Positions 1 to 64,000 of a stretch of 64,000 nucleotides of DNA are shown here, one piece after another (within the stretch, counting starts at the first letter, position 1; every line of letters starts with the position of its first letter). Below the pieces are notes generated by a model. The model searched no databases. It was not told the origin of the DNA and saw only the letters and a program-made list of their open reading frames with translations. The stretch is from Oopsacas minuta. Its lineage: Eukaryota; Animalia; Porifera. The translations under genes were made by a program, and so were the position numbers. The DNA lies in contig JAKMXF010000266.1 of NCBI GenBank assembly GCA_024704765.1, positions 124,001 to 188,000 on the forward strand. Reading direction: 5' to 3'.

Positions 1-2
1 GC

Positions 3-143
3 AGAGTTGGAAAGATCTTCCTACAAATGAAATTTAAAATATTCACAGGCGAGATTATTAGCATTGAAATGAGTATAGAGCAGTTCTACTCATTTCTCCA
101 CGAAATGGAGAAAGCGAGAGCTAGTATTGAATATCTAATCTAG
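3..143 (+). CDS. COMMD7: COMM domain-containing protein 7, 3' end (partial; gene continues upstream of window)
   Basis: Manual translation of frame 3: RVGKIFLQMKFKIFTGEIISIEMSIEQFYSFLHEMEKARASIEYLI* (TAG 141-143). This matches the COMMD7 C-terminus as I recall it (KVGSIFLQLKL...ELTLPQFYSFLHEMERVR). Not in the ORF track. Confidence 0.85.
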   Translation, partial: RVGKIFLQMKFKIFTGEIISIEMSIEQFYSFLHEMEKARASIEYLI

Positions 144-275
144 CATATACGTATTATCTATGTATTTGATTGATATAATGTATAAAGTGTTGTTAAATTC
201 TAATAAGATTATTTATCCAGTAATATTGTTATATAGAAAAATACATAAATAAATATATTAGTGATAGTTTAAATA

Positions 276-1472
276 ATGCAAATTTCTGACGAATTCGCAG
301 CTGAATCCGGTCTGGGCTATACCTGGGAAGCAGAGTATGAGAAGAGTTGGGAAGCTCTTAAGGAAGATGAGATCGGAGATCTACAGTCGAGTATTGATAA
401 AATAGTAGCTGACAAGGCATTAGCAAAGAGAAAATTGTTATTACGTCAGCGTCTCCCAAAGAATATTCGTCTGGGTATGACCAGATGTTTGTGCTTAGTA
501 ATCGACCAATCTAGATGGATGATAGAACGTGACATGAGACCTACACGTCTTGGATGTTGTTGTAAACTAATCCCAGAATTCATTAAACAGTTTTTCTCAC
601 AAAACCCTGTTTCTCAACTCTCCATTATAGTTAGTAAAGACGGTCGTGCTAGCCTAGCTTCTCCAATGCTAGCTCAGGTCCAAAAACATATTAAATCTGT
701 TACCGCGTTAAAACCAATAGAATGTTCAGGTGATATTTCCCTACAGAACTCATTAGAAATGTCTATGAGACTTCTTAAACATGTTCCCTCGCATATGAAC
801 AAGGAAATCCTTGTCATAACAGGCTCTCTCAACACATGCGACCCTGATAACATCAATAATTCAGTACAAAAAGCCATTGATGAAGGTATAAGATGTTCAA
901 TTATATCTCTAGCAGCTGAAGTATTCATTTTCAAACACGTAGCAAAAAGTACACAAGGTTCTTATGACGTGTGTATTGATGAAAACCATTTCAGAGATCT
1001 TTTACTTTATCATACAAATCCACCTCCTTCAAAACCTGGCCATGAAGCTTCGCTTATTAAAATGGGTTTCCCAATTTACACTGTAGAGTCACAACCTGCA
1101 TTATGCTTGTGTCATATTAGTCAAAATTTATCAGATATAGAATTGCTATCCAAACCTACGTATTCATGTCCACAATGTGCTAGTAAATACTGTGAAGTAC
1201 CGATAGAATGTAAAGGATGTGGACTTCCGCTCGTATCAGCCTCGCATCTAGCTCGTTCATACCAACATTTATTCCCCGTGCCTCCATTCGAGGAGAGAGA
1301 ATTCGACACAAATTGGATTCAAGCTGTGAATTGCGCAGCTTGTGGAGTCCCGTTTAGTAATAAACAAAAATTGTTTACTTGTACTCAATGCAGTAATAGC
1401 TATTGTATAGATTGTGATATCTATATACACGAGACATTGCATTCATGTCCTGATTGTGTCAATTTACATTAA
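276..1472 (+). CDS. GTF2H2: General transcription factor IIH subunit 2 (p44/Ssl1), intronless
   Basis: 398-aa ORF. N-terminal GYTWEAEYEKSWEAL motif, Ssl1 vWA domain (RLGMTRCLCLVID...SLQNSLE...TCDP), C4 zinc finger (CPQCASKYCEVPIECKGCG..LVSASHLARSYQHLFP) and C-terminal C1-like finger (YCIDCDIYIHETLHSCPDC). Confidence 0.97.
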   Translation: MQISDEFAAESGLGYTWEAEYEKSWEALKEDEIGDLQSSIDKIVADKALAKRKLLLRQRLPKNIRLGMTRCLCLVIDQSRWMIERDMRPTRLGCCCKLIPEFIKQFFSQNPVSQLSIIVSKDGRASLASPMLAQVQKHIKSVTALKPIECSGDISLQNSLEMSMRLLKHVPSHMNKEILVITGSLNTCDPDNINNSVQKAIDEGIRCSIISLAAEVFIFKHVAKSTQGSYDVCIDENHFRDLLLYHTNPPPSKPGHEASLIKMGFPIYTVESQPALCLCHISQNLSDIELLSKPTYSCPQCASKYCEVPIECKGCGLPLVSASHLARSYQHLFPVPPFEEREFDTNWIQAVNCAACGVPFSNKQKLFTCTQCSNSYCIDCDIYIHETLHSCPDCVNLH

Positions 1473-1532
1473 TTCTAATTCTATTATTTATGTTTATCTT
1501 GAATATTTCATATGTTATCATTCTTAATTTAG

Positions 1533-2811
1533 GTTTTTAATCGAGTTTATGGAGGCAGGAGGGCCTCTTACTGTTATGGAGATTGTAAAGTCCCGAGAAG
1601 GAAAGGAATCGGATAAAACAGAAGCCTTACGTCTGCTGTTACAAATAATTAACTCTGGTAGACAGTATAAGGAGTTTCTATGTGAAAATGGTGCTATAAG
1701 AGGTATAGCTGAATGTCTGGGAAATAGCGCTAATATTCAAACACAAGAAGCTTGCAAACAGGTCAATAATCCTTTATGATTTATTTGGTAAATTGTATTT
1801 ATTGTGTTTAATAGGTTCTGTATAAACTAGCCATAGGCAACCCGCGTCACAGCTTGAAGGTGTACACAGCCTTGGTAGCACTGCTACAAGCTAGGAGTCC
1901 TTCTGCACAAAAGCTAGCTGCTTCTACTCTAAGGAAAATACACCCAACTTTAGATCCTATAGGTAAGTAAATACTACTTACTAATATGCGAACTACACTT
2001 GTATACAATTCTCCTCTGCTTCTAGAGGTTGGTATTCGTGTGGTAGAACCAGCTAGCCTTCTATTAAGAAGCACAGATGTTGAAACTCAGTTGGAAGGTC
2101 AACTTCTCCTACAAGAGATTGCTAAAGATATTGATACCAGACAAGCAGTGTTAATCGCACTTCTAACTCTGCTTAACCCTATTGCAACAGAAGGCCAGCC
2201 TCTACCGTTACCACTATCCATACAGCAAGCTTCTTCTGCAAAGTACGTTTATGTCTACATTTGAATTACGATATGTCTGTAGCATCTTTTACAAACGTAA
2301 TTATTCGTTCGCTCCTAAGTTGATTTCACCCAAAATTATACAAAGTAGACTGGATTTGTCTACCAAAACACAGACAAAGTTTGCTGATACTATCTTTCAC
2401 GTATATAGCATGTGCAGACGAAGTATATGATCAGTGTTTTGCACAATATTCTGCTAATTTGTGTTTAATAATGATTAATATTTTGGATTTTATTTGGACT
2501 AATTTCTTAGATTATTAAAACATTTGATTGAGACTTATCCTGATGTAAGTGGTAGTTTAATACGTTTGAATGGCTTGGAGTGTTTATTGACGTCAATGGG
2601 TAATATATACTACGCAGACAGCCAGAAACAAGCTAGCATATGTCTGAATCTACTCATTGAATCAAGCAGTGATAATTTTTTATCTGAAAAAGTTAAATCT
2701 GTAATTGGAAGTGATTTCTATAACGAGTTCAGGCGAGATCCGGAACGCTTATACACCAAAATGACATCAATACAAGCTCAACTACTACGTAGCGTCCAGA
2801 CTTTTAATTAA
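1533..2811 (+). CDS. ARMH1: Armadillo-like helical domain-containing protein 1 (C1orf228 homolog); four exons, N-terminal ~95 aa not found in the window
   Basis: Exons 1533-1761, 1815-1962, 2026-2242, 2511-2811 with GT-AG boundaries. The spliced product (R)FLIEFMEAGGPLTVMEI...NSGRQYKEFLCE...KLAIGNPRH..KVYTALVALL...QQASSAK...SMGN..ADSQKQAS...LYTKMTSIQAQLL aligns along its length with recalled human ARMH1 (RYLIEFLEVGGVLTLLEI...NSGRTYKELICE...GNPKYQNQVYKGLIALL...QQAAAAK...AMGNTDHSNSQRLAS...LYMKIDSIQADIL). Confidence 0.8.
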
Positions 2812-2918
2812 CGGATTCCCGTTACTTTGACTCACAAATTAGTTACACACTGCATTCAGCAGAGATCAGTTACTACGTATACTGTAAGGTCAAGCTATAG
2901 CACTAACATATTTATGTA

Positions 2919-3042
2919 CAGTAAACTCTGGTTATAACGAAGTGCTCTGGTCCTAAGATTGATTTCTTTGTAAGCGAAGTAAATCAATTAATTTCAAGCT
3001 ATAGGGGGTAGAGGATCATTTGGTCATAATGGGAGTTTACTG
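2919..3042. mobile_element. Non-autonomous pogo/Tigger-like MITE
   Basis: Perfect 10-bp terminal inverted repeats CAGTAAACTC (2919-2928) and GAGTTTACTG (3033-3042), flanked by TA on both sides (typical Tc1/mariner/pogo target-site duplication). No coding capacity. Confidence 0.7.
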
Positions 3043-3869
3043 TACTTATTCTATTATAATTTAGACTCCTTTAAATGCCTCGAATCTCTGAGAAATATTT
3101 AAGAAAATATATGAGTTTTTTATAACTGGGATTTACTGATTGTAAAAGTGTTTTCTGATTTCATATTTTCGCGTAATTAGGCTCTAGCAAAATCGCCTTT
3201 AAAGAAATTTCTGAAGTTCATTTCACATTCTATCACCCGAATTATCAAACTTGTTGATTTCATAGACGTCGCTATTTGTAACACAACTTATTATAACTAG
3301 CAATTAAATTCATATACTCACATTAATTACTTACATTTGTCAAAGTATCTTGAGTTTTATGGCTCCAGACTCGATAAGAACTTACTCAATGTTAAGTAGT
3401 CGAGTTGTTATGTCCTAATAGCTTCGAAATCATTAGAGACGATATTCAAAGGATTTATTAAAGTTCATGTCCGGGATAAGTAGATTCTTAATAATGAATG
3501 TTATAGAATTACCCAACAACTATTTCCATTCTGACAGCTCGAATTAGCTGACATAATTCCTGACAATTAGCCATTCTTACACATCTTTCCAAGGCTACCC
3601 TATTTGGCTCCAACTTATTTGCTTACCACATGCTGTAAACCATCATTAACCTGATTCATTTCCAATTAGAATTTCATTTGACATAATATGTAGTAAATGC
3701 ATAGGTTTCTGCTGTGTCAAATGTCATTATCTTTCAGTACTCATTTTAGATATTACATACAAATGTAATGAGTTACGATGAACTTAATTCGATAGCAAAA
3801 ATTAACTATCACTCCAGCATTTTATTTCATTCCCTGCTAATCGATTGCACAGGTAATTATTAGATATTA

Positions 3870-5525
3870 ATGGCTCAGTCTAGTCCCTCTGCTGGGGATA
3901 ATATTAAGGATAAATCAATTTATAGCGGTGTGGCAGTTATAATAGTAAACAGCTATATTAATCCCGTATCGAATCAAGCTACTAAACCAGTGAAGAAATT
4001 GCCATCAAATTCTGAAGCGGAAATAAAGTTCACTAGATGGTGTTGCCTGTTCGAGAACTTAGGATTTGCTGTTCTTGGTGATTACTGTATGAAATATTCC
4101 GGTATGCAGCAAGTAATACGAAATCTACAGGATGTTGATTCGCAAAAATTCGCGAGCCTTGTGTTCGTGTTGATAGGTTATTCAAGGAAAGGAAAATTCG
4201 TTTGTGAAGATGGATTAAGATTTGATCTAAACACATTTTATTCCGCTTTTTCTTCAAATCCTTTATCACCCTGGACCAACAAGCCGAAATGTTATTTTGT
4301 TGACACCTTTGATATTCCGAGGTCTTGGTTTTCGCGACTATTCAGCGAGGCAAAAATTTTACCCCTACCACCGCGACAAACAACGAGAGATAAATCCATA
4401 AAACGATCAACTTTCTACTTAGTTATAACGCGGAATGTGCCTTACCGTCAACCTATCGCATCTGATCTCCTGCGAAATGACAAACTAACAGGTATTATTT
4501 TTCGCGAAGCTTCCCAGCTTGGTTGTAAGATATTTGAAAGACTGCATCACTTAGCAGTTGACATTGACATTGAACGTTCAGCATTCACTCCTTCTGACAA
4601 ACCCCCATCGAGTCCATTGCCGGGCAGCGGCAGCCTAACAGGTGATGATATCACTATACGAGACTACTGCGATGGGAAATTCTTTGCTAATATCACTAAG
4701 TCCGTAAAAGGCGTTAATAGTAAACCTAAACTCAATCTAGCCCTCGAGGAAGAGGCACAACCTTGGTTCCATGGTTATCTCACTGTGAGACGAGCTGAGG
4801 AGAGATTGGTAAAGGATGGAGATTGGTTGGTACGATTTAGTCCGTCTTTTGACACATACGGGCTCCCTTTCTTATCAGTCCTACATAAGAATTTTTTCTT
4901 CCATCTCCCCATAAGGGCTTCTCATGGGTTTTACAAGTTAGGTAACGAAACAAAGAGCAAAATATCTCAATTAGTAAATCATTTTTATGAGAAAAATACT
5001 CCATTACGCTCTCACGGTCATGAAATAATTCTCCGTGCATTTAGAGTAAGAACTCTAGATGAATGTAATGATAATGCTTCTGTAGACTTTGATACAGAAA
5101 TGGATTATAAGGTTTTAGACAATTTAATCAATCCTGAGATAGAAGTTTTAAAACAGCCTTGGTTCTATGGATGGGTGGGGTCCGAGCAGATTGGGGAGTT
5201 GTTGAGAGAGGAGGGCACCTTTCTAGTCCGACAAACTCCTTCTGATTCATCTCACTGGGGGAACTTCGTCATCAGCTCATTAAGCTGTGGACAAATACAA
5301 CAAACTCATATACGTTTAACAATTAACGGACAAGTCTATGTAGTTAAAGGAGAAAACTTTCCAACAGTGAGTCATCTTGTAGCCTACCACTTCAATACAC
5401 AGAAACCTATTCCTACTACACAACCTGAAATAAATGTGCTACTACAGCGATACCTTATTAACCCATACTTCCCAGATCCTATGTCACTTCCTTATAAGGA
5501 GTTTAGGTATCCAAGACTGAGTTAA
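3870..5525 (+). CDS. Pseudocaspase-SH2-SH2 protein (inactive caspase-like domain followed by two SH2 domains), intronless
   Basis: 551-aa ORF. aa ~18-150 follow caspase p20 motifs (GVAVIIVN; LFENLGFAV; SLVFVLIGYS; CEDG; NKPKCYFVDTF). SH2-1 starts at aa ~297 (QPWFHG...GDWLVRFS...ISQLVNHFY). SH2-2 starts at aa ~429 (QPWFYG...GTFLVRQT...FPTVSHLVAYHF). Confidence 0.8.
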   Translation: MAQSSPSAGDNIKDKSIYSGVAVIIVNSYINPVSNQATKPVKKLPSNSEAEIKFTRWCCLFENLGFAVLGDYCMKYSGMQQVIRNLQDVDSQKFASLVFVLIGYSRKGKFVCEDGLRFDLNTFYSAFSSNPLSPWTNKPKCYFVDTFDIPRSWFSRLFSEAKILPLPPRQTTRDKSIKRSTFYLVITRNVPYRQPIASDLLRNDKLTGIIFREASQLGCKIFERLHHLAVDIDIERSAFTPSDKPPSSPLPGSGSLTGDDITIRDYCDGKFFANITKSVKGVNSKPKLNLALEEEAQPWFHGYLTVRRAEERLVKDGDWLVRFSPSFDTYGLPFLSVLHKNFFFHLPIRASHGFYKLGNETKSKISQLVNHFYEKNTPLRSHGHEIILRAFRVRTLDECNDNASVDFDTEMDYKVLDNLINPEIEVLKQPWFYGWVGSEQIGELLREEGTFLVRQTPSDSSHWGNFVISSLSCGQIQQTHIRLTINGQVYVVKGENFPTVSHLVAYHFNTQKPIPTTQPEINVLLQRYLINPYFPDPMSLPYKEFRYPRLS

Positions 5526-5717
5526 TGCATCCTGATCACCTACAGATTAATCTCTTATATTTTATTTTAAGATCTATTCACCATAATTAATATCTATTTA
5601 ATCTGGGTCCTTAATTGCTATCTTATTTATCCACAAAATGGCACTCATTAAAGCAATACTTTTATCGGTTACAGAGCACAATTAGGCTATATACGTATTT
5701 AATCAGTTTCAAGAAAC

Positions 5718-8700
5718 ATGCCATCACTCCAAAAGGTTAAAGACCTAATACAGCAGATAAGGGCTTGCAAAACTGCTGCCTTAGAGCGTGATCTTGTAAA
5801 CAAAGAATGTGCCAAAATTCGAGACACACTTTCCTTAGAACACAATGACATCCGTCACATCAACGTAGCCAAGCTCTTGTATATATTCATGTTAGGTTAT
5901 CCAGCACATTTTGGCCAGGTAATTCAATGTTTAGCCAATTACTATACATAATATAATTATGACATATTGTCTAGATGGAGTGTCTCAAGTTAATTTCATC
6001 TAACAGCTTCACTGATAAGAAAATTGGTTATTTAGGATCTTCCTTACTGTTAGACGAGAGACAAGATGTCCATCTTCTACTTACTAATTCAATAAAAAAG
6101 TACGTACGTTTATATACTATTGTAACCCTATGAATATCATTTTAATAGAATTATTCTCTCAAAGTTTATAATACCAATTACAACTTTTTGACTTCTCATA
6201 ATATGAGCGAATCCTTAACCAATGGATACCACATTACCGCCTGTCCTGTGAATTTCGTATAATTGCGCAAATTTGCACATAATATGATTTGTATTTTATG
6301 ATTCTGAGGACATTAGTGTGTAAGATTCTCTTTCACATTTTTCTGAATCTTGCAATTCTTGCACAAAGTGCGCTTCTAGCACATGAAAGTTGGAATAATC
6401 TTCTCTCAGTGCTTCCTCTTTTTTGCGAAATTTATCCATTTTTTCTTCATATGTTTCAATTGATTTTTGCATATTTTCGATTGCAGTTTTTTTAGTTTCA
6501 AACTCTGCTTCAAGCAAGCTAACTTCTCTAGCTAAGTCACTGCGACCTTTTTCCTTAAATTCACTGATTAATACAGATTTTGTATTACGAAACTTAGCTA
6601 GTATTTCATCCAAGAGTTTGTAGTATATGGCCATTGTTTGTTTGTGTTCTAATTCTTTTGTATTTTCTTCTACCGTCAACGCGTCTATTTCATCTCGATA
6701 TCCGTAATGTTCTGCCATTAGCTCATCATGCTGCTTGTCTAGCACGCCGCATTTATTTTTCAAAGTTGCTAATTCTTTGATCGTTTCGAGGTGTTTCTTC
6801 TCAACTTCTTTCCGTTTTTGGAAATTCGTTTGCAATTCAAATTCACGATTAACTCGACGACTGTTTTCTGTGTGAAGTAATCTCTCGTTTCGACCCTTTT
6901 CGGCTTGAATCTCGTTCAAACTCTTGGAAATTAAATCTATATTGAATCCATCACTCGTTTCCATTTTGATATCGTATTCATAAAATTATTAACTTCTAAT
7001 TTAGTGTTTCTTTAAATGATTGTAATTTTACAATTTCTTCTCGAATGAATGTCAGAGATGCGCGCTTGAACGATCAGATAATTAATCAATCTTAAAACTA
7101 GCTATCTTCATCAGACATTACATAAAACTGCTTATATCGTCATAAAACCCAGATTAATACAATTCATACACTCGGCTTCATTTATTATGTAAAATATGTG
7201 GCAGTTTGATTAGTTGTATATCACCAATCTTGGAAGCCAGCGCGGCGTTTACTAATGTGACTTTATCTTAGTCTCTTGCGTCAGTTCAATTTTGGGTGAG
7301 CGAAAATATTGCAATGAATTGTGATGATGTCCACGTATCACCTGATTAAAATATATTAGATCCATTTATTCAAATTTATGGAAGAATACAGTAGGTATTC
7401 TACTGATAGACAAAATCTAGAGAAATTTAATTGTCTAAGAATTTATGTAACAATCTATCCTTTTAGGGAATTTAACCATAGCTCACAGTATGTAGTAGGA
7501 CTGGCGCTTTCAACTCTTGGCTGGTAAGGTTCATATATACTACTGCTTGCTATCCTCTGACGTATTTAACATTTGTACTTTATAGTATTTTGTCAGCAGA
7601 GATGGGGCGGGATTTATCCACAGAAGTTGAGAAACTTTTCAGTCACAAGCACTCCTACGTTAGAAAAAAGGTAATCTGTTCGTTTAATTATCAGAAATAA
7701 TTTGATACTATATATGTTATCTAGGCTGCTCTATGTGCTGTAAGGATTGTATCCAAAGATGGAGATTTGGCTGAGAACTTTAAATCATCAGTTAAAAAGT
7801 TGCTATCAGATCGGAATCATGGTAATGTTCAGTTTGTAGGTCGACAGCGAATATGGTCCTTTTAAGCTCTAATTTTCTGCTTATTCTATTTAAAATTACT
7901 ATAACGATTACCTTAATTGTTCTCCCATAAGTTACACCATATGTTTCTATTAATATTTTACCATTCTATGGAATTGGTAGGATCATTATTGTTTGCATTG
8001 AGAATGTGTAATAATTGCATTGATGGGATTCAAATGTATGGTAACGAGAGTTTAACAAACTTACATACAGAAACAATTGTCAGAATCCACTCATGACTGT
8101 GTAACCTTACGAATTAGGATTAGCTAATTTCAAGTTTTTTTGCAAATTGTTTAACGATATTAATGTGTATAGGTGTTGTTCTTGGTGGTGTTGCACTAGG
8201 CACTGTGATTTGTCAGAAACGTCCTGAATTTCTTGAGGATCTTCGACATAATGTATCCCATCTCGTGAAGCTGATGCGTACACTTCTACAGACAACACAT
8301 GCACCTGATCACGATGTACAAGGTGTTACTGACCCATTCTTACAGGTACTTTTATACTCCTAAATCTGGGTTACGTCATTATATGTATTTCCCATTTGTA
8401 GGTTAATATTCTCACTTTTTTACGAACGCTTGGAAAAGGAGATGAAACGAGTACGGAGTCGATGAATGATATTCTCGCACAAGTAAGTTTATATATGAAA
8501 TTTAATTGAATTTTCCTGTTGCTATTTCCCCAATAATTAGGTAGCTACAAATACAGATTCTGGTAGAAATGTTGGCAATGCAGTGCTTTACGAAACTGTA
8601 AAAACTATAATGGAGATACAAGCTGAGAAGGGCCTTAGGGTAAATTCATAAATATGTATTCTCTTATTATCTCTTTTCATTGGCCAATTCTTAATTGAAT

Positions 8701-11375
8701 CACTTAATTTCTGTACCTGTATGTGAATAATAATTTAATTATTTTGTGTCTTTTCATAAATTAGAGATTCAGTTTTCTTCCATTATGAATTCCATATTTT
8801 ACCTCTTCCACGAAATATGACCTAAAACTCGTATCCAAGCGATACAGTCATGTAATATGATTACGAACGATACATAGAATCCTGATACTTTGCCCTGAAT
8901 CCAATTACGTCTTTGAATTTAAATCCACATTTTACTTGCTTCTTCCCTGAAAGAAATTCTCATCTAGGTTTTAGCGATAAATATTCTCGGACGATTTCTT
9001 CTCAACTCAGATAAGAATATCAGGTAATTAATTCTGAATAATTATACTTGTGTTACGATATTTCAATGGTAAATATACATGACTGAATTCATTATCACTT
9101 CTTGAAAAATGTTAACACAAAATCTATTTTTAATATTTTTTGATTTTTTAAGATACGTTGCACTCAATACACTACTCAAGTCTGTACATACAGCAGATGG
9201 ACCTGCTATACAGCGACACAGAACTACCGTATTAGATTGCCTTAAGGACCCTGATATATCTATTAGAAGGTTTGTATAATTACTTCAGAAATTGGTCTAG
9301 ATTATTATTATTGTATATTTCTTAAGGCGAGCTGTAGAGCTATGTTTTGCACTGATTACTAAAGATAATATAGAGACACTACTTACTGAGATTTTAGCCT
9401 TGCTAGAGACTGCCCCTGAAGAGCTTCAGATGTACGTCATCTCTAATATATTTATTCCAATTGAGAGGTAGTTATTCAATAGAAACTGAATTTATTGCAT
9501 CGATAATGTATATATTTGTATAGATATGCTCCCAGTCAAGAATGGCATGTAAACACTGTACTAGATCTTATACGCACGGTAAGATATGCACAAATGCGAA
9601 AATAGATTTTTTATTTATTAAATAATGTTTCAAAGGCTGGTGGTTTTATCAGAGATGATCAGGTGTCTAGCATTATAGCTCTGTTTGCTTCACAAACAGA
9701 ATATCATCCTGTTATTTCAGCTAAACTATATAAAGCTGTACGGGAAGATGCTTCCTTGGTGAGTTGATATTCGTATTAATATATATGACTTTGGAGCACA
9801 ATGTGAAGTCTGAGCAAACTACCATTTTCTGGCATAATCTGAAAATCTTTGTAAATATAAATATATACATAATTAAGTTGTCGTTGGAATATGACATTTA
9901 TCTTATACTCCCTCTATAGCAACCAGTAGTACAGGTCTCCGTCTGGTGTTTAGGAGAATTCGGAGAGACACTGACTACACAAGAACCTAAGGTATAGAGC
10001 TAATACAATTACCATGGATAATAGTATTCAAATACCCTCCTATCCTAGATTGAAGAAACTGAGATTATTTCTACACTAAATGAACTGATGCATAGCACTC
10101 TACTAAACTCTATGTCTAAAGTATTCACATTCAATTCTCTAATGAAGCTCAGTGTTAGACTGAAGCAACAATCTAATATAGATTTAATAAAGTGTATTCT
10201 AGCTAATTACACTAATAATATGGATGCTGAATTACAGCAGAGAGCTGTAGAGTATAGCACACTATTCAAACAGTATGATTACTTGAGGTATGTTCTGGTT
10301 ATGGTGTGTTTTATTATAAAGTGTTATATTATATGATTTAATAGAGCAAACTTGTTAGAAGAAATTCCCCTGAAAGTAACTGAAAATGAGGACGGAACTG
10401 GAGAAGAGACTTCACGTAATTTATCTCTAGAAATTCCAGTTAAATATCTATGTTAGCTTATATTTAATCTTTTCTATAGTTGATGTTAAAAATCCAAAGA
10501 ACGTAGCACCAGCAAAGAAACCTCAGGAAATGGTAATACGTATATCTCATATTCAATTCTATAACGAATAAATGTGTTTAGCTTTGTTATTAGGATACTC
10601 TATTGGGAATTCTTGGTCCTTCAGACCCAGTCCCACAGCCTACAGCTATGAATGGTGTAGATACGAATAACATACTACTGGATATATTAGGTACTGGTCC
10701 TGTTTTGCCAACTACTCAAGAAACTCCAGGTAGTTGTATGTTGTAATCATGGTAGATTTGAGTGGAATTAATTCACGAAATATTATAGTGAATGGAAATG
10801 ATCTGGATTCACTTCTCGGGATGACTACATTAGTTGCAGGTAGGTCAATATATTTATATATTAACTCATCTCAATTTTATGTATTTCTGGATTAGATACT
10901 TCTACACACATCCCTTCTATCACAGCTTATGAAAAGAATGACATTTGCATAACTTTTAGTTTTGAAAAGAATCCATCTAATCCTGGGTCGTTCAAAATCA
11001 AAATGCAAGCTAAAAACACAACAGCTTTTGTTGAAATCACAGAATTTCTCTTCCAAGCAGCGGTACCTAAGGTATATACAACTGTACTACATTGGATTTC
11101 ACCTATAACTGATTATGTATAGGGATTCGAAATAAAGATGGATCAACCTGACAGCAATATTATACCAGCTCAAGCACAAATAGAACAGCTGATGACGATC
11201 ATGAACCCAAGCAAAGTAATTTACAAATTCTTATAAAATTTTCATACTATCGCTTATACACGACATCTTGTAGGCCCCTGTGAAGATGCTCATCAGGTTT
11301 AGCTACGTCATGAATGGCACAAAGACTGAAGATCAAGCTCAAGTATCAAACTTCCCAGAAGAACTGACGAACTGA
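5718..11375 (+). CDS. AP1G1: AP-1 complex subunit gamma-1 (gamma-adaptin), about 22 exons
   Basis: Exon 1 (5718-5918) encodes ...[19 protein letters not shown] and splices to MECLKLIS...[27 protein letters not shown]. Later exons give [67 protein letters not shown] and a C-terminal GAE ear (FQAAVPK...[11 protein letters not shown] 11373-11375). All introns examined are GT-AG; intron 2 spans 6100-7466. Confidence 0.95.
6296..6964 (-). CDS. Uncharacterised coiled-coil protein nested antisense in AP1G1 intron 2
   Basis: 222-aa intronless ORF with ATG, E/K/L-rich heptad composition. Lies wholly within intron 6100-7466 of AP1G1. Weak, unverified resemblance to CCDC122-like proteins. Confidence 0.7.
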   Translation of the reverse strand: METSDGFNIDLISKSLNEIQAEKGRNERLLHTENSRRVNREFELQTNFQKRKEVEKKHLETIKELATLKNKCGVLDKQHDELMAEHYGYRDEIDALTVEENTKELEHKQTMAIYYKLLDEILAKFRNTKSVLISEFKEKGRSDLAREVSLLEAEFETKKTAIENMQKSIETYEEKMDKFRKKEEALREDYSNFHVLEAHFVQELQDSEKCERESYTLMSSES

Positions 11376-11742
11376 CCGAACATAAGACATACACAGTAGA
11401 AATCAATTGATGTGCTTCTTCTATGTCCATCGTCCTTTTTTTGAGATTCTAAATATAGGTCTTGTTACGTTATACTGTATTCATGTAGCTAGCTAAGTGT
11501 ATTTATGTCCTGTTAGGAATTGAGCTGTATTTGATGGTAGTTTGCCTTCTGTAAATATTCTCTCATACAAAACAGCTTCTATTAAATATGATAAAGAGTG
11601 AATTTGTATTTTAAGCAGTTAACTGCCTGATTTTCCGGTGTCTCGATCAAGCACGTTCCGACCTTATTTTCCTGGAACAATTCAACAACCTTCTGAATTA
11701 ATAACCAAAGTACACATATCTAACAAACATTATTTAATAGAT

Positions 11743-13188
11743 TTACATTGAGGTAGCAGCTTCTGGGTCTGAATCTGGTAAATTTTCATCAAACATTTGA
11801 TTCATAATTACATCCTTTGCATTCGGAGATGGAATTGTTTGCATCATCTCCAGTCCAATTGGTTGATCATGTTTTCCTACTATTCGTTTTCTCTTTTTCC
11901 CCCAAACTATTACGAGTAAAACCCAGCTTATTAGTAATAATGCAATCAGTAATAATATAGTCAAAATCCAAATCGTTACGGCTATATCCAATTGGGAATT
12001 ATTGTTACTGTTTGGTATGGAAGAGGTCGAGAAGTGGTGGCTACTGAAAATACTAGATACTGGAATAGTTGTAGAAATAGATATAGGAGACAGCGTAATA
12101 ATGCTAGAAGCAGAGCTAGTTGGAATCGTGTTATGTGAGCTATTAGTACTAGACACAGTGGTAGAGTGTATGCTAGTTTGTACAGTCGTAATAGATGTAA
12201 TGGTTGATAGTATTGTGGTGGTTTGAATTGAATTTTGTGAACTACTAGTACTAGTAGATCCTGTAGACGTAGAGTATATGCTAGTTGATGTAGTGGAGAT
12301 CTCTGTGGTAGCAGATGAAACTGGAGGAAGTATTGTACTACTCGTTACGGTTGCTGGGGTACATTCGTATGTCCCGTTTCCAATTGGATCGAATCCCGAG
12401 TTACAAACACATTTAGGAAATTCATTATCTTTCATACAATGACTATTCTCCGTACAAATAACTTCTAAGCACAATCCTAGACAGAAACTAGACAAATCTA
12501 AGACTAGAGATATTTCAATTCCTGTCACATTACTCGGAAATTCACAGTCTATTAGTGCTGAAAAATTGCTAGGTTTTTCTATGACTATTTGCTGCAGCCA
12601 TTCTATATAACAATCACAGATAAGACTATTCCTTCCTATGTCTATTTCGGTTAGTAGTGTACTGTTAAAACTCTGCAAATTATCCCTGTGAATACGTTTA
12701 ATCAGATTATTGTCTAACTTAAGTTTCTGTAACTTGATTAAATCAGTGAATGAATTAGCTGGAACGAATTCTATGCAATTCTCGGATAGGATCAGATCCT
12801 CTAATGACGTCATGTTCAAGAACCATCTCGGATTTATCATGTTTAGTTTGCTGTTTGTGAAATCAACAACTTGTAAGCTTGAAGCTACCTCGTTAAACGC
12901 TCCATCTTCAATCACACTCAATTGAGAGTTTCGTATAATTATCCGTACCAAACTTGGAAAATTTATGAAATTATCAGTTTTCAATACTGTTATGTTCGTA
13001 TTCAAGAAAAGAATTTGACTCACAAATCGGGAATTATAATTAGGGAAACTTATCGGTATCTCTGTACCCGTAACAGAATCACAATACATCATATCAAAGA
13101 GACAATTGCAAATATCACAATTAAAACTTACACATATTACTCTAGGGAGAAGAATACAAAATACTATCAATACGCTTAACAGCCTCAT
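11743..13188 (-). CDS. Type I membrane protein: signal peptide, LRRNT, LRRs, LRRCT, EGF-like domain, S/T-rich stalk, TM helix, short tail (vasorin-like architecture)
   Basis: 481 aa. Hydrophobic N-terminus; CDICNC LRRNT; LxxLxLxxNxI repeats (LEDLILSENCI, LQKLKLDNNLI); NSLICDCYIEWL LRRCT; EGF (CTENSHC...CVCNSGF..IGNGTYEC); mucin-like Ser/Thr tract; TM IAVTIWILTILLLIALLLISWVLLVIVW followed by GKKRKR. Confidence 0.9.
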   Translation of the reverse strand: MRLLSVLIVFCILLPRVICVSFNCDICNCLFDMMYCDSVTGTEIPISFPNYNSRFVSQILFLNTNITVLKTDNFINFPSLVRIIIRNSQLSVIEDGAFNEVASSLQVVDFTNSKLNMINPRWFLNMTSLEDLILSENCIEFVPANSFTDLIKLQKLKLDNNLIKRIHRDNLQSFNSTLLTEIDIGRNSLICDCYIEWLQQIVIEKPSNFSALIDCEFPSNVTGIEISLVLDLSSFCLGLCLEVICTENSHCMKDNEFPKCVCNSGFDPIGNGTYECTPATVTSSTILPPVSSATTEISTTSTSIYSTSTGSTSTSSSQNSIQTTTILSTITSITTVQTSIHSTTVSSTNSSHNTIPTSSASSIITLSPISISTTIPVSSIFSSHHFSTSSIPNSNNNSQLDIAVTIWILTILLLIALLLISWVLLVIVWGKKRKRIVGKHDQPIGLEMMQTIPSPNAKDVIMNQMFDENLPDSDPEAATSM

Positions 13189-13652
13189 AATAATTACATT
13201 AATTAACTAATAACATAGTCTTAACTAATTTTATACTCGAGGTTCAAACAGAGGAGAATTTAGCTTGCATAGCGTGACATTGATACCATTAACATTAATT
13301 ACAGGTTGTCATAAACAACGAGGTAGGTGTTCTATCTGCATGCTAACATCTCATAAATTCTAATGCTGAGTGAATTTGATAACCAACTCACCACCCTTCT
13401 ATATTTCCCGAGAGCTTTAAGGCTATCTTCGCCTGGGTAGCCCTGATATTGTTTGCTGGAATTGATACTATTGTGCTGGTTAGAACTGTGATATTATTAC
13501 TAGTAGCTCACGACTGCCTATCACAGGCTTAAAGTTATTAGATTCAAGCTTATTAACGAATTTTCCTAGTATAAAAATGTATTCAATGATTATACATACA
13601 TATAGAAAGTCGTGTGTACAAAGTTCATATATATATATATATATTACAATCC

Positions 13653-15185
13653 CTATGTTCTAAATGAGTTCAAAAGTGGTGGGTAAATCCAATCCTCTTT
13701 GAAATCGTTTCTCAAAGGTACGTAGTTCGGATTGTGGTAGTATTTCCATTGGAGATACAGCATTGGGAGAGTACATAGTATTATGACTAATACAATGAGC
13801 CCACATAACCCCATGCTACAATATATCACTATGTCGGTCATGTGGAGTGCGTAGAATGCAGTGTTTTTCAATTCAGCTACATCTGTCTTTGAAGCATCTC
13901 CAGTTTCAGAAGCCCAGAAAATAGGGAAGAGTACTTCTCTCAGGTTTTTCATTTGTTTTTGCGTATCAGAGCGATTGAGTTGAATATTGAACTGAAGTTG
14001 TTTAGCTGCGCCCAATACGAACCCTGTCAATGGCTCCACGTTCACATACGAGTCATGCTTTGTACGGTTTGGCTTTAGACCAATTATGTTGCGAAACACA
14101 ATAGCGTCTGCATCCAGAAAATGAGGCTTTGAAATGAATATTGGTAAATTAAATGGAGCATAAACGGTAAAGTTAAAGAGACCTGATGGTCCAAACGAGT
14201 AAAAGCCTTTGTTTTGTGGATTTATGGTGGAATTAGCCATCTCTTCGTACGGGATGCCATATTGGTAGCAGTTTAAGCCATGGACATCAATATCTCTCTC
14301 ATAACTGAAATAACCAGACCTATATATTTGGTCGATGAATGCTGTGATATTTTCCTCACGTGAAATATTCGGGTGAAACAGGTGACCATCTGTTCCGTAG
14401 AGAAGTCGTGCTTTCCGAGAGCCCCACTTATCAAGAGAGGTTTGATTTTCCCACATTATATACTGATTTAAGTTATTGAGGTTGCCTACGCCAGTTGATA
14501 TTATCGTAGGCAGCAGCTGATCAGTTCCATTCGATTGCAACTGTACAATATCAGTGGGTATATTAACAAAATTACTGATAAAGCTGTTCTTCAATTTATT
14601 AAGTAACGAGTCCTGGTATCCCCAGAGGATTTCTCTAACTGATTTCGTTATTAATATCTCCTCTTTCCCGATTAAATTAAGCAAAGAAGTAATGATAGAT
14701 TCAGCTAGTTTTGATTTAAGTTTGTTCAACATCATTTCCATGCCAACCATTACCAAATTGACAGTCGTTACATTTGTCGTGACGTCACTGCCATATGATT
14801 TATCCGGTTCGAATATATACGTGGTGTTGTCGTAATAAGTCATCATGGATAGATCTTTACTCCAACTTACATTTAGCTTCAAGTCAACTTCCCTGTATAT
14901 GAATGGGCCAATTTCTTTTATCTCTAATTCCGCACCGTTTATGAACTCTTCCCGGTTTTGAATAGTGAACAGGTAGAACTCAAGGAAAGTTGCATTAGCT
15001 GAACGGGACCAAGCTTCGTAGACCATAGTTCCATTAGTTAGAGTCTCTTTCTGCATGATTAGCTCTTTAACTTTGTTTTTAATTATATCGCGTTCAATAA
15101 AGATCCCAACCATACAAATAAGCGAGATGATTAGTATTAGTATTAGCACGGACTGACAAATGAATAGACATTTCAATTTCCCCAT
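13653..15185 (-). CDS. CD36/scavenger receptor class B family protein, intronless
   Basis: 510 aa with N- and C-terminal TM helices and CD36-family motifs (EIGPFIYRE, WGYQDSLL, GTDGHLFHP, PIFISKPHFLDAD, VEPLTG...AKQLQFN, LFPIFW). The exact ortholog (CD36/SCARB1/SCARB2) cannot be resolved. Confidence 0.92.
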   Translation of the reverse strand: MGKLKCLFICQSVLILILIISLICMVGIFIERDIIKNKVKELIMQKETLTNGTMVYEAWSRSANATFLEFYLFTIQNREEFINGAELEIKEIGPFIYREVDLKLNVSWSKDLSMMTYYDNTTYIFEPDKSYGSDVTTNVTTVNLVMVGMEMMLNKLKSKLAESIITSLLNLIGKEEILITKSVREILWGYQDSLLNKLKNSFISNFVNIPTDIVQLQSNGTDQLLPTIISTGVGNLNNLNQYIMWENQTSLDKWGSRKARLLYGTDGHLFHPNISREENITAFIDQIYRSGYFSYERDIDVHGLNCYQYGIPYEEMANSTINPQNKGFYSFGPSGLFNFTVYAPFNLPIFISKPHFLDADAIVFRNIIGLKPNRTKHDSYVNVEPLTGFVLGAAKQLQFNIQLNRSDTQKQMKNLREVLFPIFWASETGDASKTDVAELKNTAFYALHMTDIVIYCSMGLCGLIVLVIILCTLPMLYLQWKYYHNPNYVPLRNDFKEDWIYPPLLNSFRT

Positions 15186-16163
15186 TTCTAATCGCTCTAC
15201 TGAGATGTATGAATGGAAGGGGAGTAATATATACGAATCTTCAGGATGCCCCTATATGCAGGCAATCTGACCAGCTTTAACTTTAGTAAGTTTTCCTTTT
15301 ATGTTTGAGCTCTTTGGAAGTGTAGATAGAAGTGATTAATCAAAGTATTTACATATGCAAACCCGATTTAAATAACTAACTGTTTTAGATTTGAGTTTCA
15401 TAAAGCTTGGCTTATAAACAAGCTGTGCATATCCTTCAAATTTTACTCCCTTTTTCTACGAATATGATTGTAGTTAGAAATACGAGATATTGAAACTGAT
15501 TTAATATTGTTACGGTTACAAAATCTTGTAATGTAATGTCTCTGCCTCTCTGGTATTGTATTAACTGATTATGTTTATAACTGAATATCTACAGTTAATA
15601 ATATTAAATAGGGTGTTGGTGCATTTGCCCTATAATTTAATAATTTGTTATGTCTGAACAACAACTGTTTTAAATGCAAATTATTATACAATGAATCCTT
15701 TGAGAATTAATATTTCTAAAGGAATTTACTATACGCTGAAAATCCTACAAATACAGATGGAAAAGTTACATATGTTATGGATAATATAAACAGATGCTAT
15801 ATTTTTGGCCAATTTGAATAAAAACACAAATAATGAGAAACCTTGGCTTGGTAGGGGAAGAAGAAAAAGTCTAAGAAACTGTCGCATTTCTCATTTCTAT
15901 GAGCCTCTTAGAACCTGATAATTGGCCTTACAACTATATACTATGAGAATAATGCGAACCCCCATTCAATTAAAAGAGATCATATACATATATTCCCAAT
16001 GCCAAGCTGTTAAGTGCGGGTATATTCTAAGGATTAATACTCAATTTAGTAACAGGAGCTACAATAAGGTAGATATACCATCGAACCAACCCCTATCATT
16101 CAGTAAAGAGACTTTAAAATTTGATGGGAATTGAATTATACAAGAGAATAAAATGAAATAATC

Positions 16164-19100
16164 TTATTTTGGTACATGATCTTTAAGGTTCTTAGTAGCA
16201 TATTGGATGTAGTTGAAAAATAAGAGACCGAAAATGAAAACCGCAACTAAGAATAAATGAATAATAAAATAGAAGAAAGACTGTGCAGAACGAATTGTGA
16301 GGAATTTGTTCCCGTATGGCTTTTCAATAGGAGCGATTCGTGGAAGAGATTCAACCAATTCGCAATGCTCTAATTTAGGCTTAATGAGCTGAGTGGGCTC
16401 GACTATGGGGTCAATATCATTAGCTGCAGGAATTGATGGAGTAGGCTCTATTGGTATAATTTCTGGTTGTATTGTGACAGGTTTGATAGGTTCTATCACT
16501 TCCTTATGTGTCAGATTATAGAATTCAGTTTTGAGTGATAAGATCGTAGCACGGAATGTATTCAACTTATCACGCCACTCCTGACAGCTGTCATCCTCAC
16601 AAGTTTCGCATATAATCAGCTGATACATTTTAGGGCTAAATTCATTGTAACCATCAATTATTTCTTGAAGATAGTCAGCACTGGTCTCAACAGCATTCTC
16701 AAACTCTGCTTTATCAGGCCAGTCATCAGTTTTATATCCCTCTAAATCAGTCTGCAATGAATCAATGTACCCGTTAGCATTATTGTATTTCTGAACAAGT
16801 TCCATCCATTCGTCCCTCCTAATCTCTATCTTTCTCTTAAGAGTATCGCGAATTGCCTGTAGACTATCTAACCATTCATGAACACGGTCCTTACCAGTGA
16901 AATTACGAATTGTATTTTGTATTGAAATTACTTCAGTATGACATTCAGTGCATCTGTTCTGTACTTCAGTAATAAGTGCTTCACTAGAATTTTCTATGTG
17001 TGGCCCGGCAGATGAAAACTGCTTATAAAAGTCAATCGTGTCTGAAATAAGAGAGATACATTTTATGAGTGGTGAGTCTGTATTTTCAAAATCGGGGGAG
17101 AGGTTCAGAGGAGGTATGTCATCTCGGTTTAAGAGAGGAGGAAGTATTTGATCGTCATCTTGTTCAAATAAGAATTCAACCTTGCTAGGAACAGTAGTAG
17201 CCAAAGATGTATTATGTCCATGGTCCATGCCACTATTTTCATTAATAACAGCTTGTAAATTGGCAAAAGATTCCTTCACTTCGAGTTGTATTCTCGATTC
17301 ATGATGAGAAGGAGCATAACGAGTCTGCATAGTAGTATAGGTATATTCTAAAGATGAATATTCTCGCTTGAGACTATCATAATCTGGAGCTATTCTATCC
17401 ACAGAAGATTGATCAGTTATTGTATTAATTAACCCAAGAGTTCTCTCATAAACATTCTGTAAACTATTAAATATTTGATTTGCTTTCTCTTGCTTAGTTG
17501 TAAGCGAGTTAATATGCTCAGTGAGAACTTTGTATAGTTCTTTGTATTTGGTCTCAATTGTCTGTATTTGTTCTCTACAAGGAATGGAAGGCAATAGAAG
17601 AGAAGTTTGACTGTTGGAAAAGATTGAAGATGATTGTTTCTCATCTGTATCTGATTCGGAATGGCTCTCAGTAGAAGTGTCTGGCGAAAATTCTATGTTT
17701 GGGGATTTGATATCATAATCAGGTGTAAGTTCAATGTAATACTTGCGAATTTTATCAATACAGTCTCTTTCGCAGTCTCTCAATTCATTTCTAAGATCTG
17801 TCATCTTTTGAATTTGATCTTCTAGCATGAATTGTCTATTTTGAACAGTTTCAGTGTTGGATTGTATTGAAATCAAGCGTTGTTCACACAAAGAGATTAA
17901 CAAATGAAATTCGAATAGTGATGCTACTCTGTTTGAAACTTCTTCACAGCGTTTCGACATTGAAATCTCAAAATGTGTGAAAAGATGTTCTAATTCTTTG
18001 TAAAGATTCATGTGTTTGTTATAGAAATTTTTGGGCGATTCTCTATCAGCTAAGAGAATTTGGAAATAGTGTTGTTTCTTCACAAACTCTAATTTGGTGA
18101 TATCAATTTCTTTCTTCTGTAGCTGTGCTTCACTCAACTTGATAGAAATTTCTGACGTCATTATGTGTGCTCTCTCCTTTTGTTTCATCCAACGTTTCCA
18201 TTTTGTTAATTTGTCCTGGACTTTCCTACAATCTTCAGCCATTGATTCATCTATAGGGGTGTTGTAAGCTCCACTGTCGTGATCCGTTACATGAGAAATA
18301 ATTTCGAATGAATGAAGATCATTATAACCACTTTCGTTACTGAGTTGAGGTTCGAATTCTAAACGAGTCAAAGATCCAGATCCTGATAATGAATTTTGAT
18401 TACACTCTTGGAAGAGTCCGTCTATTTTGTTCTGCCATTCAGGAAGTTTTTCTTCCAATATTTTCAATCGCTTTTCCTCTATGATCGAATACTCAACAAA
18501 TTGGTGTGCACCAGCCTGCAGTTCTGGTAATCCAATTCTCAAAGTACGTACAGAGTTAGTAATAGCCTGTAATTCATGGAGAAACTCGTCACATCTCTGT
18601 TCATTCTTCTCCGTTCCATTGCCATTAATACTAACTGATGGGAATCGCATTTCGGTGTAAAAATGTGAGATATTATCCGTCATGGCAGTCAGTCGATCTT
18701 CATTAGCTCTGAGGTCTGCTTGATATTTATGGAAAATAATGAGACAAGTTTTCAACTGATCTAAATGCTCCTTTGCTTTTGGAAAAATATTTTTTACCCA
18801 AACGACTTTTGGAGAAGGGGATAAGTTTTCATAAATATTGTCAGCACATTCATAAGCATGATCATATTGTGTCAGGGAATTCTGACCCTCTGTAAGCAAG
18901 AGCTCCCATATCTTAACCTGTGTTTCAAGTACGGAGCTGTCCCGAATAGGAGAACTTTCTTTTTGAGTGAAGGCTGCTTCTAGTTTCTCAGCAAACACGA
19001 GTATATTCTGTGAATCCTTTCTGAATTGTGTAATGGACTTGTCAACATCTTCAAAGGAATTGTTAAAATCAGTAAATGAAACCTTAAGTTCTTCTAAACG

Positions 19101-21770
19101 CTCTCTCATTCTTGATTCAAGTCTACTTACAATTTCTAAAGATAGAGGCAGTACTGGTGGTTGATTTTGGTCACTCAAATATTCAGTGTATCTGCTGCGA
19201 AGTTGTCTGTAATAAGTCTGACAAATTTTGAAATCCTCACCAAACAATTCTTCGATTTGACTGCCCACAAATCCCAACTTATCAGCCATGTATGATCTAT
19301 CACTAGATGTTTGAATAAAAGATTCTCTTAATTTCAAAACTTCGTGTAGTTCACGATAAGTTATCGCAAAATGCATGAGAATTTTAGTGGATCGAACTGT
19401 GATTTCTAGTTTACTGAGAGAATCCTCCAAATTGCCAAGCTCAACTTTTACAACTTCTTCTGATAGCTCTTTGGAGCACTCAATTAAATTATCGATAGAA
19501 TGTTGAATTTCATTGACGTACTCATCATTGAAGAAATTTTCCAAATCGTGTAGCCGTTTCGTGACGTCACAATTGTTCTCAGAAAAATCATCATTAGCTA
19601 GACTCTCGAAAAATGTCTCGTATGAATCGAGATTAGATTCTCCAAACATGATTTGCCTCCGTGTTTTATCGAGACTAGATAGAATAACATTTTCTAGTTT
19701 TTCTGATAAAAACTCGAGGATTTTTGTCTGTTTCTTTTCTGCTTCATTGTATCTTTGTTGTAAGAGAGTCAAATCGAGTGATTCAATATTTAAAAAGGGT
19801 TCTAGCTGTTCGCAGCCTGTGCTTAATTTGACTGTTCGTTTTTTCAATGAAGACATTCTTGACCTCAAATAATCCATGAATATTTCTGTTTTAGCTTTCG
19901 TATGCTCTTCCAATTTATTGTCAATACTCTCCTGAGTGTCTACGAGTATATCTTCAATCTTTTTAATGTCCTCCTCCAATTCTGTGATTTTTCGCACGAG
20001 AGGGTCTAACTCACGGTGTACTTCAATTGCTTTCATTCTCATCTCTTCAATCTGTTCAGCTATTTGCTCGAGTTTATTCTGTATAAACTCTTGACATCCT
20101 CCATCACATAAGTTACACAGATCATCGCCAGATAGTTGTAAACTCGCATGAGCCTCTGCGAATTTTTCTAACTCAGCGCTTTCGCTTCGGAGTTTCCTGA
20201 CTGAATCTGGGAACTTGGAAGAATCTTGGAATTTAATGAAACCATTAGTCAGAAGATAACTTTTCTTCGAGAGATTATCATCGAAATTTCTCACGTCTCT
20301 TAGAAACTCCTTCCACTGTTCAATTCCTTCTTCATAGTATTCAACAACTGTTGTCTGTAGATCTGTGAAATCGTTGAAATCATTTTCAATTATTCGTAGA
20401 AGTTGAATGGCAATTTTCCTGGTTATAATATCATCCTCTTCATCATCAGATAAACTATCATCGTCTTCCGAATAGCTGACTGTATTCAACTTTTTGATGT
20501 AAGCAAAGAGTTTGCTTTTTTCCTGCTGGCGTGAGTCGATCCAGTGACTGGAATATATGAAATTATGAATATCCTTTCTGTGTTCACTCATAATCTCGAA
20601 TTCTTGGTATTTACTGCATTCGTATTGTGAGAGAAATTCTCTTGCCTTGTTTAGTTCGAATTGAAACTTGTCACATATAAATAGGAATTCGAGTTGATTC
20701 ACATAATCCAGCAGTCTTGCTTCTATATCCAAATCCCACAATTCTTGGATATTAGACAATGATTCTTCGAAATTATTCAAGTCGAAATCTTCCTCAGAAC
20801 GAATCAGGAAAATTTCATCATAATGATCTCTGAGTTTTCTATAACGACACACAACCAAATATCTTTCAATATCATCTGATAATGAAGCATATTGAGTCTG
20901 GAATTGTTTTGCTCTCTTTTTCAGTACATCTATGCCTAATTCATCAGGTTTGTAGCTGGGTACAGAATCCTGGAGGATGTTACAAATAGGTTTTTTCGCG
21001 ACCAGTTCTTTGATGGCATCGAAATTCTTCAATATAGCAGGACATTTAACAAGGATAGAATTTAACGCTGGGATAACGCGTGGAGCAAAGCAGGTATGAA
21101 AATCTTTACACTTTAGCAGGAGTCTACCAGCTAGAGAATGTAGTTTGACAGCAATAAATAGAAGAGAGTCAAATGGTGTATTTTCATCGAAATAGAACTC
21201 ATCTTCATCAAGTTTATCAATTAGGATATCAATCCATTTATCACTCCAGTTGACAAGAGTATCTTTAGAAATGCTTGTAATGACCAAGGATGATGTAGAA
21301 GTACAACTATCTGCTAGTTCTAGATCGTAAGATGTATAATACTTATCCCAAACCTCATCAATTTCGCTGATAGACATCATATAAGCGCGAGGGCAATACA
21401 ATATAATAATAGATCGTAGTTCTTGTTGGACTGCCACGAGTTTTCTCCCTGCCAACCAAACGGAGCTGACAACATTTATAAGAACAGAAGGATTTTCCAT
21501 ATTCGATTCGCTCCATTCTGCTTTGAAGCTTAACTCAATACTTGATAGGTAAGTAGAGCGATCACGTAGATAATCGATTTTAGAATTAATTTGGCCAGGT
21601 AAGACAGAATCTGAGATAATTCTAGTAAGACTCTTGAGATCTTCATCACAACCATCCCCCATTTCCCTGAGTGTTTGGTACAACTCTCTGAATTGTTCCT
21701 TCTCCAATTTCTTACATTCGCTCAGTGGAGCAAGATGATTTAGGTAGTCTCTTATATTCATGGTACACAT
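16164..21770 (-). CDS. Large alpha-helical (spectrin-repeat-like) protein with a single C-terminal TM helix, intronless
   Basis: Uninterrupted 1868-aa ORF rich in E/L/K/Q with spaced Trp, including a segment like Trio/SESTD1-type spectrin repeats (RLLDYVNQLEFLFICDKFQFELNKAREFL). TM FFYFIIHLFLVAVFIFGLLFF lies ~16 aa from the C-terminus. The CDS is well supported; the family call is tentative. Confidence 0.8.
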   Translation of the reverse strand: MCTMNIRDYLNHLAPLSECKKLEKEQFRELYQTLREMGDGCDEDLKSLTRIISDSVLPGQINSKIDYLRDRSTYLSSIELSFKAEWSESNMENPSVLINVVSSVWLAGRKLVAVQQELRSIIILYCPRAYMMSISEIDEVWDKYYTSYDLELADSCTSTSSLVITSISKDTLVNWSDKWIDILIDKLDEDEFYFDENTPFDSLLFIAVKLHSLAGRLLLKCKDFHTCFAPRVIPALNSILVKCPAILKNFDAIKELVAKKPICNILQDSVPSYKPDELGIDVLKKRAKQFQTQYASLSDDIERYLVVCRYRKLRDHYDEIFLIRSEEDFDLNNFEESLSNIQELWDLDIEARLLDYVNQLEFLFICDKFQFELNKAREFLSQYECSKYQEFEIMSEHRKDIHNFIYSSHWIDSRQQEKSKLFAYIKKLNTVSYSEDDDSLSDDEEDDIITRKIAIQLLRIIENDFNDFTDLQTTVVEYYEEGIEQWKEFLRDVRNFDDNLSKKSYLLTNGFIKFQDSSKFPDSVRKLRSESAELEKFAEAHASLQLSGDDLCNLCDGGCQEFIQNKLEQIAEQIEEMRMKAIEVHRELDPLVRKITELEEDIKKIEDILVDTQESIDNKLEEHTKAKTEIFMDYLRSRMSSLKKRTVKLSTGCEQLEPFLNIESLDLTLLQQRYNEAEKKQTKILEFLSEKLENVILSSLDKTRRQIMFGESNLDSYETFFESLANDDFSENNCDVTKRLHDLENFFNDEYVNEIQHSIDNLIECSKELSEEVVKVELGNLEDSLSKLEITVRSTKILMHFAITYRELHEVLKLRESFIQTSSDRSYMADKLGFVGSQIEELFGEDFKICQTYYRQLRSRYTEYLSDQNQPPVLPLSLEIVSRLESRMRERLEELKVSFTDFNNSFEDVDKSITQFRKDSQNILVFAEKLEAAFTQKESSPIRDSSVLETQVKIWELLLTEGQNSLTQYDHAYECADNIYENLSPSPKVVWVKNIFPKAKEHLDQLKTCLIIFHKYQADLRANEDRLTAMTDNISHFYTEMRFPSVSINGNGTEKNEQRCDEFLHELQAITNSVRTLRIGLPELQAGAHQFVEYSIIEEKRLKILEEKLPEWQNKIDGLFQECNQNSLSGSGSLTRLEFEPQLSNESGYNDLHSFEIISHVTDHDSGAYNTPIDESMAEDCRKVQDKLTKWKRWMKQKERAHIMTSEISIKLSEAQLQKKEIDITKLEFVKKQHYFQILLADRESPKNFYNKHMNLYKELEHLFTHFEISMSKRCEEVSNRVASLFEFHLLISLCEQRLISIQSNTETVQNRQFMLEDQIQKMTDLRNELRDCERDCIDKIRKYYIELTPDYDIKSPNIEFSPDTSTESHSESDTDEKQSSSIFSNSQTSLLLPSIPCREQIQTIETKYKELYKVLTEHINSLTTKQEKANQIFNSLQNVYERTLGLINTITDQSSVDRIAPDYDSLKREYSSLEYTYTTMQTRYAPSHHESRIQLEVKESFANLQAVINENSGMDHGHNTSLATTVPSKVEFLFEQDDDQILPPLLNRDDIPPLNLSPDFENTDSPLIKCISLISDTIDFYKQFSSAGPHIENSSEALITEVQNRCTECHTEVISIQNTIRNFTGKDRVHEWLDSLQAIRDTLKRKIEIRRDEWMELVQKYNNANGYIDSLQTDLEGYKTDDWPDKAEFENAVETSADYLQEIIDGYNEFSPKMYQLIICETCEDDSCQEWRDKLNTFRATILSLKTEFYNLTHKEVIEPIKPVTIQPEIIPIEPTPSIPAANDIDPIVEPTQLIKPKLEHCELVESLPRIAPIEKPYGNKFLTIRSAQSFFYFIIHLFLVAVFIFGLLFFNYIQYATKNLKDHVPK

Positions 21771-22048
21771 TTCAAATGATGCTAAGTTTGCTCAAAAAAC
21801 TAAATTTTGGTATCAAATAAATTGAATAAAACATAGCCAGCCTTTACAATACTACTTATAGAAATAGAAAAGAGTTGTGGTTGGGTAAATAGGAATTCAG
21901 TGATAATCGTGATATCATATAATAACTAACCAATATGATAAATTCCAAAACTTCCAACACGTTACTAGGATAAATCGTACGACAAACACAATAGATAACA
22001 ATACAATTTAGATGGTACAGTATTGTCTTATACGCTGTAACCTGAGAC

Positions 22049-22125
22049 TATTCAACATGAAAAGTTGTGAACCTTTTCATGTTGAATATCTTAATTGCAT
22101 AACTATCCTATTATGCAATTAAGAT
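22049..22125. repeat. Two abutting perfect inverted repeats (16-bp and 15-bp stems, 8-nt loops)
   Basis: TATTCAACATGAAAAG (22049-64) pairs with CTTTTCATGTTGAATA (22073-88); ATCTTAATTGCATAA (22088-102) pairs with TTATGCAATTAAGAT (22111-125). Confidence 0.85.
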
Positions 22126-22548
22126 TAGGTCAGATTAATTAGGAGACGACAAAATTGATTGTATACTAAAACATTTGCATTTGGAGGTTATGAGTTCACG
22201 TACAATTAACACATAGTAACTATATTATCACTTCTGACTCTATAAGGGAAATTATGTAATAAGCCATTGGGCAAGAAGTACAATGAAATCAATTATTGTG
22301 TCACAATATTTTGAATCAAGATAGTAAGCCTAATCATGACCTAACTGTTAATATGGCCTTTTGATAAATATCAAGACGAAATATACCAGATGGTATGTTC
22401 ATGAATGGCATTTAGTATCGTCTGAATACGTCAATTAATTTGGGATAACCATTTTACAATTTCAGAATACAATTATACAGAATTAGCTTAATAAGTTATG
22501 ATTGAGGGAATATACGTATATTTGATACATAAAATTCGCCCATAATAA

Positions 22549-25500
22549 TTAGGATGTTTGATTGACATCCTCAGTACTGGTGGCTCGACTATGTATAGAA
22601 CTTTCAGTGTTATTCTCTGAGTCAGAAATAAGCACAGGATCGGAAGCACACTTGTGAAAACATCCCGATTCTATATCCACTGCCACATCAGGACTTGACC
22701 AATACCCCATGATATCACAGGTGGGAGTTGGGTTAGCTAGTATGTTAGTAACTGAAGTGAGGGAAGCTAGGTTGGAAAGAGATCTGAGCCTTGAAAAACC
22801 TTCGTCTTTCTGTTTAGGAAATGGAATTGAGTAGAATTTGGTTCCATGTTGTGGTCTCTCAGACTGGTGAGTTGATATAGAGAACATTTTCCGCATCATC
22901 TTTGGGTTCTTTTTCCAGCTTTCAGCTATTGATTTCATTTTATCATGCCCGATATCCACAAGCTCATTGTGCGAAGAAAACTGTAGTAGTCCGAATCTCC
23001 CTAAAGACGGTCGTATATACTCACAATCTGATGCTTTCACTTCGTCTAATTGCTGTACTGAAGCAACGAACGTCAGGCCCCGTTGAATATCACCCATAGA
23101 TGGTATGTTAATTTTTCCTGTAAACGGGACCCATTTCTTCCATAGAATCCACCAACCACTCAAACTATAGCCATAATTTGTAAAATTATTCACAACTTCA
23201 GACGATACATCAACAGCTATAACTGTTTTAGCGCCTAATATCTTGATGACGTCAGCAGGAAGATTATTCAGATAGCCCCCGTCGACTAGCAGATTACCCT
23301 CGTGCGGCTCACAAATAGGCGGGAAATAACCAGTTAATGTCATGCTAGCACGAACATACGGCCATAACGGTCCGTTCTGATGCACACGCATTCTATTCTC
23401 AGAAATATCTGTGGTAATACAGAAGAATGGAATCCAAAGATCTTCGATCATATGATCACCCAATGCGGTTCGAATTATGTTGTTGAAATGTGAACCTGTC
23501 AGTACTGAAGTGAATGGAATTGTGACGTCAGTAATTTGGCGCCAATGTTTAGACAATGACTTGAATAGATCACTAGACATTTCTTCAACTTGCCTATAGT
23601 CACGTGCCTGGCATAACATGGCTCCAATGCATGCACCCATACTGGTGCCACCCACGATATCAATTGGTATGTCTGATTCCATTAGAGCTTTTATAACCCC
23701 CACATGTGCTCCTCCCCTAGCACCACCTCCACCCAACACCAGGCCAACGGAGCTGCCAGTCAGCCAGCGTGCTAACCGGCAGATATCACTTCGTGGCGAA
23801 ATCCTCTTAAACATATTTTCATCATCATCAGTCTCCGATTCAGGGTTCTGATCGATTTCTTGGAAAAGATAGTCTGGACAACGGATATGAAATCTTCCAC
23901 TACAATACCCAACTTCCTTCAACCACGAAGCTGTACCTTTAGGAATAACAGTAGATTCTCTATGCAGTAATACTAAAGCTCTTTGCACTAGGTTTTGAGT
24001 TGTATTTAGTTGCTTTACGATAGGACCTATCGTAGGACCATTTTCTGCTGTATCCACTATAAGAATACAATCTGCTTGTCTTAAACATCTTTTGGTCCAA
24101 CTAGTTAATCTAGCATCAGCTTGATATAACAACAATTCACTATCTTCTTCCTGTCTTTCTAGCCATGTGATAAAGTGGTAATCATGCGCGATTTTAAACA
24201 AGTTCTGACTGAAAGATTTTTGCACAGAGTAACTTGATAAAAGCCGCGAACTCCCGAATTTGTTAGTTGCTAACAAGAGCCATTCAGAAAATCGGGATAT
24301 AGGCACATTTGAGTTTGCTGCGATTATCGCGACTGTTGACACATTCTTATTACCAAGAAAGTATTGTAAATCACTACTAGGCAGCTTATTAGCAACTGGT
24401 ACTTTCTTATAAGAACCAAGTACTTTTTCTCCCAACAACTGTATTAATCTGTACACAACTTGTGGAGCTTTTACTTTAATCCAATTCAACAGACCAGTTG
24501 GTAAAGACACTAAATGAGTGTCACGAATAGCATACACGGTTGTAGCGTACGGAGATTTGGTCATAACTTCAACCATTCCGACTATATCTCCTCTCCCGAA
24601 CTCTTCAATCAGTTCTTTGTTACCCTTCTCGTTTGCTATGAAAGATCTTAAACGGCCGCTTAACACAATATAAGCAGAATCAGAGGAATCATCTTGCTTA
24701 TATAAAACTACACCAGCATCTAACGGCACCCAATTCAAAGCAAAATCAATCTGTCGCATGAAGGGAGATAGTCTGTTAATAATACTACTAGCCATTGGTA
24801 TTAGTACATGAGGTTCTTCCTTGAAAATGCTAAATAGCATAGGTTTTGACAGTAAAATCAATTGTACGTCTGTTAATGTAGTTAGTGTAGCAATGCTGGG
24901 CTCACCAGTTAGCATAGATAGTACAGCTTCAAACTCCCCAGCATGTACACAGTATAATTTTATAGGGATATCATCTGGGTTCCTGCTAGTGCATACCAGC
25001 TTACCACTGTACACGTAGTATACGAAGTCTTTTAACTCTCCCTCGGAGTATACTATAGTTCCTTTGGGCATGGTTATTAATTGGGTCATTCTATTAATGG
25101 CTGTTGCATCTTGTAATTGAAATATCTGAGCGAGAGCTTGCCTTCCTTTTTCCAGAGCTTTTGATTCTTCTTTATCAATTTCATTCGTATTTTCCTCTTG
25201 AGAATTATAATATTCTTCCTCAGTGATTAATAGCAGATCGGATATTGATGTAGGATTTAGTCTAGCTTGATGCAGAAAAGTATCAAAATCTGTTGATTGC
25301 TGTTCCTCCAGTGAAAAGCGTACGGAAGAATTCTTTTTTCGCGGAGAGACTAAATCTTTTTTGGGGGTGAGAGGCGAGTTATCATTGGTATAAGGAGCTT
25401 TATAATCTTGCAATAGCACAGCTTGTAAATCCAAATACTTATGCAAAGCAAGGAAATTTATTCGCATCAAATTAAGCGCTAATACTTGTAGAATGCGGAG

Positions 25501-26319
25501 GAATGTATCAGGATTTTTAGATAAAAATCCTTTAAAATATTCAACTTTCAGCTTTATCACTGTAGAATCTACCATTGCCTGTGCAGCTACTGTTTTGTAT
25601 ATTTGTGTATAACCTACTAGTTCTGCACTCAAACTAAGTAAACTATACACAGGATGTCCTTCTTCTACTTCGCTTATCACCAAATCTTGCTGATGCTCCA
25701 GGATATGAATACCAATTTTACCTTTGAATACTACATAAATGCTATCTTCCTTATTACCAGGACGGAATAGCCAAGCTCCTGCAGGTACAAACTGTGTCTC
25801 TACAGATTTGCAAAGTTCCATAAACATAGGTTTTTCATAATGTCCGAAAATTTGGAGATTTTTGAGGAGCAGGGAAACTTCTCTGGGAAGTGGAGTTGGT
25901 AGCGCGTCTATGTTCATATCTTCAAGAGGGTCAAAGTACTCTTGTGGTGGTCCTGAAGGGATTGAGGCTGGCTGTACGTCAGAAACACTCAATATGCGTT
26001 TCATAACACCAATGAATTGATCACGTTTTCTAACATTACGTTTACGCTTATTAAAGCCATTCTGGTTTGGCGAATTTTTGTCAGTGTTTTCTGCTTGGGA
26101 ACCAATCTTGTAATGTTTTAAACTAAAAGGTGAGAATCTTCTCCGATTTGGACGTCTTGAAATCGTGACTGTGTGGTGTGAAGTATTATCTGCATTTCGA
26201 ATCAAGAACCAGTAAATGAGGAAGAAGAAGAGTGATAGAATTATTATATTTTTCGTTTCAAGGTAGTAGAGTAACCCAGTAGTATAACTAGATCCATTAG
26301 TCATTAAATCATTAGGCAT
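22549..26319 (-). CDS. PNPLA6: Neuropathy target esterase / swiss cheese family patatin-like phospholipase (PNPLA6/7), intronless
   Basis: 1256 aa. N-terminal TM, cNMP-binding domains (FGHYEKPMFMELC; YIVLSGRLRS...EEFGRGDIVG), WTKRCLRQADCILIV, patatin motifs GGGGARG, GTSMG and DGG. PNPLA6 versus PNPLA7 is not distinguishable in an invertebrate. Confidence 0.96.
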   Translation of the reverse strand: MPNDLMTNGSSYTTGLLYYLETKNIIILSLFFFLIYWFLIRNADNTSHHTVTISRRPNRRRFSPFSLKHYKIGSQAENTDKNSPNQNGFNKRKRNVRKRDQFIGVMKRILSVSDVQPASIPSGPPQEYFDPLEDMNIDALPTPLPREVSLLLKNLQIFGHYEKPMFMELCKSVETQFVPAGAWLFRPGNKEDSIYVVFKGKIGIHILEHQQDLVISEVEEGHPVYSLLSLSAELVGYTQIYKTVAAQAMVDSTVIKLKVEYFKGFLSKNPDTFLRILQVLALNLMRINFLALHKYLDLQAVLLQDYKAPYTNDNSPLTPKKDLVSPRKKNSSVRFSLEEQQSTDFDTFLHQARLNPTSISDLLLITEEEYYNSQEENTNEIDKEESKALEKGRQALAQIFQLQDATAINRMTQLITMPKGTIVYSEGELKDFVYYVYSGKLVCTSRNPDDIPIKLYCVHAGEFEAVLSMLTGEPSIATLTTLTDVQLILLSKPMLFSIFKEEPHVLIPMASSIINRLSPFMRQIDFALNWVPLDAGVVLYKQDDSSDSAYIVLSGRLRSFIANEKGNKELIEEFGRGDIVGMVEVMTKSPYATTVYAIRDTHLVSLPTGLLNWIKVKAPQVVYRLIQLLGEKVLGSYKKVPVANKLPSSDLQYFLGNKNVSTVAIIAANSNVPISRFSEWLLLATNKFGSSRLLSSYSVQKSFSQNLFKIAHDYHFITWLERQEEDSELLLYQADARLTSWTKRCLRQADCILIVDTAENGPTIGPIVKQLNTTQNLVQRALVLLHRESTVIPKGTASWLKEVGYCSGRFHIRCPDYLFQEIDQNPESETDDDENMFKRISPRSDICRLARWLTGSSVGLVLGGGGARGGAHVGVIKALMESDIPIDIVGGTSMGACIGAMLCQARDYRQVEEMSSDLFKSLSKHWRQITDVTIPFTSVLTGSHFNNIIRTALGDHMIEDLWIPFFCITTDISENRMRVHQNGPLWPYVRASMTLTGYFPPICEPHEGNLLVDGGYLNNLPADVIKILGAKTVIAVDVSSEVVNNFTNYGYSLSGWWILWKKWVPFTGKINIPSMGDIQRGLTFVASVQQLDEVKASDCEYIRPSLGRFGLLQFSSHNELVDIGHDKMKSIAESWKKNPKMMRKMFSISTHQSERPQHGTKFYSIPFPKQKDEGFSRLRSLSNLASLTSVTNILANPTPTCDIMGYWSSPDVAVDIESGCFHKCASDPVLISDSENNTESSIHSRATSTEDVNQTS

Positions 26320-26631
26320 GTCGACGATTTTCCCTAACTTTTCAAATTCGTCTTTTTATACATGTAAAACGTGGTATTACGCTATAGTCAGTGCATTATT
26401 CATAATTACACCACCATAACATCTAACAATCTAAATATTAATACAGAATATATTGAATAAGGATACGTAGATGGATGTAATTGAATTGGTCTACCCTGTG
26501 AATTACTCTGCATTGCTAACGAAATTGGCGAATAGACGTACGTACGTGTGTTAAGTTGTATGCCTATTTCATAATATGCTGACCTGCGTAATTAACGTAT
26601 TCTTAGTAATTTATTCAATTATTAATAATTA

Positions 26632-26784
26632 CAGTCGAGTTCGTTTGCAAACTATCAACTTGTATTTCTCACGAATTTCAGTTGCTAATACCCGAAGTTG
26701 CAAAAAGGGGAATACAAAATCTTCACTTGGGAGCTGAAAATAGGTTGCTAATATGCGAAAATTGTTAATAAGTGAACTCTATTG
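26632..26784. mobile_element. Degenerate pogo/Tigger-like MITE
   Basis: TA-CAGTCGAGTTCG at the left end and TGAACTCTATTG-TA at the right end (reverse complement TA-CAATAGAGTTCA): imperfect TIRs with TA flanks. Confidence 0.5.
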
Positions 26785-27044
26785 TAATACCTAAACGTAA
26801 AATCATGTGTCCTGATTTTTGGGAGCAAACATACAATAATCTGTTTGATGATATAGCTATAGTTCAAGGAATTAGCAAAGATTTAGACTTTTCCTGTGAT
26901 GCGTAGAAATATAATGAATCTGGATGAGCTATTAGCTATTGATAATCAGAATAACAGCTGTAAAACTAATATTATCCAATAAATGTAATTACAGTCTATA
27001 CCTATGTAGAGTTTATACTTCTCAATGCAAACTGACTGTATAGG

Positions 27045-28010
27045 TCACCATTTCTTATTCCCTGATTTACTCAATAACTGTTCACCAATCATCCTGCTGG
27101 ATGGTTCTTCCTCGAAGTATTCAGGCGCTAATTAAGTGTGATAAAATACAGAAAATGTTTGAAAAAAATTAACCTTACGATGTAAATAGTCCTCAAAGCC
27201 TATCGTCGTATCTTTTCCAAGTAGTACATCTAAGCTGATAGAGTTACTTTGTAGCGGTGGAAGCCGTTGATTCTATGTAAAATAGGAATACTTGTATGAA
27301 ACTAAAATAAACGCGATTAGCCGTATATTAATTATATACCTTGGATGCTATGTGTCTCTCAAATTCCAAAATCATTGGAAAACTGATTCCGTAAGTGGTT
27401 CTTAGAAGATCGAGTTTGAGATCTTCTTGTTTGAGATCATACTAATAAATGTATACATAACTATTAATACGAATTTCCAAATAAGAAGAACAAATATTTA
27501 CACAAAATAAGGTCAGTTCGATACGTATTCAATTGCCATTCCACCGGTTAATACTCCAGATAAAGCAAACAAGTTTTGGTGTTCATATTAACGAGCTTCC
27601 ACCGTAATTATAAGTACCACAAGAACTCACATTTTTCTCTCCAACTTCCAAAGGATGTGCAACTGCCAACTCATTCTTTACTTTCTGATATCTATTATTG
27701 TATAAAACTGATACAATACAAATTTTATATTGATAAAGCTGACAACCTACATAATAGAACTGTAAGACTAATCATTTACTGATAAAAAGTGAAATGAAAG
27801 TAGAATATAATCATAAACCACATGCCATGAGTGTAATGCACACATGATATCCGTCTGAATAATATTAACTAACCCTTGAGAGATGGGATGAAGCGTTTCA
27901 GGAGGTTGAGGGACTTGACTGACTACAGTTTTCGTTACAGAAGTTGTTGACTAATGAGAAATAACGTAAAATATGACATTTATAAGATATTAATTCAATA
28001 TTCTCACCAT
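27045..28010 (-). CDS. POMP: Proteasome maturation protein (POMP/Ump1), six exons; absent from the ORF track
   Basis: Exons 28010-28008 (ATG only), 27950-27874, 27691-27631, 27441-27340, 27272-27179, 27127-27045, all GT-AG. Product ...GYQKVKNELAVAHPLEVGEKN YDLKQEDLKLDLLRTTYGISFPMILEFERHIASK NQRLPPLQSNSISLDVLLGKDTTIGFEDYL... matches recalled POMP (VKNELLPSHPLE...QRLPFLSSSNLSLDVLRGNDETIGFEDIL). Confidence 0.9.
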
Positions 28011-28274
28011 TTTATAGCGTGTGGGAGATTAACAAATTGATAAGAGTGCTACTAATCAATAAATTAGTAGGAAAATTCAGCTATTTATTCTGGAATTATT
28101 TAGTGAAAAAAATGGAGCATATTTTAAAATTCGAAAAAGTGCAAAAAGCCAATTTTATCGCCATACTGATGGTATAATATCCACAATATGAAAATAAAAT
28201 TCTAGTAATAATGATCATTGGTAGCTAATGGTTACTAAAATTCAAAATCGGCAATTACGTAATCTCATACTTTC

Positions 28275-29872
28275 CTAATGAAGTGAAATGCTATAGAGTT
28301 TGGCTAATACAGAAAGATCAGCAGAAGAATCCTTGATATTCTGAAAAAGCTGCTGACAGCGAGCTTTATCCTCTTTCGACAGAAACATAGTCGCTACATT
28401 GAATCTAGGAACCTGAGCAATATACGTTAATTCCTCCAGATAAGTTAATTCGTTATGTATGTAGAAATCAGTGAATAATCGTAGGAGATGTGTTAGACCA
28501 TCATTTTCAAGAAATTGTACTAATAGCTTAGGATATTGATTGGGTGGAATTGAGTGGAAGTATTTGAAAAATAATTCTGGCTCTTTTTTCAATGTTTTCC
28601 AATTATTCATGAATTGAGATGAGTTAGTAGTGGGTGCAGTTGGTACTGTAATGGGTCTTGGAGGGGAGCTAGGTAGAGCTACTTTACGCACGATTTTCTG
28701 TACATTTTCAGGCTCATGGTGTGGTGTATCTTCTTTAGAAGTTTCGAATATTTCCGACATTATTTCAGTGCTACTTTTCGGGATTCTCTCTCCATCATCC
28801 GATTCAGTTCCACTCCCACTCCCAACTTCTTCGATTTGAACTTTGATCATCGGTTTTTTAGACATTAAATGTTGAGGCTTTTCAACTGCTTTAAACTGTC
28901 CTTCTAACTCAGGATTAAGATTCACATGTATTTTATGGATATAATCTTTAGCCGGTTGATTATTGGGTTCTAATTCTAAACAATTATTGAAATCAGATCT
29001 AGCTGCTTCGTAATGTTCTAAATTGTACCTTGCTAGTCCTCTACGATAGAGAGCCTTCACATTCTTTGGGTTGCTATGGAGTACATCCGTACAGTCCTGC
29101 TCAGCTGCTGCGTATTTATCAATCTTTATGAGAGCTAGTGCTCTGTTCGTGAGAGTAGATTCTGAGTGAGGATTCATCTGGATTGATCTACTGTAGTGCT
29201 CAATTGCTTCTCTGTATTTCATGGCTTTGAAATGTTCATTACCTTGAAATTATAAATTTTCAACTATATATCGTAATGATATTAGAAAGGTTAGGAATAG
29301 TGTGGCCAGATTATATAGTGCATGCCACAAACTTGAATTCTGATGCTAAGTTTATGCCATAAGTCTAATGCCAAAAAGCCAAAATCTATGAACTCTGTTC
29401 ATGACCTGTCAACACTGGCTTGTTTTCACAATTTATATTTACTCTCACCTATCTTTCTTTCTGCTTCAGCTCTCTCCTCCTGAATCTCCTCATCGTCTCT
29501 CCCAGAATTATCAGAATTATCCTCTACTTCAGATTCAGAACTACTATCCATCTCTTGTAATGCACCATCTACATCTAACTTATCCCAAGCTGAGTAATCA
29601 TATGCATTGATTTTATCTTTCCGTTTTCCTTTCTTATTTATATCTTTCTTACTTTCATTCTTTTGTCTTTGTTTTTGTTTTAGAGATATGTTTGATGCGT
29701 TTCTAACTGGAGGTATCGTTGGTTTCAGAATAGATTTTGAATCAGAGATCGATCGGTCCTTCTGTTTACTGTCACTTTCCCAGTTATCTAACTCTCGCAA
29801 ATAATCTTGTAATTCACTCGCGTTTATTCTAACTTGATTTTGTAAATTGAAAGCTTTTGATTCCGCAGACAT
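28275..29872 (-). CDS. RPAP3: RNA polymerase II-associated protein 3 (R2TP co-chaperone; TPR plus RPAP3_C), two exons
   Basis: Likely start MSAESKAFNLQNQVRINASELQDYLRELDNWE at 29872, matching the RPAP3 N-terminus. Exon 1 is 29872-29449 and exon 2 is 29242-28275. One TPR triplet (GNEHFKAMKYREAIEHY...NRALA...KALYRRG) and RPAP3_C (QFMNNW...VPRFNVATMFLSKEDK). Confidence 0.9.
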
Positions 29873-30061
29873 TTCTTTCGAATCTGAAATAAATACTAAT
29901 TGGTTAGATAAACTTTCATCAAAGCAAATTGAAAGATATATCACATTTTCACTGTAACTTAACTATGGATAAGCCAGAACTAGAAATAAATCAATCTATT
30001 AGATGCTAAGAATTTGATTTTTTCCATTTTCTTATATTAATTTCTTCCTCTAGCAATTTTC
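29873..30061. promoter_or_regulatory. Putative bidirectional promoter between RPAP3 and HSD17B10
   Basis: 189-bp head-to-head gap between the two start codons. Inferred from geometry only; no motif identified. Confidence 0.35.
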
Positions 30062-30934
30062 ATGAAACCCTTAGTAGCAATCGTAACAGGTGGAGCCTCT
30101 GGGCTAGGTAGAGGCACTGTAGCACGGCTAGTACGTAACGGAGCTAAAGGGGTGGTTATAGCCGACCTACCCACAGTGGATGGAGATAAAGTTGCTAAAG
30201 AAATTGGAGGAAATTGCTTGTTTGCACCCTGTGATGTCACTACAGAAAATGGAGTCCAATCAGCTATTGAGTTAGCTAAAGGTAAATTCGGGAATTTGAC
30301 AGTAGTAGTCAATTGTGCTGGAGTTGCAATTGCAAAGAAAACACTATCATCCAAAGGACCACATCCCCTAGACGAATTTAATAAAGTTATACAGGTTTGT
30401 ATATTGTTTTTGCAGTATAGTCAACTCCTGTTCCCTTGAGCTTCGATATAACAGGAGTTGATTGTACTACTACTGGTAAAAATTTAATACCGACATATTT
30501 AGGTGAATGTAATCGGTACATTCAACACCGTCCGTCTAGCTGCTTTAGCAATGTCAAAGAACGACGCTTATACCCCAGATGGAGAGAGAGGAGTTATAGT
30601 TAACACGGCAAGCGTTGCTGCTTTTGAAGGACAAAAGGGTCAAGCAGCTTATTCAGCAAGCAAGGGAGCTATAGCGGGTATGACACTGCCTTTGAGCAGA
30701 GATCTAGCTAAGCATGGAATTAGAGTTTGTACAATTGCTCCTGGCTTGTTTATGACACCAATGCTAGCAGGGTTACCTCAGAAAGAGAGAGATAGATTAT
30801 CCTCAGTGATACCATTCCCAGCTAGACTAGGAGATGTAGATGAATATGCAAAATTGGTAGAGTCTATAATAGACAATAATATGTTGAATGGGGAAGTAAT
30901 TCGGCTTGATGGTGCTGTACGTCTACCTTACTAA
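30062..30934 (+). CDS. HSD17B10: 3-hydroxyacyl-CoA dehydrogenase type-2 (HSD10/scully), two exons
   Basis: Exons 30062-30394 and 30503-30934. [75 protein letters not shown]. Confidence 0.96.
30418..30464. mobile_element. 47-bp internally deleted copy of the CAGTCAACTCCCG MITE family, in the HSD17B10 intron
   Basis: TA-TAGTCAACTCCTGTT...AACAGGAGTTGATTG-TA hairpin. Contains GAGCTTCGATATAAC, the reverse complement of the family's GTTATATCGAAGCTC motif. Confidence 0.65.
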
Positions 30935-31252
30935 ATTATATGATACGCCTCGTACTTATTAGTCTATTATCTTCAAATAATCATTTTTATTCGGAAAAAT
31001 AAACTTCGATTTTGATTTGTTTGGGGTGGAAAATTATTTTAGTGATAAATAATTAAGCCCCAGTATATGTAATTATGATGTCGAGAATTGTCCTGAGACA
31101 CAATTTTCGTGAAGATGGCACTCTGACATACATTTTTGCAATTTTGAGCATATAAAACGGAGTTATAGTTTTCGAGATATGGCTATGCAAAGTTGTTGAT
31201 CCACAAGCAATTGTGACATAACTGAATTATACAATTTTCAGATTAGCATATA

Positions 31253-31675
31253 ATGAAAGTAACATCCCTTATATTGTATACGCTATTACTCGTTTATTTG
31301 GCTACATGTGAAGGTGAACAACCAAAAAAGGTACAGATAGGAATAAAGAAGAGAGTTGAGAATTGTGTTAGGAAATCAAAGAGAGGTGACTCACTATCTA
31401 TGCACTATGCAGGTACACTAGAGGATGGAAAAGAATTTGATAGTTCGTATTCTAGAAATAAGCCGTTTACATTTACCCTTGGTGCGGGACAAGTTATAAA
31501 GGGGTGGGACCAAGGACTGTTGAACATGTGTGAAGGTGAAAAGAGGAAGTTGGTTATCCCACCTGAACTGGGGTACGGCGACAGGGGAGCTCCACCCTCT
31601 ATTCCAGGGGGAGCAACTCTGATATTCGAGGTAGAGCTGATCTCAATCGAAACGAAGAGTTCCAAAGAACTCTAA
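31253..31675 (+). CDS. FKBP2: ER peptidyl-prolyl isomerase FKBP2 (FKBP13), intronless
   Basis: 140 aa. Signal peptide, [78 protein letters not shown]-terminal KEL ER-retention-like motif. Confidence 0.97.
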
Positions 31676-32313
31676 ATTTGATTGACAATATTGTTTTAGA
31701 AATTTCAGATTTATAATAGACATCTTACTATAGCTCTAGGGAAATATAAATAGGTATTGTGTATATCTTATTCAACCAATGCAGGACTTCAACTTTTATA
31801 ACTAAAATCAATTATACCGTAGCATACCATTGACAGGGATATCTACTGGTTGGCCACGTAGCTCTATCCAGTGCAAGGAGCTTAGGTTTTCCTATGAGGT
31901 ATAGTCCTGCACTCTGTCCTACATACAGTTTGCCACTCCTTCTGTACAAGGAGACGGTAATGCACTGCATATTCCTTGTACTTCTAAGAGTATTACGCTC
32001 TTAGGGGATAAACCATGCAAGGCACATTGATATGTTCCTACATGAATGATACTATTATGTTTGTATTACTAATGCAAGCATTCTCCATAAATATGTTCGT
32101 AGCCACCGTTGATATTTGACAATCATTATTTCTTTTAATTTTTATACAAATTACCACGCAATCTAACCTACGTATTATGATGCGAATAATTTAGTATATG
32201 TATCCAGCATAATTCTCTGTAATTGTAAACGTATTACTTATGATCTACGTGGAGTTCTGACCCTATAAAATTACATTGTTTATTATATTCGTTAGAATAT
32301 AATTGTTCTTATT

Positions 32314-32952
32314 ATGTCTGAAAAATACGATTTTCTTGTCAAATTCCTTGTGATTGGCTGTGCTGGTGTGGGTAAATCCTCAATTCTGCATCATTTCATC
32401 GAAGGCAAGTTCAAACAAGAGACTAATCATACGATCGGTGTAGAGTTCGGTTCAAAGGTCATACAAGCTGGTGGAAAGTCCGCTAAGCTCCAGATTTGGG
32501 ACACAGCGGGACAGGAACGTTTCCGATCCGTTACCAGGAGCTATTACAGAGGAGCTGCTGGTGCTCTACTCGTCTATGATATTTCTAGCAGGGAGACATA
32601 CACTAATCTAATGAGTTGGCTATCTGATGCGCGTACTCTTGCTAACCCCAATATCGTTATTATCATGGTAGGCAACAAGAAAGATCTAGAGAAGGACCGT
32701 GAAGTAACCTTCCTGGAAGCTAGTCAGTTTGCACAAGAACATGATTTGATGTTCTTAGAAACCAGTGCTATGTCCGGAGAAAATGTAGAAGATGCGTTCT
32801 TGACATGTTCACGAAGTATCCTCGGGAAAATCGAGTCAGGAGAACTGAATCCTGATGCGGTCGGCTCTGGCATACAATACGGCGAGGCGAGCATGCGACG
32901 ACTAGAACACCGAGATCAGAAACGTACGGGAGGAGGATGTCGATGTGTGTAA
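32314..32952 (+). CDS. RAB4: Ras-related protein Rab-4, intronless
   Basis: 212 aa. [77 protein letters not shown] (Rab4 signature), terminal CRCV. Confidence 0.96.
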
Positions 32953-33184
32953 CTCCCTCGCACTCTAACTACCCTCATCTCCTGTTTGTTAGCTTCCCAC
33001 TAATTTCCTATTTACTATAATTGCTGTACATATCCTCGTTTGTAGGAGAGAGATAACTATTGTGTTGTGTATTTGAATGTGTTCTCTTTGACTGATTGTC
33101 TATTCTTATTCTTATTACATGTTATACACTATTAGATATTATAGTACTCTGTTAGGTAATAATTTTCTACCCATAATAGAAATA

Positions 33185-33281
33185 CGGTCAAATCCCGTTA
33201 TATTGAAGCTCAAGGGACCGCGGTACCTACTTAGATATTTCCGGTGTAGTAACGTTACTTTGACGGTAACGGAGTTGACTG
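33185..33281. mobile_element. MITE, CAGTCAACTCCCG family
   Basis: TA-CGGTCAAATCCCGTTATATTGAAGCTCAAGGGACCGCG ... ACGGAGTTGACTG-TA. TIRs and internal motif are shared with copies at ~30418, ~38447, ~40041 and ~56858. Confidence 0.7.
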
Positions 33282-33370
33282 TACAAAAGTGTATCTTTTG
33301 GAAATAGGAAATTATATAACATGAGAATTACGAATCTTCTTATCCATGGTTAGCTTATATATTTCAGCTT

Positions 33371-35047
33371 ATGAATGGTAGAAGCATACTTAGCGACACT
33401 GATAGAGATGAGTTCAGTTTTGATGACGTAGCACCCAAACCCTCTACAACCCTATCACCTATTGACAATAATCCCAAGCATGATATTACATCACAACCTC
33501 CTGCTATATACGTACTGACTGGTCCGAACAATAGTAGTAAGCGTTCTCTTGCTCTGAAACTACAGGCGGAATTCCCAGCCACTTTTGAGAGGGTTATGTC
33601 ACACACTACGAGACAACCACGTCCTCTGGAGACCCCTGGTGTTGATTATAATTATGTTACGAGACAGGAATTCATACAACTTATTCAAGATGATAAATTC
33701 CTACAGTACATATACGTTGGTAAGGATAAACAATACACACCCAATGTTTTTGTATAACCAAAATTTATCTTTCTTTTAGGTAAATCGGATGTTAAAATGA
33801 CTCCTGATATCAATCAGTTACCGGAACATGGAGATTTATTCGGTATAACCAAGACTAGATTTCATCAAGCTTCCCATAGCAACACACTTGCTCTAATATT
33901 AACTCTCCACCCAGCTGCTGTTGACCATATAAGGTCACTTGGCTTAAAAACGGAATACATTTATTTATCATCAGATAATGAAATACCAGTTGATAGGAAT
34001 TTGTTACAATACCCAGGTATTAAGTTGATATCCAGTACAAACACTGCGTTAGCTTACAGCGAAGTTAAAAAGGTTATTTTGCCTGATTTTAAGGTTAAAC
34101 ATACTGGAATTGATGTACAGAAATTTGAATCTTACCTAGCAACGCAAGTTGAATGGGAGAATGTTGGGAATATACAGGCTATACGTGAATGTAATGCTTT
34201 AGAAAACTCGAATATTTCACAGAATTCTGCGAAAATTGTCAACTCTACACACGCATTAGAGTATTTCCGTAACAAAAGAATGCTAGAGTATATCAATAGG
34301 ATAAGATTACCTCCTCAACCGACTGGTATAAGGAAATTGATCAAAATAATATTCGGGCCTCCTGCCCTACACGAATCACTCATAAATGAGCGTAATCTAG
34401 TGTTAGCAATGGCATTACATACATTTGACAACTCAGATAACTTCCATACTGCAATCCTAGATTCAATATACCGGCTGTTAACACGATCTAAAATCAGCTG
34501 TCCACGCTTTGGCAGTCACTGGGAAGAGATAGGTTTTCAGGGAAATGATCCTGCAACCGATTTAAGAGGAGCTGGTATGCTGGGGTTGGTGAACTTGTTC
34601 GATTTCGTAACTTCACCAATTGCCTATCAAATTGCATTAGACATCTTGAAACTATCCCGTGACGTCACTCAAACATTTCCTATGTGTGCTTTATCTATGA
34701 GTTTGACAGTAATGGTTATAACCTTCCTTAGAGATGGGAGGCTGTCTAAAATATGCAATTCCAGGGGAATGGTGTTCTCTGTTGTTAATGACGTGTACAA
34801 AGCTCTATTCTACAAGCTCTATAATATATGGAAATATCAGCATAAAACTATTTGGGATTCTAGCTCAGTACTAACGGAATTAGAATTGGATGCTAAGCGT
34901 AATATACAGAAATTATTGAATGAGTTCTACAATGCATTAACGAGGATTAAATCTGGTGAAAACAGGACTGTTAATGCTAGGAACGAGGAAGTTGTGTTTC
35001 AGGGAATTGATGAAATTGAATTGGAATTATCGCTTACTACGGAATAG
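33371..35047 (+). CDS. ELMOD3: Guanylate-kinase-like domain fused to ELMO domain (ELMOD3-type Arf GAP), two exons, ~538 aa
   Basis: Exon 1 33371-33719 (G|gtaagg) and exon 2 33780-35047 (ttttag|G), in frame. GK signature SHTTRQPRPLETPGVDYNYV. ELMOD3 motifs FGPPALH..L..ERNLV, HWEEIGFQGNDPATDLRGAGMLGL, FPMCALSMSLT, WKYQHKTIWDS..VLTELE. Confidence 0.88.
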
Positions 35048-35126
35048 TAAAATCACAATTATTACCTCCAGTAAAATTGCAGTACATTTATCTAGTGAAT
35101 TATAAATACGTTAATTCAATAAAGTA

Positions 35127-35768
35127 TTAATCTTTATCCAGGTCTAAACTGATAGGTTCCTTGTCCATATGTTTGAAGCAATATTTATATTTTGAATCTT
35201 TATAAATTTTCTGATGAATAACGCTTTCAGATGAGGTTCGACATTTCGCGAGGCATAGTTCAAATGGGTTCTTTATTTTCTTCACGATTAGTTGCATAAA
35301 TTTGACAGGGCTCTTCAAAATAATTTTGAGATTATTTACATTTTTTGGGTGTAAACAGCATGATACACAGTGCTCATACTCAACACAACATCCATTTGTA
35401 TTGCAGGTATTACAATAATATCTTTCCAAGCCAAATCTGTTATCACAACAGCCATTTCTATCAATTTGATTTACTTTGCATATATTTCCAAGATCATCTA
35501 CTGATAAATATTGTTGACCTTGATGGTAATGTTCGCAATGCAGCGACGAATTATCTTCCATATCTCTCCATTCAAATTTCATCTCTTGCAAATTCTCGTA
35601 GATTTTTTCTTGATCTGATTGCAAAGATACATAGAAAATACACATAAATATCATTATTATTGTAACTATAAGAATACTAAAACAGGCTAAACTACGTTTT
35701 TTGATGAATAATAGAACTCTGTTTCTTCTTGGCATAGATATTCTACTGACTTTCCTTTTCATTTTCAT
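35127..35768 (-). CDS. SPRING1: SREBP regulating gene protein (C12orf49/UPF0454), intronless
   Basis: 213 aa type II TM protein with Cys-rich domain: QGQQYLSVDDLGNIC...GCC...YCNTC...GCCVEYEHCVSCCLHP...FELCLAKCRTSSESVIH..YKD..KYC. Confidence 0.92.
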   Translation of the reverse strand: MKMKRKVSRISMPRRNRVLLFIKKRSLACFSILIVTIIMIFMCIFYVSLQSDQEKIYENLQEMKFEWRDMEDNSSLHCEHYHQGQQYLSVDDLGNICKVNQIDRNGCCDNRFGLERYYCNTCNTNGCCVEYEHCVSCCLHPKNVNNLKIILKSPVKFMQLIVKKIKNPFELCLAKCRTSSESVIHQKIYKDSKYKYCFKHMDKEPISLDLDKD

Positions 35769-35919
35769 GTTCTCGTTCTCAACTTAATCATGCTCACACT
35801 GTATAATGCATTTTCTATGCGTTTACTAATATGGTACAATACTAATACCACATATACTATTCATAGTGTCTCTCTCAATTTCCTGAACCACTATCAAACA
35901 CATTATCACTGTTAGAATT
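35769..35919. promoter_or_regulatory. Putative bidirectional promoter between SPRING1 and TXNDC9
   Basis: 151-bp head-to-head gap between the start codons. Inferred from geometry only. Confidence 0.35.
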
Positions 35920-36576
35920 ATGGCTACAAATCAAGCTGCTGAAACAGCGTTATTGAAAGCTGCAGAAATAATAGAAGAACAACTTGATGGCGAAATTGAC
36001 CGACTGGATAAAATGGGTACTGACGATATAGAAAAGCTCCGCGAGCAACGCTTAAAAGCCATGAAAGATAAAGCTAAAAAGCAGCAAGAGCTCGTCGTGA
36101 AAGGTCACGGAACTTATAGGGAGATGCCGAGTGAGAAGGACTTTTTCCAGGAAGTCAAAGACACCGAATTCGTTCTGATACACTTTTTTCGTCCCTCTAC
36201 AATGAGATGTGATATCGTTGATAAACATTTAGCAATACTAGCAGCAAAACATATAGAAACTAAATTTTTAAAAGTAAATGTGGAAAAATTCCCGTTCCTA
36301 GTAGAGAGACTAAAAATCCGTGTTCTACCAACTATAGTGCCTTTCGTCAAAGGATCTGTTGGGGAATATTTGATAGGATTTGAGCTATTAGGTAATCGTG
36401 ATGACTTCAGTACTGATGTGATGGAGTGGAGGCTGGGAGTATTGGGAGTAATCGAGTACAGTGGTAATCTTCTGGAGCCCCCGACTGATAAAAAGCCAGC
36501 ATCTAGAATACAAATTAAACCCAAAACTATTCGTAACAGAGACCCGAACTCTTCTGATTCTGACGAATACAACTGA
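35920..36576 (+). CDS. TXNDC9: Thioredoxin domain-containing protein 9 (phosducin-like 3 family), intronless
   Basis: 218 aa. EEQLDGEIDRLD...LREQRL, GHGTYRE...EKDFF, HFFRPSTMRCDIVDKHL..LA.KHIETKFLKVNVEK.PFLVERLKI.VLPT, GFELLGNRDDFST..MEWRL. Confidence 0.95.
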   Translation: MATNQAAETALLKAAEIIEEQLDGEIDRLDKMGTDDIEKLREQRLKAMKDKAKKQQELVVKGHGTYREMPSEKDFFQEVKDTEFVLIHFFRPSTMRCDIVDKHLAILAAKHIETKFLKVNVEKFPFLVERLKIRVLPTIVPFVKGSVGEYLIGFELLGNRDDFSTDVMEWRLGVLGVIEYSGNLLEPPTDKKPASRIQIKPKTIRNRDPNSSDSDEYN

Positions 36577-37260
36577 GTCCTTGCGTTTAATTTACATACA
36601 CATATACAGACATTACTTGGTAATTACAACAGTTGGATACTGATTATTTAATGTAGTTAATTATTGTTAATTGTAGGTTTCATGTAACACATTAGCCTGC
36701 CTATCAATTGAAATTATGTCTGTTTCACATGAATTAAGTATAATTGTACTGTTTCTTTGCTTCCTTATATAATCTCACATAAATGTATAAGAACAAAGAT
36801 TTGAGGATAATGTATTTTATTTTCTTGATTACAAACTGTTATCAGTCATTATATATCATTCGTAATTGTAATCACAGCGTCGCAATATTTCCCATATAAA
36901 TACAGGGAAGTAATCAGTGTCCTCATTATGTTAGATTACAAGCATCTATTATTGATATAGTTGGAGATGTATAAGAAGGAGCCCCCTTACCTTCAATAAT
37001 TACTTAAACTGACTATTTGTCAGTTGTCTTACACAGAAACAATCCATTGTATTAGCCATATTATCGTATATGTGTGTTTCTAATTAATTTAAATACGCAA
37101 TTAGGAGTGTAATAATTATACGGTAACTATTCTGTGCATAATTTCAATGGATATGATTTTCCATTTTTTAACGTAGTACTATGCTTATTTCTACATTTGT
37201 ATCTTTTTATTCATTCAGTTTTGATTAATATTATACTAATATCACTATAACTGTAGCAAT

Positions 37261-40200
37261 ATGTCTCGTGTAACGCAAGATGAATTTTCCATACCAAATG
37301 TAAAGCGTAGACAGCACCACAATGCTAGTAGAAGGAAGAGTGAAACTGAGTTGACAAAATCCAAACTCATAATACCACCTCATCATCTTGAGCACAAGAG
37401 TACTCTCAGTATACGTCAGAGTGACGTCAAAGCTGGCGCACTGCTGGTCGCGAAAAATGTCAGCTTTTTCCGTCGCCCTAAAGAATTTTGGTTTGTCTTA
37501 AACTGTGATCATTCATTCTTCTCTTACTACAAATCCCGTCAGGATTATATGATGGGAAATAATGCTTGTGGTGTTATAAACATTAGTAAGTGCTCTGTTG
37601 TGATTGATCCAGAGAACAGAGGACAGTTTATTATCACAGAGACTAGATTCAAATCTTTCAAGTGAGTCGATTAGCTTAATTCTAACACAATGGTTATATC
37701 TATCAGTTAACATTTATATTATTGTTTTGTATTTCAGATTGATTGCAGCCAATGATAACGAGCGTAACAGTTGGGTACAAGCATTGCAATTACAGAGAGC
37801 TTACTGGAATAAATCGAAGAGATCAAAAGAAAAGATGTTGTTACAACAACAGTTAACATTATCAGATACTCACACACCTATTACGAATCAGAGACAAAGA
37901 TTCAGTGAGAAAAGTCCTCTCTCTCTCAGGCAATCTTTTTTCAGACAGAACTCATCTTCTATAGAAGAACCCCATTATGAGAGGAGCTCTAGTCTAAGTC
38001 GATCATCAAGCTTAAAACCATTCACTATCTCGTTTAAATTATCTCCTGTCCCCAGAAGAACATTTTTCACCCGTAAGAAATCTGGTTCAGTTGAAAACAT
38101 GCAATTTGTTAAGCCCTGTGATTCAGCTAACCCTAATATACCATCAAATGATTCTCCATTCGCATCTCCCATTAATATCCTACAGAAGGATCTGACTCGA
38201 TCTATCTCATTTGATACTGTAAGGAAACCTTCTCCATTACAAATTGGATCTCCATTGATAGGATCAATGAACACAAATGATGATGAATTAGTGCAGGACT
38301 CAAGGGGAGAGGTGTTTATTAAGTATTCAGGCGGGCATTTCTTAGATGAAGATTTGTCTGATGAAGAAGATATTGTGTGTGAGTATGGGAATCAACCCTC
38401 TACACTAATTGGTGCACAGGTATTATTTATGACATCACTATTTATACGTAACGCCCGTTATATCGAAGCTCATGAGACAGCGATAATTTCTTCGATATAA
38501 GTGGAGTTGACATAGCCGATGGAATATGTGTTACTTTGAAGGTTTGTGACCATATTCGTACAATTTCATACCTCGATATAAGCGGGTATTTTGATATATC
38601 TGTGATCGGTAGTACGGGAGTTGAATGTAATTCTCATCTATTTTGTAGTTAATTATTCGAAATTGTCAGAGAGATCTGCGTGAAGCTAAGCGAGAAATAG
38701 AAAGGTTAAAGTCGAGAGAACAAGGCTACAAGGATCTACTTAATCATAGAGACCAACAGCTACTGGAGTTAGAGGAACAAATAGAGGAGGGAGTCATTGG
38801 TAACCTCTACCATGCTCGTCCTTATAGAAGAGATAATAGCACAGCTTCTTCTAGGATGTCACGGAGAATTGAAGAGCTGAATCATCAGCTAACTCAGCAG
38901 AAAAGAGTAGAAGAAATTATGTACACAGAAGTGAGTTAATACTGACATTCTATAAATGAGATTCTTATTATAATACAGTGAAACCTCCATAAACGGAGAA
39001 TTTCTAGAAACGAGAAAACGGGGTACCATTTGGCGTCCCTGACACTCAGTTTATGTAGATTATCGTTTAGGTACAAAATCTTGAAAAGTTACTATTCCGA
39101 AAAGATGCAGAATTACAATTAGCTAGTGATAAATACGAAGAAACTAGCAAAGCCCTGCGGCAACAGAGGGAAAGACATCTGAATTTAATAGGTTACGGTA
39201 TAACTCATATCCTTGGTAACAGGAATATGATTATATCAGAGCATATGAGAGATGGAGGACAAACTGATATAAAACAGTACTCATTAGAGGAACGATTACA
39301 TCATGACGTCACTTGGTTATGGAGATATTGTAGGAGTGAGGATAAGGAATTGCCAGACTTGAATGTGGAGGGTGGTACTGTTGAAGATAAGTATGGAGAC
39401 ACTTTAGGTAATTATTTTGCTTTGGACATTGTTAGTGGGATACTTTCAGCTCCACTACACATATCAAGTTTACCTACCGCATGAATTTTGTCATTATATC
39501 ACTATCAATAATGATAATGAAATGCCGCCCGCCCGCATACTTAGATTGTTAACAAATTCCAATTTTTATGGAATCCTTATGTTATCTAATACTGTTAGAA
39601 CCTTCTCAAGAAGACTCAGGCTCACTACTGGATTCAGTTCGCTTCTTGACAGAGCATCTGACTGAGCAATCTGCTCAACTCAACACATTCCATCATATAC
39701 CATTCAAAGAAAAGAAAGAAATGAAAAGATTAGTCCGTAAGGGATTACCGGATTTATATAGGAAATCAGTATGGTTGTATGCTATTCGCTTACAAATTAA
39801 TATTATAAGGAAAGGTCAGCCGAAGAACATCTACGAACAATTAGTCAGTGAATCAAATAGAATTAAAACTTCTGTCGCTAAAGATATTGATCTAGATTTA
39901 TACAGGACATTTCCTGCGAATACATTATTTCGAGATAATGAGAAATCAATGGTGCCTACTCTCAGGAGAATTCTATTAGCGTATTCAGTGTTTGATCCAA
40001 AGATTGGTTATTGTCAGGTAAGGAATACATTTTATAATTACAATCAACTCCCGTGTTATCGAAGCTCATTGGACCGCGATAATTATATTATCGGAGTTCG
40101 CTATAACCGATTCTATTTAGGACTATGTTTGTACAAGTTCAGACTCGATACAAGCGAGTATTTTGATATTTCCGTGTTCTATATAATGGGAGTTGAATAT

Positions 40201-43200
40201 TCCATCAAATAAACCTTTTTAAACTACCACAAATTCCTCATAAAAATACATCTTTCCCATTGCTATAATCTCTAATACAATTTACTGTAATTTGATCGTA
40301 ATTATACGTACAATGCACTAGTACTAAGATTACTGTAACAACATATCCTCTGCAATATGTATATATTCACATAATAATGTTATCATAATAGTTCAATGTC
40401 TGGGAATTTAAACAGAGAAGATTTGGAGTTCTTTACGAAAGAACTAAATTATGAGAAATTTGATAAAACAATACTAATCACAGGCGAGCATAATGCCGCA
40501 CAAGATGTACTAACCTCTTTCCTCGATACTAACGCGAAATTTCACGAAAATGAGTTAGTTTCATTACATGAACTGAATATGGATAAGCAAAATATTGGAA
40601 TAGAAAAGATATTACGTGAAGAGAGAATTGAGTATGAAAATCCCATACCCAATGCTCAGGATGTACCCAATATACGAGATTGTATTGAGAAATTAATAAT
40701 AGATTGGGATTTTGATGATAAGAAAGATCTAGATGATAAATTATTGAAATATATGCTCGATAATGAACTAGGTAGTCAGCTGTTTAAGAACAGTATACAA
40801 ATAGAAGATTATCCAATTGAATCTCATCACTATTTAGAAGAAGCTTTGTTTTATTGTCAAAAAGCGCGAGAATATATTAGCCGAGTTGACAAGGCTCAGT
40901 CTCAGGTTAACTACTACCATGGTAAGATCGAAGAATGGAAAAATAAATACTCACAAATCGCTGATAGATACAAAACAGTAGCTGACAGCTTTTTGAAAAT
41001 ATTAACAGACTATGGAGATATTGTACAGTATTGCCTTGATGAAGCTTGCCATTGGAAACGTCTTGCAGAAATCCAGAAACGAAACTCTATGGATAAAATA
41101 CGTATTGGTGATCCGTCTAAAATGAACTGGTGCTCTACCCATATTGATAACCAAGCCGTTAAATACGTGTATATGCCTGCAGATAAGAGAGTCATTGACG
41201 AAGCAACTATTGACGTAGAACTGGTCAAGTGTGGGATAATGCAGCGAGATGGAATTGACGCTTCTATGTTAGCTGTTAAGAGTATTGAAAGTTTTAAAGA
41301 TGAAGAAATGAAAAGTATTTTCGATCGATTGAACACGTATGGTGGTGATTTTAAAGACCGTGGGATGTTAATGATTACAGATGAGGAAGTGGATTTTGAT
41401 CCTGTTAAGGATCGAGAAAAGATTGAGGATATTTTGACTGATAAAGATTGCCCCGAATTCTTCCGTGAAGTAGCCAAGGATTTGGGAGAGCGTATAATTC
41501 CCGTTCATAAAGTTGTAGTTGAAAATGTTTTCCCTGCGATTAATCTAAATAAGTCTGTGAAAAGAGTCAATTTTGGTAGGCAAAATGCGATTCAAAACCA
41601 GAAAAAATTGATAGATGGCATAAAGCGTATTGATGAGGTAACTGAAGGAAAGAAGCATATAAGTGAGATAGCTGAGATTGGTTCTAAGACTTTCATAAAG
41701 TTACAAGAACTGAAGGTTGACGGAATTGATGAGTTAGAAGGCTTGAAAAGGATCGAGGAAGCAATTATACATGAAGTTTTTGAGACTAGAGATGTTATGA
41801 TGCAGGAGAGAGTTGATAAGGAAAGAATTATTGAAGAGAAACGAGTTGAAGAACGTATTTTTGAAAAGGAAAGGGAAGATCGATTAAAAATCGATGTTGA
41901 GAGAGAAAAGGAGGAAGATAGATTGCAACGTCTTTTGGAAGAGATGAAACTTGCTCGGCAAATTCGGAAACAGGAAAAACACAAAGAACAGCTAAGGAGA
42001 AGGGAGAAACAACGAAGAGAAGAAGATGCTAAAATCGAAGAGAGACTAGAATGGAAAATAATTGAAATTAGATTTCAAATCGATGAGAAAATCGACGCAA
42101 ACGACACAATTGATCAAATAACAATAGAATGGCTTAACTCTAACAAAATGCATGAGGATTACAAACAAGTTGAAGAAATGTATGCCGAATTGACTGACGA
42201 CAAAGAATTCCTCAAAAAACTTTACGATCAAGTTGAATTAGCTTATAGTGACAGAGTAGAGTTGAAATTGAAGGAAGTTAGAACACGATGGGATATCCTC
42301 TTACTCAAATACGGAGATATGGGGAAATTAATGTTAATGGGATTCTTCTTTACTTAAAATATTAATCTTAAGCTATAACAAACGAGACAGTAATTATACA
42401 CGTTTTTATGCTCACATGAATTAATAATTTGATTTCTACATTGTAATATGTACATGTAATGTATTGCCATGGTAGTGATGGTGTTACGTTTATTCAATAG
42501 ATTAGTACAGTGGGTTCCGGTCAACTCTCGCAATCTCTTCGTTAGTCTCACGATTTCGGGTCTACAAAACTGTATAATGCCTGGTCTTTTCATATATAAC
42601 TAATTATAAATTGCACATGTTACGATAGAATCGTGAAATGAATCACACCATCCTCTGGAAACACTTTTCTCATATATTCTTCTATATTTTATTCCGATTA
42701 TAAGAATATATATTGTTATTCCCAAGGGAGTTCTTATAACCGGTATCCATTATATTTTAAATGAAGTTACTCCTTCTAGGGCATGAACATGTTGGCTGGG
42801 ATTGCATTACATGTATTGCCAGAAGAAGAAGCATTTTGGTGCTTAGTAACTATCTTACAGAAATTAATGGTAGAGAATTATTACTCAGGATCTCTATTGG
42901 GTGCTATTGCAGATCAAATGGTACTGAATGATCTTATTAAAGATTATTTACCTAAACTGAGCCATCATATGGAGAAATACGGCATAGAACCACATCTTAT
43001 TTGTTTGAATTGGTTTATTACCGTGTTCGCTGATGTCATGCCTACCCATCAAATATTGAAGATATGGGACACATTCTTATTGGATGGCAGAAAGACTATT
43101 TTCAGGTAAAATCTACCAAATTCATTATTTGCAATTGGACGAATTGTTGGTAAATATACTTATGTGTCTGGTATATAACCTACTCGACAGACATTTAACA

Positions 43201-45075
43201 TAATTATTTATTTACAATATTCCACGTTCACAATCAACAACTATCCACTATCCACCAAATGCAATATGCAAAAAATACAAATATAGTTTGAATTAGCAGT
43301 ATTTAAGATTAATCTACATTTTAACCACTAGGTACGCCCTGGCTATACTCCACCTGCATGAGGATAACCTAATGCAGAAAGATGATCCTATCTTGCTACA
43401 CAATTATATACGTCTAGTTTGTGCCCACTGGATTGATTTCGACCTATTACGTCATATCGCTTTCACGAAATTTAAATCTATTCCAAAGACATCTCGACTG
43501 GATGAGTTACATAGAGTACATTTGTTGCCGTTAACTGTTGAGCATGAAAAGAGGGAATCGAAGAAACGCAAGAAAAAAATTAATGTCCCGTTATCTCATT
43601 CAGCATTCTTAATGCCACAAAGTGCTAGTTATTCACCAATTGTACAGCGGCCTAGCAATGAGTCTTCGAAGTTACGCGAAGAGCGGAAATGGGAGTGTGG
43701 GGCTAATCTACTCCTTGTGGAACACGGTTTCCTCCTCTGTGCTGGAGAATGTATGAACTCTTCACTTTATATGTGTAAACCCATTGACAACACTGATGAA
43801 TACTCGTATAATCCACTTGACCTTGAAATAGGTAGCACCGTGTATTGCATGATAGAAATAGGTCCATTCTGGATATTAGGTACATCTAATGGATGGCTTT
43901 ATGGTATAGATAAAGTAACACAACAAATGCTATGGAAATCTGAATTGAAAGAAACTCCGCTATGTTTCTATGCTCCGAATTCTGAGGCCAGTGAAAATAA
44001 TAGGCTATATCTAGGTTTAGCTAATGGGAAACTGCATTCCTTTACGCTACAAGGGTTGCCAATAACGCTTCAGGACGGTTTAATGCTTCCAGAACTGTTC
44101 CCAGCTGATACAGTAGTTGTAGGATTGGGTAATGAACCTATTTCTTGTCTAGAATCTCCTGGAGATAAAATGTTATGTTGTGGGGTAGGAGGACGTATAT
44201 GTGTGCTTGAAACTGAATCCACCCAGCAACTTTATGATATGATAGTTTCATCTGAGAAGAGACGTTCTATCCGTGAAATGCGGAGATCACGATTTGGTTT
44301 ATGGGTCTCCTTGAAGGGAAGTTGTATCCTTCTACTCTACAAAATCCAATCTGACTCCCATACACTAATGCACAAATTAGATTACAATCCTTATATACTA
44401 CCTTCATTGGATTTCACGAAGTTACCACCAAACAATTCAACTCTCCCTCTAGCAGGGAAAGACAACAGACCGACTACAATGTTAGTACGAGGCGATGAGT
44501 TATGGATAGGCACTCACAAGGGTAGTATTCTGGTATTTAACATTGGTAAAGAGAAGAGAGATATTCTAACAGATACACAATTATTGGAAATTCAAAGAAG
44601 CGTTAGCCTAGAGAAGGAATCTTCCATTTTCGGCCTATCAAATGAAATTCCATTAATTGTTATACCAGATTCAGATGAAAGGCAAGAAGTAACTACAGTC
44701 AAATTGTTGACAATTCAAAATATATGTGAACATCCTGTACGAGTATTGCTAGACTGTGATCCTACCGATAATTTGGGCGTTCTAACCGCAGCCGGGGCTA
44801 TAGGTTGTGATGGATCTGTCCGAATCTGGAAAAGAGAGATGAAATCTGTTACCTATAACTCATGTTTCGTAAAATTCACGCCATCAGTATTACCCCCTCA
44901 TTCTCTAGCTGATCCTAATTTTCACACACCCCAAGTCGACAATATTATCGGATTTGGCTGTGAAAATAGTTTAAGTTTTTCTCAAAATAGTTACGCTCCA
45001 AATGGTGAAGTAGAAATCGCTCCGCTATCTCCGATTCATGAAGCTCAAGTAGATGAATTTAGGGATATCAGCTAG
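37261..45075 (+). CDS. TBC1D2: TBC1D2-like RabGAP: PH, coiled coil, TBC domain, plus C-terminal WD40-like beta-propeller; seven predicted exons
   Basis: Approximate exons 37261-37660, 37739-38419, 38649-38932, 39071-39409, 39599-40017, 42780-43106, 43332-45075. PH (FWFV...FSYYKS...GVINIS...LIAANDNERNSWVQALQ). TBC with R finger IDLDLYRT and Q finger GYCQ|GMN joined across intron 40018-42779, then EEAFWCLV, NWFITVFAD, WDTFLLDG, FRYALAIL. Some internal boundaries are less certain. Confidence 0.85.
38447..38627. mobile_element. MITE, CAGTCAACTCCCG family (degenerate left end), in a TBC1D2 intron
   Basis: CCCGTTATATCGAAGCTCA near the left end, internal CGATATAAGCGGG, right end CGGGAGTTGAATG-TA. 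Confidence 0.6.
40041..40197. mobile_element. MITE, CAGTCAACTCCCG family, at the 5' end of the large TBC1D2 intron
   Basis: TA-CAATCAACTCCCGTGTTATCGAAGCTCATTGGACCGCG ... GGGAGTTGAA-TA. Confidence 0.65.
40396..42357 (+). CDS. Uncharacterised 653-aa protein with charged coiled-coil C-terminal half, nested on the same strand in a TBC1D2 intron
   Basis: 1962-nt intronless ORF with ATG inside intron 40018-42779. E/K/R-rich helical region at aa ~460-555. No family motif recognised. Confidence 0.8.
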   Translation: MSGNLNREDLEFFTKELNYEKFDKTILITGEHNAAQDVLTSFLDTNAKFHENELVSLHELNMDKQNIGIEKILREERIEYENPIPNAQDVPNIRDCIEKLIIDWDFDDKKDLDDKLLKYMLDNELGSQLFKNSIQIEDYPIESHHYLEEALFYCQKAREYISRVDKAQSQVNYYHGKIEEWKNKYSQIADRYKTVADSFLKILTDYGDIVQYCLDEACHWKRLAEIQKRNSMDKIRIGDPSKMNWCSTHIDNQAVKYVYMPADKRVIDEATIDVELVKCGIMQRDGIDASMLAVKSIESFKDEEMKSIFDRLNTYGGDFKDRGMLMITDEEVDFDPVKDREKIEDILTDKDCPEFFREVAKDLGERIIPVHKVVVENVFPAINLNKSVKRVNFGRQNAIQNQKKLIDGIKRIDEVTEGKKHISEIAEIGSKTFIKLQELKVDGIDELEGLKRIEEAIIHEVFETRDVMMQERVDKERIIEEKRVEERIFEKEREDRLKIDVEREKEEDRLQRLLEEMKLARQIRKQEKHKEQLRRREKQRREEDAKIEERLEWKIIEIRFQIDEKIDANDTIDQITIEWLNSNKMHEDYKQVEEMYAELTDDKEFLKKLYDQVELAYSDRVELKLKEVRTRWDILLLKYGDMGKLMLMGFFFT

Positions 45076-45946
45076 GTAAGTTTTATTGTTACTTAATCTG
45101 TATATAATTTGTTGTAAAAATAACGCAAGCTTTTAACATAGTAACCCCTAATATTGGAATTGAGTGAAAATATACTTTGATTTGTAATTATAATGATATA
45201 TGTAATTAATTTTTGTGCTTAATACAGGTTGAATTATGTTCTTATATGAAATGAAAATATTTAATCTTTCAACTATTTCTGACTTGCTTGTATTTTTTGT
45301 AATGCATTAATTAACAGTACAACACTATCATCCTTTAACATTTGCACCAATAAATTAGCGAGTGCTACTTTGCTCGACAAGTCATTAGTTCTACTATATT
45401 CATTATTTCTACAACTTGCATGTAGATTTGTAAGCCAAAAATGGCAAAGATCTTTCCTCCTTTCATCATTGCAGATAATTCATTTCATATATTATTCAAT
45501 GTATAATATTCTATACGTTTCAAGACAAAACTTATAATTTCGCCATTGACACTTTCGATAACCTTAATTCTGCTTAACATACACTTACAAAATATTAATA
45601 TTGCTTTATTCATCTCCAACCCCTTTCAACCACAGTTTCAATTGAACATTTTATCCTATTATTTCTCAACAAATTTAGATAATTAAATAATGAATAAGAA
45701 TGACATATGAAACCATTTAATCGTGTAACATATCCCGATTGATTGCATGGGTTAATATTCAAAACCATTTTAACCACCAAGATAATTCTTCCTACAATTC
45801 ATATGAATAATATCCTCTATTCTTTGTATGTCTGGTATATATGTAGAGATATGCACTAGTGGCTGAACATCAATGTCATTTTATTATAAAAGCAAGCGAG
45901 AATAATATTTTTATTAATTTTACTATCTCAACAAGTTTATAGAAAT

Positions 45947-48900
45947 ATGACTCATTTTCGAAGAGGTACAAAACGTTTCGGTGAAAAGAGAACGGCTTCT
46001 GAGATTGTCCCGCATCCAAAAGCTAGTGCTCAACAAGGATCGAAGAATTATTTTGATTTTATGATTACTTGTAAGCATGGGTTTCCCTACAAGCCATCTG
46101 CTATCTGTTTTGATGAAGAATCTGGTCTTGTTGCCTTGGGTACAGAGAATGGAGAATTGAGGATATATGGAAGACCTGGTGTGGAATTTCGCGCTGCTTA
46201 TGAATCTAAAATTGCTATAAAGCTCATTTTCCCTCTAGAAGGTCTATACCAGTTCCTCACGATCTGCGCAGATAACTCATTGTTCTTATGGACATTAGGA
46301 CAAAATGGAGAAAAGTTGCATTTTCAAAAAATATTAATCGTAATGGATGAAGTTGAGAAGGACTTTACGGTATGCTCGCTTAACTCTACGAGTAGCTTAT
46401 TCTATATGGGCAGTGAGAATGGTAACGTATATCTACTGGATCTAAAAACCCTTCAGCTATCTAGTGACGTCATATATTGGAACAATGCAACAGCTCTAAT
46501 ACATTCTTATGCACGTGTTCATCCAGGTCAAGTTGTTGCTATAGAGATTAATCCACAAGATTCCACTAAGGTTTTGATAGGATTTGAGAAAGGAGCCATT
46601 ACTCTATGGAACCAAATGCGAAACTCACCGATAAAATCTTTCCCGGGCAAAATCGAAGAAATGAAACCTCTAACTTCTTTGTCTTGGCATCCAGATGGGT
46701 ACAAGTTCACCAGCGCACATCGAGATGGTACTTATATAATCTGGTCTGTGAGTTTGAATCAGCCAGAGGAGCCCCCATTTCGTCCTTACGGAGGTGACGA
46801 GGAGTGTATGGGGATAAACAAAATCATTTGGCTGAATCCTGAATCACAATCGTTGAGGATATTTTCTGGTGGTCTCCCAGCCTCTTTCGCTGACAAACAT
46901 ACTCTATCTGTCATGAGAGGAGTTGAAAATTCGTGTTTGGAGTTCTCATCAAGAGTAGTCGACTTCATTCCCATCTTAGATCCCAGCGATAAGACAGGTG
47001 AAATGCTCATGGTCCTACTCGAAGAAGAATTAGTCTGTCTTGACCTGAAGGCTGAGAACCTTAACATAATCCCTAAGCCATATCTACATTCTATCCACGC
47101 ATCTCCTCTCTCAAAAATAGCCATATACGAAGGCTGTAGCCCCCTACTAGTTGAGAGGCTGAGAGCTGCTCAAAAGGTCAGTAAATACGCCTTAGAAATA
47201 TCTGATATTTCTTGGCCAGCTAATGGAGGTTGTGTCAGAGAAGAGGTACCTCTTACTCGTACCATTCTCATATCCGGACACGAAGATGGGAGTGTTAAAT
47301 TCTGGGATTGTAGCACACAGGGTATGGATCACATATACACACTGCATACGAAGGATTATTTCTGTAATTTAGATGAAGAAAGCACGAGCGAAGAGAAAGA
47401 TACATTTTGGCCTCCGTTTAAGAGAGTAGGAGAGTTTGATCCACATACATCTGATCATCGTCTTATAATCCGTAGTATTCAATTCGACCCACAGTCCAGT
47501 ACTCTTGTGGTTGGTGGAGAAGCAGGACAAGTTGTAATCTTAGAATTAGTAGATCAAGAACGTTTGTACGAGATTTCTAATGCTTTATGTGTTGTGGGAC
47601 AAAGTCCTAACACTGGGACTGGTAGAAGATTACAAGGTGATCAGAAATTAGAGATTCCTACTAGCTCACTACAGTTCAGTCCTGGCTTACAACCAATAAT
47701 GGTTCTTCTATGTCATCCAGCTAAACCAGTCACAAATATTGCCTTTAAAGACGAATGGGGAATAGTTGCAGCTGGATTGATGGTAGGCTTTGCTGTAGTG
47801 AACTATCGTACCAATACAATTGTAATGACACGTTCACTCAATACAAATCAAGAGGCTAGACAGGGGAAGTTCCAGACAGTACGTCGATCCATGCGGAGCT
47901 CATGGAGACGTGTTTCAGGTCGCGGACCTCAAATACAAGTTAACATAGACGTTAAACATGATAGAAATCAGAACACTACGATAAATGAACTAGTCCTAGC
48001 CGAGACTCTATTGCAAAGTAACCAACCACAGCCTAGTTTATGGGTGTGCACAAGCTCTGCTATGATTATCCGTTATTCTATTGATGTACCAGCTCCTCAA
48101 CAGATGTTTAGCATGCCGACCATGTTAAACGCTACTCAGAAACAAATCTCACTCTTGCATAACGCACCTGTAGTCGGTGTCATTCTACTTGACAGGACAT
48201 ACAATCCACTCGCACAGACACACGAAATTGGCAATCTACATTTCCCAGAGCCGAATCTCAATTCTCCAACATATGCTGTAATTATCACTGAAGAACAAAT
48301 CAAATTGATTTCTCTACCGAATCTCAAAAACAGGAATAAGTATAAATTCACAGAAGAAGCAGTCGGACAGCGCATCTCTAAGTTCTCCTATATTCGCGTC
48401 AAAGTACAAGAATCAGCTAAATCTCGTATTCAATGGTCCTCAGGTCTACTAGTGCTAACCCAACGTGGCAATTTATACGCATTCACTCTTCCCGACCTAC
48501 GTCTAAGGCGACACGCTACCCTCTTAGCTGCCAATGACATCAGAGGAATTGAATCATCTACATTCACTAAGACAGGTGAAATATTCCATCTAGCATCTTC
48601 CTCAGAGCTACAGCGCTGCAGAACATGTCTACACAACCAGCAGTATTACCTCAGGCAAGATCCATCTCTCACTCCATACGATGGGTCTACCGGCCTAGAC
48701 TATATAAAGAGACGTATGCGACGTATGAATTTGGAAATACCATTTGAGGATTCGATGAAGATGGAAGATGACGTGGATCAAGTGTATGATCTACCCAATA
48801 GCAGGCCTGTTGTACCTGAACCAGTTAAGATAAATGATAGTGAGAAACATGTGAGCAGTTCTGATAGCTCTGGGTCAAGTGATGACGATTCTGGTGATGA

Positions 48901-49045
48901 TGACGCCGAACCTGTCATGCTTAGTAACCCTATGGCACACTCAAAGTTGTCTGATATGATTGAAGAATCCAGAAAGCAAACTGATCATGCTAAAGCTTTC
49001 TATAAAGACATCCAGAACAAAACCAATCAATCAATATCTAGTTAA
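45947..49045 (+). CDS. LLGL: Lethal(2) giant larvae homolog (Lgl), intronless
   Basis: 1032 aa. HGFPYKPSAICFD...GVEF, KVLIGFEKG...W, EFSSRVVDF, LLEEELVCLDL, PYLHSIHASP, WPANGG, SGHEDGSVKFWD, aPKC-type polybasic segment RRSMRSSWRRVSGR. No C-terminal R-SNARE, which favours Lgl over tomosyn. Confidence 0.9.
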   Translation: MTHFRRGTKRFGEKRTASEIVPHPKASAQQGSKNYFDFMITCKHGFPYKPSAICFDEESGLVALGTENGELRIYGRPGVEFRAAYESKIAIKLIFPLEGLYQFLTICADNSLFLWTLGQNGEKLHFQKILIVMDEVEKDFTVCSLNSTSSLFYMGSENGNVYLLDLKTLQLSSDVIYWNNATALIHSYARVHPGQVVAIEINPQDSTKVLIGFEKGAITLWNQMRNSPIKSFPGKIEEMKPLTSLSWHPDGYKFTSAHRDGTYIIWSVSLNQPEEPPFRPYGGDEECMGINKIIWLNPESQSLRIFSGGLPASFADKHTLSVMRGVENSCLEFSSRVVDFIPILDPSDKTGEMLMVLLEEELVCLDLKAENLNIIPKPYLHSIHASPLSKIAIYEGCSPLLVERLRAAQKVSKYALEISDISWPANGGCVREEVPLTRTILISGHEDGSVKFWDCSTQGMDHIYTLHTKDYFCNLDEESTSEEKDTFWPPFKRVGEFDPHTSDHRLIIRSIQFDPQSSTLVVGGEAGQVVILELVDQERLYEISNALCVVGQSPNTGTGRRLQGDQKLEIPTSSLQFSPGLQPIMVLLCHPAKPVTNIAFKDEWGIVAAGLMVGFAVVNYRTNTIVMTRSLNTNQEARQGKFQTVRRSMRSSWRRVSGRGPQIQVNIDVKHDRNQNTTINELVLAETLLQSNQPQPSLWVCTSSAMIIRYSIDVPAPQQMFSMPTMLNATQKQISLLHNAPVVGVILLDRTYNPLAQTHEIGNLHFPEPNLNSPTYAVIITEEQIKLISLPNLKNRNKYKFTEEAVGQRISKFSYIRVKVQESAKSRIQWSSGLLVLTQRGNLYAFTLPDLRLRRHATLLAANDIRGIESSTFTKTGEIFHLASSSELQRCRTCLHNQQYYLRQDPSLTPYDGSTGLDYIKRRMRRMNLEIPFEDSMKMEDDVDQVYDLPNSRPVVPEPVKINDSEKHVSSSDSSGSSDDDSGDDDAEPVMLSNPMAHSKLSDMIEESRKQTDHAKAFYKDIQNKTNQSISS

Positions 49046-49499
49046 TTCAAGCCCCTCTTAAAGTTAAGCAATTAGTACTATTGGTTGAGTGCTGGTTATA
49101 CTACTACTACTACTACTGCTATGTTTTTAGTTCGTAAATAATATATTTTATCTGTCAATCTAATTTTACTACCAATCTACCTCCGCTAGGGATTATACGT
49201 ATCTCATTAGTGAACTTTTAAATTGTTATGCTCTTGTAATTTCATATATACATTTACTGATCTATTGAACACCAGTTATTATAATTCACACACACATTGA
49301 TTTGTTTTAGACAATTTGGTTAGTTGGATCATGCTACCGAGAAAAATGTTACTCCGTTTCCCTGTTGCTGCCAATTGAGGTACATGATCAACTATATTCC
49401 TCTTAATAACATATTGCCACGTATATACAACTAAATAATCAATTTACACAAACACTTAGACATACACGTAAACAATATCTTTCATCTTTGCTTCGATCT

Positions 49500-50276
49500 T
49501 TAATTAACAGTAAAGTATTGGATCGAATCTTTGGTCACTTTTGGAATGATGCCCTTAAACGGTCCGTAAATTGAACTTGTAATTAAAACCGCTAAAATTA
49601 AAACGCAAACACAAATAGTATTCATTATAATTGTTTCACCTTGCAATGGATACCCTTGTATCTCACTTGTCGTTCCAAACAAGTTAACTCCAAGTAAGAT
49701 AGTTATCAATGGCAAGATGACTAGAAGGATGCCGCCATATTTGTGAATGAACATTATTATATTTTTCCATCCTTCACTTATTGGAATGAAAAATCCAATA
49801 AATGCTAATACAAATTGTCCAATGAAAATAAGAAAGGTTATAATACCGCACCATGAATGTATTGACCATAAATGATACTGCTTTCCGTAATCCAAGGAGA
49901 CTTCTACTATAACTATCCCGGTTAATGAAAGCAGTAGACCGACAAACATAAAGCTTGCATGCATTATTTTCTGTGTCAATTTGGACTTTGGAACGAAGCG
50001 ATATACTATCATACCATGTAGAGGCATCAGGAATAATCCAAAGGTCATGAAGATGGGATGGTAGTTGAATAGACCGGATTCGATATCAAGAGCTATTCCT
50101 CCTTTGTACAGCATCATCCAAACAATTAGTAGAACGAATGTTGCGATAGCGAAACAAGCGAAAGCACCGTACATCCAATAACGAGCATATTTTGAAACAT
50201 TGCTTGTCACTGGGAATACATTATGTACAATCGTCCCGTACTTGTTGGAATTTTCATATTGGATAATACCACTCAT
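49500..50276 (-). CDS. Cytochrome b561 family transmembrane reductase, intronless
   Basis: Six hydrophobic helices and four heme His in FNYHPIFM, KIMHASF, LWSIHSWCG and FIHKYGG. First ATG is at 50276 (the ORF track starts at an upstream GTG). Confidence 0.9.
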   Translation of the reverse strand: MSGIIQYENSNKYGTIVHNVFPVTSNVSKYARYWMYGAFACFAIATFVLLIVWMMLYKGGIALDIESGLFNYHPIFMTFGLFLMPLHGMIVYRFVPKSKLTQKIMHASFMFVGLLLSLTGIVIVEVSLDYGKQYHLWSIHSWCGIITFLIFIGQFVLAFIGFFIPISEGWKNIIMFIHKYGGILLVILPLITILLGVNLFGTTSEIQGYPLQGETIIMNTICVCVLILAVLITSSIYGPFKGIIPKVTKDSIQYFTVN

Positions 50277-50558
50277 CACCGTAAGGTTAAAATATTAATT
50301 AATTATCTAATAAGATATGGTATTTATACCCGTACGCATAATGGTGATGTTATTTTTAGGTAGAGCACGTGTAGAGCAATTCAATATCTCCTTTTGCTAG
50401 TGTTATGACGCGTGATGCGTTATACGCGTTACACGCTACTGCCCTCATGGCTGAACTGGACCATATGCATTACATACTAATTATCTGCAATTTTTAACAA
50501 TTATATGATTAAAATTTTCGTATTACCATATTTATTAATAGTAGAAGGTAGCTTATAA

Positions 50559-55952
<5,394 letters not shown>

Positions 55953-56414
55953 AACCATACTTTACTACATTAAATAGCTCATAAGTACCAATTACTCGGT
56001 AATTGTAGTTTCTATTTTGGTTAGATTTATATTAAATACAAAGTTTATTCAACAGTACCATGGACACAAGTATTGGTATCTAGAGCATAGAATGTAATTT
56101 GACGAACTTTATCGATAATTTTTTGTCGAGATCACGGTTTCATTTCTTTATCACCGTAAGCGGAGTACAATTTCTTTCAAGGTATAGAGTGAAAAATCGT
56201 TAATATCGACTTCTTTGTATAAGGGGTTTACTCTACATATAATAATGTTTTATTCGTATACTTTTAGATATGAATTATTAGCAGTATATTTAGTGTTAAT
56301 AAGGTCTCTACTGTGTACATCGCATCTATTTTAAAGGTATTTTCATTACTTTGCATTACAACATTTTATTGCATAATATGATAAATAGCGATTATATTAA
56401 AATAAGTACGAATG

Positions 56415-57260
56415 TTAAAAGAAAAAGAAGCATGAACAGAGATATGGGCATGGTATTGGATCAGGACTAGGTTCTGGAGGGGTCATTGGCCTCCTTCGAT
56501 ATTCTCTACGCTTTATTGCTTCTGCTAAGTGATCGAATGCTTCATCTATCCCTGTTCCTAGCTTTGCACTAGTCTGTACACATCCTTCTACTTCGGGTAA
56601 TTCACCGTACTGCTTCTCAACTTTTGAGAAATCTGTTTCTTTCTTATCCTGAGTATCTATATTGCTTTCACATATAACGATCGGTATAGACATTTCGTTG
56701 TGAAAATTAGCTCTAACTTGGTTTATCCAGTCTGCAACTTCTCGGCAAGATTCCCCACTTTTGCAAGAATAGATTATAACTGCAGCTCTGGCATCTCTAT
56801 GGAAATACGTTCGTAATTTAATTTAACCAAATTAACTAGCTTTATGAAATTGTCATACAGTCAACTCCCGTGATATCGAAGTCTTAAGTTGTACAAATAT
56901 GATCCCAAACCGTAAGAGTATCATAAATTCATTGGTTAAATTGAACTCGACTTATATCAAAGTAATCATTGGTCCCTTGAGTCTCAATATCACAAGAGTT
57001 GACCTTATATTAATTAAGGGTAATTCAACTTACAGGAAAACCATTGGCATCTCACTAACTTCCCTCTGACTATTGCTCTCGTATATTCGGAAATTGTAGG
57101 TTTCTTCTTTGTACTTGTGATTCGTCTCGAAGAAATCCCGTGACTTAGTCTTCGTGTTAAGAGTTTCTTCAAATACCCCACACAACTTTCTGGTTATGAA
57201 CGATGATTTTCCAACCGACTTGCTTCCCAATACCACAACCTTATGCCAAGATTTAGCCAT
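56415..57260 (-). CDS. Divergent Rab-like small GTPase, two exons
   Basis: Exon 1 57260-57034 (CT|gtaagt) and exon 2 56796-56415, in frame. G1 GSKSVGKSS; G3 region YESNSQ; DARAAVIIYS; G4 region CESNID; G5 TSAKLG; C-terminus CPYLCSCFFF. Confidence 0.8.
56858..57005. mobile_element. MITE, CAGTCAACTCCCG family, in the intron of the Rab-like gene
   Basis: TA-CAGTCAACTCCCGTGATATCGAAG ... AAGAGTTGACCT-TA. Confidence 0.65.
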
Positions 57261-57837
57261 GTTATAACTATATCTACTGACTGTGTATACATTTGATATT
57301 TATATGTTTAATCTAGATTTGGCGAATTCGATTTATCCCTGGGTTTTTTTTAAATTAATCTTTCAAACATTATGTAATGGGATTTATAGTATTTAACTTT
57401 CCTTTAGTCTTTGAGTTTATGAATTTTTTCGATTTTCTCAACTAAAAAGATTACGAAGAAAGGCTTACGTTTGTAAACTGCATTTAATATTAACTAATAG
57501 TACATCTACATAATCTCCGTTAGTCGATACATAAGTCATGCAACTGAATCCACGAATATTTTTATTGTTCTTATTTGAATTCTAAGCATTGGCAGTTTTT
57601 GAACTATACTGTAATGTCCATAAGGAAGCTATAATTATTGCAAAGTTTCCATATGGTGTATTATACATTGTGTAATGTGCATATTGTAATTAGAATTCAC
57701 TTGTTTGAGCACTATAATTTAACTGAACTCTATACATACTAAAGGGGAATTATTACCACGAAAACTGTATAATAAAGAGCATTATTAACTACATAATATT
57801 TTGAGAGATAACACACACCAACTTGTATTTTATGGCT

Positions 57838-59580
57838 CTAGGTTTCTGTTGTACTTGCTCCTTTTAAATCTTGCAGATCCAGTTGGCTTCCATTTCCTCC
57901 TCCATCGTAATCGGCATTAAATGGGATATCTTCCTTTTGGCATATCAACAAAAATCCTCCCTTACCAAAGGCTAACCTATCGCATATTGCATTTCCCACT
58001 TTAGTATTCCCAAGTTTCAAAATCAGATCTAATCGTATGCAGAAAAATGTTATGTAGAATACTGACATCATCACTAGCGTGAAACTTGAGATTAGTATTA
58101 CCCCGATTACTTGCGCGCCAAGTCGTTCAATGTAGTTCAATTGGGGTAACTCTAAATTGCAGAAACATACTCCTTCATAAGTTTCCCTAATATACTCATA
58201 TTCCGAATTGTGTAACACAAACAAACCACCCGCTAGCAAGCTCCACGTTCCTCCAAACGCATGCACTGGTATAACTCGTCCCGTATCGAATATGTTCGCT
58301 AAATATTCAATATACACTCCGAGATGGTAAAGTAATACCGCAATTACTCCAATATAAAACGCTGTTATCGAGTCGACATAGGGGCAATTACTTGTGATAG
58401 CGACTAGCGAGGTTAATATCCCATTCGCGATTTCATTACAATTAATCGCTTTCCCTTTAGTGAGCGTTTGAACTGTAGTGGCGATTAACGTAGCAGTTAT
58501 TCCCCCACCAGCTGCACTAGTAATCATATTAACTGCTATCCTACCAGCTATATTGCTGTACACTGGGTAATCTCTCAACGGACCTTCTAAGCTCTCTGTA
58601 GTGCCGCAGTTAAAAGCGAACCATCCAAACCATAGAATAAATACGCCAGATGCAGCTTGCTCAATGTTATCATCTCCTCCATTCTTTGGGTACATGTAAC
58701 GTATGAAATAAGTTGGCTTACACAATCTTTCTTTGAGGTTTTTGGGTTCTTGGTCTTCATTTGGATCTTCATCTTCCTGTTGTGGTTGTTGCTGTAGTTG
58801 TTTTTGTTGTTTTTGTTGTTTTTGTAGTTTGTGTTTGTTTTCCTTTTCTTCCACTCGCTTGTCCCACCAAAGTTGTGTAGAAACAATCAAAGTCAAACCT
58901 AATGAAGCCATTCCTCCCACTATATGCACTGCACCACCACCTGCGAAATCTAGCAGATAAATTCTATCAAAATAACCGTCGCCTATTGTAACATTTTTCG
59001 CGACATCCTCCTCGGTCCTGCAGAATCTATATGGAGATAGGAAATCACCTCTATCGGCCCCCCATACAATCCTAGCTATTATTGGATGGACAATTCCCGC
59101 GATTATGAGTGCGTTCAGGAAAGCCGACAAAACCCTAAGTTTATATTTACATCTGACGAGCAGACCCCCCATAAGTGTAGCTGTATTACTCGCGAAACCG
59201 AATTTGAAAAACCAACTGATATATGGAATAACTCGATTGCATGTTACTTGATCTTCGATCACCACTACACTGTTTAGAAAGATAGACGAGTTGCTCAAGC
59301 CATTGATGTTAGAAATTTGGAATCCGAAAAGCCAGAATCCTACTGCACTAGCTGAGACATCAAGGTACTTCAGAAACACAATATTTCTACGTTCAGGCAC
59401 TTCACTAGAGAAGGATAGTTCTATCATCATGAACCCTGCCCTCATGAAGAAGATCACCATTGCGCATATTAGTGTCCATGCAGCCGACGCTTCACTATAC
59501 CGGTAATCATTATGCACGATCTGGCATGATAGGTCGTATTGGTTTGTTTCCGCAGAACATTCAAAAGGTGTTGAAGACAT
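57838..59580 (-). CDS. amt: Ammonium transporter (Amt family), copy 1, intronless
   Basis: 580 aa, multiple TM helices. FFMRAGFMMIE, DFAGGGAVH, LWFGWFAFNCG, NGILTSLVAIT, IPVHAFGG (twin His retained). Carries a Q/E/K-rich cytoplasmic loop insertion. Confidence 0.92.
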   Translation of the reverse strand: MSSTPFECSAETNQYDLSCQIVHNDYRYSEASAAWTLICAMVIFFMRAGFMMIELSFSSEVPERRNIVFLKYLDVSASAVGFWLFGFQISNINGLSNSSIFLNSVVVIEDQVTCNRVIPYISWFFKFGFASNTATLMGGLLVRCKYKLRVLSAFLNALIIAGIVHPIIARIVWGADRGDFLSPYRFCRTEEDVAKNVTIGDGYFDRIYLLDFAGGGAVHIVGGMASLGLTLIVSTQLWWDKRVEEKENKHKLQKQQKQQKQLQQQPQQEDEDPNEDQEPKNLKERLCKPTYFIRYMYPKNGGDDNIEQAASGVFILWFGWFAFNCGTTESLEGPLRDYPVYSNIAGRIAVNMITSAAGGGITATLIATTVQTLTKGKAINCNEIANGILTSLVAITSNCPYVDSITAFYIGVIAVLLYHLGVYIEYLANIFDTGRVIPVHAFGGTWSLLAGGLFVLHNSEYEYIRETYEGVCFCNLELPQLNYIERLGAQVIGVILISSFTLVMMSVFYITFFCIRLDLILKLGNTKVGNAICDRLAFGKGGFLLICQKEDIPFNADYDGGGNGSQLDLQDLKGASTTET

Positions 59581-59852
59581 TAGAAGGACAATTTCTGGAA
59601 TTGTACTTTTGGAAACATAGGAACTATATAACCATCTGCAAAATAGGCATACGCTTGGAAATGTAATGCTACAGTGAAATGTGAGCCTTTTCCTTCATCT
59701 CTCTTATCCTTAATAATATTTGACTTTATTGTAGTTAATTTCGTAACTATATCTCTTGAATATGGAGTATTATGACGTTGAATTGTCTACTAGCTTTTAT
59801 TCATGCAAATATTACAAAAAAACAACATTACGATATTAATTAATGGGAAAAA

Positions 59853-61511
59853 TTAGCTCAGATCTGTACTTCGCTCTTTGAAACTTTCTTCTGCCCTTAG
59901 TAGCAACCTTTCCGTATGCCCTGATGTATACGAGTGTCTGTTATCAGTTGATTCATACCTGAAATCTGGGTGTAAAATTTGTTGAGTGGCCTCCCCAACT
60001 AATAGCAGTCCACCTTTCCCTAGATTCAGTTTTCTCACAGTTTTCTCCCCTACATACGGTATTTTCTTAACCAAATACTCTGGCCGAATCATGTACATAG
60101 TAAAATAGATGATAAACGAGATCACGAATGTATAAAGGATCATAAACAGTGCTCCAATGATCTGTGCTCCTATTCTCTCCCCATAACCTAGTGTTGGTAG
60201 CTTAAGAATGCAATAACATACTCCCTCGTATGTCTCTTTCACATATTCATTGGGTACATTGCCAGCAGTGAAAATAGCCGTTGAAATCAAACTCCAAATG
60301 CCACCGAAAGCATGTACTGGTATCACACGACCCGTATCGAATAAATTCAACTTATACTCGACGAAAACTCCTATGTGGTAGAGGAAAATCGCAATTACTC
60401 CGATAAAAAACGCGCTAATATTATCAACAAATGGACAGTTACTCGTGATTGATACCAAAGCCGTTAGGATCCCATTAGCAATTTCATTACAATTTATTGC
60501 CTTAGAATCAGTCACAAACTGAACTGATCCAGCAATGATAGTCGCAGTAAGCCCACCACCTGCCGCACACGTAATCATATTCACTGCAATACGTCCTGCT
60601 ACATTGCTATAAGTCTGATGGCTATGTACTGGACCTTCCAAACTTTCGGTTGTACCACAATTGAACGCAAACCATCCAAACCACAATATAAACACGCCTA
60701 GAGCTGCAGATTCAATTTGATCCTGTCCTCCACAATCAGGATACATATATTCTTGGAAATTTTCCGCTCTCTCATGATCTCCATTATGGTGATTCACATT
60801 GTCATCATTATCTTTCCCTCTTCTGTCCATCCAAAGTTGAAATGAAACGAATAATGTAAGTGTCAATGCAGCTACTCCACCCACCAAATGTACCGCGCCA
60901 CCTCCTGCGAAATCTAACAAGTAGAGCCTATCTGTATAGGAAGTTCCGTTAATTATGTTATTGAAATCAATACAGAATCTAAAAGGTGATAGAAATGCTT
61001 CTGGACCACCACCCCATATGATACGCGCTACTGTACAATGTATGAGTCCACTCACGAAAAACGAACTAAAGAATGCTGATCCCAGGCGTAACTTGTATTT
61101 AGAACGAATCAGGAGTCCGCCCATTAACGTAGCAGTATTGCTCGCGAAACCGTATTTAAAGAACCACACTATATATGGAATAACTTTCTTGCAGTTAATT
61201 GAAGTGATTGGTAGCACTGAGTTTTCGTAGATTTTGTTATCTGGGAATACCTTAGATAACTCAAAGCCAAACAGCCAGAATGCTATAGCCGTTGCAGCAA
61301 CATCAAGGTATTTTAACAGTACAATATTTCTTCTCTCGGGCACGTCCACTGCGAACGAGAGTTCAATCATTAGGAAACCAGCTCGCATGAAGAAGATTAT
61401 CATGGCAGTTAAGAGGGTCCATGCTGCCGCAGCCTCTGTGTACCGGAAGTCTAAATGTGTCTCTTGGCATGCTAGATTATAAGAACCGTTTGGTAGACAA
61501 ATTGAATCCAT
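59853..61511 (-). CDS. amt: Ammonium transporter (Amt family), copy 2 (tandem paralog), intronless
   Basis: 552 aa. Same motifs as copy 1 (FFMRAGFLMIE, DFAGGGAVH, LWFGWFAFNCGTTESLEGP, FDTGRVIPVHAFGG); colinear similarity to 57838-59580. Confidence 0.92.
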   Translation of the reverse strand: MDSICLPNGSYNLACQETHLDFRYTEAAAAWTLLTAMIIFFMRAGFLMIELSFAVDVPERRNIVLLKYLDVAATAIAFWLFGFELSKVFPDNKIYENSVLPITSINCKKVIPYIVWFFKYGFASNTATLMGGLLIRSKYKLRLGSAFFSSFFVSGLIHCTVARIIWGGGPEAFLSPFRFCIDFNNIINGTSYTDRLYLLDFAGGGAVHLVGGVAALTLTLFVSFQLWMDRRGKDNDDNVNHHNGDHERAENFQEYMYPDCGGQDQIESAALGVFILWFGWFAFNCGTTESLEGPVHSHQTYSNVAGRIAVNMITCAAGGGLTATIIAGSVQFVTDSKAINCNEIANGILTALVSITSNCPFVDNISAFFIGVIAIFLYHIGVFVEYKLNLFDTGRVIPVHAFGGIWSLISTAIFTAGNVPNEYVKETYEGVCYCILKLPTLGYGERIGAQIIGALFMILYTFVISFIIYFTMYMIRPEYLVKKIPYVGEKTVRKLNLGKGGLLLVGEATQQILHPDFRYESTDNRHSYTSGHTERLLLRAEESFKERSTDLS

Positions 61512-61796
61512 TTTACCATCAGATATATTTTAATCTTTTAATACTCTGCCGGCCGCCCCTGATATGAATACTTGTATATTATGTTTCATTTGATATATAA
61601 TATTACCTAATACCCAGTAAGTTAATATTTTAAAAATATAACTTAATACTGTTGTTTACCCACAGAACTTTACCTTGAGAGATATTAGTTTATTTTTCAT
61701 GTTGATCATACGTATATACACAAATCAATGTATTTAGTTTTGAAATACACATAAGTAACTCCTAGTAAGACTCTTCATTGTATTATCCTTAATGAA

Positions 61797-63352
61797 TTAG
61801 TATTTTGGAGAGGCATTGAAACTAATAATGTTATAAGTGCCTTGCTTCGGTGCTGTAGTGTATATCTTGTAAGGCCAGCTATTGTATTGTTTAGTTGATT
61901 GTGTACTGGGTTCTCCACAGGCGAAAGTAATAGAATCGCTTGCTTTCTGAACATTTCCACTTAGTAGCAGTCTGTGAAGTTTGAGATAATTAATTGATAA
62001 TATATTATATTCAATAAGAACAATAGATTATTGGAATTTCTTTCTCTATTGTTAATACCTTGTTTAGTTAATAGAGTGATTATTTATTCGACATATAATG
62101 ATTCCTATTGTATTTCCTATATACTAACGCGTCAGTTTTCACGATTCTTGTCATTACCAATCGAAACCTTGTCATAACCTGATTAACTATTTGAAATTGG
62201 TTCACCTTTGATCTTATTTATTTTATTTCGGCTATTAACTTACCTACTTGTCAACGCTTTTACTAAATTCCCAGGGATTTTCGTTGCCAACTCCTGGGTT
62301 TCACAATTTCCCCCTACTTCACCCGAAACTATCAGAAATATGAGATTCCTGGTGGTATGTGCGTACATTATTTATTAATTGACTTACCTCGTGATAACTC
62401 CACAAGAAGGATGGTAGCTTGGGTATACTGGGTAAGCATTGGTGACAAAGGCAACGCTGGGCTGTATGGCGTTCAGAAACTTCTGGGAGTTAGAATCATT
62501 GAAATCTCCGTGTCTTGAAAGCTTCATGTGTGTGTGAGTCATATTCCAGCCTGCGACACTCCATTCGTTCACCAGCAGACACTCGATATCCACACCTTTG
62601 AAATCTCCGGGTAGTAGCATTTTGAAATTGTTCGCTTCAATTGAGATGGTTATACTTCTGCCCTTCTTATTGTTTCCAAGATTAGCTCCTAGATACTTGA
62701 AAGTTACTCCGTCCAAACCGTTGTTGCACAATGGGGGTTTAGAGTAGCAATCAGTGATACAGGGTTTTTGTTTATTCACATACTCTACGATGTCTGAACG
62801 TCTATTCAGCCAATTTATGAATGTTGTGTCTGTGTAGTCTGATTCTTTCCCGGCAAGAATTATTCTCTCGAGGCCAGTTGAGCTATTTCCCTAAAGAAAG
62901 ATGTATAAATTAAAATTGTCCTTAAAAATAGTTGTATTTAAACTTACAGTGAAAACTTCTGAGATAAAATTGAAATGTGCTTCCCCTGGATGGGTTATAA
63001 CGATAGTTTTCACTTGATCAACTGTATTTCTCATATAAGCCTGTACCATTCCGACATTCCAGCCTTCTACAACCTTTGTAGATTGTCCCATGTTGAAAAC
63101 TATTACTTCTCCGCTTGGACATTGAACCATGGTCGCATCTCCTTCTCCAAGGGGTAGCGAGTACACCAGTAATTGTCCTGAGGATTTAGGCATTGTTACC
63201 ATCCCACTTTCAATATCCCATTTACTCACTGAGGTGAGATGTGTCTCTGGCTCTTTTGCATACTGAATTATTTCATCAGGGTTGGGTAGAGATGCTGCCA
63301 AAATTAATTTTATGAATACTACCGCTATGAATATTGTACGGAGTTTTGCCAT
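61797..63352 (-). CDS. Secreted ComEC/Rec2-like metallo-beta-lactamase-fold protein with degenerate metal-binding motifs, three exons, 360 aa
   Basis: Exons 63352-62948, 62890-62388, 61971-61797 (GT-AG; 1083 nt, in frame). Signal peptide; LPLGEGDATMVQCP (cf. DVGQGD); ITHPGEAH (cf. HxHxDH); MLLPGD; KLSRHGD (cf. KxxHHGS); SYHPS...ITRL (cf. YGHP...RL); IYTT. Confidence 0.78.
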
Positions 63353-63636
63353 TTTGAAGTTTGTTGTGATCTGAATGTGTGTAAGAATGAAGTTAGGTTT
63401 GTTCTATTTATATCCTGCTAAACTACTCTGAATTGTAACAATTCTAATTATCTGATAATTTGAGTTCATCTGTTGCTAATTACTGATCGCACTTTTGTTT
63501 TTCAATCTCTGTTACAAAGATACCCAAATCCCATTATGAATAGTAATGAACAGCTGTGTGCTTAGAAATAATAATAATCTATACTTAGCGAGGCTTCACG
63601 GCCTGCTAAAATATAATTCATTCTATTCTCACAGAT

Positions 63637-63863
63637 CTAGTCAACCACAAACTTCGCATCGTACATTACCTGTAATGTTCTTATCCAACTGTAAAATAAT
63701 ACTTTAATGTTAGAAAATGGATTCAACATTCAGTTTACTCTGACCATGTGTAAGTAGTTCTGGCTTCAAACCACATATCTATTGTTTGGAACCTGATTTT
63801 ATATTCACTGTATATATTTCAATTGTTTTATCTATTACCGGGTGGCCAGAATGATGATTTTCG
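63637..63863 (-). CDS. Probable 3'-terminal exons of a gene starting beyond the window; death-domain-like C-terminus (tentative)
   Basis: Three small exons 63863-63839, 63792-63739, 63688-63637 joined by 46- and 50-nt GT-AG introns give xKIIILATRFQTIDMWFEARTTYTWSDWIRTLQVMYDAKFVVD*. The MW...TYTWSDWIRTL pattern resembles death-domain helices 5-6. Confidence 0.35.
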
Positions 63864-64000
63864 CTGAAAATTATTGCTTACGAACTTGTCAACCAATTCT
63901 GCTCTAACTTTGTATTTCTTATCTTTTTTATTTGGCCTCGTATATTTCCCATTTGAATTACTTGTGAATTATTGGAAGTTTGTAATGGTGAAAGGGAATA

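Follow-up and report, generated by a model that had tools for sequence, protein, structure and literature searches.

A sponge gene family joining a caspase-like domain without the catalytic dyad to SH2 domains

The locus and its gene family

The window analysed here (64,000 nucleotides of Oopsacas minuta contig JAKMXF010000266.1, positions 124,001 to 188,000) carries an open reading frame of 551 codons on its forward strand (Table 1), with the extent and length that had originally been predicted. An in-frame TAG lies two codons 5' of the ATG, and the length and the start of the protein are the same in five orthologues. The gene had also been described as a single exon; this was borne out for the window gene and for five related assemblies but not for a distant orthologue, which contains one 59-nt GT..AG intron. 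The gene is located in the neighbourhood GTF2H2, an ARMH1 exon, the pseudocaspase gene and AP-1 gamma, and the same order was found, with the ORF intact, in five other assemblies. Altogether, the ORF is intact in at least seven species. The close orthologues share 60-77 % identity, which excludes that they are assembly duplicates of one genome. Whole-gene dN/dS was 0.10-0.13 in the three pairs unsaturated at synonymous sites, most orthologue pairs being saturated at these sites; by part, dN/dS was 0.078 for the caspase-like region, 0.07-0.09 for the SH2 domains and 0.10 for the tail. These values indicate that the pseudocaspase gene is maintained under purifying selection.

Table 1. Positions of the coding sequence, domains and active-site replacements in the window (position 1 is the first nucleotide of the window)
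Feature	Residues	Position	Strand	Basis
Complete coding sequence, with TAA stop	551 aa	3870..5525	+	ORF list; no interruption
Caspase large-subunit (p20)-like domain, catalytically dead	18-152	3921..4325	+	hhalign, PDB profile, AF2, Foldseek, VIA
Asn at the caspase P1-Asp-binding Arg position (R-x-G-x-x-x-D stretch)	47	4008..4010	+	HMMER alignment to caspase-2; MAFFT with Pfam-verified caspases
Tyr at the catalytic His position (caspase S-H-G to G-Y-S)	104	4179..4181	+	HMMER, MAFFT and hhalign alignments
Phe at the catalytic Cys position (caspase Q-A-C to D-T-F)	147	4308..4310	+	MAFFT alignment with caspases
Linker and possible small-subunit (p10)-like half	153-290	4326..4739	+	Predicted secondary structure; Atlas model alignments
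First SH2 domain, Arg322 (W-L-V-R) and His345	296-392	4755..5045	+	Pfam SH2; PDB match
Second SH2 domain, Arg454 (F-L-V-R) and His480	428-521	5151..5432	+	Pfam SH2 (aa 431-507); PDB match
Tyr-rich conserved C-terminal tail (N-P-Y, P-D-P, L-P-Y-K-E-F)	522-551	5433..5522	+	Orthologue columns

Alongside the two-SH2 gene, three of the five related assemblies contain a paralogue with three SH2 domains (P0011, P0016 and P0017). The paralogue is also a single exon, encodes ~655 aa with the same layout and shares 24-27 % identity with the two-SH2 protein in the caspase-like part. In each of the three species, the middle SH2 domain of the paralogue has Trp where the phosphotyrosine-binding Arg is expected. 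In a tree of all SH2 domains from both paralogues, a one-to-one correspondence of the domains was unsupported (backbone 41/11), and the tree gave no supported relation to any particular SH2 family. These genes form a small family that occurs in a single lineage. Animals and the unicellular organisms related to them often show lineage-specific shuffling of SH2 domains. Literature searches returned no paper that describes a dead caspase with two SH2 domains and no source that names these proteins, in agreement with the original note, which knew of no such combination in characterised animal proteins. The architecture is thus undescribed, and it is not widespread.

A caspase large-subunit homologue without the catalytic dyad

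The N-terminal region had been predicted to follow the series of caspase p20 motifs over aa 18-150, and this resemblance proved to be well beyond chance by both profile and structure comparisons. Alignment of the p20-like domain with caspases by hhalign gave a probability of 98.3 % and an E value of 2e-14 over aa 19-152. When a HMMER profile of six orthologues was compared with the PDB, only caspases were present among the 60 matches listed, and the best match of the p20-like part was zebrafish caspase-3 (E 2.9e-4, aa 42-145). Furthermore, an exhaustive hmmsearch of 1.84 billion proteins recovered the family itself and eight weak matches outside the orthologues, seven of which were Pfam caspases and one the paralogue. 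The N-terminal alignment recovered a single further relative in a word-index search, and the N-terminal part had no match in NCBIfam. Pfam Peptidase_C14 (PF00656) scored 16.5-18.5 bits against the window protein alone, which is under the gathering cut-off of 21.4 bits, while the 42 %-identical orthologue exceeded the cut-off with 23.5 bits and the three-SH2 paralogue P0016 reached 21.1 bits. Seven of the 11 family rows matched Peptidase_C14 (E up to 0.01), and no other family was matched.

Structure prediction gave the same assignment. A first AF2 model, built with the six close orthologues alone as input, had a pLDDT of 43 and was unusable; Foldseek with this model returned caspases (best E 9e-3), none of them at E 0.001. 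A better AF2 model reached a pLDDT of 70-91 over aa 18-150, its input alignment holding true caspases picked by an unbiased search, which leans the model toward the caspase fold. The order of its elements in this region, beta1-alpha1-beta2-alpha2-beta3-alpha3-beta4, is that of the caspase large subunit. The best 50 Foldseek matches of the predicted structure were all caspases (best E 7e-7), and VIA comparison with caspases gave a Z score of 16.4 with an rmsd of 2.8-2.9 Å over 133-136 residues. In addition, the language-model and structure look-alikes found in the Atlas were all caspases, c-FLIP included. These results collectively demonstrate true homology between aa ~18-152 and the caspase large subunit.

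It is extremely improbable that the resemblance arose by chance or that the ORF is a relic, either decaying or unexpressed. Such an origin would agree with the Pfam score of the window protein alone, with the poor first AF2 model and with the sequencing data, since all five sequencing runs found were genomic DNA (even cover of introns and spacers, no splice joints) and none was RNA. It is contradicted by the hhalign E value and the VIA Z score, by the significant matches among 1.84 billion proteins, which are only caspases or family members, and by an ORF that is intact in seven species or more at a dN/dS of about 0.1. On these grounds, both chance similarity and a decaying pseudogene were rejected.

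Peptidase family C14 works through a His-Cys dyad, and we know of no caspase that works without it. This dyad is absent from the window protein. The original reading of Tyr for the catalytic His and Phe for the catalytic Cys was reproduced by alignments that agree with one another, and we add the replacement of the P1-binding Arg by Asn47. The K-P-K strand just N-terminal to Phe147 was placed in the same register by HMMER and hhalign as by MAFFT. Asn47, Tyr104 and Phe147 are all invariant in the six closest orthologues. Tyr104 is kept in every type A and type B member of the family, and the segment that follows it is identical even in the 42 %-identical orthologue. Position 147 is always aromatic: the six orthologues have Phe, the distant orthologue has Trp and the paralogue has Tyr. 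The dead site of the paralogue likewise combines Tyr at the His position with a Thr-aromatic pair, whose second residue takes the Cys position. Tyr104, Thr146 with the next aromatic residue, and E-D-G are all kept between the paralogues. Since Tyr104 and the aromatic residue at 147 also occur in the distant orthologue and in the paralogue, loss of the catalytic residues predates the duplication of the family, and what replaced them has stayed fixed from then on.

Several Cys and His residues do not vary among the six close orthologues, and the protein might still be a protease or another enzyme that uses other residues, such as Cys112, Cys141, Cys219 or His226/His227. This is highly improbable: the paralogue has Phe for Cys112 and Val or Ile for Cys141, and no canonical residue remains at the His, Cys and P1 Arg positions. 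A cryptic active protease was rejected for these reasons. The conserved replacements could also mark a ligand-binding pseudoenzyme, in which a remodelled groove (Asn47, Tyr104, Phe147 and the invariant G-Y-S-R-K-G-K-F-x-C-E-D-G) would hold a peptide or small ligand, so that the protein would be a three-module reader and not a regulator of caspases. Conservation of the replacement residues between paralogues of such low identity is consistent with this proposal, as is a conservation pattern that fits a re-used surface rather than simple decay. However, buried structural residues of beta3 and beta4 would be conserved too, and the data here do not separate ligand binding from an action based on dimerisation; we regard the proposal as rather doubtful.

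The possible small-subunit half, the SH2 domains and the tail

In caspases, the p10 half carries the dimer interface. A p10-like strand had been proposed to follow the large-subunit region, and this part of the original prediction stood only in outline. At the sequence level it found no support: the p10-like half gave no signal against caspase p10 regions (hhalign probability 0.2 %); what remains is a low-confidence predicted strand (aa 181-187) and Atlas alignments that reach aa 280-290. The model of aa 153-290 places helices at 206-215 and 220-238 after this strand, an order that fits caspase beta5-alpha4-alpha5, at a pLDDT under 50; at the same pLDDT, no beta6 dimer strand was predicted in the p10-like half. 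Alignments between the Atlas models and caspases cover aa 13-290 and comprise 207-244 residues in one set and 155-178 residues in another. The p10-like half of the paralogue aligned colinearly with caspases over 86 columns by hhalign, at a non-significant 1.5 % (E 0.034). Asp174 is nearly invariant. Under a tentative strand-based register, a mapping without statistical support, the small-subunit P1 Arg would correspond to Ile196. From the predicted models, the p10 half thus appears only compatible in topology with caspases.

The two SH2 domains, each predicted to keep the betaB5 Arg (WLVR and FLVR), were recovered with confidence. Pfam SH2 (PF00017) matched two stretches with 73.8 bits (cut-off 21; E 1.2e-20), and the two domains lie 132 residues apart from W-F motif to W-F motif. 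In the PDB, the first SH2 domain was closest to the N-SH2 domain of SHP-2 (E 1.9e-8), with Syk/ZAP-70 also among its matches, and the second was closest to the Shc SH2 domain (E 6.9e-9); Fes/Fer and ZAP-70 were also present among the SH2 matches. Arg322 and Arg454 (betaB5) and His345 and His480 (betaD4) fall on their SHP-2 and Shc counterparts in the alignments, do not vary among the six orthologues and are kept in the distant orthologue too. The alphaA2 Arg is missing from both domains in our own mapping, a single reading of the PDB alignment. By their betaB5 Arg and betaD4 His, both SH2 domains are predicted to be competent for phosphotyrosine. Pfam gave no DED, CARD or other death fold in the protein; only SH2, the SH2-overlapping DUF7063 and Peptidase_C14 appeared. 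In the tail, columns N531, P532, P535-P537 and S539-E544 are invariant, and the distant orthologue also has a Tyr at the equivalent place.

In SHP-2, the N-SH2 domain keeps the protein closed. In a comparable way, the caspase-like part might fold onto the SH2 domains or the Tyr-rich tail until phosphorylation opens the protein, which would then be only a Shc-like docking adaptor. The invariant tail tyrosines in N-P-Y and L-P-Y-K-E-F contexts, the identity of the nearest solved SH2 relatives (SHP-2 and Shc) and a paralogue with the same layout and one more SH2 domain are consistent with such intramolecular regulation. The scheme is pure inference, however, and the 150-residue caspase fold is conserved more strongly than a lid seems to need; we consider it very unlikely.

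Proposed function and comparison with known systems

The protein is probably a non-catalytic pseudocaspase that is recruited to phosphotyrosine by its tandem SH2 domains and acts through protein contacts. The SH2 pair would dock it on partners phosphorylated on tyrosine, plausibly a receptor tail or a scaffold with two phosphorylated sites, and docking would carry the dead caspase-fold module to the phosphorylated site, where the module would work by protein-protein contacts and not by cleavage. Recruitment to phosphotyrosine, interaction with caspases and an effect on cell death are all properties that we infer. The original reading, an adaptor that could link receptor tyrosine kinases to dimerisation, inhibition or scaffolding of caspases, is borne out in its structural part, and its functional part is a hypothesis. 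A mode of action like that of c-FLIP, in which the dead domain would form homodimers or bind an active caspase through the dimer interface, and tyrosine-kinase signalling would tune caspase activation up or down, is possible but doubtful. It needs the interface carried by the p10 half, and the absence of caspase sequence similarity and the pLDDT under 50 in that half count against it.

Caspases are normally gathered by death-fold domains (DED, CARD, PYD), and the usual readers of phosphotyrosine are SH2 domains that belong to kinases, phosphatases or adaptors. Phosphotyrosine-gated control of caspases, in which dead caspases with two and three SH2 domains would assemble at a phosphorylated receptor and pair with active caspases, is unlikely. 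If true, it would allow tyrosine kinases of an early-branching animal to act on caspase activation independently of death folds; were the active partner a caspase that also has an SH2 domain, one kind of domain would recruit both decoy and enzyme, which is the arrangement of c-FLIP and caspase-8 with their death-effector domains. The direct joining of a caspase fold to SH2 domains suggests that tyrosine-kinase signalling was wired straight to a caspase scaffold in one early-branching lineage. Only one poorly studied group has this family, which limits its reach; the family is a clear natural case of selection acting on a pseudoenzyme and raises a testable question, namely the role of a caspase fold that is unable to cut.

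Among known systems, the pseudocaspase resembles the long form of c-FLIP (CFLAR), which also combines a caspase fold lacking the catalytic Cys and His with recruitment domains and acts by heterodimerising with caspase-8. A c-FLIP cluster ranks with the nearest structure matches in the Atlas (TM by query 0.59, aa 13-280). However, c-FLIP uses two N-terminal death-effector domains, whereas the sponge protein has two C-terminal SH2 domains, and its recruitment would depend on phosphotyrosine instead of death-fold assembly. Orthology to c-FLIP is not implied, as the sequence matches go to caspases in general. CSP-2 and CSP-3 of C. elegans are likewise catalytically inactive caspase homologues, which inhibit CED-3 by binding; unlike the sponge protein, they are short, without signalling domains, and have no phosphotyrosine link. 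A close pair of SH2 domains in one chain with one effector domain is shared with SHP-2/SHP-1 and Syk/ZAP-70, but in these the SH2 pair is followed by an active phosphatase or kinase as the effector, while here a dead caspase fold precedes the pair. The three-SH2 paralogue has the same layout and dead site, and differs by its extra SH2 domain, its greater length and the Trp in its middle SH2 domain.

Caspase homology of the N-terminal domain

The window protein by itself matched Peptidase_C14 at 16.5-18.5 bits (Pfam, aa 60-146), below the cut-off of 21.4. Five full-length orthologues (547-552 aa, 60-77 % identical) were recovered by a word-index search, and the first 245 residues of the orthologue set were used as an N-terminal profile. 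When this profile was run against all PDB sequences, only caspases appeared among the 60 matches listed, with zebrafish caspase-3 as the best (E 2.9e-4) and caspase-2 matching over aa 42-145 (E 3e-3). Against 1.84 billion representative proteins, ten were found at E <= 0.001. Two were clusters of the family's own members; of the remaining eight, seven scored strongly as caspases in Pfam (E-values from 2e-14 to 7e-97), and one was an SH2-bearing paralogue. The query was a dead-domain profile, which SH2 fusions to ordinary, distant caspases would escape. Profile-profile comparison (hhalign) of the family with these caspases gave a probability of 98.3 % and E 2e-14 over aa 19-152, values somewhat inflated because the caspase set had been selected by the family profile. 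In addition, a distant orthologue exceeded the Pfam caspase threshold (23.5 bits), and Peptidase_C14 was the sole family matched, by 7 of the 11 family rows.

AF2 gave a poor model from six sequences (pLDDT 43). From a 19-row alignment of the family, the paralogue and caspases from the exhaustive search, pLDDT was 70-91 over aa 18-150, with the element order beta1, alpha1, beta2, alpha2, beta3, hairpin, alpha3, beta4. Foldseek against the PDB returned 267 matches at E <= 0.001, of which the best 50 were all caspases (top E 7e-7), and VIA-align superposed the model on the large subunits of caspase-2 and caspase-8 with Z 16.4 (rmsd 2.8-2.9 Å, 133-136 residues). The ESM Atlas model, independent of AF2, matched caspase clusters including c-FLIP (TM 0.58-0.63, aa 13-290), and the sequence-feature neighbours of the protein were all caspases (score 0.89, 175/256 features). 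Taken together, the profile and structure searches bear out the caspase homology of the original prediction and the large-subunit caspase fold. Among the caspases best matching the family profile, two (P0012 and P0015) were short caspase homologues lacking the catalytic Cys, and in one of them the His was missing as well. Annotation of environmental data may understate how common dead caspases are.

Active site and SH2 domains

The PDB-profile, family/caspase and profile-profile alignments share one register. Asn47 stands at the large-subunit Arg position that binds P1 Asp, Tyr104 at the catalytic His (S-H-G to G-Y-S) and Phe147 at the catalytic Cys (Q-A-C to D-T-F, seen directly in the family/caspase alignment). 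All three are invariant in six orthologues, and the predicted replacement of the His-Cys dyad by Tyr and Phe was found in the aligned positions. Across the family, the paralogue at 24-27 % identity included, position 147 is always aromatic, and Tyr104, Thr146 and Glu113-Asp114-Gly115 are retained; because the replacement residues are kept across paralogues, loss of the active site predates the family duplication, with the new state preserved since. A cryptic enzyme is poorly supported, and a remodelled ligand-binding groove is a rival reading of the dead fold.

The SH2 family of Pfam matched the protein in two stretches (73.8 bits, E 1.2e-20). Alignments to the SHP-2 and Shc structures placed the phosphotyrosine-binding Arg at Arg322 in the first domain (W-L-V-R) and Arg454 in the second (F-L-V-R), the betaB5 residues named in the original prediction, and the betaD4 His at His345 and His480, respectively. 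Since these four residues are present, invariant across six orthologues and retained in the distant orthologue, both domains look phosphotyrosine-competent, as judged from sequence. In our own reading of the SHP-2 N-SH2 alignment, neither has an Arg at alphaA2; the SHP-2 N-SH2 domain is likewise not known to carry this Arg.

The paralogue P0011 was found in the same assembly as the orthologue P0006, and its own orthologues P0016 and P0017 in the assemblies of P0003 and P0005. In P0011, Pfam recognized SH2 three times (E 3e-38), and Trp replaces the phosphotyrosine-binding Arg of the middle one (F-L-V-W) in all three species; the middle domain is probably a conserved SH2 that does not bind phosphotyrosine.

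Conservation and genomic setting

Coordinates of the gene, its surroundings and its relatives
Feature	Position	Strand	Details
Window gene	3870-5525	+	one ORF, 551 codons
First SH2 domain	aa 296-392		nearest solved structure SHP-2 N-SH2, E 1.9e-8
Second SH2 domain	aa 428-521		nearest solved structure Shc SH2, E 6.9e-9
Dispersed repeat	2910-3018		short
Region of pyrimidine-rich tract	3820-3869		terminal AG, 17 nt 5' of ATG
Stop to AP-1 gamma ATG	5526-5717		192 bp
Opposite-strand ORF	6296-6964	-	222 aa
Paralogue P0011	L007:5001-6977		658 aa, single exon
Intron of distant orthologue	L006:1007-1065		59 nt, GT..AG

An in-frame TAG lies two codons 5' of the ATG, so the frame cannot extend upstream within the exon. 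G+C is 0.39-0.42 within the ORF versus ~0.31-0.33 in the flanks. The same neighbourhood was found in five other assemblies: GTF2H2, an ARMH1 (DUF5578) exon, the orthologue, AP-1 gamma adaptin exon 1 and an opposite-strand ORF of ~220 aa. Nei-Gojobori dN/dS was 0.078 over aa 1-240; the first SH2 domain gave 0.092, the second 0.066 and the tail 0.10. Synonymous sites were saturated in most pairs; in the three unsaturated pairs the whole-gene value was 0.10-0.13. Beside these values and the searches above, chance resemblance or gene decay is poorly supported. Further copies > 90 % identical occur in other assemblies, with no protein name in any source searched.

The distant orthologue, 42 % identical, lies on a 2,072-bp Logan contig (L006), and its exons (P0007 and L006:1068-2063) were searched one by one. 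The intron of this orthologue falls within the L-G-C-K motif; neither the window gene nor any of the five close relatives has one, a difference due to gain or loss within the family.

The gene is packed very tightly against AP-1 gamma, and this spacing and the pyrimidine tract with its AG would fit a trans-spliced gene train. The opposite-strand ORF, directly past AP-1 gamma adaptin exon 1, is Glu/Lys/Leu-rich with a coiled-coil look by eye and had no Pfam match; it probably represents a genuine gene, either nested or neighbouring, because a 215-225-aa ORF occupies the same place in 5/5 related assemblies. At the repeat, summed contig depth rose about five- to eight-fold in three Oopsacas minuta genomic runs and far more in a relative's genomic run, and many contigs end there with differing flanks. 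All runs with window DNA are genomic, since contigs covered spacers and introns evenly with zero splice joints.

Possible small-subunit half and proposed role

The region aa 153-290 is long enough for a linker and small subunit. AF2 placed a strand (181-187) and two helices (206-215 and 220-238) in the caspase order beta5, alpha4, alpha5, without beta6 and at pLDDT < 50, and the ESM Atlas matches align 155-244 residues versus ~135 in the large subunit. The sequence signal to caspase p10 was nil (hhalign probability 0.2 %); the equivalent region of the paralogue was colinear with p10 over 86 columns, which was not significant (E 0.034). Thus, the p10-like strand of the original prediction is plausible from element order and alignment length, and is not demonstrated at this hhalign probability and pLDDT.

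These results collectively demonstrate, by comparison of sequences and predicted structures, a conserved, lineage-restricted protein in which a caspase-fold domain predicted to be incapable of caspase-type proteolysis is followed by two SH2 domains, putatively phosphotyrosine-competent, and by a Tyr-rich tail that is also conserved. In the simplest mechanism, the SH2 pair would recruit the protein to tyrosine-phosphorylated partners, where the dead caspase fold could act as an interaction module. In a rival reading, the caspase-like part would autoinhibit the SH2 domains and tail. A c-FLIP-like pairing with an active caspase is an attractive possibility, by analogy only, because the p10-like half that would form the dimer interface defied modelling. 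c-FLIP is cleaved by caspase in its inter-subunit linker; a speculative counterpart is the nearly invariant Asp174, which in both paralogues precedes the predicted beta5 strand by seven residues, in a gap-rich part of the alignment. The literature searched yielded no account of SH2 domains fused to a caspase or pseudocaspase. The protein is best filed as a putative pseudocaspase adaptor that would be recruited through SH2 domains in place of death-fold domains.
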